The notes beneath the pieces are model-generated. The model was given only the letters and a program-made list of their open reading frames with translations. It was not told the DNA's origin and made no database searches. A program made the position numbers and the translations under genes. Shown in pieces: positions 1 through 64,000 of a DNA stretch of 64,000 bases. Origin of the DNA: Scyliorhinus canicula (Eukaryota); NCBI RefSeq assembly GCF_902713615.1, contig NW_024055665.1:62001-126000 (forward strand), written 5' to 3'. Numbering within the stretch: position 1 is the stretch's first letter; each line of letters starts with the position of its first letter.

Positions 1-9
1 TTCAGATCG

Positions 10-300
10 GTGAGTCATAAGGGAGAGATGGAGCCAGTGGATGGGTCGGGAGGTTTCATAAACACTCCGTGTAGGCCCTAAATTCGGATTACGAAGCTCG
101 GATATGGGAGTTGAATTGGCGATCGCTGTTCGGGCTTTTCCCCGAGACAGGCCCGGGTGGCCGGGCGCATGCGGAGGGAGTGAAGGCCCGGCTTTGCTCC
201 GCCTCCCATTCACTCTGATTGGCTGGAGGACCAGCCGCCCTTGTTCGGTCCTCCAGATCCGCCCCCTCTTTCTATTGGTCCGAACCCGCCGTCAATCAGT
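10..300 (+). promoter_or_regulatory. CpG-rich 5' region of the zinc-finger gene (possible 5' exon donor plus promoter-type motifs)
   Basis: GTGAGT donor-like site at 10-15, NRF1-like GCGCATGCG at 165-173, reversed CCAAT boxes (ATTGG) at 218-222 and 274-278, GC box CCGCCCCC at about 259-266, and high CpG density. Confidence 0.5.
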
Positions 301-318
301 CCCTGGGCATTGTGACAC

Positions 319-800
319 TGATGTGGAGATGCCGGTGTTGGAAGTCTGACACCAGGTTAATGTCCAATAGGTTTGTTTCAAATCACTAGCTTTTGGAGCA
401 CTGCTCCTTCCTCAGGTGAATGAAGAGGTATGTTCCAGAAATATATACATAGGGAAAGTCAAAGATGCCAGACAATGCTTTGAATGCGAGCATTTGCAGG
501 TAATTAAGTCTTGACAGATCCAGAGAGAGGGGGAATCCAGGTTAAAGAGGTGTGAATTGTCTCAAGCTTGGACAGTTGGTAGCATTTTGCAAGCCCAGGC
601 CAGATGGTGGGGGTTGAATGTAATGTGACATGAATCCAAGGTCCCGGTTGAGGCGTACTCATGTGTGCGGGACTTGGCTATAAGTCTGCTCGGCGATTCT
701 GTGTTGTCGCGCATCCTAAAGGCTGCCTTAGAACACTTACCCGGAGATCAGAGGAATGCCCTTGACTGCTGAAGTGTTCCCCGACTGCAAGGGAACTGCC
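319..800 (-). mobile_element. Penelope-like retroelement 3' fragment (GIY-YIG C-terminus plus pseudo-LTR)
   Basis: The minus strand encodes LAVGEHFSSQGHSSDLRVSVL, nearly the same as the GIY-YIG tail at 63646-63936. It shares the GATGTGGAGATGCCGG...CACCAGGTTAA terminal sequence with the copies at 28041 and 63378. Confidence 0.85.
384..418 (-). ncRNA. Minimal hammerhead ribozyme motif with mutated core (GAAA to AAAA)
   Basis: Minus strand reads CAC-CTGAGGA-A-GGAGC-AGT-GCTCC-AAAA-GCT-A-GTG; the catalytic G12 is replaced by A. Confidence 0.7.
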
Positions 801-1199
801 TGGGAAGGAAACCCTGGCAGGTGGGCGGGGAGATTCACAAACCCCCAATAAGCTCCCGAAGCGTGGTACATTGGCTAGACCATGCAGACGCTGTGACAGC
901 GGATGAACAGGTTGCGCCACAATGATTGGGTACACTCAATTTATTTTTAAAAAGTAAAATTTCAATAAATTCAAATTACCTTCTGCCTTGGTGAGTTTCA
1001 GATCTGGGAGGCAGGAAGATCATTGGGACAGTATAAAATATTTTTGTGACTGGAACATGATTTGGACAGTAAAGATATTAATTTTGGATCATTAAGACAG
1101 TAAAAAATACTTTTGAACATTTCTCCTCAGCGGATAGGAAAATATTGAAAATGAGATAAAGGTTGTTTGGCTGACAGTCAATCTTTTTTACTTTTTTAA

Positions 1200-1390
1200 A
1201 ATAAATTTAGAATTCCCAATTCAGTTTTTCAAATTAAAGGGCAATTTAGCCTAGCCAATCCACCTAACCTGCACATCTTTGTGTTGTGGGGGTGAAATGT
1301 GCAAACTCCACACGGTCAGTGACCCGGAGCAAACCTGTGACCTCAGCGCCGTGAGACAGCAATGCTAACCACTGCACCACCGTGCTGCCC
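1200..1390 (-). mobile_element. HE1-like tRNA-derived SINE
   Basis: Minus strand begins GGGCAGCACGGTGGTGCAGTGGTTAGCATTGC (A-box head) and has the family body GTGGATTGGC...CTAAATTGCCC. Confidence 0.8.
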
Positions 1391-1496
1391 AAGTCAAACA
1401 TTTTCCTGGTAGGTCAGGAGTCCTTTTGCTTCCCAATTGGCCAAGGAAGGCAGTGCGTCACAAAGATGGATGTGTTGACTGATTAATGGCTGGAGG

Positions 1497-1662
1497 AAAT
1501 GAAAATGAAAATCACTTATTGTCACGAGTAGGCTTCAATGAAGTTACTGTGAAAAGCCCCTAGTCGCCACATTCCGGCGCCTGTTCAGGAGGCTGGTATG
1601 GGAATTGAACCGTGCTGCTGGCCTGCTTTAAAAGCCAGCGATTTAGCCCAGTGTGCTAAACC
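1497..1662 (-). mobile_element. Second tRNA-like SINE family (CATTT-type tail)
   Basis: Core TAGTCGCCACATTCCGGCGCCTGT...GAATTGAACCGTGCTGCTGGCCTG. Related copies or fragments lie near 27200-27362, 28888-28990, 44565-44730, 53570-53735, 53821-53935 and 59545-59720. Confidence 0.8.
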
Positions 1663-1787
1663 ACCACCCAGGATGGTGACAGGTCATGTGATCAAACCTC
1701 CAGGAACACATTTAATCAAAGTTGGCAAGGAGAGAATGTTGTGAATTTCTATCCTAAACTGACAGTGAGGTTTCTGTAAATTTACAG

Positions 1788-2000
1788 GATACTGGAAGTG
1801 GAGGTTTAACAGACGGGAAACGCAAACCAAACGTCACATCGCGATCTGACAGAGTCACTCGGTTCATTAGAACCAGAATTTCAGCAGCATCTGGGTGTGG
1901 AAGGTAAAAGGTTTGTCTGTTCTGTCTGTGAGGGAAGATTTCAGGTCTCAGTGTGACTGGAAAAGCCCCCAGATTCACAAACTCTGGTTCGACCAAACCT
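1788..2000 (+). pseudogene. Degenerate zinc-finger exon relic, possibly an upstream non-coding exon
   Basis: Follows the acceptor TTTACAG. ATCTGACAGAGTCACTC...CAGCATCTGGGTGTGGAAGG resembles the start of the ZNF exon (ATCTGACAGAGCCCTC...), then a decayed C-x2-C finger. Confidence 0.45.
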
Positions 2001-2349
2001 GGAGAACTGTGTTCAGTTCTGGGCAACAAACCTGAGGAAGGATAGAATGGCCTTGGAGGGAGTGAGCACAGATTTACCCGAGTGATATCTGAACCCCCCG
2101 GGGTTAAATTACAAGGCGAGATTAGACTAAAATGTCAATGTCAGCTGGCAGCACGGTGACGCAGTGAGTAGCACTGTTGCCTCCCAGCGCCGAGGTCCCA
2201 GGTATTTCTCTCAGGTTTCTATCCAATTAAAAAAAAAAAATCATTTATTGTGTCTATTTCCAAACACTGTCCTGGGCAGCAAGTTTAAGGTCATTGCCAC
2301 TGGCTGTGTAAAAACATTCTTCCTCATACCTTCTGGACCATTTACAGGC

Positions 2350-3000
2350 ACAGATATGGAGCAATGTAGAAAATAGGACCAGGAGGAGACCATTTGGCCC
2401 TTCGAGCCTGCTCCATCATTCATAGCGATCAGAGCTGATTAGGCTCAATAGCCTAATCCCGCTTTCCCCCCGTATCCTTTGATCCCCTTCACCCTCAGTG
2501 CTGTATCTAACTACTTCTTGAAAACATGCAATGTTTTGGCTTTAATTAATTCCTGTGGCGACGCATTCCACAGGCTCACCGCTCTCTGGGTGAAGAAATT
2601 TCTCCTCATCTCTGCCCTAAATGGTCTACCCCGTATCCTCAGACTGTGACCCCTATTTCTGAACACACCACTATCGGGAACATCCTTCCTGAATCTACTC
2701 TGTCTCGCCCTGTTTTTTTTAAAACATAAATTTAGAGAGCCCAATTTTTTTTTTGCAATTAAGGGGCAGTTTTAGCGTGGCCAATCTACCTACCCTGCAC
2801 ATTTTTGGATTTGTGGGGTGAGACCCATGCAAACACAGGGAGAATGTGCAAACTCCACACAGACAATGACCCGGGGCAGGGATCGAACCCGGGTCCTTGG
2901 CGACATGAGGCAGCAGTGCTAACCACTGCGCCACCCACTTTTTATAGGTTTCTATGAGATCCCCCCCCCCTTTCTTCTGAATTCTCATTCTAGTGAATAC
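2350..3000 (-). mobile_element. CR1-type LINE 3' end interrupted by a SINE (about 2713-2940)
   Basis: Minus-strand peptide GHSLRIRGRPFRAEMRRNFFTQRAVSLWNASPQ is the typical CR1 ORF2 C-terminus. Confidence 0.75.
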
Positions 3001-3014
3001 AATCCTAACCGATT

Positions 3015-3860
3015 CAGCCTAACCTGCACATCTTTGAACTGTGGGAGGAAACTGGAGCACCCGGAGGAAACCCACACAGACACGGGAAGAAACTGCAAAC
3101 TCCACATAGTCAGGGTGGTAATTGAACCTGGGTCCCTGGTGCTGTGAGGCAGCAGTGCTACGCACTATGCCACCCACTGTCTTGCAGCCCTCAAGAGAAA
3201 AATAAATCCTCATCTCCATCTTAAATGGGTGACCCCTCACTTTGCAACAGTGACACCCTTGTTCCAGATTCTCCCACAAGAGGAAACATCCTCTCCATAT
3301 CCACCCCTCAGGATCTTATATTGTTCAATCCAAGTTTTACGCAAAACTGCTTGTACGATCAGTGAATGGAAACAGAGTTTCTTTATCCACCCCATGGAAA
3401 TCTGGCATAATCTTGTGGACCTGAATCAAATCTCCCCTCAACCTCTTTGCTGGAACCATTCTGTTAAATCTCCTCTGCACCTTCTCCAATAATTTTCACA
3501 TCCTTCCTGAAGAGTGGTAACCAGAGCTTTATAAAGATTCATTGAATTGAATTAGAACCATAGAATTTCTACAGTGCAGAAGGAGGCCATTCGGCCCATC
3601 ACGTCTGCACTGATTCTCTGAAAGGGCACCCTGCCAAGGCCCACACCCTTACCCTGTCCCTGTAACCCCATAGCCCCACCTAACCTGCACATCCCTGGAC
3701 ACTAACGGGCAATTTATCAAGGCCAATCCACCTAACTTTCCCTTCTTTGGATTGTTGAAGGAAACCTGAGCACCGGGTGGAAACCCACGCAGACAGTCAC
3801 CAAGGTCGGAATTGAACCCGAGTCCCTGGCACTGTGAGGCAGCAGTGCTAATCATTGTGC
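3015..3860 (-). mobile_element. Cluster of SINE copies (about 3015-3180 and 3545-3860) and a CR1 3' fragment (about 3185-3520)
   Basis: HE1-like cores (GGAGGAAACCCAC..., GCAGCAGTGCTA) and the CR1 tail peptide GHPFKMEMR. Confidence 0.7.
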
Positions 3861-4276
3861 CACCTGAAGCCTAGCTATCCTGTTTCGGTATCAATATTTC
3901 TAATTATGAAGCTCAAGGTCGAGTTTGCTTTGCCAATTACTCTCTCGCTATGTCTTGTAGATGTACAAAATCTCTCTTCGCCTCTTTCTCTCTCCTCCCA
4001 AACAGGCCAGTTGGGTTTTTATGACAATCCACCAGCTCTCATGGTCACTTTTTCCCAGAGCCGGCCCCACAAATGACCAGCTTCATTCAGCTCAATTTCA
4101 CAACCTGCCTTTGTGTTTTTGTGGGTTCTCTCTCACTCCCTATTTTCTGTTTTAAATCAGTTTCACAGGGTGTTCGAAGGGGAGGATTCAAAGTCTGGAA
4201 ACTCAAACCAAGCATCACATCAGGATCTGACAGAGCCCTCAATTCATCAAATCCTGAATATCTGCGGATTTTGAAC

Positions 4277-5572
4277 ATGGAAGAAAAAAGTATCGTTCAC
4301 AGTGGGGAGAAATCGTACACGTGTCGTGTGTGTGGACGAGGATTCAGTCGATCATCGGTCCTCAAAAGCCACAAATGCAGTCACACTGAGGAGAAACAGT
4401 GGAAATGTGCGGACTGTGGGAAAGGATGTACTTACCCATCCAGGCTGGAAATTCATCGGCGCAGTCACACTGGAGAGAGACCATTCACCTGCTTCAAGTG
4501 TGGGAAGGGATTCACTCAGTTATCCCACTTGCACAAACACCAGCGTATTCACATTGGGGTGAGACCATTCACCTGCTCCAAGTGTGGGAAAGGATTCACT
4601 CAGCCATCCGCCCTACGCAAACACCAGCGAATTCATGTTGGGGAGAGACCATTCACCTGCTCCAAGTGTGGGAAAGGATTCACTCAGCCATCCGCCCTAC
4701 GCAAACACCAGCGAGTTCACACTGATGAGAGACCTTTTCAATGTCCAGATTGCGGGAAGTGCTACAGATGTTCTGCGGAACTGCTGATCCATCAACGTGT
4801 TCACACTGACGAGAAACCATTCCGGTGCTCTCACTGTGGGACTGGGTTCACACGATCATTTTACCTCACTGTACATCAGCGAATTCACACTGCGGAGAGG
4901 CCGTTCATCTGCTCCCAATGTGGGAAGGGATTCACTCAGTCATCCAACCTGCTGTCACACCAGCGAATTCACACTGGGAAGAGGCCATTCACCTGCTCTC
5001 AGTGTGGGAAGGGATTCGCTCAGTCATCCACTCTGCGGAACCACCAGCGAATTCACACTGGGGAGAGGCCATTCACCTGCTCTCAGTGTGGGAAGGGATT
5101 CACTCAGTCATCGGCCCTGCGCAAACACCAGCGAATTCACATTGGGGGGAGGCCATTCACCTGTTCTTGGTGTCGGATGGGATTCCCTCAGTCATCTGAC
5201 CTGGAGAAGCACCAGCGAATTCACACTGGGGGGAGGCCATTCACCTGCTCCAAGTGTGGGAAAGGATTCACTCGGTCATCCGACCTGGAGAAACACCAGC
5301 AAGTTCACACTGGGGAGAAACCATTCACCTGCTCCTGGTGTGAGAAGGGATTCACTCAGTCATCAGCCCTGCGGAGACACCAGAGAATTCACACTGGGAA
5401 GAGGCCATTCACCTGCTCCTGGTGTGGGAAGGGATTCATTGATTCATCCGACCTGCAGAGGCACCAGCCAGTTCACACTGGAGAGAGGCCATTCACCTGC
5501 CACAAGTGTGGGACGGGATTCACTCACTTATCCACCCTGCAGAGGCACCAGCGAGTTCACACTGGAGAGTGA
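4277..5572 (+). CDS. C2H2 zinc-finger protein with 15 tandem fingers and no KRAB domain (about 431 aa from the MEEKS ATG)
   Basis: ORF 4073-5572 holds 15 C-x2-C-x12-H-x3-H units with TGERPF-type linkers. An acceptor TTTCACAG ends at 4168, so the likely start is the ATG at 4277. Stop is TGA at 5570-5572. Confidence 0.9.
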
Positions 5573-5651
5573 CTGTTCACCTGCTCCAAATGTGAGAAGG
5601 GATTTACCGCTTCATCCCACCTCCTGACACACCAACGAGGCCACACAGCAG

Positions 5652-5805
5652 TTACCTTAACGGCATTCAAAAAGCATCTTGACAAACACATGGACAAGAT
5701 GGATATAGTGGGATATGGCACAAGGGTTTTGGCCAAGGTAGCTATCATGACCGGTACAAGCTTGGAGGGCCGAACGGACTGTTCCTGTGCTGTATTGTTC
5801 TTTGA
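5652..5805 (+). mobile_element. LINE 3'-end fragment inserted just after the last zinc finger
   Basis: GCATTCAAAAAGCATCTTGAC...GAGGGCCGAACGGACTGTTCCTGTGCTGTATTGTTCT is the CR1/SINE-type 3' tail. ZNF-type 3' UTR (CAGGACTGAACCATGTTCATT) resumes after it. Confidence 0.65.
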
Positions 5806-6039
5806 TCGCTGTGCAGTGTTTGATTTTTGCTGTTCTTCACATTCAGGACTGAACCATGTTCATTTGGGTCTCTTTCTGCTGATAACAAACTCCAGCCCAT
5901 TTACAGGGGCTAATATTCTGGCTAAAAGTCAAATACATCAGATTTGTGTGAAATACGCAGTGTGTTGAAACTTTTTAATATCTCTGACACAAGTTAGTTC
6001 CTTTTGAAGTACTCTCGCTCTCCCCTGTCTCTTCCATCC

Positions 6040-6555
6040 TCACCTCCAACAAGAAGTGTGAGGAGCTTGTGGAGCTTCTTTGTGACTGAGATTGAATCAA
6101 TCCGATCAGCTGCCTCTGCTGCTTCCCTCCCTTACACAAACCCACCGGACCAAACTGTCTCTAAATGTCATCCTTCCCCAAGCCCTGAACCCACATCTTT
6201 CTCTAGTTTCTCTCCCATCTCCCCTCGTTCCCTCTCATAGCCCATCTTGTCCATGAGACCCAGCTTCTGCTTCATTGACCATATTCCCACTGAGCTACTG
6301 ATCAGCCAACTACTGAGTCCACGGATATTGTCAACATTTTTCTCTTCAAGTGTCCCTCTATCCTTCAAATCTGCCATCATCACCTCCTCCTCCATAAAAC
6401 AAACCCTTGACCCTGCCATCCTTACAAATTACTGCCCCATCTTCAACCTCCCTCTCCTTTCCAAAACATATTGCCACCTCCCAAATCCTTGCCCATCTTT
6501 CCCAAAACTCCCATGTTTGAGTCCCTTCAATCAGGTCTCTGCCCTGTCACAGTGA
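6040..6555 (+). mobile_element. L2-like LINE RT fragment
   Basis: Decayed peptide FKSAIIT...KQTLDPAILTNYCPIFNLPLLSK resembles L2 RT domain 1 (LDP...NYRPISNLPFLSK). Confidence 0.65.
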
Positions 6556-6599
6556 AATACAAGAAACAAACAGAATCTCACCCGGAGAGAAAGACAGAC

Positions 6600-6880
6600 A
6601 ATCTGGGAGCTTGGATCCAACATTGATATGTTCATAAGATCAGAAGACAAGGGTAGCAGCAGTCATTATCGAGGGACAACAATACCTACTGGAGACAGAC
6701 AGACAACTAAACAGCATGAATCACAACACCAAGCTACCTACACCAATATACCCCAGACAGGAAGGAGAATTGGAGACAGACTGGAAGAACTCAGACTCCA
6801 GACACATTAACCAAAAACAGATGGAATATCTGAAGGAACAACAGGTAGAACCAAGGAAGTTCTACCTAAAATACACAAAC
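6600..6880 (+). mobile_element. Penelope-like RT N-terminal fragment
   Basis: Frameshifted IRSEDKG..AVIIEGQQYLLETDRQLN resembles the PLE motif IKPADKGGAVVI...RQL. Confidence 0.45.
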
Positions 6881-6884
6881 ACAT

Positions 6885-7700
6885 AATCTTTATTATTGTT
6901 ACAAGTAGGCTTACATTAATACTGCAATGAAGTAACAGTGAAAAGCCCCTAGTCGCCACATTCCGGCGGCTGTTTGGGTACATAGAGGGAGAATTCAGAA
7001 TGTCCAATTCACCTAATAAGTATGTCTTTCGGGACTTGTGGGAGGAAACCGGAGCACCCGGAGGAATCCCATGCAGGCATGGGGAGAACGTGCAGACTCC
7101 ACACAGACAGTGATACAAGTGGGAATTGAACTCTGAACCCTGGTGCTGTGAATCAATTGTGCTACCCCCAGGGAAATCCCACCAGTCACATCCATCGGTT
7201 CAGGCAGAAGGAGGCCATTCAGCCCATCGAGCCTGCACCGGCCATCGGATATGGTACCCTACTTCAGCCCATGCCTCACCCACCTAACCTTTGTTTGGAC
7301 ACTAAGGGGCAATTTAGCACGGCCAATCCACCTAACTTGCCCATCTTTGGACTGGGAGAAAACTGGAGCACCCGGAGGGAACCCACACAGACACGGGGAG
7401 AATGTGCAAACTCCACACAGTCACCCAAGGCCGGAATAGCTGAAACATCAGCACACTGCTCCTCGTAGATATAATTAGTGGATTACAAATGTGTGTAATC
7501 TAGAGTTAAAACTGAAAATGCCAGATTAACTCCACAGGCCTGGCAGCATTGTCGAATCCCTACAGTGCATAAGGAGGCCATTTGGCCCATTGAGCTTGCA
7601 CCAACCCGACAAAAGAGCACGCAACACAGGCGCACTTCCCCTGCCCTCTCCCCGTAACCCCATTTCACCTTTTGGACACTCGGGCAATTTATAGCGCGTT
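6885..7700 (-). mobile_element. Three SINE copies or fragments (about 6885-7165, 7200-7430, 7550-7695)
   Basis: Shared SINE cores GGAGGAAACCGGAGCACCCGGAGG and GGGCAATTTAGC. Confidence 0.75.
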
Positions 7701-8180
7701 CACGCTGGGTAGAGACCATTACCCTGCCTTGAGTGTGGAAAGAGATTCACTCACTCTGCCCACCTCACTTCACACCAACGTGTTCACTCTGACACGAGAC
7801 CTTTTAAATGTTCCACCTGTGAGAAGAGTTTCAAAGGTAAAATGGATCTGCTGATTCACCAACGCAGTCACACTGGAGAGAGGCCGTTCACCTGCTCAGT
7901 GTGTGGGAAGGGATTCGCACAGCATTCCCTCCGGCTGAAACACCAGCGCATTCAGCGCAGTGAGGGAGTGTTGATCTGTTCCCAACGTGGGAAGGGATTC
8001 ATTTGGGCATCTACCCTGCAGACACACCAGCGAGTTCACAAGTGCCTCCAGGACTCTGCTGTTATTGATGTTAATCACATCCAGGACTGAACCTAAATCA
8101 CATCCAGGACTGAACCATGTTCATTCTGTCAGATGGAGTTTGTTTGAGTTGATGTTAATAATCCCAGAAACAGATTAGAA
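7697..8180 (+). pseudogene. Zinc-finger exon relic 1
   Basis: [32 protein letters not shown] followed by broken fingers, frameshifts upstream, and a ZNF-type 3' UTR. Confidence 0.8.
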
Positions 8181-8254
8181 TAGACTGGTGCTTGATAGCC
8201 GGCACAGACACAAAGGGACAAAGGGCCTTGTTCTGTGCTTAAAACCCTATTACT

Positions 8255-8610
8255 CGAACCCATCTCACTTCACACCAACATGTTCACTCTGACACAAGAC
8301 ATTTTATGTGTTCTGACTGTGAGAAGAGCTTTAGAAGCAAAATGAATCTGCTGACTCACCAACAGTGCTCACACTGGAGAGAGACCATTCAGTGCTCCGA
8401 GAGTGGGAAGAGATTCTCTCATTCATTCACCCTGCAGATACACCAGCGATTTCACAAGTTACAGGAGTTGGATTCTGCTGTTATTGCTGCTGTGAGTCAC
8501 ATCCAGGACTGAACCATGTTCATTCTGACAGTTGGAGTTTGTTTCTGTTGATGTTAATAATCCCTGTAACTGGAGTTTAATGTTCTGTATATAGATGAAT
8601 TAAATCAGCT
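8255..8610 (+). pseudogene. Zinc-finger exon relic 2, paralogous to relic 1
   Basis: CTCACTTCACACCAACATGTTCACTCTGACAC matches about 7765-7795. Degenerate fingers CSDCEKSFRSKMNLLTHQ with a frameshift; ATTAAA near 8598. Confidence 0.75.
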
Positions 8611-9289
8611 TTGTGTCGAACACACAGTGTTGGAGACCTTGATTTCTCGAAGATAAGAGGAGACTGATTAATGTCCTTTTACCGACTGTTCCATTGTTGG
8701 GTCTTTTCTCCTTTGTTAATGGAAGACTTGTAATTATGTAGCGCCTTTCACAACTTCAGGATGTCCCAAAGTGTTTTACAGACAATGATCTTCATTTGAA
8801 ATGTAGTCACTGTTGTAATGTAGGAAATAGTCACCAAATGTGCACAGCGAGATCCCACAAACATAAATGTGATTGTGACCAGAGAATCTGTTCAGTGATG
8901 TATGTTGAGGGATGAATATTAAGCAGTAAACCAGGGAGAACTCCCCTGCTCTTTGGAATAACATCATGGGAACGTTTACACCCAACTGAGGGCAGATGGG
9001 GCCAGAGTTAAAGGTCTGATCTGGAAGACGGCACCTCTGACAGTGCAGTGCTCCCTCAGGACTGCATCAGAATATCAACCTGGATTTGATGTTCATGTTT
9101 CTGGAGGTGGATTTGAACCCACAACCTCCTGACTCAGAGATAAGACCTTCCCTTACTCTCACGGACAAGTGTCCGGGAGTCACAGATTATCCAAAAAGGG
9201 GGTCGAAATCATAGGTGATTTTAAAGCAGTTGATTAAGAAGCAACAGTTTACATTTAATGCAACAGCTAAATAGACAGAAAAGACGTAT

Positions 9290-9530
9290 GGCCCTGGATC
9301 AGGTGGGAACAGTTTACTGGACCCACATCAGGGGGGTGCTTATCTCCTTGGCTGGAGGTAACAGCCTCCTCGGAATGTTTTATTGATCCTGGATCAGAGG
9401 GGTGCTGCTGTCTGGGGCTGGCAGTGACAGTCTCCTCGGAATGGTTTACTGGTCCCATATCAGGGAGATGCTGATCTCCGGGACGGGAGGTGAGTTTCCT
9501 CGGAATAGTTTACTGGTCCTGGATTCTGCC
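9290..9530. repeat. 66-bp minisatellite (about 3.5 units, alternating A/B)
   Basis: The GTTTACTGG-like anchor recurs at 9312, 9378, 9444 and 9508 (spacing 66, 66, 64). Confidence 0.85.
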
Positions 9531-9639
9531 TTTATGACTAATCTCAGGCGGTAGAGGAATTGAACCCACGCTGTTGGACTGGCTCTGCATCACAAACCAT
9601 TTGTCCAGGCAAATGAGCGGAACCAGCCCCCAATTTCTT

Positions 9640-12600
9640 ATTTAGAAAATGCCCACAAGGTGGATCCAGGTGAACAGAGCCGGACAATTTTTACAGTCCG
9701 TGCTTTCGGTTGCGGCCATGCTGTGCTAGGTCGCACGTTCGGCAGCTCCCGCCAAGAACGGACTTTTAGGCCCTTTGAGTAGCCCCAGCGGCACTGGTAC
9801 GACGGTTCCCAGTGTGGGCAGGTGATAGTAAGGTTCCCCCAGCACTGTATGGAGTGGACCAGGAGTGGAGCGATCAAAAAAGTGGTTTTGGAGCAGCGAA
9901 GAGAGCGGCCCAGGAAGAGAAAGGTGGTGGCGGGTAGAGATCAAGCAGTGTGGGCGCAGTGGTCGCTGGAGCAGCAGGAGTTCCTCAAAAGCAGCTTTGC
10001 GGAGCTGAGAGCAGAAATGCTGGCGCCAATGAAGACGTCGATAGAAAAGCTGGTGGAGACCCAGAAGGCCTAAGGGGCAGCGATTCGAGTGGTGTGGCAG
10101 AAAGCCTCAGAGAACAAGGACGAGATTCTGGGCCTGGCAGAGAAAGTGGAGGCGCACGAGGAACTACACAAGAAGTGGCAGGAGAAGTTTGAGGACCTGG
10201 AAAACAGGTTGAGGAGGAAGAATCTTCGGGTTCTGGGTCTCCCTGAAGGAGTGGAGGGGGTCTGACGCTGAGGCATATGTAATTACAATGCTCAAAACGC
10301 TGATGGGCGTGGGAGCTTTTCCGACGCCCCAGGAGCTGGACGGGGCTCACTGAGTCCTGGCAAGGAGGCCCAAAGCCAACGAGCCGCCAAGGGCTGCAGT
10401 GGTGAGGTTCCACCGCTTTATGGATAGGGAGTGCGTCCTGAGATGGGCGAAGAAAAAACAGAGCAGCAGGTGGGAGAATATGGAGATCCGTAATCTACCA
10501 GGACTGGAGTGTGGAGGTGGTCAAGAAGAGGGCTGGCTTTAATCGTGCCAAGGCGGTTCTCCATCGGAAGGGAGTGAAGTTTGGAATGCTGCAGCCCGCG
10601 CGATTGTGGGTTATGTTTCTGGACCGTCACCAATATTTTGAGGCGCCAGATGAGGCGTGGACCTTTATTCAGACTGAAAAGCTGGACTCGCGCTGAGGGT
10701 TTGTTGTGGGGGTGTTCACTGTATTGTGGGGGTGTTCTTCTGCTGGTTTCAGGTTGAGAAGAGGGGACATGGGAAGGGGTGAGTGGAGTATGATATGGGG
10801 GCTGTGTGAGAGTGTGGGCGCCGTTACTGTAGGGGCAGGTCCCCGCTGATGAAGGGGGGGTTGGAAGCCCAGGTTGGGGAGCTGGGGCGAGGTCGCAGAA
10901 AAAAGAGCTGTGCCATTGGGGGCGGGGCCGGCTCGGATGAAAAGCGTTGGCTTTTTCCCGCGTTAAGGAAGGGAGGGGCTGGGCCAGCAGGAGTCAGCTG
11001 ACTTAAGGGAGCATAATGGGGGGAGCAGAATGACTGGACGGTGGTCTGGCTGGGGGGGGGGGGGACTGGGTTGCTGCTGTATCGGCCAAAGGGGAGCTGG
11101 AGGTAGAAGAGGGAGTCGGGGTGGGGGTCTGCCGCCTGGGGGAGTGGAGGATGCGGGAGGCACGGGCACGTGGCTGGCCTAAAAAAGGGGATGGCTAGTC
11201 AGCGGGGGGGGGGGGGGGGGAAGAGCCCCCTGATCCAGCTGATAACATGGAATGTGAGAGGCTGGTCAAGAGGGCCCGGCTGTTGGCGCACTTAAAGGGA
11301 CTGAAGGCAGACGTGGTCATGCTACAGGAGACACACTTGAACGTGGCAGATAGGTTAGGCTGAGAAAGGGATGGGTAGGGCAAGTTTTTCACTCAGGGCT
11401 GGATGCGAAGAATAGAGGGTTGCAATACTGGTGGGGAAACGGGTGTCGTTTCAGGCGATGAATATTGTGATAATGGAGGTCGAGATGTGATGGTGAGTGG
11501 AAGGTTACAGGGGATGCGGGTGGTACTGGTGACGTTTATGCCCCAAATTGGGATGATGCCGGATTTATGAAACGTATGTTGAGTCGAGATCCTGGATCTG
11601 GAGGCAGGGAGCTGATTGGGAAGGGCGGGGGGGGGGCACTTCAACACGGTGCTGGACCAAGCACTGGACGTTCCAGGTCCAGGACGGGTAAGAGGCCGGC
11701 TGCGGCCAAGGTGCTCAGGGGGTTTATGGACCAGGTGGGGGGAGTGGATCTGTGGAGGTTTGCCAGGCCGTGGCCAGAGAATTTTCTTTTTTCTCCCACA
11801 TCCATAAAGCCATATTCCCGGATAGATTTCTTCATAATGAGTAGGGCACAATCCCGAAAGTGGAGGGAACGGAATATTCGGCTATAGCCATCTTGGACCA
11901 CGCCCGCATTGTGTGGAGCTGGAGTTGGGGGAGCAGAGGGACCAGGGCCCGTTATGGCCCCTCGATGCAGGACTTGGCAGATGAGGAGGTATGCGAGCGG
12001 ATCCGGGGGTATATTCAAAGATACATGGAGGCCAACGGTAATGGGGAGGTGCAGGTGGGGGTAGTCTGGGAGGCTTTGAAGGCGGTGGTTAGGGGAGAGC
12101 TAATTTCCATTAGGGCCGATAGGGAGAAGAGAGAGAGGAGGGAGAGGGAGAGATTAGTGGGGGAGATATTAAGGGTGGACAGGAGCTATGCAGAGGCTCC
12201 CGAGGAGGGGCTGCTTAGGGAGCGACAAAACCTCCAATGGAATTTGATCTATTGAGCACGGTAAAAAGCAGAGGTGCAGTGGAGGAAAATGCAGGGGGCG
12301 GTATATGAGTATGGGGAGAAGGTGAACCGGTGCTGGCACATCAGCTTCGTAAGAGGGAGGCAGCGAGGGAGATTGGTGGAATTAGGGATAGAGGGGGGAA
12401 TATGGTGCGAAGTGCGGTGAGAATAAACGAGGTGCTTAGGGATTTCTCTGGGGATCTGTATAGGTCTGAGCCCCCGGGGTGGGGATGCAGCAGTTTCTAG
12501 ATCAACTGACGTTCCCGAGGGTGGAGGAGGAGCAGGTGGCTGGTTTGGGGGCACCGATTGGGCTGGAGGAGCTGGTTAAGGGATTGGAGAGCATGCAGGC

Positions 12601-15530
12601 GGGGAAAGCTCCAGGACTGACGGGTTCCCGGTTGAATTTTACAGAAAGTATGTGGACCTGCTGGGCCCGTTGCTGGTGAGAATTTTAATGAGGCGAGGGA
12701 GGAGGGAACCCTGCCCCCGACAATGTCCGGGCTGATCTCGTGATTTTGAAGCGGGACAAGGATCCATTGCAATGGGATGTATAGGCCGATTTCGCTCCTC
12801 AATGTAGACGCCACGGGCGCGATTCTCCGCACTCACGACGGGGGGAGAATAGCGGGCGGCGTAAATTTTTACAGCCACGCTGGTCCGACGCCCTCCCGCT
12901 ATTCTCCCCCCCCCCCCCCAAGCCCGCCTCCCGACACGAATCGCTGCCCGCAGTTTTTTTACGGCGAGCAGCGATTCTCCCCTAGCCAATGGGCCGATTT
13001 CCAAGGCCTTTACGACCGTTTTTATGAACGTAAAACAACCTGGTGGACCGTTCATAAAAACGGCCATAAAGTCCCGATCGGGGAACCATGGCACCGATTG
13101 GCACGGCAGTACCACGGCCGTGCCAAGGGTGCCATGGGCCCGCGATCGGTGGGCACCGATCGCTGGCAGGGGTACTTACCCCGCGCACTCTTTCTCCCTC
13201 CGCCGCCCCGCTGTATCCATTCGCGGGGCGGCTGAGGGGCATACCGGCCCGCGCATGCGTGGGTTTCATGCATATGCGTGATGACGTCATCGCGCATACG
13301 CGGGTTGGAGTCGTCCAATCCGGCATGCACGGCTGACGTCATCTGAGCGTCAGCCGTCACTAACTCTGGCTAGCGGGCTTAACGAAATTCATTAAGCCCG
13401 CCATGCCTGGAGTTCACGGCCGCGCGATGCTAGCCCCGACCGGGGAACAGAATCGGTTCCCAGTCGGGGGGGCGGAGGCTGGCGTCAAACCAGCGTTTTT
13501 TGGCGAAGGTTCCGGCTATGTGGATTGAGGACTGTGTCCCGGGGGTAATCCATGAGGACCAGATGGGGTTTGTGAAGGGCAGGCAGTTAAATACGAATGT
13601 GCGGAGGCTCCTAAATGTGATCATGATGCCCTCGGTGGAGGGGGTAGCGGAGGTAGTGGCAGCCATGGACACGGAGAAGGCCTTTGATCGGGTGGAGTGT
13701 AAGTATCTCTGGGAAGTGCTTCGGAGGTTTGGGTTCGGTGAAGGTTTCTAAGGTGGGTGAGGCTGTTATATAGGGCCCCCGTGGCGAGCGTGGCTATGAA
13801 ACGTTGGAGGTCGGAGTATTTCAGGTTGTACCGTGGCAATTGAGCCGCTGGCCATGGCACTGAGGGAATTTGGAACTGGAGGGGATTGGTCTGGGGGGGG
13901 GGGCGGTGTGGAACACCGGGTGTCATTTTCTGCTGATGACCTGTTGTTCTCTGTTGCAGACCCAGTGGAGGGGATGGTGGAGGTTATGCGGATCCTTGAG
14001 GAGTTTGGGGACTTTTCGGGTTATAAGCTCAACGTGGGAAGAGTGAGCTTTTTGTGGTGCATGCGGGGGACCAGGGAAGGGGATAGATGAGCTACCGTTG
14101 AAGAGGGCGAAGAGGAGCTTTCGATACCTGGGGATCCAGGTAGCTAGGAACTTGGGGCCCTGCATAAGCTCAATTTGGCACAGGTTGGTGGAACAGATGG
14201 AGGAAGATTTCAAGAGATGGGATATGCTGCCACTCTCCCTTGCGGGTAGGGTGCAGTCGGTCAGGACGATGGTCCTCCCGAGGTTCCTGTTTGTGTTCGG
14301 GTGCCTGCCCATCCTAATCCCCAAGGCTTTTTAAAACGGGTACGCAGGAGCATTATGGGATTCGTATGGGCGAATAACACCCTGAGGGCTGAATGAGGGT
14401 GTTTTTGGAGTGTAGCAGGACAGAGGGGAGCTGACGCTGCCAAATCTATGTGGCTATTATTGGGCAGCTAATGTGGTGATGATCCGCAAGTGGGTAATGG
14501 AGGGAGAGGGGTGGTGTGGAAAAGGCTAGAGGTGGCGTCTTGTGTGGGTACGAGTCTGGGGGCGCTGGTGACGGCACGTTGCCGCTCCTGCGACAAGATA
14601 CACCATGAGTCCGGTGGTGGCGGGTGACTCTGACGATCTGGGGGCAGTGGAGGCGACATAGGGGCGATTTGGCGGCCTCGGTCTGGTCCCCAATACGAGC
14701 GAACCACAGGTTCGTCCCGTGTAGGATGGGGGTTCCTGAGCTGGCATCGGGCAGGGATTAAAAGAATGGGGGACCAATTCATCGATGGGACTTTTGCTTG
14801 CCTAGGGGCGCTAGAGGATAAATTTGGTTTACCTCCCGGAATGCTTTTAGGTGCATGCATGTGAGGGCATTTGTGAGATGGCAGGTGAGGGAATTTCCGC
14901 TGCTCCCAGCACGTAGAATTCAGGACAGGTGATTTCGGGTGTATGTGTTGGAGAAGACAAGGTCACGGCGATCTATCAGGAACTGCAGGAAGTGGAGGAG
15001 GCCTCGGTGGAGGAGTTAAAGGGCAAGTGGGAGGAGAGCTCGGGGAGGAGCTGGATGAGGATCTGTGGGCTGATGCCCTGAGTAGGGTTAATTCCTCCTC
15101 TTGCGCCAGGCTTAGCCTCATATAGTTCAAAGTTGTTCATAGGGCGCATATGACAGGGGCGAGTATGAGAAGGTTTTTTGGGGTGTGTGAGGTGCTCGGG
15201 GAGCCCAGCAAATCACGCCCATATGTTTGGACGTGCCCGGCGCTGGAGGGGTCCTGGAGGGGCTTTGCGAGGACTATGTCCAAAGTGGTGAACACCCGGG
15301 TCCAAGCCGAGCTGGGTGGAATAGCATTATTTGGGGTATCAGACGAGCCGGGAGTGCAGGAGCCAAAAAAAAGGCTGGTGTTCTGACCTTTGCGTCCCCG
15401 GTAGGCCGGCGGAGGATCCTACTAATGTGGAGGGATATGAAGCCCCCAAGCATGAAAGTTGGATAATGATATGGCCGGGTCATCAAGCTGGAAACTTTGC
15501 CATTCGAAAACCAGTTGGACTTTAACCTGG
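9640..15530 (+). mobile_element. Near full-length decayed L1-clade LINE (ORF1, APE, RT, C-terminal cysteine-rich domain)
   Basis: ORF1 coiled coil and EDLENRLRRKNLRVLGLPEGVE; APE motifs ITWNVRG and VVMLQETH; RT motifs YRPISLLNVDA, HEDQMGFVKGRQ, DTEKAFDRV and SADDLL; C-terminal HMFWTCP-like motif. Many stops and frameshifts. Confidence 0.9.
12814..13499. mobile_element. GC-rich multi-hairpin non-autonomous element (MITE-like) inserted in the L1 RT
   Basis: Splits the L1 between LLNVDA and LAKVPA and starts GGGCGCGATTCTCC. Has an internal 15-bp inverted repeat (13016-13030 / 13049-13063) and several other hairpins. Confidence 0.75.
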
Positions 15531-16659
15531 GTGCTGTGAGACTTCTCATGGATTTAAAATGAGGTATGCTCAAGACACCCACCAGCTGGCGCATTCCACG
15601 TTTGCAGAAGGTGTGAAGTAAAAAACTCACCCCAATATTCTTAGAATTCCCCCTATGCCAATAAAAATCAAGATATTCTAAATGGTGAACAGGGATTCTC
15701 ACTCCCTGACTCCGATGCAGACTTAAGTAGGTGCTGCTGTATTCGGGTAAAACTAATATTTCCAGTTATCCCCCGGTATAATTTGCTGTTTTGCTCGGTT
15801 TTCGTGTTCTATCCGTCCCATGACCGAGGGCAGCTATGAGAGATGACTCTGCTGGCTGCTAGCCATTCAGGGTTTAAACTGCCCTTCTAACAGTAGTTAA
15901 ATTTATGACATTATCGTAAAGTAACTTCGTTTTGCTCTTGACTGTTCAGTGTACCTTTAATCTTAATTACATTTAACACAACTACGTTTTCATGATGAGC
16001 ATGACTTTAGTTCATCGAACTCTGATTACATTTTTTCCTTGTAATGTTCAAAAGTGCTTTGATCCTAGAGGGGTGTTACATTTGGCTCCTGTCACTTCTA
16101 AAGTTGTTTTATTACCAAATAGTGCCCTTAGCTTGTCAGACCTCTGACCACGACTTGGTGTAACTTGTGCTCTCGTGGACACATCGTCTCTGGCTTCCCA
16201 TATTCAACTGGTGTCAGCAGGATTTCACACCTAATCGTTTGTCACCCAATACAACTGGATATCCTCGCAATTCTTTTTTAACTGCTTACTAAAATAATTA
16301 ACTTCAAAGAAGGTGCGAAATACTGTATCCCTTCATGTAATTAAAAGATCAATCTGCTTTAACTTGAAAGACAGGCATCAGTTTTACATAATGAGCTGTC
16401 AGAAGCTGTTTTCTTAACGCCTGTTTCATAAAGGCTACCTTCTTTTACTGCTGCTGTTAACCCCTCGTGAGATTTTCCCTACATTTTCTAATGTACCCTC
16501 AGGTTTTGTCAGACTTCCATGTTTCCAATGACATATTTTCCCATTTTACTTTACAGGTGATAATCAGAGAATAATGGAATTTGCCTTGCGGAAGGAGGCC
16601 ATTAGGCCGAACGAGCCTAAAGACCCTTGAAAGACCACCTCCTCCTACAAATAGAGTAG

Positions 16660-17000
16660 AATAGAACAGTACAGCACAGAAAAGGCCCTTCAGCCCTCGA
16701 TGTTGTGCCGAGCAATGATCACCCTACTCAAACCCACGTATCCACCCTATACCCGTAACCCAACAACCCCTCCTCTTAACCTTACTTTTTAGGACACTAC
16801 GGGCAATTTAGCATGGCCAATCCACCTAACCCGCACATCTTTGGACTGTGGGAGGAAACCGGAGCACCCGGAGGAAACCCACGCACACACGGGGAGGACG
16901 TGCAGACTCCGCACAGACAGTGACCCAGCCGGGAACCGAAACTGGGACCCTGGAACTGTGAAGCATTTATGCTAACCACCATGCTACCGTGCTGCCCTAA
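16660..17000 (-). mobile_element. HE1-like SINE with AGAAC-type tail
   Basis: Head GGGCAGCACGGTAGCATGGTGGTTAGCAT on the minus strand; closely related copies at about 49530-49735 (+) and 56210-56390 (-). Confidence 0.8.
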
Positions 17001-17760
17001 TCCTCCAAACAAGGAAAGCGCCCATCAATAAACATGTTGCCCAGCCTCTCAATCTCTGCTCTATGCCACCCCCCAAACCCTCCTTCCAACCTTCCCAGTA
17101 CATAGCGTGGTTCCCACAAATTGGAGCCCACGCCACCGCTCCCTCCACTCCCATCTGCTTCCGCCACTGCCCCCAAACTCTCAGAGCTGCCCTACCACCG
17201 GGCTTGTGGAGGACCGAGCCAGCGAGAATGGCAGCGATGCCATCACCAGTGAAATTAAACTTGTGCCCCTACATGATGTCGCCTCGACCTGCTCCCATAG
17301 CGAACCTTCCCCCACTACCCACTCCCTGATCATAGCTACATTTGCCGCCCAGTATTAATTCCTGAAGTTCGTTAAAGCCAGCCCCTCCCCCGCGCTGCTC
17401 CGCTCGAACAGCAGCTTCCTTATTCGCGGGGTTCTACCCGCCCATACAAACCCAGAAATCACTGCATTGACCATCTTAAAAAAGCTTTTGGAATAAAACA
17501 GAGACACACTGGAAAATAAACAGAAATCTCTGCAAAACCATAATTTTTAGGGTATGTACCCCCCCCCCTCCCCCGTGACAGGGAGCATGTCCCATCTCCA
17601 AAAATCCTCCTTCATTTACTCAACCAATCGGGCCAGATTTAATTTATGTAACTGCTCCCATCCCCGTGCCACCTGAATTCCCAAGTATTGAAAACCCCCT
17701 CGCATCACTTGAAATTGCATCTCCCCGAGCCTCCTCTCCTGTCCTCTCGCCTGGATCACA
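17000..17760 (-). mobile_element. L1-clade RT fragment
   Basis: Minus-strand FQYLGIQVARGWEQLHKLNLARLVE matches the L1 at about 14110-14190. Confidence 0.75.
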
Positions 17761-17769
17761 AAGACCTCC

Positions 17770-20395
17770 GACATCATGGTTGAGGAGAATATCACAGGTC
17801 TACTCAGGGAGGGCACCTCAGATGGCTCATGCAACAATGCAATATGGGTAGAGTTGAGGAATAGGAAGAGTTCAGTCACAATGCTGAGGGTTTACTATAA
17901 GCCTTCCAACAGCCAGGGGGATAGAAGAGCAGATATGTAGGCAGAATTTGGAAAGGTGTAAAAGCAACAGGATTGGTGTGGTGGGTGATTTTAACATCCC
18001 CTATATGACTGGGACTCCCTTTGTGTTCGGGGCATGGATGATGCAGAGTTTGTAAGTTGCATCCAGGAAGGTTTCTTGAAACAAAATGTTGCTGGTCCAA
18101 CTACAGAAGGGGCCATACTGGATCTAGTGTTGTTAAATGAACCCGGCCAGGTGGTCGAGTTTCAGTAGGGGAGCATTTTGGCAACAGACATCATAATTCA
18201 GTACGTTTTAAGGTACTGCTGGACAAAGATCAAGTAGTTCTCGGCTGATGGTGCTAAATTGGGGGAAGGCCATTTATATACAAATTCGCAGGAACTGAGA
18301 TCCGAGGTCGGGCGCGGACATTTGAGATTAAATAAGCATCTGGCATGTGGGAGGCTTTCAAATGTCAGCAGCTCGAAATTCAGGACAGGGACGTTCCTGT
18401 GAGGAAGAAGGATATGTATGGGCACGTTTTGGGAACCCTGGATAATGCGGGATATTGTGAGCCTCGTCCAAGGAAAAAATAAGCATTTGTAAGGGTTAGA
18501 AGGGGAACAGAGGAAGCCCGTGAGAATACAACTAAAGTAGGAAAGAACTAAAGCATGGAGTCAGGAGGGCTAAAAGCGACCACGTAAAGTCATTGGCAAA
18601 TAGGTTTAAGGAAAATCCCAAGGATTTTTACACGTAAATAACGAGCAAGAGGACAGCCAGGGAAAGGGCTTGTCAACTCAAGGACAGGGGATGGAATCTA
18701 TGCGTGGAACCAGAGGAAATTGGCGAGGTACTGAATGATAGTTTGCATCAGTATTCGCGAAAGAGAAAGACTTGGTGTTGATGAGCCTGGGGGAGGATGT
18801 GCAAATACTCTGGGTCACATTGAGATCGAAAATGAAGGTGTTGAGCGTCTTGAAAAACATTAAGTGAGATAAGTCCCCAGGGCCTGATTGGATCTACCCA
18901 GAGTACTGAGAGAGGCAAGGAAGGAAATTTCTGGGGCCTTGTCAGAAATCCTTGCATTCCTGCTGGCTACAGATGAGGTCCCAGAGGACTGGAGAATAGC
19001 CAATGTTTTTCCTTTGATTGAGAAGCGTAGCAATGATAATTCAGGAAATTGCAGGCTGCTGAACCTCATGTCAGTGGTAGGGAAATTATTGGAAAGGATT
19101 CTTTGAAATAGGATTTACTCCCTATTGGAAGCAAATGGATGTATTAGCGAGAGACAGTGTGGTTTTGTGAAAGAGAGAAAACTAACTTGATTAAGTTTTT
19201 GAAGGAAGTAACAAAGATGATTGATGACGGCAGGGCAGTGGATGATGTCTAAATCCACTTCAGTTTGGTACTTGACAAGATCCATCACAGCAGACTGGTT
19301 CAGAAAGTGAAGTCAGACGGGATTAGAAGTGAGCTGGCAAGATGCATACAGAGGGTAGCAGTGGAAAGGGTGCGTTTCTGAATGGAGGGCTGTGACTAGT
19401 GGTGTTCTGCAGGGATGAGTGTTTGGACCTTTGCTCTTTGTAATATATTTTAATTATTTGGAGGAAAATGCAACTGGTCGGATAAGTAACTGTGCGGATG
19501 ACATAAGGGCTCTTGAAGTTGCAGAAAGTGATGAGGACTGTCAGAGGATGTAGCAGGATATTGGTTGGAAACGTGGGCGGAGTGATGGTAGATGACGTTT
19601 AATCGGTATAAATGTGAGGTAACGCATTTTGGGAGGTCTCATACAGGTGGAAAATATGCAGTAAATAGCCGAACCCTTAAGAGTATTGTCAGGCAGAGGG
19701 GTCTGGGTGTACAGGTCCACAGGTCATTGAAAGTGACAGCGCAGGTGGAGAAGGTAGTCAAGAAGCTATCTGGCATGCTTGCCTTCATCGGCCGGGGCAT
19801 TGAGTATAAAAATTGGCAAGTGATGCTGTAGCTATATAGAACATTAATTAGACCACTTGGAATATAATGTTCAATTCTGGTCGCCACACTACCAGAATGT
19901 GGAGGCTTTGGAAAGGGTACTGAAGAGGTTTACCAGAATGTTGCCTGGTATGGAGGGCATTAGCTATGAAGAGATGTTGGATAAACTCTGTTTCTTCTCA
20001 CTGGAATGACAGAGGTTGAGGGGCGACCTGATAGAAGTCTACAAAATTATGAGGGGCATGGACAGATTGGATAGTCAGAACCTTTCTCCCAGGGTGGAAG
20101 AGTCAATTACGAAGGGACATTGGTTTAAGATGTGAGGGGCAAAGTTTAGAGGAGATCTGCGAAGGACGTTTTTTTACACAGACGGTAGTAGTTGCCTGGA
20201 ACTGGCTGCCGGAGGGGATGGTGGAAGCAGGTCCCATAGAAACATTTAAGGGACGTCTTGTCATGTACATAAATAGGATGGGAATAGAGGGATCCAGAAC
20301 TCGGAATTGTAAAACGTTTCAGATTTGGCGGGCAGCATGGACGGCACAGCCTTGCAGGGCTGAAGGACCTGTTCCTGAGCTGTACTTTCCTTTAT
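17770..20395 (+). mobile_element. 5'-truncated CR1-type LINE
   Basis: Motifs VVGDFNIP, PEDWRIANVFPL..K, LMSVVGKLLERIL and CEVTHFGR, with a 3' tail GGGCTGAAGGACCTGTTCCTG. Confidence 0.85.
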
Positions 20396-20712
20396 TATTT
20401 GTTATTTGTTCAACTGAGATACTTGGCCCCGTCGCACACCTTAATGTTCACAAATCAGCCACATTGATCCGCAATTATGCACAATCTAACTTTTGGAAAC
20501 TCCAGGAATGTTGATAAGGTGGCACATCAGTGGAACCAGCTGGAACCGACTTCTTGATCAATTAATACAACAATGACTTGGTAATGGCAAATGAAGTTTA
20601 ATTAAGTTTAGTTGACTTTTATGATGAGTCACACAGATGGTTAATGCGGCCATTTCTGTTGATGGGCTTCGAGAAGTCTTTAGAAAATGTGCTGCACCAC
20701 AGCCGAGGGAGT

Positions 20713-21366
20713 TGTGATGAGTGTAGGAATTTTAGATATTTTGTATTATGTGTTGGAGAAGTAAGGGTTAAACGCCTGGGTTAGAGTGTGTTGACTGCTG
20801 AAACATGTTTTCAAAGATTCTAAGTTTCAAGACAACACGCTTTTGGGAGCTAGAGATTGATTAACCATCGTAAAAAGCTTGGGCAATGCAATTTTGTTTT
20901 GATTAATGGAGTCAATTCGTTTTCAGCTTGGGGAGATGCTGTCATTGCTGGGTGGAACTAAGGCATCAGATAGTTTGAGGAAGGAGTTTGGATTCTGTTC
21001 TGATCTGGCCGAAGCTATGCGCACAGTGAAACCCCCACTGTAAGTTAGTGAAAAGAGATTAACCGTATGTAAAGAAATACCGATGTGCCTGAGGACGCTG
21101 GTGAGCTGAAACAAGCCCGTTGAAACAGCCTTTGAAGACATGCAGCTGGAATATCTGACAGCTATTGTCGGGTATTATGTTAAAGATTTTAATATCGTGT
21201 TAGTAATAAAGTTTGTTTGTTTTAATAGACCATATCTCGATTTCTTCGTGCAATCACTCCTGGAGCAAGGTATCGTTTCATCATAGTTTTACAAAATTAA
21301 AATAAAACATTGGGGGTTCGGTCAAGTATCCTATCCACTATTGGGGTCTGGCCTGGGATTGTGATA
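20713..21366 (+). mobile_element. Possible solo LTR
   Basis: Starts TGTGATGA, has an internal AATAAA and ends GGGATTGTGATA (decayed TG...CA). No target-site duplication found. Confidence 0.3.
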
Positions 21367-21794
21367 TTAAGTATGGAGCTCATATAATATAATGGATAGT
21401 AGCAATATGGAAATTAATTCGTCTGAGCACGAAACAAGTAACAGTATTGGCCAGCTGATGTTTGGCATGTTGTAAGGTTTGTCGTGAAGTACTCGGAGGC
21501 ATTGTAGTAAGATGATTGGTAGAACAATTAGCGGGGGCGTGATGAATTTTTTTTCAGTCAGAGGGTGGTGGGTGTCTGGAATTCATTGTCTCGGAAGGTC
21601 GTTGAGGCTGAAAAGCTCAACTAATTTAAACGATACCTGGGGGTGCATTTGAAGTGCTGTAACCTGAAAGGTTACGGACCAGTTGCTGGAAAGTGAGAGA
21701 GAAATGAGCGACTAGTGGATTTTCTCTTGTCGTGGCCGGCGCAGACACTATGTCTGAATGGCCTCTTTCTGCACGGTACCTTTTCTATGGTTCT

Positions 21795-22135
21795 ATATAG
21801 AGGGGGTTTACTGTCTATCTAATCCAGCACTAAACCTGTCCTCGCCGTGTTTGAGAGGTGCAGCATAAAGGGAGTTTCTCTCTCCATCTAACCCCGAATG
21901 TACCCGTCGGGAAAGCCACTGATTGGCCGTTGAAGAAGGAACTTCACTGTGTGTCTATTATGGAATATATTAGATCCGAGGGTATCCACAACCCAAATGG
22001 TTAAATTGGAACTGCGGGTAAGTTGAAAATGCCTTGGGAATGTATGCTGGCACAGTCTACAGCCGCGTTACTCTGAATCTAACCCCATGCTGTGCCTGCA
22101 CCGTAGCGTTTGACTGAGACACTGTACAGGCAGTT
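21795..22135. repeat. Degenerate minisatellite-like repeat (TTACTCTG-ATCTAACCCC motif)
   Basis: TCTATCTAATCC, CCATCTAACCCC and GAATCTAACCCC recur, each followed by ACC/GCCTG-like sequence. Confidence 0.4.
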
Positions 22136-23102
22136 TTAATTTTCCAATTTCCGTTCTGTTCGGGCTGGGATGGATCAGTGTGGTGCCCTTTACAAGAAAC
22201 TGGCATGTGATTTTGACGAATCATCATATGAGAGAGTTCAGAGAGGTTCTTCTGGCTGTGTGGTCATTCTGCCTCTGCGTTTTCTGATAACATCATGCGA
22301 AAGTGATGGGCTGCCATGATCCCCCGTGTGTGTGCGGGGGGAGGGGGCAGTGCGGAGTGGGTTGGGGGGGGGAGGCTTTAATAGGGAAAATCGAAAGCTG
22401 GGGAGGAACCTTAGAAAAAGAAATGCAAACAATTTCAAGTTAATTAATTTAACAATTTATGACAAATTCACACAGAGTATGTTCGGGAGAACGTATGTTT
22501 CAAACTTACACTAAGAGGATACAACAGCTTAGAGAGTAATTGAGAAAAGAACACTTGGGGTCTGAGCTACCAGCACTATCTACACCTGTAACATACCAGT
22601 GAGCAAATATAACTGCGACATAAAAGGAAGCATCTGAGCACAGGAGCCAGAAAAGCTATTTATGAGCACATTAACAAAAACTAAAGTGAAAATCGAAGTT
22701 ACCTTAACCGTATAATGATGACGCCCTCCCCAATGCAAAGTGGATGTACCTGCACCACATGGACTGCAACGGATCAAGAAGACAGCTCACCACCACCTTC
22801 TCAAGAGCAATTATGGTTAGGCAACAAATGGTGGCCCAGCCAGCGAAACCCACATCCCGCAAAAATGAACAACGAAACAAAAACACGCAAGATGTCCAAT
22901 CATGATTCTTTTCAACTACAGGTTACGAATCGAAACAGTCGCTTGATCACTCTGCACTTGAATATTGCTGAAAACACAGGTATGATTCCGAAGATTCTGG
23001 ATGTGCAAAATGGAGAACCTCAGCAAGATGTTTCTCTCGTCACAAAAGAAACTGGCATCATAAAAAAAGACGTCTTTCTTTAAGAGTGATCAAGAGAAGA
23101 TG

Positions 23103-23108
23103 TTTATT
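23103..23108 (-). terminator. PolyA signal for the membrane-form IgM mRNA
   Basis: AATAAA on the minus strand about 63 nt after the TM2 stop codon. Confidence 0.7.
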
Positions 23109-23170
23109 ATTGTAATCCAGAGGTGCCTATAAACACTGAGGAAAACGAACGGCGCCTGTACTTCAACTGA

Positions 23171-23179
23171 TCACTCGAT
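23171..23179 (-). CDS. IGHM: IgM heavy chain TM2 exon (ATC GAG TGA = I-E-stop)
   Basis: Strong acceptor TTCTTTTATCTCTCGTACAG 124 nt downstream of the TM1 donor, in phase 0, with AATAAA after it. Confidence 0.75.
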   Translation of the reverse strand: ME

Positions 23180-23303
23180 CTGTACGAGAGATAAAAGAAT
23201 GAAACAAATATTTAGTGATCCGTTGCAGTTATCTAATTTCTTTTTAAATTAAACTTGTAGAAATGTGGAGAGATGGTAGAGTGAATGGATTGAATCTTCT
23301 CAC

Positions 23304-23431
23304 CTTCACCAGAGTCACTGCAGTGCTATAGAATATGCTGAAGACAAACAGAGTGATAAATGCGGAAGCGGTTGTCCCGATATTACCATTATCATCCCCA
23401 TCGTCTTCAATCCAGATGTGGCCTCTAATGT
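23304..23431 (-). CDS. IGHM: IgM heavy chain TM1 exon
   Basis: (D)IRGHIWIEDDGDDNGNIGTTASAFITLFVFSIFYSTAVTLVK: acidic spacer plus Ig TM motif (F..LF..S.FYS..VT). Acceptor CCGTAG, donor GTGAGA; phase fits the internal Cmu4 donor. Confidence 0.92.
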
Positions 23432-24389
23432 CTACGGAGATGGGAAAGTTGAAACGTATTTCAGTCGGTTAAAATCCTAATTATGTTCTACTTCCTCTTT
23501 TACTTTCCTTAAAGTGCAATTTGTTCTATAATTAAACTTTCAACCGGGGTCAACATGCTAAGTTAATCTCTCTTATCAATACATATCTAATACTTAATAC
23601 CACCGCTGTATTCCATAAATATGTTCTGTTATGATCCTAGATCAGACCACCAGGTTTTTGGTATGATTCGGTTTTACGTTTGCAAAGTTTAATATCCAAT
23701 GTACACTCCAAGCCATACAGTCTTTGCACAAACAAATTAAACATCACTCTACAAAGCCAAAGAAGTGTGGTTATTTGCAATACCTATCTTAATCAAAAAC
23801 ATTCAGAATCAACACGTGGCACATTTGAATTAACAGGTAATCTGCAGTCGAACACACAAACTTGCACAATGCATGGTCGATGTGACGAACATAGATTCCA
23901 CAGACCCCGACACAACACAGCCAGGCGTCCTTATCAATTATGTGTTACACGATACTGGTTCAAACTATCTCCCCTCAAGAGGGAACTCGAGCATTCCTTT
24001 CCAAATATCGAACCTCTGAATTGCCTTTAAAAATAGCTCCTTCTAATACTAATCTTTATTATTGGCACAAGTAGGCTCGCATTAACACTGCAATGAAGTT
24101 ACTGTGTAAATCCCCCGGACTGCTTCCATGACTTCTCACCTGCCAGGTTTTCAATCGCGCTTCTTGCGACAACGTTCCCATGGATTCCTGAGGCTAAACT
24201 CCAGCACCAACTCTCAGCCAGATATAGAAGATCGCCATGTTTCCAAAGGGTCACCGTTGGCTTCTCGAAGCGCATCAGGAAGCCACCACACATCTGCTGC
24301 CTTTCCTGCTCTCCAGGTCTTCTCCCGAACTATGCATCCTGAGAACTGGCGGAGGTCCGTCAACCCCGACCGCCTGCTCGACTACGCAA

Positions 24390-24790
24390 TGAGATCACGG
24401 TCGATCTGACTGTATCCTCACCCCCACATTCCTGCCGAACCCAATAAACCTATCACTCCTTGCTTCTGAAGAATCTATCTATCTTTCTATCAAATACATT
24501 CAAAGACTAAGTTTCTATCGGCTTTTGAGGCAGTGAGGACCAAAGATCACGACTTTCTGAGAGACAAAACAATTCCCCTCAACTCTACCTGAAATTGGCG
24601 ACCTCTTATATCTGAACAGTGACCTCTCGTTCCCGATTGTCCCAGCAGAGCAAACATCCTTTCCACAGAGACTATGTCAAGACACCTCAGCATTATATAT
24701 GTTTCAATCAACTTGTTTCTTATGCTTTTAATCTCCAGTGCATATAACATTAGCGTATATAAACTTTGATCATAAAACAACCGGTGGTAT
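24390..24790 (-). mobile_element. CR1-type LINE 3' fragment
   Basis: Minus-strand LIETYIMLRCLDIVSVERMF..GHCSDIRGRQFQVELR. Confidence 0.65.
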
Positions 24791-26440
24791 TCATGGTAGT
24801 CTCTGGCAAACATTGCTTCTAGCGAAATTACATCCTTCCTTCAGCAAGGAGTGGGGAGTGGCGTAATCATACTGCCGCTGCGCTAGTAATTCAGCAAAGC
24901 AGGAGAATGAGCTGTGGTCCTGGGTTCAAATCTCATCATGACAGGTAGTGAAATTTGAGTAGAATAAAAAAATGGAGTTAAAAGTCAGATTGTGACCATG
25001 AACTGATTCTAGGAAAGGATATATCCCGACTTTATACAAAGGATTGTGCGCAATGACTCCAGGTGTGATCTAGCATACTCTCTGTGTAACTGATGCGTGC
25101 ATCGCTACTTTTGTATTCAATTACCCACATGATAAAACTAGATTCATTTTTTCCCGATTACTCGCTGGCCCTGCATACTAACCGTTTTCATTTCACACTT
25201 GAGGAAATCCAGTCCTCTCTAAATCGCAGTGCTCTGCAATCTCCCACACATTCGCTAATATGCTTATTTTTAATTTGTTCCTCAAATATTTGACAATTTC
25301 CCAATTCTCATTATATTATCTGGTTGTGACGACAGTCACTGAAAATATCTTAGTCACCAGTCTCCTCTGTATATCCTACTCACAATTTATATTCCTACTT
25401 ACAATCCAAAAATGTGCAGATTATGCCCATGCTCTAACATATATTAAGTTCACTTGCCTGTGGTTCTGCCTTCCTGTTTTTGAGCCTGTCAACTCAGCTT
25501 CTCGTGATTGACAAGCAGTTTATGTGCATGGAACCTATTATCCTGTTGCAGATTTTCTGGATTCGTTCGTGGGATATAGGTGGCGTTGGCTGGGTCAGCA
25601 TTGTTACCGATCTCCGAGGGAATTTAAGAGTCAACTACATTGCAGTATATCTGGAGTCATATGTAGACTGCGTAAGGATGAGAGATTTCCTTCCCTAAAG
25701 GACAATAGCGAACCAGATGGGGCATTTGCAACAATCGACCATTGCTTCATGGTCGTTATTAGGATTTTACTTTCAGATTATTATTCAATTCATATTCCAC
25801 CATCTGCCCTGGTGGCATTCCAACTCATGTCCCCAGTGCATTACCCTGGGTCTCTGGATTGCTAGTCCAGTGACAATACCACAACGCCACTGCCTCCCTT
25901 GCACGGATCTTCACTGACCCTTGACCTGATCTGGGTGACCTATCAAAACGCTGCAATGAGTCACGCTCTTGTTGCTGGTTGGATCAAATGCAGCACGCAT
26001 GGGAACATCCTGTGCCTTGCATGTTGCAACATCTACAGGTTCTAGCTCACAAAGCAAGCAGTAACAGCAAACAATGATACATCTGTGTTTAAAATGTTGT
26101 ATTTTTTCTTCACCTCAGATGCAACTTAATTGCGAATCAATTTTTAAATGGTCTATCATCAGGGAATATTATGGTGAGACACAAAGAAGGTTTACACATT
26201 GATAATGGTCACCGTAATGATAGTTTCAGATAACTACTTCAGACAAGACAGTGAATAGAGCTATTCGAACAGAGTTTCACGCATGTTTTGTGTGTGATGG
26301 AAATGGTTGGTATATCATTAAATAAAATCAGTTGTTATCTGTTATCTGGCTTTTGTGCATGTCATTTAACGACAATTGCTGTCGAAACAGTCGAATGTTG
26401 CTGTAAAAAATGTCCGTCAGAATTCTGATTTTGCCCTTCG

Positions 26441-26515
26441 TCTTTCTCTCTCTCTCTCTCTCTCTCTCTACCCCTCACTCTCTATCTCTCCCTCTCTCCC
26501 ATTCTATCTCTCTGT
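26441..26515. repeat. (CT)n microsatellite, degenerate at the right end
   Basis: TCTCTCTC run of about 27 nt followed by an imperfect CT-rich tract. Confidence 0.9.
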
Positions 26516-26859
26516 CGCTCTAATATGCATCAGTATCGTTTCATTTGAATTATTCTGCACTTGTGTTTGTATGAGTTCTAATTAGTGTCGGAAACATTCT
26601 AATGAGGATTGAGGATATATTAATGCATCTGCGTCTGCATCTGTGTGTGTGCATTGTGGTAATATCAATGAACATGCATGATCTGAATATGTGTTTCTCG
26701 TTAATGTGTTGCTGTGCTGATATGTATGTTTATAAATTGATCTTTGCATTTATCTCTGTTTAAGTGTCTGGATGTGCAATATACGACTTTTTGCATGCAT
26801 TCGACCTTCCATTTGTGTGTATGTTAATATTTTTGACTGTATGATCCTGTTAAATTGTT

Positions 26860-27600
26860 TATTCATAGAACCCCTAAAGGGCAGAAGGAGGCCATTCGGT
26901 CCATCGATTCTGCACCGACCATCCGAAAGACCACCCGACCTAACCCGATTAACCTGCCCTATTCCTGTAACCCCGCCTAATCTGCACATCTTTGGACACT
27001 AATGGGCAAAGTAAGCATGGTCAACCCACCCAATCAGCGCATCTATGGGCTGTGGGAGGAAACCGGAGAACCCGGAGGAAACTCACACACACAAGGGGAG
27101 AATGTGCAAACTCCACTCAGACAGTCATGCAAGGCCATAGCCCTGGCGCTGTGAGGCAGCAATGCTAACCACTGTGGCAATTTGTGCCGCCTCTTATTAC
27201 TAACTGATTTAGCACAGTGAGCTAAATAGCTGACTTGGAATGCAGAAAAAGCAGGGTTCAATTCCCGTGCCAGCCTCCCCGAACTGGCGCCGGATAGTGG
27301 CGATGAGGGGCTTCTCACAGGAACTTTATTGAAGCCTACCTGCGACAATAAGTGATTATTATTATTGAGACAGATATAGGACAGATGTCAGAGGTCGGTT
27401 CTTTACTCGGAGAGTTGTAAGGGCGTGGAATGCCCTGCCTGCAACAGTAGTAGACTCGCCAACACTAAACGCATTCAAATGGTCATTGGATAGGCATATG
27501 GACGATAAGGAATAGTGTAGACTTTAGAAGGGTTTCACAGGACGGTGCAACATCGTGGGCCGAAGGGCCTGTACTGCGCTGTAATGTTCTAGTTCTATGT
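26860..27600. mobile_element. SINE (-, about 26865-27180), second-family SINE (+, about 27200-27362) and CR1 3' tail (+, about 27365-27600)
   Basis: Family cores as above; the CR1 tail TTCTTTACTCGGAGAGTTGTAAGGGCGTGGAATG matches about 41300-41500. Confidence 0.7.
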
Positions 27601-28040
27601 TCTTGGACTTATGTGGTAATGTCTGTTTTGCCATATATTTTGTCCTTATGCGTGTCTGTTAACATCTGCGCCTATGTGTGTCACTGTGAATTTGTTAATG
27701 TTAGTTTATCTATGAAATGCGTGTCGCTGTATGTGCCTGTTAGTGTTCATGCATCTGTGTCCACATATATGTGTTCATTTCCAAGATAATATTTGTCTCA
27801 TGTCTACATTATTGTGTTTGTTAGAGTTTGCAAGTGCATTTGTTAATGTTTACCTGTGGGTCCCTGCTTGCGTGCATGCTTGTGATGGCATATTATCTGC
27901 GGTTGTGTTTGTGCGTGTGTTTGCATGTGGGTATTTTGATTTTTGCTACAAGTTTCACCAACAGCCATGCCTGGTTCTGGTGGCGTGCATGATAGGGAAT
28001 AGTATTCACAGCTCTGTGCAAAAGCGTGTTACAAGAGAGA

Positions 28041-28190
28041 TGATGTGGAAATGCCGGCGTTGGACTGGGGTGAGCACAGTAAGAAGTCTTACAACACCAG
28101 GTTAAAGTCCAACAGGTTTGATTCAAACACGAGCTTTCGGAGCGCAGCTTCTTCCTCAGACTTTAACCTGGTGTTGTAAGACTTCTTACT
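28041..28190 (-). mobile_element. Penelope-like terminal fragment with a perfect 32-bp inverted repeat
   Basis: AGTAAGAAGTCTTACAACACCAGGTTAAAGTC (28078-28109) is the exact reverse complement of 28159-28190, and the sequence matches the PLE end at 63378. Confidence 0.9.
28128..28159 (-). ncRNA. Hammerhead ribozyme core with damaged stems I and II
   Basis: Minus strand reads CTGAGGA-A-GAAGC-TGC-GCTCC-GAAA-GCT-C-GTG. The catalytic boxes are intact, stem II has one mismatch, and the 5' arm of stem I is replaced by the inversion junction. Confidence 0.65.
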
Positions 28191-28524
28191 ATTTGAGAGA
28201 TGCAATATGACATCTGCTGAAATATCCCAAAATAATCACGGGACTACCTTTGGAAATATAAATCACAGAACTGTGAAAGCGCCCTGGAGGATAGACTATT
28301 GGAGTTCAACCGGTTGAATATGATTATCTGTTATAAGTTTTTTAAAATTACCAGAATGTTTAAATATGAACATATCTCCAACAAGTGGAAAGGTTGGGAT
28401 CGTCGCCGCACAGTGAGCTAGAAGCCGATTATGTAACGAGGGAGTGTTTGCCTTCTTCAGTAATAATTGGCCTTTCCCCTCCTTCTGGTGCAGAATGCAA
28501 GTTAATTGATTAACTCCTTCGGAA

Positions 28525-28722
28525 GGAGGGCAGCACGGTGGCGCAGTGGTTAGCATTGCTGCCTACAGCCCTGAGGACCCGGGTTCGAGTCACTGTCCGT
28601 GTGGAATTTGCACATTCTCCCCGTGTCTGCGTGGGTTTCACCCCCACAACCCAAAGCTGTGCAGGATAGGTAGATTGGCTACTCTTAATTGGAAAAAATA
28701 ATTGGGTACTCTAAATGTATTT
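28525..28722 (+). mobile_element. HE1-like SINE flanked by a target-site duplication
   Basis: Head GGGCAGCACGGTGGCGCAGTGGTTAGCATTGC. AACTCCTTCGGA occurs on both sides (about 28512-28523 and 28729-28740). Confidence 0.85.
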
Positions 28723-29504
28723 TTTAAAAACTCCTTCGGAGGGAATTCAAAAAACAATGTGCAAACATTTGTCCTTTTTCGTTACTCTGATGGAGAAATG
28801 TGATTACAATGGGTTAATAATTTCTGTCAACGCCCCCCACCCCTATCAAGGGGTACACAGTACACAGGTAAGTGTATTGGGCTCCCGTAACAGCCTCCCC
28901 AAACAGGCGCCAGAATGTGGCGACTAGGGGTTTTTCACAGTAACTTCATTTGAAGCCTACTTGTGACAACAAGCGGTTTTCATTTTTCAATTCATCCTTG
29001 CGCTCTCTCTGCTGCCTGGGTTGGGATTCGAGGTTAAAGCGTGTTAACAATCATCAATTATCCTCTCCAGTTTGGAGTAGAGGGTTAACAAATTAACCTT
29101 TCTACTTTCTTTGATGAGCAGCAGAACGTGTTCCTATATGGCCGTCACTCCATTCCCATTAGGCGCACGATGCTAAACTGACAACTGACCCCAATTCTGA
29201 GTGATAGATAATGAACGAACCAGGGACACCGATATTTCAATTTGCTGCAGCTGTTTCTGAGGAATAGAAAACTATCCGAATTCAGCAGGAGGCATGTTGC
29301 AGAAAATACTCTGTGGAATCATGTAATGAATGAACTCCAATACATCTCTAGTCTGTGGTGCATCTGAACTGCGAGCGGTGGATGTAAGACTTGTGCCAGA
29401 GGAAGGTAGAATTTACGACTCCAGGCAGATAATTATTTCCGTGACATATTTACACAGGATTAAGTGAGCGATTGTGCATATAGCTAAGTTTTGAATGAAA
29501 GGCC

Positions 29505-29510
29505 TTTATT
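29505..29510 (-). terminator. PolyA signal for the secreted IgM mRNA
   Basis: AATAAA on the minus strand about 38 nt after the tailpiece stop codon. Confidence 0.8.
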
Positions 29511-29548
29511 GTATTTTATTTAAGAACCGAAATGTGTCTGATTGGTTC

Positions 29549-29940
29549 TCAGTGACATGAATTAACGGTGTCCATCAGAGCGAGGGAAATGTTCACAAAA
29601 CTGGGTTTACCGCTGGATTTATCAACCGTTCTGTTGATGATCTTCAAGGGGATGGCTTCATGTCCCACCACACAGGAGTAAGAAGCGCCGCTGGCCCACT
29701 CCTCCGCTGCAATGGATAACAGGCTGTACATGAAGAAGGAGCTATTGCCGTTCTCCGCCATCACCTCGGTGTTCTTGTAGTTCCCGGGATTCACCGGCTT
29801 GTCATTGACGGTCCACTTGACGAAGATCTCTCGGGGGGAGAAACCTCTCACTAAGCAGCTGAGGGAGACGAATCTCTGGGCGGAGACGTCTTCAGCCGAG
29901 GGCAGGAGGACAGAGACGGACGGTTCCCGCGGGTTGGGAT
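29549..29940 (-). CDS. IGHM: IgM Cmu4 exon plus secretory tailpiece (membrane-form donor after 29611)
   Basis: (D)[42 protein letters not shown]...[23 protein letters not shown], then [21 protein letters not shown]1-set Cys/Trp, tailpiece N-I-S sequon and penultimate Cys; internal G|GTAAAC donor. Confidence 0.97.
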
Positions 29941-30469
29941 CTGCAGAAAATGTACAACAAATGTTAAAAAATAGAATTCCAAAGACATTGGCGCAGGTGG
30001 CTCGGTGTGAGACGAATATGCATTGCCCTCAATTTAACATGTTTTCCTATCCCTCTTTCTTGTTTGTCCTGTTATCCATCCCGGTGTATGGGCGGGCGCA
30101 GTCCGTCTCTCTGTAAACTGAGAGTTGGTGACAATTATCTGCCAGTCACATGAATCCTAACGAGGGACTAATTTGACCATGATTGCTATTGATGCTTAAC
30201 TGGCGCATGAGTCATCTCATCTTACCTCAGTTCTATTTCAGTACGAGACACAGCCAGAGTGAGTGTGGGTATCGGGAATTAGGAGCACAATTCGATGCAG
30301 AGAGGAAAGTGCTGCCTTTTTCATATTTTGTGTTTGCTTTCTAATTTTTAAAAAATATTCAGAGAGTGGCCTTTCCCTGCTGCAGCAATAAAGGCAAAAG
30401 GGAGAGCAGTTTGGTAAGTAGTGGGTAACGTCGGGTAAATATTTACTGTTTTTATCACTTATAGTTTAT

Positions 30470-33400
30470 AAGGACTTTTTGTGGTTTATAGTTTATAAGG
30501 GAATAGTCTATAGCAACGTGGACCAGTAGAGAAGTGCCCGAGAATAATGGATATTGTCTGACATCAAGCATCCACGAAAGGTTTAATTTAAAAGTCTTAG
30601 CAGAAAAAAACAAAGGCGTGGCTTTTCTCCTTGTGTTCCACGTGGGAAGCTGGGAACATTTCCATTGCCAGGGGCTCGCAGGAATTGCGTCCAGCTTCAC
30701 CTCCTGGAAATCTGCATTCCGAGACCAAGAGGCGGCTGGGGACACTGTGGTGCATCCTTAAGGCGGAGAGTGAAGTGGATAGCACCAATAGAGAGGTCGT
30801 CACACCGCAAGCACACACTCCAGGGGCAGGAACGGATTGGGTAACCAACATAAAGAGCAAAGGGACTAGACAGGTAGTTCATTCTGTGGCCATTCCACTG
30901 AAAAACTGAGATACCACTTTAGATACTGTTGAGGAGAATTACCTCTGCGGTAACATGGCAAAAGCCAAATCCGTTACTCGTCAGTTGGCTCCGCTGCATA
31001 GAGGAGCAGGTAGAAGTGTGGAAGTGCAATAGCTATCGGCGATTCTGCCTTTCAAGGGAAGGCAATAGGTAGGCATTTCTGTGGCCGCAAACGCGCGAAT
31101 TCAGCAAGGTATTGCCTCCCTGGTGCTCGGGTCAACAATGTCTTGGAGCATTTAGAGAACATTGTGGATCAACAGCTAGTGATCATGGTACATATTGACA
31201 CAAACCACACAGGTACAAAAACGGATGAGGGCCTAAAAATCAAAATATAGGTGGTTACGTAAAAAGTTGAGAACTAGCATTTGAAAGATGGTGAGCTCAG
31301 GATCAATACTAGTGCCATATGCTTGTCACCGTCGAAATATCAGGATATATAGGATGAATGAATGGCTGATGATATGGCGCGAGTGGGAAGGTTTAAGATG
31401 TTGTGGAATTCGGAGCTGGAACAGGAGGTGGGACCAAGACAAACTGTCCTTGGGGGAGCATTTTCTGAGTGGTTGGGGAGGGCTGAAACGAAAATGACAA
31501 GGGTGTGGGAATATATGCAAGTAGTTAGAGAAGGGGGAATCAGGAACACGAACTAACGACAGTCAGGGGAATAAGAAAAGTGACAGGCAAAGAAATCTAC
31601 GAACAGGATCAAAAGGACAATCGTACTGTAGAGGAGGAATTCCTGGAGTATATCCGTGATGGTTTTCTGAACCAAAACGTTGAACCACCAACGGGAGGGA
31701 GATAATTCCAGAATGGATGTTGTGTAACGTGAAAGGAATAATTTGAAATACAGTTGTGCGAGACGCCGTGGGGATGCGCGACCATAAAATGATAGAATTT
31801 TGAATCTGGATGGAGAGTGACGTAGTTGAGTTTGAGAATAGGGTCCTGAACTTTAATGAACGAAACGTGGATGGTATGAGGTGCCAGTTAGCTATAAGAT
31901 ATTGGGAAACATTACGTAAAGGGATGACGGTGTATCGGAAATGGCAAATAATCTAAGATGTATGGGTGGTTGCAACAATCCGTTACTCCTGTCTGGCGTA
32001 AACTAAAAGGAGAAAGATGACCAAACGGTGGCGTACAATGGAATCAGTGACAGTATTAGATCTGAGGAAGTTGCATAAAAATTGGCCAGGAAAAAACAAC
32101 AGGAGCAGTTTAGAATTCCGTAAAAGGGAACCAACGGTTTGATTCAGAAGCGCTTAACAGAGGACGAGAGTAAGTTTACAGGGAATATACACACTGTCTG
32201 TAAAACGTTCGACAGGTATGTGACGCGAAAAAGATTGGTGAAGATAAATGTAATCCCCTTATAGTCAGAAACAGAGAGATTTATAATTGGGAACAAAGGA
32301 CTGGCTGCCAACTAAATGAATACATTGGTTCTGCATTCACAACGGGGGACAGAAATAACATACCAGATATTTTGGGGAACACAGGGTCTGGTGGGAGGGA
32401 GGAACTGAAGAATATTAATATTAGTAGATAAATGGTTTTAGGTCAATTGATAGGATTGATGGTCCATATAGACACCGGACCTGATAATGTATATACGAGA
32501 ATGTTGAAGGAAGTGACCCTAGAAGTGATAGGTGTATTGGTTGTCACCTTCCAATATACAATTGTCTCTGGAACAGTTTTAAAAAAATAATAATTATCAT
32601 AAAATCTTTTATTAGTGTCACAAGTAGGCTTACATTAACACTGCAATTAAGTTACTGCGAAAAGCACCTAGTCGCCACACTCCAGTGCCTGTTCCGGTAC
32701 ACAGAGGGAGAATTCAGAATTTCCAATTCACCTAACAAGCACGTCTTTCGGGACTTGTGTAAGGAATCCGGAGGAAACCCACGCAAACACGATGAGAACT
32801 TCCAGACAGTGACCAAAGCCAAGAATCGAACCTGAGATCCTGGCGCTGTGACAAAGCAGTGCTAACCACTATGCTACCGTGCCACCCATTTCCAGGTTAG
32901 ATGATAGCTAATCTAACACCATTACTTACATAGGGATGTAAATAGAAAAGAGAATTATTGACCAGTCACCTTGCCATCGGCAGAGATGCAAATTCTAGAC
33001 CCATTATCAGTCGCTGAAAGTAAGCCCGCAGGTACAGGAGGCAGTAAAGAAGGCAAATGCTACGTTGGCCTTCATAGGGAAAGGATTTGAGTACAGGAGT
33101 ACAGATGATTTACTGACATTCTTTAGGGCCTTGGTGAGGCCAAACTTGGAGTATTGTTTGCCGTGTTGGTGTCCTTATCTGAGCAAGGATGATCTTGCTA
33201 TGGAGCAGTGCAGCAAAGGTTCGCCGAGATCATTGCTGGGATGGCGATGTCATACGAGGAGAGAGTTAAGTCGGTTAGGATTAGATTCAATGGAGGTTAG
33301 AAGAGTGACAGGGTATCGCATAGAAACCTACACAATATTTGACAGTGCAGATTTGTAAAAGAAAGTTCCCGATGTTGCACGAGTCCAGAACTAGGGATCA

Positions 33401-33700
33401 TAGTTTGAGGATTAAGGGAATAAACCTCTGAGGACTGAGGTGGAGGAAACATTAATCACCCAGAGTGTGCTGAATCTGTGGAATTCACTACCGCAGAAGG
33501 TAGTGAGGCCAAATCGTTGTGTAATTTCAAGATGTTATTAGATATAGCTCTTGGGGCAAAGTGATGTGGGGTAAGGCGGGATCAGGGTATTGAACTTGAT
33601 GATCAGTCATGATCACAATGAATGGGGTAGCTGGCTCGAAGGGCCAATGGCCCCCTCCTGCTCTATTTTCTATGTACGTTTCTATGTATTGAAGAGTTTG
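30470..33700 (+). mobile_element. Decayed CR1-type LINE including an esterase-like ORF1 remnant, with a SINE inserted at about 32600-32890
   Basis: ORF1-like PGARV...IMVHIDTNH, and ORF2 AFIGKGFEYRS..LVRPNLEYC with a CR1 3' end. Confidence 0.75.
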
Positions 33701-33759
33701 TAGCAATGGATTTGAAAAACTGCAGAATCGGACAGTGAGCATGGATTACGAAATGGAAT

Positions 33760-35330
33760 TTGTCTTGACAATTCTACTGGAATCCTTTGAAGGATGCAGC
33801 GAGTACAGTTACTGAGGGAGAGTCAGGGCCTGTGCTTTGTTTAGATTTTATGAAGGTTTTCAACAAAGGCCAAATAAAATATTAGTCTATAAAATTAAAG
33901 CGCATCGGTTTTGGGGTTAGTATATTGAGATGGATATAAAACTGTTTGGTAAACAAGAAACAGATAGGATTGAATGTTGCCGAATGGTAGACAGTGACAT
34001 TTGGTGAACTGTCGGGATTGGTGCTTGCAGCCCAGATATTACAATCAATATTCATGGTTTTGACGAGGGAATTAAATTCAATATCTCCAAACTTGCAGAT
34101 GACCACCTAGCTGGGTGGGAGGGCAGGCTGTGAGAAGGATACAGAGATGCGTCAATGTGATTTGGACAAGCTGAGTGAGTAGACAATGCGGGCACATGTA
34201 GTGCAGTGTTGATAAACGTGAAGCTATCCAATTTGATGGCAAAAACAGGACTGCAGATTATGATCTGAATGGCTATAAATTAAGAGAGAGACATGTGCAA
34301 CGAGATCTGGGTGTTCTCGTATACCAAGCGCTGAAGGTAAGCATACAAGTGATCAGGCACTGAAGAAGGCAAATGCTATGTTGGCCTTTACAGCGAGAGG
34401 ATTCGAGTACAGGAGCAGAGATGACTTGCTGTAATTATACAGTTCTTTGGGGGGGGGGGGGGCAACATTTGGAATATTCTATGCAGTTTTGGTCTCCTGA
34501 TCTGAGCAAAGATTTCCATGCTATAGAGGGAGCACAGAAACGGTTTACCAGACTGATTCCTGGGCTGGTATGACTGATGTATGAGGAGGGATAGAGTAAT
34601 TTAGGATTATAGGGCAGGCACGGTAGCATAGTGGTTAGCACTGTGGCTTCACAGCGCCAGTGTCCAGGTTCGATTCCCTGCTGGGCAAACTGTCTGTGCC
34701 GAGTCCTGCATGTTCTCCCCGTGTCTGCCTGAGTTTCCTCGGGTACTATCGGTTTCCTCCACAGTTCAAAACGTGCAGGTTAGGTGGATTGGCCATGCTA
34801 AATTGCCCTTAGTATCCAAAGAAATGTTAGGAGGGGTTATGCTTACGGGGGATAGGATGGAAGTGAGGGCTTAGTGTGTCGGTGCAGACTCGATGGGCCG
34901 ATGGCCTCCTTCTGTATTGTATGTTCTATGTTTCTATATTCGCTAGAGGATGGGAAGAATGAGGGGGAAACCTATAAAATCCCAATAGGACTAGACAGCG
35001 TAGATGCACGAAGGATATTCCCGATCATGGGTTGTTCACAAACCGAAGTCATAGTCTAAGGCACCTTTTTGGATGAAAGGAGGAAACTTTGTTTCACCCA
35101 GAGAGTGGTCAGACTGCGTTATTTGCTGCAATAGGAAGCAGGGTGAAGCTGAGACGCTAGCGAGACAGTGTCAGGTATAACTCTAAAAGGACACAAACGA
35201 TATTGGGGGAAAGCCAGCACAGATTATTGGATTGGGTGATCAGCCATGTTCATAATGAATAGCCCAACTGCCTCCTCCTGCTCCATTTTTACTATGTTTC
35301 TATGACAATTGAATCGTAATTAGAGCATAG
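33760..35330 (+). mobile_element. Second CR1-type RT/3' fragment with a SINE inserted at about 34612-34930
   Basis: LEYSMQFWSPDL.KD..AIEGAQKRFTRLIPGL. Confidence 0.7.
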
Positions 35331-35554
35331 AGACAGGCATTCGGCGCAACTGCTCGATGCTTCTGTTTTAGGTTCAACCCTTATTTGTTTTAGTGTTAAA
35401 TCCTTCTGTTCCTTTCTCATTCGTTCACTTATTCCCATTTCTCCTTAAATCTATGATTCTGCGCTTTCGGAGGATTTCGTTATTGGAATTAACAATTATC
35501 AATGTGGTCCATTAAACACTAAATATAAGGGACAGGCCTTTGCTTCAATCTCAC

Positions 35555-35863
35555 CTTCTTCTTTGTGGATGGATTTTTTTAAGGGCGTTGGCAGATCCTG
35601 GTGGCTCGCCACACAGTCAAACACAGCCCCACTCAGCCAGGCTTGTGTCGAGATGTTTAATTTGCTCACCACACTCCCAGTATCTGCCCCAGGCTGTTCA
35701 GCAATCTCTGATTTCAGCGGCTTCTTCGCTTCACTCCAGGACACGTTGACTCCATAAGGAGTATTCGAAATGATGCAGGTTAAGGTTACAGTCGCCTCCA
35801 GTAAGACCTGTTCTATTGACGGAGGCAGTATTTTTACTGAGACATCAGTGCAAGGGGCAGGCT
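35555..35863 (-). CDS. IGHM: IgM Cmu3 exon
   Basis: (E)[42 protein letters not shown]...[22 protein letters not shown]; 309 nt, phase 1/1, acceptor TTCACAG and donor GTGAG. Confidence 0.96.
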
Positions 35864-36099
35864 CTGTGAATGACAAATTAAAATCAACCCAAATTCCATC
35901 TTTAGCATCAGGACAGCAGTATTCAGCCTTCACTTTCTAAAGGAAACTATACCAACCTCGATGTATCAACCCTTAACAATTCCTTAAATCTTCAATATAC
36001 AATGGTACACCAGCTTCCTCCGTACGTGACACCGTTTTAGAAATTCACTTTCCAATGCTTTGAACAGAAGCTGTTACCAGTAAACGGTTCCAGAAATCA

Positions 36100-37520
36100 A
36101 TGCGATGTCGGCGTCTCTGGCTAGGCCAGCATTTATTGCCTATCCATTATTTATCTTGAGAGGTGGAGGTCAACTGTCTTCTTCAACCACTGTCGTCCAT
36201 GTGGTGTATATATCCCCAGCCTTGTTATGGAGCGAATTCCAGAATTTTGGCCCAGCAACAGTGAAGGGATGGTGAGAAATTTCGAGGTCGAGATGTTCTT
36301 TCTTTTATTCATTTATGTGATGTGGGAGTCGCTGGTTAGGTCAGCATTTCTTGCCCATTTCTAGCTGCCCTGCAGAGGGCGGTGTTGAGTTGCCTTCTTG
36401 AACTGCTGCAGTCTCTGAGGTGAAGGTACATCCACTGTGCTGTTAGGGAGGCAGTTCAGGATTTTCCCCAGCGGCAGTGAAGGAGCGCCGATATATTTCC
36501 AAGTCAGGGTGGTGAGTGACTTGGAGGGGTACATCCAGGTGGTGAGGTTCCCAGGTATCTGCTGCTCTTGTCCTTCGAGATGGTGGTTTGTATGTTGCTG
36601 TCTGAGGAGCCTTGGTGCGTTACTGCAGTGCATCTTGTAGATGGTACACACGGCTGCCATTGTTCTTCGGTGGTGGAGGGTTTGAATGTTTGTGGAAGGG
36701 GGAGCAATCAAGCGGGCTGCTTTGTCCTGGATGGTGTCGAGCTTTTTGAGTGTTGTTGGAGCTGCATTCATCCAGACAAGTGAGAGTATTACTTTACACT
36801 CCTCACTTGTGCCTTGTAGATGGTGGACAGGCTTTGGGGGATCAGGAGGTCAGTTGCTTGCTGGAGGATTCAATGGTAACTCCCAGAATGTTGATTGTGA
36901 GGGATTCAGTGGTGGTAATCCCATTGAATGTCAAGGGTCGGTGGTTACATCCTCTCTTGTAGGAGATGGTCGCGAATGCAACTTACCACTTTTTATTACT
37001 GCTGGATATTGTCCTGGTCTTGCTGCATTTGGACATGGACAGCTTCATTATCTGAGGAGTTACGAATGGTGCTGAACATTGTGCAGTCATCCGCTCTTCT
37101 GACCTTAAAATGGCGAGTGACTTGGGGGGCAAATTCCAGAAGGTAGTCATCCTGCTGCACTTGTCCTTTGTGATGGTAGCGGTCGTGGGATTTGAAGATT
37201 CTGTTAACGGAGGCACAGTAAGTTCCTGCAGTGTATTTTGTAGATTATTTTTTAAAAATCTTTTCAAAGGGTAATTTAGCGTGGCAAATCTATTTAATAC
37301 ATCCTTGGGTTGTAGAGTTGAAACCCACGCAGACACAGGGAGAATGCGCAAACTGTATCTTGCAGATTCTAAATACTGCTGCTGCTCTATGTTGGAGGTG
37401 GAGGAAATGAATGTTTGTGGAAGAGGTGCAAATCAAGCGGCCTCTTTTGCCCTGGATGGTGTCAAGCTTCTTGAGTGTCGTTGGAGCTGCACTTATCCAG
37501 GCAAGTCAATAATGACTGAA
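36100..37520 (-). mobile_element. Several decayed non-LTR retroelement 3' fragments and a SINE fragment
   Basis: NAAPTTLKKLDTIQDKAARLI..NIQTLHHRRTMAAVCTIYKMHC is an RT C-terminus, and it is repeated near 37400-37490. Confidence 0.7.
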
Positions 37521-37733
37521 ACTCAGCCACTGAATAACATCAGTCTCGAGGGAACATGTCTTTGCTGATGTGATCAAATCCTGAATGTTGAGCAATCTAA
37601 TACAGCTCTTACATCAGAGTGAAGCACAAAGAACATGGCAATAAATTAGAAGTTGTAGCTTAATAAAATTCTGCATAATGCTTAAAATCGCAGCATAGAA
37701 TGATCAATATTTCCCCCGGTTTGATTCTCTTAC

Positions 37734-38048
37734 CTTCAGATGTGCCGATATTCCGACTTTGTGTGAGCCCTTTATGAGTGACCTGGCAGGTATAGACCGC
37801 TTTGCTGAACCATTCCCCAGCGGAGACTGTCAGCCGACTGCTCGCCGAGAAGTTCTCGTTCACTTCACAGGCGGGAGAGGTGAGAATTCCTGAACCCATG
37901 GGTTGTCCATTCTTCAACCACTTCACCGCCATTGACTTTGGACGGAAATCGATGATTGAACAGACGATGGTTGCAAATTTAGTGCGTGTGATTTCTTCAT
38001 TGGAACTCACAGTGAGGAGAAGATTTGGAGGTTTGTCATTTTTACGAC
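37734..38048 (-). CDS. IGHM: IgM Cmu2 exon
   Basis: (C)[47 protein letters not shown]...[21 protein letters not shown]; 315 nt, phase 1/1. Confidence 0.96.
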
Positions 38049-38258
38049 CTTCAAAAACAAGTGTTAGATATTTCTTATAGACGAAATTTAGAATAAATAA
38101 AATGAGCTGTTATACATGCCAGTTTTTGTGGTCAACAGACACGAACCTGGATTTTCCTGGGATCAGGAATACAGTGATTACTATAACTGCGTTATAACCA
38201 AGACCTTACACAAGGTATTCATAGATTTCCTATTTTGTACTGGTTCCACAACACTTAC

Positions 38259-38558
38259 ATGTCATTCCAATGCTCTTGTCTGAGCCGTTGTGTCGAACCT
38301 CACAGCTGATTTTGCTGCATGCCCCCTCTGACTCAGGGATGGTTAACTGGCTGCTCAGGGTGTAGGTTCCCTTTATGTTTCTCACTGCCGGATAAGTCTT
38401 CAATCCAGTGGTGATCGGCTGCCCATCTTTCTTCCAGGTAAGGCTGCTGATTTCTGGGGAGTAGTCCATCGCCAAACAGCCGTAGGTCACGGAGCCGTCG
38501 GTGTTGTGTTGCTGACAGGAGGGGGCCAGGTTGTAGAGAGTGGGTTGAGACGGCGTCG
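38259..38558 (-). CDS. IGHM: IgM Cmu1 exon
   Basis: (A)[45 protein letters not shown]...[17 protein letters not shown]; 300 nt, acceptor TTTTCCAG, donor GTAAGT. The early Cys fits the light-chain linkage. Confidence 0.96.
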
Positions 38559-38649
38559 CTGGAAAAGAAAGACGGATTGAACATGTCAGATCCAATTGTT
38601 TGCTTTTAATTCGTAACCAAACAACTTAAAATTAGGTTATAGTTATACA

Positions 38650-38886
38650 TTTATTCAATTTTTAAAAATAAATTTAGATTACCCACTTCATTTTTTCCAC
38701 ATGAGGGGCAATTTAGCGTGGCCAATCCACCTTCCCTGAACATTTTTGGGTTGTGGGGGTGACACCCACGCCAACACGGGGAGAATGTGTAAACTCCACA
38801 CGGGCAGTGACCCAGAGCCGGAATCGAATCGGGGACCTCGGCGACGTGAGGCAGCAATGCTAACTCCTGTGCCACCGTGCTGCCCT
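38650..38886 (-). mobile_element. HE1-like SINE
   Basis: Head GGGCAGCACGGTGGCACAGGAGTTAGCATTGC on the minus strand. Confidence 0.8.
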
Positions 38887-40064
38887 ATTCCATTATTTTG
38901 ACAGTAATCTGTACATCCGCATTTGAGTTTCCATCAGTACCATTATGAATTGTTCTTCCCATGTTCACTTTCTCTGCCTCTGACACAATTTTTAAAATGT
39001 TGATTTTAGCTGAATGACGTCGACTTCGTTAGATTAAAATAGAAGAGCAGAACATTTTCCAAATATTGCAACTACCATTTCAAAAATATTTACATTTTCG
39101 TGAAGAACAAAGTGTTTTCTCGTCGTCAGGTTGTTGCACTGGAAACTGGCCTTATTGAAATTTGCCACTCCAGCCCCATGGCCCTCACAAAATAATAACT
39201 CCGATTCAAACGGTGCTTGGCAGGGAGTGCTTATAAAATAGCCCTACAACTCTAAACCTGAGTACAAGATAAAGTAATTCCAACATTTTCTAATCATGAC
39301 CTGCAGTGCCCTTGGAGCTAAAGTGGGTTGTGAGACCAAATGTAAAACACCTTCAAATAATTCCAGTCTTGCAGAAAATGAAGGCCATGATTCCGAAAGG
39401 TGCATTCTGACCATGAGGTTGCTTTCTCGAGCAACTTCGGAACATTGAATCGTCGATTTTCTTCAGATCTTGTTTGCTGTGGAGAAACTCACTTAACTCC
39501 CCAAATATTTTATATTTCAGTATTAAATATTTTAGAGTTAGACTGTTCCACATTTTGTCCATTGGACACCTCCTACATACATTTACTACCAGCCTCCTGA
39601 CATCTGCACAGGATTCTCCCATTCTTGATATTACATTTCATCCGTCATTCCATTTTAAAAGCTGCCTTAAACCTTCCTCTTGGACAAAGCTTGTGGGGAA
39701 CTGCCATAACTTCTCATTATATGACTCGGGGTAGGTCATCTCTTGTAAAGGTCGAGGAAAATGTTTGGGGCGTCGCACTACATTGCAGTGGTCATACAAT
39801 TGCAGCTCACTATTGAATTTAGAGGATTTAAAAAAAATTTTTGGATCGGTTTACTTTTCTTCATTATAGATGTTACTTATAGTCATACAAGTTATCACAT
39901 GTTTAAAACAAATCACTGCATGCTCTTTAAGAATAACAGCATTATAAATTATGAAATATAATGTCTGGGGAAAAAAGCTATTCAGTTGATCATGACTTTG
40001 ATCTTCCTTTCAAAAGTTCAATTTTACCAAACTATTACGCATTCCACTGAGTCATCTTTGTCTA

Positions 40065-41510
40065 CATGAATAGTGCCAGAAGACTGGGAAGATAGCAAAT
40101 GTTGTTGCCTTGTTCAAGGAGGGGAGTAGAGACAACCTCGGTAACTATAGACCAGTGAGCCTTACTTCTGTTGTGGGCAAAGTCTTGGAAAGTTTTATAA
40201 GAGATAGGATGTATAATAATCTGGAAAGGAATAATTTGATTAGAGATAGTCAACACGGTTTTCTGAAGGGTAGGTCGTGCCTCACAAACCGTATTGAGTT
40301 CTTTGAGAAAGTGACCAAACAGGTGGATGAGGGTAAAGCAGTTGATGTGGTGTATATGGATTTCAGTAAAGCGTTTGATAAGGTTCCCCACTGTAGGCTA
40401 TTGCAGAAAATACGGCGGCATGGGATTCAGGGTGATTTAGCAGTATGGATCAGAAAATGGCTAGCTGTAAGAAGACAAAGGGTGGTGGTTTATGGGAAAT
40501 GTTCAGACTGTAGTCCAGTTACTAGTGGTGTACCACAAGGATCTGTTTTGGGGCCACTGCCGTTTGTCATTTTATAAATTACCTGGAGGAGGTCGTAGAA
40601 GGATGGGTGAGTAAATTTGCAGATGCCACTAAAGTCGGTGGTGTAGTGGACAGTGCGGAAGGATGTTACAAGTTACCGAGGGACATAGATAAGCTGCAGA
40701 GCTGGGCTGAGAGATGGCAACTGGAGCTTAATGCATAAACGTGTGAGGTGATTCATTTTGGAAGGAAAAACAGGAAGACAGAATACTGGGCTAATGGGAA
40801 GATTCTTGGTAGTGTGGATGAGCAGAGAGATCTCGGTGTCCATGTACATAAATCCCTGAAAGTTGCCACCCAGGTTGAGAGGGTTGTTCAGAAGACGTGC
40901 GGTGTGTTAGCTTTCATTGGTAGAGGGGTTGAGTTTCGGAGCCATGAGGTCAAGTTGCAGCTGTACAAAACTCTGGTGCGGCCGCATTTGGATATTGCGT
41001 GCAATTCTGGTCGCTGCATTATAGGAAGGATGTGGAAGCATTGGAAAGGGTGCAGAGGAGATTCACCATAATGTTGCCTGGTATGGAGGGATCTTATGAG
41101 GGAAGGCTGAGGGACTTGAGGCTGATTTCGTTAGAGAGAAGAAGATTAAGAGGTGACTTAATTGAGGCACACAAGATGATCAGAGGATTAGAAAGGATGC
41201 ACAGTGAGAGCCTTTTTCCTGGGCTGGTGGTGTGCAGCACGAGGGAACATAGCTTTAAATTGAGGGGAGATAGATATAGGACAGATGTTAAAGGTAGGTT
41301 CTTTACTCAGAGAGTAGTAAGGGCGTGGAATGGCCTGCCTGCAACAATAGTGGATTCGCCAACGCTAAGGGCATTCAAATGGTCATTGGATAGACGTATG
41401 GATGATAAGGGAATAGTGTACATGGGCATTAGAGGGGTTTCACAGCTCGTCGCAACATTGTGGGGCGAAGGGCCTGTACTGCACTGTAATGTTCTATCTA
41501 TCTATGTATC
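40065..41510 (+). mobile_element. 5'-truncated CR1-type LINE in the J-C intron
   Basis: GNYRPVSLTSVVGKVLE, QHGFLKGRSCLTN, YMDFSKAFDKVPH and SGVPQGSVLGP, with an ATCT-type tail. Confidence 0.9.
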
Positions 41511-44500
41511 TACTTTTTGACAGGCCATATCCGGTCCTAACAACCAAGCGTTTATAAATTGCAATCCTTTCTCCCTTAAATGTTTCCATGTTTATTTAAA
41601 CAAAATATATTTTATAGACCAACATCTGATTTGGGGAAATAACTTCTTGAATTCCAGTAAGAAGAAACCCTTTCTGTTGTACAAAACACCTCCACCAGAT
41701 TTCATCCTAATTTTCTTTGTTCTCATGACAGTAATGGATATTTGAAATAACTGGTCGATGACTCCTTTCACATATAAATGTACATTTGACATTGGCGTTG
41801 CGAGGGATAATTTTACAAACGTTAATACCTGGAACTGAATTTTTGTGTGAATAGTCATTTAATCTAGTTTATCTATTTCCTTCTGAAAAAGAGTTGTGCT
41901 CTCCCATACATTCTCTACACAGATCTACTGAATGTCTATCTCAAGTTTGGTCGCCCCGCACCCCAGCCCGACAACTCAATTAATACTACTAATTGAGCAC
42001 AATTCCATGCGTTGAAAATATAAAACGCCATTGTTTAAATAGTCTATTTCATTTAGCAATCTAACTTCCTAAGTTCTACCTCTTATTTATTTTACCAGCT
42101 GTTTCTGTTTGATCACAGGACAGACATTTTGTGTATACATCAACGCTTGCACTCATTAAACGTCATAATTCGAGTAGATGTCAATGGGTTACATAGATAA
42201 AAGAACGGAATCATCTAGTCTGTTGATATGATCAACTCGCACTTCTGTTTTGTGGCTGATTCAGATACCTGAGTTATTCGGAAATAACACTCTACAGTAT
42301 GGAATATCAAGGATTACTAATTTTTGTCACGGTGGAGAATTAGAGGGATGCACATTGACAACGTTTTTGAAAGCAGCAGGAAAGGTTGTTAAGGTGGCTT
42401 GAAAAGCGAATGGAAGACTTGGTCTTGTAAATAGGAGCCCCGACAAGGAGAAATTCATGATGACGTTTTTCAAGCACTCACCAGGCTGCGCTATCTTCTG
42501 AAAACTTCTGACCACCACTTTAGGGAAATGGTCAAGTCCCTGTGGAGAATACGGAGAGGATGTACTAAGGTGATATCACGTGTGGGAGAGTTCAATATTA
42601 TAGAGAGGTTACACCAGCTAACTTGTTCACGTTCTAACCGTGTGTCTTATGGGTTTATTGGAGAGATATGTTCAAAATGATGAGATATTGTTAATATAAT
42701 AGTTGAGGAGAAAATGTTTCTGCTGGTTATCAAAAGGAAACAATTGACAAAATAATTAGGAAATTTAGGGTGATGCAGAACGTGTTTTGCTCCAGTCAGA
42801 AGGTGTTGACTTTGGAATTATAGAGTGGTTACTGCAAATGAGAAGATCATCCAGATCATTGTGTCTGCCCCGGTTCGCTGCATCTGGAATGAATAAAGTG
42901 ATTTGATATGTCAATTAATTAACAGATTTACGAGTTGTGGGTCCAAATTGGAACTATTTTAGAGTCAAAATGGGCATAATGAGCCGAATTACTCAGTTAT
43001 CTACGACATAATTCTACCAGTCTGTAGGACTCATTGGACACATTCTTTCTCATTTGATGGGAGAAAATGTTTAATACTCCCTTGCAGCTCTTTGATATCA
43101 TTATATTGTTTGGAATAATGGAAACTTACGTTAAAATAAAGGGATCTGATTAATCTGAGGTAACTGAGTCAATCGAATGCACACAAGGAATTAGGTTTAT
43201 GATGAAACAGCCGATTTCAGACTAAATGCAGCACTTGAAATATGTGACAGAAATGTAGTTTTGTGGCTTTATACTCTGTATGGTGGCCCAGTGGGATACT
43301 TGCACCTCGATCCTGTTACTTTTGTCAGTGAACAATTTCAAAGAATAGAATGAAATAATAATTTGAACCAAAAGTTTCTTATGTTGGTTATTTGGCATGG
43401 GCGTCTAATCATTCTCTATTTCGGGAGTGAAAATAACTTGCAGCTTCCTATCAGACCAGAACAGACGCCGCTCGCTGGAGCATTGCTCTCACTTCCTGAA
43501 AGTATTATAAAACCGCGTTCAAAGTCAGGTCGCTCTCATGGAATGATTATTTGGTACTCAAATGCCTAAACATAATTAATTCAGTAAAATGCATGCATGT
43601 TCATTTTTTAGAAAGATTGTTAAAATCAATTAAAGTGCATTAGTTCACAGGAGTAACGGGAGAATTTGTGTTTACGAACATACTTATTGAGATTGAAGCT
43701 GATTAAATGTGTTTAATGATGTGGGGAGATGACGTTCAGGTCAGGCACAGGACAATTATGAAGTTATGACCTCTCCTGACTCTCCTGCCTCTGAATACCC
43801 TCCCGCCCCAAGTCCTGTCTCTCCGCCTCCTTCCACCACCAAACCCCCAACTCCCGGAGTAACTCAACAATTTTATATCAAAGCCGACCATCATCTAGAG
43901 AAGACACAAAGGGGGACAACTATTGAATAAATTCCATATGCCTCTATGAATGCCAATCCAACAACATTCAATAAATTCGACGATGTCAAGAACAATGTCG
44001 CCAGCAAAATTCGCACCACACCCACCACCTTAAAAACTCACTCTCTCTACCTCCGGTGCACAGTGTCCCTTACAACAACGACTCGACAAAGCTCCTTCCC
44101 AACCCACGTCCCTCCACCAGCTGAAAGTGGAATGGCTCCCACTGACGATAGTGTAACCTTCAGTTCTCCTTGAATACACAATTATCATGATTTGAACTAT
44201 ATAATCATTTCTTTACTCTTACCTGGGGATAATCATGCAATTCGCTTCCTAACATTACTTTGAGTGTACTGACACACATTGTTTCAGCGGTTTAAGAATG
44301 CGACTCCTCCAGGTGCTCCGGGGTTCCACCATAGTCCAACCATGTGCAGGCTAGGTGGGGCTACGGTGTTAGGGGGATAAGTCGCGTAGTCGGCCGAGGT
44401 AACGTGCCCTTTAAGAGGGTAACTACACTTTCGATGGTCCGAATGGCCTTCTTTTGCACTGAAAGGATTCCATAGACTCTATAGGATTCAACGACACTTT

Positions 44501-45054
44501 CTGAAACTAAACTAGAAAACTGCAAAAAATGCTGGCCTTGCCATGTAATCTTAGATCAATATGAAAATCGCTTACTGTCACGAGTAGGCTTCAATTAACT
44601 TACTGCGAAAAGCCCCTAGTCGCCACATTCCGGCGCCTTTAATTGGAGGCTGGTAGGGAATTGAACCGTGCTGCTGGCCTGCCTTGGTCTGCTTTAAAAG
44701 CCAGCGATTTAGCCCAGTGTGCTAAACCAGCCCTCTGTATACTTTTTCATGCCGTCTGTTCACTCCTTCTGCACCATCTCATTCAGAGAACATTAGGAGC
44801 AAAAGTTAAATGTAGAGTAAAATTCACTTCAAATTGCCTAATTCAACAGTCCCAATATTACTGGTTACAAATCGAACTAAACTCTTTTGCTAGGCTGTCG
44901 ATTGTGTGTGATTTTCCCGGTCTGTCAGGAGTCCGATTTCTGATGCATACAATTAAATATGAAGTCAAACTTTCACATTGATCATGCATACTTTTTGAAG
45001 AAATTAATCCGATTGCACGCCTTGAAAAACAGGAGAAGGAAGCGGAAGGTTTAC

Positions 45055-45120
45055 AACCAGTCAGCAAGGTTCCTGGTACAACACAGTGACCAGGCGCATG
45101 GAACTGAACAGACACAAGCA
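45055..45120 (-). other. Cryptic 23-bp-spacer RSS followed by a short J-like stretch
   Basis: CACAGTG at 45082-45088, exactly 23 nt of spacer, then ACACAAGCA (6/9 to ACAAAAACC). The minus-strand flank reads VPGTLLTG then T|GTAAAC. Confidence 0.25.
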
Positions 45121-45594
45121 GTGCTACAACCGAGTTTCCAGCAGATAAATACGTTCAGTCTGTCAATTTCATTCAAACGGTGTGATTCTATTTGATCAAT
45201 GATCCATTACCACAATAATAACGCCTTTGACATTCAGTCTTGAAAAAACAAAGATTTAGTTTCCCTGAATATGAGCATATCAAGCTTTGCAGATTAGGGA
45301 TAATTTGATGTTCTTAAAAGACACGCAGTGACAGGGGAAGCAACACACAAACCGGGAAGCATTCATATTCAAAACTCATTCTCCACAGGTTTGACATAAC
45401 AATTTCGTAATGGAATGTAGCTAACAAAGAAATCAAGGCAAAGCTCCTTACCGAGCATCTTACAGTTGACGAAATATATGTGTTGTTTTCTCAATTCATT
45501 TTGGATGCAATTAAACATTCTTCCTAACCGTTGAGATCTGAGACTGGTTTTTCCCATCCAAGAGAAGCGTTTGCTCGGTGCCGCACCGCTCGTT

Positions 45595-45715
45595 GGCGGG
45601 GGGATTCTCCCCTCCTGCCACTTGCCAATAGGATTTTCCATTTAAGCCACCCCACTCCGTCGGGAAAGCCGCCGGAGGGGGTGCGCCGCCGGCGGGAAGA
45701 GTGAATCCTAACGGC
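45595..45715. mobile_element. Short MITE-like element
   Basis: GGCGGGGGGATTCTCC ... GGGAAGAGTGAATCC imperfect terminal inverted repeats; the left end resembles the 12814 element. Confidence 0.5.
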
Positions 45716-46199
45716 CGGGGCCATGAGCTCACTGAAATTACTCAGTTGTAGGAGATCACATGTGTGTAGAATAAGTTCGAGTTATTATGGTTACAGTTAA
45801 TTTGCTTGTTAACAGATTTGTACTCAATAATAAAAAATAATTTTGACATTTCAAAATATGTTTCTGCCTAATACTTTGTGAAATAATTGGGGTAAACTGA
45901 ATTAGTATGGCACTTAACCTATGTTACGTAATACAAATAAAATTAACAGAGGGAAATATTGAGACATATATGTCATTTTATTTAAATCTAATCACATTTT
46001 AAGAATTTAAAATGGGCAATACCTATAACTGCCCTTTTTACCGACAAACATGTAAACACTAAAATATTCGTAAAGACGTTCATGTATTATAACCTCAATT
46101 AATCCTCTGTAAGTGGTTTACATGATGCATTTGAGTGGAATATTTTAAGTAGTTCCTAATTTTGAGTGGGCCACTTCGCACGGTCGGTTTATGGGCTGT

Positions 46200-46760
46200 A
46201 ATATCAGCTGGTTGGCAAAACAAGACTCTCATATTTAAATATTGTCGTAAATCGTAACTATATATATTATTACAGGAGTGAATATTTAAAAAATGTCTGT
46301 GTTATAACCTACAGGCAGCAACTTTATTGATCAGAAACTGCCAGGGCCTATATATATCCGCAGTTTGTGAGCGGTAACGGTACTACCTGGATTTAATAAC
46401 TCGGGCAATTTTTCAAAAATACACCTGCAATTCACACAATTGCCGGAAATATGTTAATAAATATATTATTAATTCGAGAAGAGCCAAACTGAAGCATCTA
46501 AATCTTGGGAACAATTCATTCAGAACGTTTGCGAGAAAGTAAGGCGCAATTTCCTTGTTCAATGTAATATTTAGTAAAGAACTAACCATAAAGGTCAGAT
46601 ATAATCAGTATTTCAGCTCTGATTCTTTCCTGTGTGCAGCACAGTTATAGGAGACGGTATTGATTTCAGGTTCGATGCTACTGGCAGACTTTTGATTTAA
46701 AATAATTCGCTCACTTTCCTGTTTTATTTGCAAATCTCTAGCCATATGCAAATACACCAA
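46200..46760. promoter_or_regulatory. Candidate intronic enhancer (octamer, E-box and Ets cluster in an AT-rich tract)
   Basis: ATGCAAAT at 46746-46753, ATTTGCAAAT at 46726-46735, TTCCTG at 46716-46721, CACCTG at 46422-46427 and CAGCTG at 46205-46210. Confidence 0.4.
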
Positions 46761-47574
46761 CTATTTAACCATCATTATTAACAATTCCTTCACAAAACCG
46801 TTTAGGATTAGGTTAATTATAATTACCTCACTGTCAAAGTACAAATAAAATTGATGGGATAATATAGTTGCGGCTGCACACAAATAATATCATAACCGGA
46901 TGCATATATTGCCAAAATGCAATATAAAACTCCTATGTAAGTAAATGCGAACGTTCATTTATCTGTTTTAGCCTGGGATATAACAATTACTTCAAAATGG
47001 CTTGTGAAACTGAACACTGATTGGAATCAGAATGTCTTATTGAAATATTTGCAGGGATAATAAAAAAAATACTTACAACTTGAAGTTTTCCGTTCATGTT
47101 GTTTGTGCCCAGTACACAGCAGCATTGTGAAAGGGGATTGATGATAATGATATTAATTTAACCGCACCTTTATTCAATACGGAGAGATATTGGCTCATTC
47201 TAGCTGTTTGAATGACATTCATTTTACTCTCCATTTGGTGAACTTGTTAATTAAATAGTTTGTGACCACAGTTACAAAATATGTTCTGAGCGAGCATCAT
47301 AAACCCTGTCTTTATTTAAACTGCAATTATCACAATTTTTAAAAATGCACCAACATATCTGAAAATGTTAATTTTTCATTTTAACGTCTGCCTGTTTTCT
47401 GCCTACAATCGTGCTTGAAGTATTTCATGCAATCAGTTAACGTTTAACCGCGCAATCTCACGGAGTTGAAACAATGCATGAGCAAGTCAGAAACGCAAAA
47501 TGTTTCCACAAATTTTACTTATTCAAAGTAACGCAGTCACATCTTCTCCACCGTAGAAAAATACCAAATCACGT

Positions 47575-47878
47575 CAATAATAATCTTTATTGTCACAAGT
47601 AGGCTTACATTAGCACTGCATTTAAGTTACTGTGAAAAGCCCGGAGTCGCCACACTCCGGCGCCTGTTTGGGTACAGAGGGGGAGAATTCAGAATGTCCA
47701 CATTACCTAACAGCATGTCTTTCGGGACTTGTGCGAGGAAACCGGACCACTCGGAGGAAACCCACGCAGACACAGGGAGAACGTGCACTCCACACAGACA
47801 GTGACCCAAGCAGGGACTCTAACCTGGGACCCTGGAGCTGTGAAGCAATAGTGCTAACCAATGTGCTACCGTGCGCTG
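47575..47878 (-). mobile_element. SINE about 200 bp downstream of JH
   Basis: Core GGAGGAAACCCACGCAGACACAGGGAGAACGTGC, with head GCACGGTAGCACATTGGTTAGCAC on the minus strand. Confidence 0.8.
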
Positions 47879-48081
47879 AAACACGTTTCATGGAGACGCA
47901 GCTGTTTTTCTTCTATTATGCATATTTTTCCAACCAAAACAAATGCCTGGTACAATTAAAATTCAACATGGAATTCAAGGAGCCCGCTCGCCAACAAACT
48001 ATTTAATTCGGAACATAACCAGAAAATTGGAATAATGGCAACAACTTTGTGAGTAGGCATAAATAAATGCAAGAATCTGAC

Positions 48082-48447
48082 CTGCCGTCACTGTCACCAT
48101 GGTGCCTTGTCCCCAGTATTCGCCACCCCAGTATTTTGTAGGCTGCCATGAACAGTAATAGATGGCGATGTCTTTGGTCTTCAGATTCCGTATGTCCAAA
48201 GCGAAGATGTTCTTCGTAAGGTCTTTGGACGCAGTAAATCGGTTCTCAATCCCTGGGGCGTAGTAATTGTTGGATGCAGTATAATAGTAAAGCAACCACT
48301 GTAAACCCTGTCCGGGGACGAATCGGACCCAATGAAGGCTGAAGCCGCCTACGCGGAACCCGCTGGCTTTGCAAGTCAGTCTCAGGGAGCCTCCGGGACG
48401 CCCGGTCTCTGCCTCCGGCTGAGTCAACACAACCTGCGACTGGACAC
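48082..48447 (-). CDS. IGHV: Pre-joined VH-D-JH exon (germline-joined VDJ)
   Basis: (R)[121 protein letters not shown]. One 366-nt exon with no heptamer or nonamer between FR3 and WGQG; phase-1 donor GTCAGA. Confidence 0.97.
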
Positions 48448-48575
48448 CTGTAAAAATATATCAAAAAGCCCGAGGATTAATGCTGGTGAAATGATTGGTG
48501 ACTCTGGAACATTCCAGAGAGAGACTAACACTGAGACAGTAACAGTGAGAGACTTGGACAATAAAAATTACTCAC

Positions 48576-48621
48576 GGGATAAGAAAGTCAGCAACAAACT
48601 GAGAGAAATGGCCCACCTCAT
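48576..48621 (-). CDS. IGHV: VH leader exon
   Basis: MRWAISLSLLLTFLS plus C|GTGAG; a 128-nt intron joins it to the V exon to give ...FLSRVQS. Confidence 0.95.
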
Positions 48622-48712
48622 CCTTCTGGCCATTTGGGGGAAATGGTTGTGTCAGGAACTCAGTGAACAAACCAGCTCCCGGACTGTTGGATTCGGGTCC
48701 CAGTGAGCGGCA

Positions 48713-48795
48713 TTTAAATACCCGGCAGAAGGGGGCGGCTTTCCAGGCGCCGCCTGTTGATTCCCTGGTGGAGGCGGCGACTGGATCCACGTCCC
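48713..48795 (-). promoter_or_regulatory. VH promoter (TATA-like box, GC box, palindrome; no octamer)
   Basis: TATTTAAA at 48713-48720 about 92 nt upstream of the ATG, GGGGGCGG at about 48731-48738, CAGGCG-C-CGCCTG at 48744-48756 and an ACGT core at 48789-48792. Confidence 0.6.
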
Positions 48796-49529
48796 GCCTT
48801 CCACACCCCCAACAGAATGGACTCAGAGATTTACTATAGGGTTATTATTAAAACTGACATTTTATCTGTATCGGAATATTTATTTGTCTGAATTGATTCG
48901 TTGTAATACCTCTCCTCTTCCTAATGGCAAAATTACATCTGAATATTTGGTTATAAAAACTAATTCCATTGTAAATTAAGCCCCTTTATTTCTACACTCC
49001 AATATAAGGGAGTGAACATAAACAGATTCAATGATAGTATCAGGGAACGAATCGTCTGTCAGTCTGATTTCGACCACTTTGGGTCTCTTTCCCATTACAA
49101 CAATAAAGTATTATCTACCAGAGGAATTGTTATCGGTTTCTGTAACCAAATGACGGGATGAACAAAGTGATTGTATTTCCCGTGTGGGTGCCTATCACTG
49201 TACAATGTGGGACTGTGGGTAAGAGGAATTCTCACATTATACAATATTTCTCCTGACATTTCACGAAATTCTCTTGAGATTGAGACAGTCCTGTAAATAT
49301 TAGCGGGAAAAGAACTCCGTTTTCCCCGTTATCGCATTGTGAGTGGACAGAGAAACATAAAATTGACATCAGCATTGGACAGAAAAATTAATGAATCAGA
49401 AGGGATCCGGCGATCAGCAAAGTTCTCCTTCAGCATCCAAATAATTGCAGCTAGTTTGTATTGGCCACCGGCTGTCTAACATTCACTAGTGTTGGGAACA
49501 CAGGATATTGGGACTTTGCGGAATATAAC

Positions 49530-49735
49530 AAGTCCAAAGATGTGCGGGTTAGGTGGATTGGCCATGCTAAATTGCCCGTAGTGTCCTAAAAAGTAAGGTT
49601 AGGGGGGGGGGAGGGGGGGGGGGGGGGTTGTTGGGTTACGAGTATAGGGTGGATACGTGGGTTTGAGTAGGGTGATCATTGCTTGGCACAACATCGAGGG
49701 TCGAAGGGCCTGTTCTGCGCTGTACTGTTCTATAA
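49530..49735 (+). mobile_element. SINE 3' half with a poly-G tract
   Basis: GTCCAAAGATGTGCGGGTTAGGTGGATTGGCCATGCTAAATTGCCC...GAAGGGCCTGTTCTGCGCTGTAC. Confidence 0.8.
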
Positions 49736-51873
49736 TAAAATATCACAAGAATAAATGTTTTATCTTCCACTAAAACAGGTCATGAACGGGTCATTTCTCC
49801 ACTCATTGGCAGCAATAAGAGGGATTGTTAAATAATGGAAATCAGCACAAATTAAACTGTACAGAACACGGTGCTAATTGGGTATCATAGATGCCTCCGT
49901 TTAAATGAGGGGCTCAACACGGTGAATATTCCAAATGATACTATGATTCTCTTTTAATTTAATATAAATGTATTTTTGCCATCCCACTGACCCCATTAGA
50001 TGCTGTTTATGGGAACATCCATTTCATTCGCACTTCATGAAGTTCTCAATAACCGTCTTTAATAACTTGAATTAATTTTACTTGGCAAGTATACAAATTA
50101 AACACTGTATTCTTAGTTTACTATTTTAGGATCGTTTTATGTCTCACGTTGAACAGGGAATTCACTAAAAATGATTATTTTTGTGAAATAACATTTAAAA
50201 TGTGTACTTCAGGTGCGATTACAACATTGATTCGTCGTGGCTGAATCCCACTTTGTCCATTCATATTGGCGCGGATCTGTCTCCCACAGTATTTGGCAGC
50301 AACCCAACTGGCTGCAGCCAGGCAGTCTCATTGACAGGAAGCATCTGGTGGCTTTTTGCAGTAAACAAAATACATGGGTTCCTTGGTGCTGCAAGCCAAC
50401 TTCAAACTCTCTGTATTTTCAAGAAGACTATTTATAGACAAACTCACCCAGCAACACCACTGGAGATCATTTTCTATGTTTTGAATTGTGAACTTATGTG
50501 AACAGTTCCCATCTGTCAGGAGAGGAGAGTTATCCAGCTTCTTTGACACCATGTTGGCAACAGAAACTGTTGGAAGATCTCTCCAATATCTCATAATATT
50601 GTGATGGATGTATAGAAATAAAGAAAGGCAGACTATCAGACAGAGGATACATTTTGCAATAGATAAACATGGATATTTGTGTTTTCCCCTTGATTCGTCC
50701 ATGGGATTTGGGAGTCTCTGGGAAGATTAGCATCTGTCGCCGGTCCCCAGTACTCTTGAGGTGAGTGGTTTGCTGGGTCATATTAATAGACATTGCAGAG
50801 TCAGTCGCATTGCTGTCCGCCTAGAGTTACATGTCAGTGACACCAGGTAAGGATGGCAAATTTTCTTCACTGGTGAAGCAGAGGTGTTTCCAAGTTCACC
50901 ATTACCATGTATTTCAGATTTGTTCATATTCCACCAGCTGCCTTACGCCAGATCATTGACCTCGGCCTTTGGATTACCAGACCAATATCATCAATACTAT
51001 GCCACTGTCTGCCCCCACACCACACAAAAAGGAATGATAATGTTGATGCTCGAATGAACAATACATCAATGCCGAAATATTTTGTTCGTGGAATCAATGA
51101 ATGATTTGATAGATGTATCGACAGATAGGCCTGACACATGCTGTTCTCACCTTGTGCTTGACTACTTCGTAAATTGAACAGGTCCTGTTTTCCTTTGTGT
51201 CAGTCCAATACATTCAGTTCCTCCAGATTTTATGGGTGAAAAAATCCCGACGCTATCGGGGAAATATTTGTTGTGTTTCTGTCAGTCCGCAATCTATTCT
51301 GGGCTTCTGTTTCTGTATTTATTTACATAAGCAACTCCTTGGTTACAATAAAGTGTGCATGGTAGCAAAACCAGATAGACATAGTAGTTATTGATTATTT
51401 TCAACTCAAAATAGCGATTTATTTTAAGTCAGTTGGTTCAAAATGAAGAGAGACTTCTTGAACGTCCGACACATGTTATTTAATTCAAATAAAAAAACAT
51501 TTAAATTCAGAATTCAGTTTGAAAGTTCAGATATCACAATCAATGAAGCTTCTTTTAATAGGCTGGTATACCACAGACGGTTAATCTGATTGAAGATTTC
51601 ACTCATTTGAACTGGATAATTGAAAATATCAGTCAGTAGAGTGACCTATAATCACATTAATCTCAGAGTTTCCAACGTTTCACTACTTGCATTTTAAAAT
51701 GTTAACATTTCGAAAGAACTTGCATCAATGGGACGCATTACCCGACAGTAGGTTTTTCCAAAACACTTAAAACTCATTGATCTACTTTTTCTGAATTTAG
51801 AAACTGTTGTAATGTTGGAAGTACAGCAGGTAATTTGAGCACAACAAGCTCCAACAAACAGAGGTATGAAGCA

Positions 51874-52605
51874 GAGGTGTTGACCTTGGCAGCACAGTAG
51901 CATTGTGGATAGCGCAATTGCTTCACAGCTCCGGGGTCCCAGGTTCTATTCCGGCTTGGGTCGCTGTCTGTGCAGAGTCTGCACATCCTCCCCGTGTGTT
52001 TGTGGGTTTCCTCCGGGTGCTCCAATTTCCTCCCACAGTCCAAAGATGTGCAGGTTATGTGGATTGGCCATGATAAATTGCCCTTCATGTCCAAAAAAGG
52101 AAAGAAAAAAAAGTGGGCAGCACGGTAGCCTTGTGGATAGCACAATTGCTTCACAGCTTCAGGGTCCCAGGTTCGATTCCGGCTTGGGTCACTGTCTGTG
52201 CGGAGTCTGCACATCCTCCCCGTGTGTGCGTGGGTTTCCTCCGGGTGCTCCGGTTTCCTCCCACAGTCCAAAGATGTGCAGGTTAGATGGATTGGCCATG
52301 ATAAATTGCCCTTAGTGTCCAAAATTGCCCTTAGTGTTGGGTGGGGTTGCTGGGGTATGGTGATAGGGTTGAGGTGTTGACCTTGGGTAGGGTGCTCTTT
52401 CCAAGAGCCGGTGCAGACTCGATGGGCCGAATGGCCTCCTTCTGCACTGTAAATTCTATGATATCTATGATAGTGTTGGGTGCGGTTACTGGGTTAGGGG
52501 GATAGCGTAGAGGTATTGACCTTGGATAGGGTGTTCTTTCCAGGAGCCGGTGCAGACTCGATGGGCCAAATGGCCTCCTTCTGCACTGTAAATTCTATAA
52601 TTCTG
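51874..52605 (+). mobile_element. Head-to-tail SINE concatemer with a duplicated 3' tail
   Basis: Two near-identical heads (about 51888 and 52115) and two copies of GGTGCAGACTCGATGGGCC(G/A)AATGGCCTCCTTCTGCACTGTAAATTCTAT (about 52410 and 52550). Confidence 0.85.
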
Positions 52606-52879
52606 AATGACCAGCTAATCTGTGATTTTAGTTGAAGAATGCACAATGGTTGAGGATACTCTGGAGGACAGGCCTGCGCTTTAGATTCATATCAATGAGA
52701 TTTTGTAACTGGTCATCCACATGAAAAGTGAATTGGTTTCTCTCTGGGCTGGTGCTCATTGGCCTCGTGTGGAATCTTCTTTTGTTGATTTTGTTTTAGA
52801 TTACCCAAATCCGCAGTACTATGCACTGTTTGTATTCCGAAAGGGACCATGACCATCACTGACAATGTCAGCATTATTC

Positions 52880-54350
52880 TTTTACTTATTTATAAACATT
52901 TTATTGAGGTATTTATGATTTTATTACAATAAAAGAAGAAACAATGTACATACAAATATAAACATAGTGCAAAGGCCGTCTCCCTTCCTCACAGGTCCCA
53001 CCTTTCTTACAAACTAATCTAAACGAAGCTAGACCCTAACCCCGCCCCCTTTCTGTTGACAGTTAATTTCCCCAAAAGAAGTCGACGAACGGCTGCCACC
53101 TCCAGGAACCCTAACATTGACCCTCTCAAGGCGAACTTGATTTTCTCCAAACACAGAAAGTTAGCCATGTCCCATAGCCAGGTCTCCGACTTTGGGGGCT
53201 TTGGGTCCCTCCAAGCTAATAATATCCGTCTTCTGGCTACCAGGGAGGCAAAGGCCAGAACGTCTGCCTCTTTCTCCTCCTGGATTCCCGGGTCTTCCGA
53301 CACTCTGAAAATCGCCACCGAAATCTCCACCGCTGGACTCGGTGCAACCCTTGTTTTTAACACCGTGAAAATCCACAAACATCCACAAACCCCTGTCAGA
53401 ATCTTCTAAGCTTCTGGCATTCCCAGAACACATGGACATGTTTGCTGGTCCGCCTGTATACCTTGCACACCTGTCTTCTACCCCAAAGAACCTGCTCATC
53501 CGGGCCACTGTCATGTGGGCTGCGTGAACGACCTTAAATTGTATCAGCCTGAACCTGGGACATGTTGAAATGAAATGAAACTCGCTTATTGTCACGAGTA
53601 AGCTTCAATGAAGTTGCTGTGAAAAGCTCCTAGTCGCCACATTCCGGCGCCTGTCGGAGGAGGCTGGTACGGGAATCGAACCGTGCTGCTGGCCTGCTTG
53701 GCGTGCTTTAAAAGCCAGCGATTTAGCCCAGTGTGCATCCACCCAGAGGCCATCCTCTGTCTCTCCTCCTAACTCCTCCTCCCATGTGCGTTTCTGCTCC
53801 ATGGCCTGCGTTTCCCATAACAGCCTCCCCGAACAGGCGCCGGAATGTGGCGACTAGGAGCTTTTCACAGTAACTTCATTGGAAGCCTACTTGTGACAAT
53901 AAGCGATTTTCATTTCATTTCATTTCATTTTTTTTCATTTTCTCTGACCCCATGAGTTCTTTATAAATATCCGAAACACTTCCTCTCCCACCGATATTCT
54001 GGAAACTACCCTGTCCTGTATCCCTTTGGGTGGTAGGAGCGGGAAAGTTGAGAAGTGCCTGCGTATTCCTGCACCTTTCAGTACCTAAACTCATTCTCTC
54101 CCGTCAATTCAAATTTTTCCTCCAACTCCCTCAGGCTGGGAAAACTCTCCTCGATAAACAGATCTCCCATCCTCTCGTTCCCTGCTCTTTGCCATCTCCA
54201 AAACCATCCATCCAGCCTCCCCGGGGCAAACCGATGATTATTGCAGATTGGAGACCAGACGGATGCTCCTTCTGCTTCCACATGCTTCCTCCATTGCCCC
54301 CAGACTCTCAGGGCCGCCACCACCACAGGGCTGGTGGAGTGCCGTGCAGG
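52880..54350 (-). mobile_element. L1-clade 3' end with two SINE insertions in opposite orientation
   Basis: CPRFRLIQFKVVHAAHMTVARMSRFF and ADVLAFASLVARRRILLAWR; AT-rich 3' tail near 52890. Confidence 0.85.
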
Positions 54351-54599
54351 CGGGAAGGGCAGAGGCGAAAGTCAGCATTAATTGTCCATTCTGAAAAGGC
54401 GCTCGTGAATCATGTTTATGAAAACTCGCACATCGGTCGGTTTTAATTGGGTTTGCCTTTCTGTTGCAGCTTAGATTAAATTAAGTGGCTTGCTCAGAAA
54501 TTTCACAGTCACATGTAGGACAGACCGGTTAAAGAAAGAACATCTCATCTCCCGAAGGGCGTTAATGAACCAGATGGGCGATGACTAAATTTCGGTCGA

Positions 54600-55822
54600 T
54601 TTTAGATTGTCATTAATGATACAAACAATAGACCTATACACGGACGACAGGATCGCAACACTGGACGAACTGACAGAGAAATTTCGGCTAGCTGGGGGGA
54701 ACGAGCTGAGGTACCTCCAGCTCAAAAACTTCCTACGAAAGGAGACAAGGACGTACCCACAACCGCCACGACAGACACTACTGGAAGACCTACTGGATGC
54801 AAGTATCCTAGAGAAACGGAACTGTAGCGACTTGTATGACCGACTGGTAGAAAGGGACGACGCTGTACTGGACGCAACAAGAAGGAAATGGGAGGACGAC
54901 CTAGGGATAGAGATAGGGTAGGGACTCTGGAGCGAAGCACTACATAGGGTCAACTCCACCTCCACATGCGCAAGGCTCAGCCTGACACAACTAAAAGTGG
55001 TACATACAGCCCACTTAACAAGAAACCGTATGAGCAGGTTCTTCCCGGAGGTGGAGGACAGATGCGAATGGTGCCAAAGAGGCCCGGCCAACCGCGCCCA
55101 CATGTTCTGGTCTTGCCCCAGACTTGTGGTGTACTGGACAGCCTTCTTCGAGGCTATGTCCAAAGTGGTGGGGGTGAGGGTGGAGCCATGCCCGATAGTG
55201 GCGGTCTTCGGGGTTTCAGACCAGCCAGATCTATTCCTGGGGTGGAGGGCAGACGCCCTTGCCTTTGCCTCCCTGATCACCCGCCGTAGAATCCTGTTTG
55301 GCTGGTGGTCAGCAGCACCGCCCAGAGCTGTCCGACCTCTCGGAATCTTTCCAAATGGAGAAAATCAAATTCGCCATCCGGGGGTCGGACGACGGCTTCC
55401 ACAGAATGTGGGAGCCATTCATACAATTGTTCCGGGACCTGTTTGTGGCCAACGAACAAGAGGAAGAATAGTCGGGTGGCCAAAAATCAGGGGGAAAATG
55501 GATGGGAATCGGGGGAAGGTTGCCCGGGGGGGGGGGGGGGGGCGGCTGCGGGTTCGTTATGGGGGTTTGATGGCTAGCTAAGGCCCAAAACCAAACTGTA
55601 AATACATGCCTATAAACATGTGCCTCGGCCATATTGGGGAATGTAAAATATGTATGCCGGCTAAAGGGGAGCGGCCGCAGTTATTATTACAAAGATGCTT
55701 ACCTGTAAATATATATGTTAATTTTTCCGTGTTCTTTTTCTTTTTTTTTTCTCTCTCTAACAATTTGTAATTTGTTCAATATGAAACATGAAGACTGAAT
55801 AAAAAACATTTTTTAAAAAATG
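54600..55822 (+). mobile_element. L1-clade 3' end with polyA tail
   Basis: STSTCARLSLTQLKVVHTAHLTRNRMSRFFPEVEDRCEWCQRGPANRAHMFWSCP; ends AATAAAAAACATTTTTTAAAAAA. Confidence 0.9.
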
Positions 55823-56599
55823 ATACAAACAATTTTATGTCCGATTTATTAAATTAGTGAATTGAAATGCCACAAGTTGCCGTTGTGTAATTTGAATTTC
55901 TCTCTCCAGAGCCTTGATTCACGCCTCTGGATTGCTAATCTAGTAATTATATGACTGCTCTATCCGTTTTTATTAATTTAGGGGATGTGGGTGTCGCTGG
56001 CTGGGCCAGCATTAATTGCCCATCCCTAATTGCCATCCACTAGGTGTTGGTGAGTTACCTTCTTGAACCGCTGAAGTCCCTGAGGTGCAGTTACACCAAC
56101 AGTGCTGTTGGGGAAGGGGTTCGAGGATTTTGATCCAGGAATAGTGAAGAAACAGCGATGTATCCGAAACGAGCCTCTTATGGACTGCTGGATTTATGGA
56201 CTGATCTGATCTAGAACATAGAACATAGAACAGTACAGCACAGAACAGGCCCTTCGGCCCTCGATGTTGTGCCGAGCAATGAACACCCTACTCACGCCCA
56301 CGTATCCACCCTATACCACTAACCCAACAACCCCCATTAACCTTATTGATTCGGACACTAAGGGCAATTTAGCCTGGCCAATCCACCTAACCTGTTCACA
56401 CACCTTCTCTACTGAGGAGTACTGCACTCCAGTATGCTTCATCCAATGCCTGTGACTATGTATTTACATTGTGTATTTTATGCTTTCCCTATTATGTATT
56501 TTCTTTTCATGTACGGAATGATCTGTCAGCACTGTACGCGGGACAATACTTTCCACTGTATCTCGGTACACGTGGCAATAAACTAATCCAATCCAATGT

Positions 56600-58330
56600 T
56601 TCCAAGTTGAGATGGTGAGTGACATAGAGGAGAAACTCCAGATAGAGGGGTTCCCACGTCTCTGCTTCTGTTGTCCTTCTGCGTGGCAGTAGTCCTGGGT
56701 TTGGAAGGTGCTGCCTAAGAAACCATGGCAATTTCCAAAAATGCAGCTGGTAAATGGTACGCACGGCTTCCACTGTTCGTCGGTGGTGGATGGATTGAAT
56801 ATTTGTGCAAGGGCTTAAAATCGAGTGGACTTCTTTTTCCTGGATGGTGTCGAGCTTTTGGAGTATTTCTGGACCTTCACTCATCCAGGAAAGTGGAGAG
56901 CATTGAATTGCACTCCTGATTTGTGCCTTGTAGGTGGTGGACAGATTTTCGGGCGACAGGAAGTGAGTTCCTCTCCATCAGATTCCTAGCCTTGGACTTG
57001 CTCTGGGAGCCACAGTATTAATACGGCGAATCCAGTTAAGTTTCTGATCAATGCTAGCCCCAGGGTATTGATTACGGGGGTGGCACCGATGGTAACGCCA
57101 TTGAACGTCAAGGCCGATTGTTAGATCCTCTGTTGTATGAGATGGTCATTGCCTGTCACTTGTGTGGAGTGAGGTTTCCCACTTGTCAGCCCAAACCTGA
57201 GTATTGTCTGCATTTACAGCTTCATTATCTGAGGAGTCACGAATGGTGCTGAATACTGTGATCATCCCCACTTCTGATCTTATGCTGGGAGGGAGGTCAT
57301 TGATGAAATAGTGGAAGATTGTCTAGAACACTGCCCTGAGGAACTGCTGCAATAATGTTCAGGAGCTGGGATAAGTGATCTCCAGCAACCACAACCATCT
57401 TCCTTTGTGCCAGGTATAACTCCAACCAGAGGAGATTATTTTCCCCTGATTCAGATTGACCCCAGTTTTGCCAGCACTCCTTGATGCCATAATCGGTTAA
57501 ATGCTGCCTTGATGTCAAGGGCAGTCACTTTCACCTTACCTCTGACATTCAGTTATTTTGCCCGTGTTTTAACAAAGGCTCTAATGAGGTCAGGAGCTGC
57601 GTGATCGTGGCGAAACTCAAACTGTGCCTCCATGAGCAGGTTATTGCTGAGCAAGTGCCGTTTGATAGCACTGTGGATGAGTCCTTCCATCGTTTTGCTG
57701 ATGATGGAGAGTACACCGATAGGGCAGTAATTAGTTGGGTTGGATTTGTCCTGTTTCTTGTATACAGGACACAACTGGGCAGTATTCCACATTGCCGGGT
57801 AGATGCCAGTGTTATAGCTGGGCTGGAGCACGTTAGCTGGGGCTGCGGCAAGTTCTGGAGCACAAGTCCTCAGTACTATTGCTGGAATATTGTCAGGGCC
57901 CATAGCCTTTGCAGTCAGTATCCAGTGCCTTCAGCCGTTTCTTGATATAATGTGGAGTGAGTTGTATTGGCCGAAGACTGGCATTTGTGATGCTGGGGAG
58001 CTCCGGATGAGACCGAGATGGATCATCCATACGGCACTTCTGGCTGAAGATTGCTGTGAATTCTTTGATCTTGTCTTTTGCACAGATGTGCTGGACTCGT
58101 CCATCATTGGGATTGGGGATATTTGTGGAGCCTCCTCCGCCAGTGAGTTGTTTAATTGTCCACCACCATTCACTGCCGAATTGTGACAAGACTCTCGGAG
58201 TTAGAGTTGATCCGTTGGTTCTCGAATTGCTTAGCCCTGTCTATTAATTATTCCTTATGCTGTTTGACACATAATTAGCCCTGTATTGTAGTAATTTTAG
58301 GTATGCCTGGTGTTGCTCCTGGCATGCTAG
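56600..58330 (-). mobile_element. Decayed non-LTR retrotransposon (CR1/L2-related RT)
   Basis: GPDNIPAIVLRTCAPELA, CPVYKKQDKSNPTNYCPIGVLSIISK and VPQGSVL. Confidence 0.8.
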
Positions 58331-58339
58331 CCTGCGTTG

Positions 58340-59050
58340 ATCCCCTGGCTTCAGTTTCAAAATCCTAGGGGTGCACATCACCAAATATCTGTCCTGGTCC
58401 ACTCACGTCAACGCTATCACCAAGAAATCACAACAGCGCCTATACTTCCTCAGGAAACTAAGGAAATTCGGCATGTCCACATTAACCCTTACCAACTTTT
58501 ACAGGTGCACTATAGAAAGCATCCTATCGGGCTGCATCACAGCCTGGTATGGCAACTGCTCGGCCCAGGAACGCAAGGAACTTCAGAGGGTCGTGAATAC
58601 CGCCCAGTCCATCACACAAACCTGCCTCCCATCCATGGACTCCATCTACACCTACCGCTGCCGGGGGAAAGCAGGCAGCATAATCAAGGATCTCTCCCAC
58701 CCGGCTTACTCTATTTTCCAACTTCTTCCATCGGGCAGGAGAAACAGAAGTCTGAGAACACGCACAAACAGACTCAAAAACAGCTTCTTCCCCACTGTCA
58801 CCAGACTCCTAAATGTCCCTCTTATTGACTGACCTCATTAACACTACACACCGTATGCTTCATCCGATGCCAATGCGTATGTAGTTACATTGTATATCTT
58901 GTGTTGCCCTATTATGTATTTTCTTGAATTTTGTTTAATTCCCTTTTCTTCCATGTACTGAATGATCTGTTGAGCTGCTTGCAGAAAAATACTTTTCACT
59001 GTACCTCGGTACACGTGACAATAAACAAATCCAATCAAATCCAATCCAAT
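58340..59050 (+). mobile_element. Rex1/Babar-like LINE 3' end
   Basis: SQQRLYFLRKLRKFGMSTLTLTNFYRCTIESILSGCITAWYGNC (DUF1891-like) with a (CAAAT/CCAAT)n tail. A related copy lies at about 59790-60315 and a 3' UTR piece at about 56450-56597. Confidence 0.8.
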
Positions 59051-59703
59051 CGTGGTAATGGTAGAGTGGGAATATGCCATACCATGAGGTTTCAGATTGT
59101 GGTTGAATACAAATCTGCTGCTGCTGATGGTCCACAGCACCTCATGGAGGCCCAGTCTTGAATTGCTAGATCTGTTTGAAGCCCATCCCACTTAGCACAG
59201 TGGTAATGCCACACACCACAAAGTCGGGTCTTAGACAAGGACTGTGCGGTGGTCACTTCTACCGATACTGTCATGGACAGATGCATCTCCAGCAGGCATA
59301 TTGTTGAGGATGAGATCTTTGCAATTGCACAATTGATTCTATGTTGTTTTCTTCGTTAGTTCTGCAAAACCTTTGCATATATCTGCTTACAATGTAATAT
59401 GTCCCTTTCCCTACCATTGCAGCAACCTGCCTATGTTCCTTTGAAATTCTACACTGCGATCATGACGGACTACATTACAAATTCTGTATCATCTGAACAT
59501 TTAGAATATGCGCCCTGTACACCAAGGTCTTGACTGGAATACATATGAAATGAAATTCGCTTATTGTCACGAGTAGGCTTCAATGAAGTTACTGTGAAAA
59601 GCCCCTAGACGCCACATTCCGGCGCCTGTCCGGGGAGGCTGGTCGGGAATCAAACCGTGCTGCTGGCCTGCTTGGTCTGCTTTAAAAGCCAGCGATTTAG
59701 CTG

Positions 59704-59749
59704 AGAGAGCTAAACCAGCCCCTGCTAGAGAGCTAAACCAGCCCCTGCT
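59704..59749. repeat. Perfect 23-bp tandem duplication
   Basis: AGAGAGCTAAACCAGCCCCTGCT twice, at the head of a SINE. Confidence 0.9.
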
Positions 59750-60659
59750 TGGGAAAGAATGAAACACTTGCTGCTCTTTGGAAAGTTTCACACTAACTTG
59801 ACAAGTGCACTATAGAAAGCATCCTCTCTGGCTGCATCACAGTCTGGTATGGCAACTGCTCGGCCCAAGACCGCAAGAAACTTTAGAGAGTCGTGAACAC
59901 AGCCCAGTCCATCACACGAACCCACATCCCATCCATTGACTCCATTTATACCTCCTACTGCCTTGGGAAAGTCGGCAGTATAATCAAAGACCCCTCCCAC
60001 ATGCCTTACTCACTCTTCCAATTTCTTCCATCAGGCAGGAGATACAAAAGAGAACACGCACAAACAGATTCAAAAACAGCTTGGTTCCCGCTGTTACCAG
60101 ACTCCTGAACGTCCCTCTTACGAACTGACCTGATTAATACTACACTCCTCTATGCTTCACCAGATGCCAGTGTCTGTGCATTTACATTGCGTACCTTGTG
60201 TTGCCCTTTTAGGTATTTTCCTTTCATGTACAAATGTTCTGTTTGAGCTGCACGCAGACAAATACTTTTCACTGTACCTCGGTACACATTACAAAAACAA
60301 ACAACTCCAATCCACGATATCCGTTTCCACGTCATTAATCCTGTGACCTTCACTCTGCTCCCCCATCCACCCCTCCCAAAGGTCTTAAAGTTACCGTGGG
60401 TGTGTTTGAGTGAAGCGATAACTTAAAAATAAAACATAATCTAGACTACGTCAGGTTCCAGGGTATTATAATTGGCACAACTTTCAGAATCTTAGCCATT
60501 ATCGGCGAGGGCATGGTTTAGTGCAGAAATAACTGACACGTGGGAGGGACGGGTTTAGTTTTTTATTTCGTGCAGTAATAACAGGTACAGAATTTAGTGT
60601 CAAAAAACATGGAAATGAATACGAGCAATCAAAAACCCGATAAATATGAAATGATTCAC

Positions 60660-60965
60660 GTCGGCACGGTAGCACAGTGGTTCGCATTGTTGCGTCACTG
60701 TGCAAGGTCCCAGGTTCGATTCCCGACTTGGGTCACTGTCTGTGTGGAGTCTGCACATTCTCCTCGTGTCTGTGTGGGTTTCCTTTAGGTGCTCTTTTCT
60801 CCCACAGTCCCTAAAGACATACTTGTTAGGTGCATTGGACATTTTGAATTCTCCCTCAGTGTACCCCAACGCCGGGGTTTGGCGACTAGGAGATATTCAC
60901 AGTAACTTCATTGCAGTGTTAATGAAAATATACTTGTGACACTAATAAAGATTAGTATTATTATT
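60660..60965 (+). mobile_element. SINE with (ATT)n tail
   Basis: Head GGCACGGTAGCACAGTGG and tail GATTAGTATTATTATTA. Confidence 0.8.
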
Positions 60966-61554
60966 ATGTAAACAAAAGCATTATCTTACCTTGCCAATAA
61001 GTAAGATATGGTCTAATGCAATATAAGCGGACACGTTGGTAGAAACGGGGCATTGAGAAAAACACGGTCACCGTGGAACACTAGAGAGAGAGACATGATG
61101 CATAGAGAACAGCGGCAAATCGTCCAATGAAATAATTCCTAAGTCAAGAGTCAGTATAATAGAAATTGAGACGTTCTCTACTGTCATAGAATCAGAAGCA
61201 AGGCCAAGTCTTAATAAAAAAAACTGAAAATATTCCAGTGCACAAAAAACTAAGTCAGAGTTTTGTGTCAAAGCTACAGAGTTAATTTGCGAACAACTGA
61301 GATAGAAGTAGAGTGATATAAACAGTTGAATGGTGTAATGTAATATACAGGACATAATCTAGTGTAATGAAGCAGCGGTGGGATTTCATGTAATGTGATC
61401 AGAGATAGAGTCTAATGCACCAGTAACTGGGCAGGGCCTCAAAAATGATAAATGCTGAGGAGCTAGTGCACTATTACGTACTGCAGGACCAAGACACACC
61501 TGCAAGACACACCTACAAAGATTTGCGTTCTGACACAGAATCAACAGGAAGAGA

Positions 61555-63330
61555 ATAAGAACATTAGAACTAGGAGCAGGAGTAGGCCATCTGGCCCCTC
61601 GAGCCTGCTCCACCATTCAATGAGATCATGGCTGTTTTTTTGTGGACTCAGCTCCACTTTCCGGCCCGAACACCATAACCCTTAATCGCGTTATTCTTCA
61701 AAAGCTATCTATCTTTATCTTTAAAATATTCAATGAAGGAGCCTCAACTGCTTCACTGGGCAAGGAATTCCATAGGTTCACAACCCTTTGGGTGAAGAAG
61801 TTCCCCCGAAACTCAGTCCTAAATCTACTTCCCCTTATTTGGAGGCAATGCCCCCTAGTTCTGATTTCACCCACCAGCGGAAACAACCTGTCCGCATCTA
61901 TCCTATCTATTCACTTCATGATGTTAAATGTTTCTATAAGATCTCACCTCATCCTTCTAAATTCCAACGAGTATAGTCCCAGTCTACTCAACCTCTCCTC
62001 ATAATCCAACCCCTTCAACTCTGGGATTAACCTAGTGAATCTCCTCTGCACACCCTCCAGTGCCAGTACGTCCTTTCTCAAGTAAGGAGACCAACACTGA
62101 ACACAATATTCCAGGTTTGGCCTCACTAACACCTTATACAATTGCAGCATAACCTCCCTAGTCTTAAACTCCATCCCTCCAGCAATGAAGGACAAAATTC
62201 AATTTGCCTTCTTAATCACCTGTTGCACCTGTAAACCAGCTTTCTGTGATTCATGCACTAGCACACCCAGGTCTCTATGCACAGCAGCATGCTTTAATAT
62301 TTTATCGTTTAAATAATAATCCCGTTTGCTGTTATTCCTACCAAAATGGATAACCTCACATTTGTCAACATTGTATTCCATCTGCCAGACCCTAGCCCAA
62401 TCACTTAACCTACCCAAATCCCTCTGCAGACTTCGAGTATCCTCTGCCCTTTTCGCTTTACCACTCATCTTAGTGTCATCTGCAAACCTGGACACATTGC
62501 CCTTGGTCCCCAACTCCAAATCATCTATGCAAATAGTGAACAATTGTGGGCCCAACACGGAACCCTGAGGGACACCACTAGCCACTGATTGCCAACCAGA
62601 GAAACACCCATTAATCCCCACTCATTGCTTTCTATTAATTAACCAATCCTCTATCCATCCTACTACTTTACCCTTAATGCCATGCATATTTATCTTATGC
62701 AGCAACCTTTTGTGTGGCACCTTGTCAAGGGCTTTCTTGAAATCCAGATATACCACATCCATTGGCTCCCCGTTATCTACTGCACTGGTAATGTCCTCAA
62801 AAAATTCCACTAAATTAGTTAGGCACGACCTGCCCTTTATGCACCCATGCTGCGGCTGTCCAATGGGACAATTTCTATCCAGATGCCTCGCTATTTCTTC
62901 CTTGATGATCGATTCCAGCATCTTCCCTACTACCGAAGTTAACCTCACTGGCCTATAATTTCCCGCTCTCTGCCTACCTCCTTTTTTAAACAGTGGTGTC
63001 ACGTTTGCTAATTTCCAATCCACCAGGACCACCCAGAGTCTAGTGAATTTTGGTAAATCATCACTAGTGCATCTGCAATTTCCCTAGCCATCTCTTTTAG
63101 CACTCTGGGATGCATTCCATCAGGGCCAGGAGACGTGTCTACCTTTAGCCCCATTATCTTGCCCATCACTACCTCCTTAGTGATAACAATCCTCTCAAGG
63201 TCCTCACCTGTCATAGCCTCATTTCTATCAGTCCCAGGCATGTTATTTGTGTCTTCCACTGTGAAGACCGACCCAAAAAACCTGTTCAGTTACTCAGCCA
63301 TTTCCCCATCTCCCATTATTAAAATAGGAA
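61555..63330 (-). mobile_element. 5'-truncated CR1-type LINE
   Basis: PGPDGMHPRVLKE, NYRPVRLTSVVGKMLE, SGVPQGSVLGPQLF, SRFADDTK and VRPNLEYCVQCWSP. Confidence 0.92.
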
Positions 63331-63377
63331 TCGACTCTCATATCATTCTAGACACAGCCAGGTCCACTAATAAAGCC

Positions 63378-64000
63378 ATGATGTGGAGATGCCGGCGTTG
63401 GACTGGGGTGAGCACAGTAAGAAGTCTTACAACACCAGGTTAAAGTCCAACAGGTTTGTTTCAAACACGAGCTTTCGGAGCACGGCTCCTTCTTCAGGTG
63501 AATGGAAAGGCTTGTTCCAGAAATGTTTATATAGACACAGTCAGAGATGCCCCGGAATGCGAGCACCTGCAGGCAATCAAATCATCAAAGATGCAGAGAG
63601 AGAGGTAACTCCAGGTTAAAGAGGTGTGAATTGTCCCAAGCCAGTTCAGTCGGTAGGCCTCTGCAAGTCCAGGCTTGTTGGTGGGGGCCGAATGCAATGC
63701 GACATGAATCCCAGATCCCGGTTGAGTCCGCATTCATGCGTGCGGAACTTAGCTATAAATTTTTGCTCAGCAATTTTGCGTTGTCGCGTCTCCTGAAGGC
63801 CTCCTTGTAGAATGCTGACCCGGAGATCAGAGGCTGAATGTCCTTGACTGCTGAAGTGTTCCCCAACTGGAAGGGAACAGTCCTGCCTGTTGATAGTCGC
63901 ACGATGCCCGTTTATTCGTTGTCGCAGTGTCTGCATGGTCTCGCCAATGTACCACGCTTCGGGACATCCTTTCCTGCAGCGTATGAGGTAGACTACATTG
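63378..64000 (-). mobile_element. Penelope-like element 3' end (GIY-YIG endonuclease C-terminus plus pseudo-LTR); continues past the window
   Basis: YVGETMQTLRQRINGHRATINRQDCSLPVGEHFSSQGHSASDLRVSILQGGL...KFIAKFRTHECGLNRD. Confidence 0.92.
63466..63500 (-). ncRNA. Intact minimal type-I hammerhead ribozyme
   Basis: Minus strand reads CAC-CTGAAGA-A-GGAGC-CGT-GCTCC-GAAA-GCT-C-GTG: CUGAnGA and GAAA boxes, 5-bp stem II, palindromic AGCU stem III, and 3-bp stem I (CAC/GUG). Confidence 0.8.

Follow-up and report, generated by a model that had tools for sequence, protein, structure and literature searches.

The 64-kb stretch of DNA analysed here (the window) carries on its minus strand an IgM heavy-chain gene whose V, D and J elements lie contiguously in one open exon free of recombination signal sequences (RSS), the arrangement of an elasmobranch germline-joined IgH cluster. 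The exon has its own leader, J-C intron and constant exons with no other V, D or J nearby, so that the locus stands as a mini-cluster in its own right. We consider it very probable that this is a complete, stand-alone IgM mini-cluster with an inherited VDJ that has been kept for a function, most likely that of a pre-formed innate-like antibody. Germline-joined immunoglobulin genes are a textbook phenomenon in cartilaginous fish. Our literature search found no published description of joined IgM genes in catsharks, and the gene thus appears to be undescribed in print while being of a kind ordinary for sharks.

The fused V-D-J exon (48082-48447, minus strand, as for every exon and intron of the gene) is 366 nt long, comprises 121 in-frame codons and is open from end to end. 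It encodes an entire heavy-chain variable domain, made up of FR1 to FR3 as far as DIAIYYC, a CDR3 of 12 residues (48116-48151) and a J-derived part (48082-48115) of 11 residues plus the first base of the following codon, and it matches the Pfam V-set with an E value of 1.7e-14. The 3' end of the exon is a phase-1 splice donor (G|GTCAG, with the GT at 48081). No heptamer or nonamer recombination signal adjoins the exon and there is no spacer DNA between V, D and J. The original prediction, made from the letters alone, had described V, CDR3 and J as running together in one open exon without RSS or spacer, and its coordinates, CDR3 and J sequence are all correct. It had also reported no other V, D or J segment upstream; a tblastn search with the V domain returned only the domain itself, with no second V-like match in the whole 64-kb window, and the J core motif occurs there a single time.

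On the 5' side, the leader exon (48576-48621, 46 nt) starts with an ATG at 48621 and encodes MRWAISLSLLLTFLS plus the first base of the following codon, its GT donor lying after 48576. The leader intron (48448-48575) is 128 nt long and of GT..AG type, with the acceptor AG before 48447. A TATA-like box, TATTTAAA, is located at 48713-48720 (minus strand), 99 nt 5' of the ATG and within a stretch of multi-copy depth common to many VH genes, while no octamer ATGCAAAT is present within 680 nt 5' of the gene. On the 3' side the J-C intron (38559-48081) measures 9,523 nt and holds SINE-like and LINE reverse-transcriptase fragments. Part of its 9.5-kb length is accounted for by one of these, a LINE-type reverse-transcriptase fragment at 40074-41517 on the plus strand, antisense to the gene; another LINE-type reverse-transcriptase fragment lies at 62202-63289 (minus strand). 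Both introns had been expected to be retained, the second at 9.5 kb, and the presence of both excludes a retrocopy, as had been argued from the outset.

The constant region is that of a canonical four-domain IgM. The Cmu1 exon (38259-38558) has retained the cysteine (APSCQQ) where conventional IgM is linked to its light chain, the Cmu2 exon (37734-38048) is open with intact AG/GT sites and a C1-set match at E 1.2e-18, and the Cmu3 exon (35555-35863) is likewise a C1-set exon. The Cmu4 exon (29549-29940) continues into a secretory tail of 20 residues and a stop, and contains an internal GGTAAA donor after 29611 for the membrane form. The tail is conventional, with an NIS glycosylation site and a penultimate cysteine, and AATAAA signals lie 29 and 39 nt beyond the secretory-form stop. 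A motif scan located the TM1 exon (23304-23431), which reads …NIGTTASAFITLFVFSIFYSTAVTLVK, and the TM2 exon (23171-23179) adds I, E and the stop, with an AATAAA 63 nt downstream; the nurse-shark membrane-probe primers of PMC2435157 have no match in the window. All introns of the gene are GT-AG, all splice junctions from leader to TM1 are in phase 1, and the predicted spliced secreted form is 575 aa long, has no internal stop and contains every domain cysteine. With one V-set domain, four C1-set domains, a secretory tail and TM exons reached through the internal Cmu4 donor, the predicted product has the composition of a mu chain. The complete gene forms a solitary mini-cluster of ~25.5 kb flanked by zinc-finger genes and retroelements. 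Downstream of it, long open frames encoding tandem C2H2 zinc fingers are found at 4025-5569 and 7713-8509 (plus strand).

The closest constant regions are those of Scyliorhinus models, with identities of 98% for Cmu4 (to an S. torazame Cmu model), 85-86% for Cmu1 and 84-85% for Cmu3, and the leader peptide is the same as that of the S. canicula model P0047. The window would on these grounds belong to a catshark of Scyliorhinus type. In a phmmer comparison with TM1, conventional shark membrane IgM reads NIWTTASTFITLFFLS…TLVKVK where this gene reads NIGTTASAFITLFVFS…TLVKIE. Because the S. torazame Cmu models P0024 and P0032 have the KIE tail as well, it would be a trait common to several catshark IgM genes and not peculiar to this one. 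Two further changes in the membrane segment, NIW to NIG and TAST to TASA, are found in this gene alone among the compared sequences.

A join of this kind might in principle have entered the assembly from a lymphocyte clone in which V, D and J had been somatically rearranged, the true germline locus being split. Rearranged B cells do occur in shark blood and lymphoid tissue, and the DNA runs carry no statement of the tissue sampled. Public sequencing runs were therefore examined for sampled 31-mers of the 118-nt stretch from FR3 through CDR3 to J (48083-48200), and contigs were placed on 47880-49100 of the window to test the join. Every sampled junction 31-mer is present in 11 samples from seven studies of the same organism, including two DNA samples that differ in year and study. 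In DNA sample S2 (run X5), one contig runs unbroken over 47880-48404, through J-C intron, J, CDR3 and V, at a word depth of 13.7 as against 12.3 for the unique upstream flank. In DNA sample S1 (run X2) the J-C intron is heterozygous, with SNPs at 48058 and 48073 and allele depths of 3.6 and 3.3, and the contigs of both intron alleles carry on into J; the junction contig has a depth of 5.2 compared to 7.4 for the flank. A layout of unjoined V-RSS-D-D-RSS-J in non-lymphoid DNA had been set as the finding that would overturn the prediction, and the public reads instead gave the joined layout in both DNA samples.

The same join exists in a second species. A single contig from run X14 spans 47880-48401 with 25 substitutions and no indel (95% identity), and the reads are presumably DNA, since the intron is covered as well as the exon at a depth of 50. 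The V-D-J exon is thereby covered together with the J-C intron by DNA contigs from two samples and by the second species, a related one; orthologous joined clusters in related sharks had been proposed as a check. Since the join is the same and free of indels in both, it is older than their divergence. A clonal lymphocyte rearrangement could neither be present on both alleles at full diploid dosage nor recur in 11 samples, and is for practical purposes ruled out; with the second species differing at the join by substitutions only, we assign somatic capture a vanishingly small probability. Single-copy dosage, two alleles, 11 samples and a second species agree in supporting an inherited V-D-J join, as originally predicted.

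Germline-joined VDJ and VD-J heavy-chain clusters have been known from the horn shark since the 1980s (PMC2193156), and those of horn shark and skate were described by the Litman laboratory in the 1980s-90s (summarised in PMC2193156 and PMC5192425). The present gene resembles them in that an RSS-free V-D-J exon belongs to a V-(D)-J-C mini-cluster containing four Cmu exons. The process behind such joins was addressed for light chains by Lee et al. (2000), who found that joined genes arise through RAG-like recombination in germ cells and are stable in the population (PMC2193156). In the nurse shark NS4 light-chain genes, to which the germ-cell RAG-like model applies, the RSS have been removed completely, as here, and expression occurs mainly early in life (PMC2193156). 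Unlike this gene, NS4 genes encode light chains and have undergone no more than a VJ join. Near-identical split genes were at hand for comparison with their junctions and revealed P nucleotides and trimming, whereas none of the loci compared here is a split cluster of the same V lineage. Among candidate sources of its CDR3, the D segments of the C. punctatum cluster L002 are no close match, and clusters L004 and L006 are already VD(D)-joined. RAG action in a germ cell, the accepted model (PMC2193156), would by analogy account for the present join.

Divergence between the two species is distributed unevenly over the aligned region, with 14 differences in 202 intron nucleotides (6.9%) and 11 in 320 exon nucleotides (3.4%). 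By codon, seven of the exon differences are synonymous and four are replacements (pS 0.096, pN 0.016, pN/pS 0.17). By Fisher's exact test, replacement sites differ from synonymous sites at p=0.004 and from the intron at p=0.006, while the synonymous rate is close to the intron rate, with no difference between them. The test comprises 11 substitutions in one contig, and it provides good but not final evidence that the V-D-J exon has been under purifying selection since the species split. Reading frame and framework are kept in both species. Three of the four replacements fall in CDRs: R31S in CDR1 and K-to-T and Y-to-H in CDR3, the fourth being T77S in FR3. The CDR3 of the second species, SWQPTTHWGGEY, accordingly differs at two residues, and here the original prediction of one fixed specificity was too strong: the germline CDR3 is indeed inherited, but it has changed by two residues between the species.

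The gene is transcribed and spliced from VDJ to Cmu1. In RNA run X12 the word depth is zero across both introns, and a contig of 389 nt matches 48082-48404 letter for letter before running on for 66 more. Comparison of 30 of these 66, those displayed past the VDJ end, found them identical to 38529-38558, the start of Cmu1 directly after the acceptor, although paralogous Cmu1 exons could carry the same letters. A further RNA contig joins 48573 to 48444, skipping the 128-nt leader intron; this contig belongs to a shared VH family and not solely to this gene. Searching RNA for the invariant CDR3 had been suggested as a check, and in addition to X12 the junction was found in probable-RNA runs from at least three further samples. 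The spliced VDJ-Cmu1 contig and the pN/pS of 0.17 together bear out the proposal of an inherited heavy chain in the form of an expressed gene.

Since the join predates the species split and the exon is under purifying selection, we conclude that the gene has been kept for a function. It might alternatively be a true germline join that has become a functionless relic, drifting slowly, with its transcripts arising as a by-product of the shared VH promoter. The unique VDJ contig of X12 has a depth of 23, about 2% of the 1116 of the shared leader contig (a rough measure only), and such a low level is what a by-product might give. Expression of the horn-shark joined heavy-chain genes was undetected and their significance has been doubted (PMC2193156), the WGxG motif in the J of the joined whale-shark gene L001 is damaged, and the gene under study carries unusual residues in V framework and membrane segment. 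A relic would nonetheless have had to retain an open frame in all eight exons, along with its poly(A) signals and canonical splice sites, to have kept its frame in two species with a pN/pS of 0.17 against synonymous divergence close to that of the intron, and to yield a transcript correctly spliced to Cmu1. We regard this explanation as quite improbable. The gene also differs from the horn-shark joined genes, of which expression was not detected, in that it combines a spliced transcript with conservation in two species and purifying selection.

The V domain itself is unusual. It is 63-69% identical to the best database VH sequences, and several framework positions depart from the common pattern: WVRQ has become WVRF (Q39F), GLEW has become GLQW (E46Q), TEDTA has become TKDIA, and CAR at the end of FR3 has become CSW. 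The codons for these residues are untouched by the 11 differences between the species. Together with the changes in the membrane segment, the altered framework could reflect an altered or relaxed function. G44, L45 and W47 are conventional, and with the retained Cmu1 cysteine they make pairing with a light chain likely.

The 5' end of the gene has a different character from the rest. The region 48405-48850, containing the first 14 V-exon codons, leader intron, leader and promoter, reaches ~35 times the depth of single-copy sequence in either DNA sample of the first organism and ~8 times in the second species, whereas the V exon beyond its first 14 codons is single-copy. The multi-copy contigs over this region differ from the window at only 2-4 positions, and the gene's own sequence here is 98-99% like the multi-copy consensus. 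The gene is thus a mosaic, in which promoter and leader are almost exactly those common to conventional VH genes and the body of the V is unique; the mosaic may have arisen by concerted evolution or conversion. We suggest that sharing promoter and leader with conventional VH genes is what allows the divergent V to keep B-cell expression.

The nurse-shark gene IgM1gj, reportedly the subject of work by Rumfelt et al. in 2001, was compared as a possible orthologue. It is the one well-studied expressed joined heavy chain, a neonatal chain without Cmu2 whose partner is a joined light chain (PMC5192425, PMC4279169). IgM1gj (P0036) and the present gene are alike in having a fully joined VDJ in an expressed IgM-type cluster with a divergent single-member V lineage, and their secretory tails are nearly identical. 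They differ in most other respects. IgM1gj has three C domains and lacks Cmu2, whereas here the Cmu2 exon is intact and four constant domains are predicted. V identity to IgM1gj is 62%, no better than to conventional VH, and the two genes have unrelated CDR3s. For Cmu1, identity is 57% to IgM1gj as against 72% to conventional nurse-shark IgM, and the cysteine motif SCQQ is kept where IgM1gj has FNQQ. In the V-region tree, which is unresolved, the gene stands alone on a long branch and does not group with IgM1gj, itself on a separate long branch. Orthology with IgM1gj was rejected on the values for V and Cmu1 and on the retention of Cmu2 and SCQQ, and the gene is best classed, from sequence comparison, as an independently joined, canonical four-domain IgM.

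Joined clusters are also present in other sharks, as seen in a survey of a few loci fetched for comparison from four other shark genomes. Contiguous joined VDJs are found in whale shark (L001) and S. torazame (L005). A part-joined VD(D)-J cluster occurs in S. torazame as well (L004), and another in Mustelus asterias (L006). In these two (L004:5780-5900 and L006:10150-10240) a heptamer, 12-nt spacer and nonamer come after the fusion of V with D sequence, so that just one recombination is still needed. The whale-shark VDJ (L001:10180-10536, YYCARDWGGSLHYWGQETMVTVTA) has a J with WGQE instead of WGQG and may be a damaged joined gene. A C. punctatum model, P0021, joins V-D-J and Cmu1 straight to the membrane segment, skipping Cmu2-4, and may be a short membrane form or an annotation artefact. 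P0047 of S. canicula (CDR3 VRYTTMGGFDF) and P0032 of S. torazame (VRYTAMGGFDH) make up a second joined gene conserved in two catsharks. Like the joined and part-joined clusters above, this pair belongs to the same gene family as the gene described here, P0047 having the same leader peptide and P0032 the same KIE tail. Orthology with L001, L005 or P0047/P0032 was rejected, as the CDR3s differ and V identities are 57-68%, and their joins are independent of the one described here.

We propose the following route from gene to product. V, D and J would have been recombined once in the ancestral germ line and the fused exon inherited thereafter, so that no RAG step would be required for expression, which would be driven by a promoter and leader region almost letter-for-letter that of conventional VH genes. 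The transcript would be spliced L-VDJ-Cmu1, the VDJ-Cmu1 part being the one seen in RNA, and exons, splice sites and poly(A) signals point to an onward route through Cmu4 and then either into the secretory tail or, by way of the internal donor, to TM1 and TM2. CDR1, CDR2 and CDR3 of the resulting IgM chain would all be encoded in the germ line, and the chain would probably bind a light chain by way of the Cmu1 cysteine it has kept and polymerise through the tail cysteine. By analogy with nurse-shark IgM1gj, such a chain would most likely serve as a pre-formed innate-like antibody or B-cell receptor, acting before or independently of somatic rearrangement.

A functional gene need not encode an antibody of fixed specificity. 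The chain might instead be a developmental or surrogate heavy chain for RAG-free signalling, or the gene a template for hypermutation. Lee et al. proposed that rejoined immunoglobulin genes may evolve into receptors freed from rearrangement (PMC2193156), and a surrogate chain of this sort would fit a membrane segment and KIE cytoplasmic tail that depart from the usual KVK form, as well as the placement of three of the four interspecies replacements in CDRs. However, other catshark Cmu genes have the KIE tail too, the secretory tail is fully conventional in its cysteine and glycosylation site, and the bulk RNA contig is unmutated, though contigs mask rare variants. On balance we consider a surrogate or template role unlikely, and favour the pre-formed antibody.

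More speculatively, catsharks may possess several hard-wired IgM heavy chains of four domains, a small set conserved across species under selection on their germline CDRs and forming a RAG-independent repertoire of natural antibodies or early B-cell receptors that is distinct in origin and structure from IgM1gj. Its members would be the gene described here, P0047/P0032 and perhaps further genes with the KIE tail. We put this forward tentatively, as an idea with less than an even chance of being correct; if it is, selected germline-encoded antibodies would have arisen repeatedly in elasmobranchs.

Nowhere is the rewriting of an inherited genome by the V(D)J recombinase clearer than in germline-joined immunoglobulin genes, and whether these genes are useful has been argued since their discovery. 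To our knowledge, nurse-shark IgM1gj is the sole joined gene shown to have an abundant product. Reviews describe the nurse shark as having no canonical (four-domain) joined IgM. The gene described here would be a second hard-wired shark heavy chain kept by selection, and one of different structure, and offers a defined sequence, in a group of sharks that is bred in the laboratory, with which to approach questions of ligand, light-chain partner and timing. A canonical four-domain IgM with a fixed VDJ that is both spliced and selected supports the view that such joins can be co-opted and not merely tolerated.
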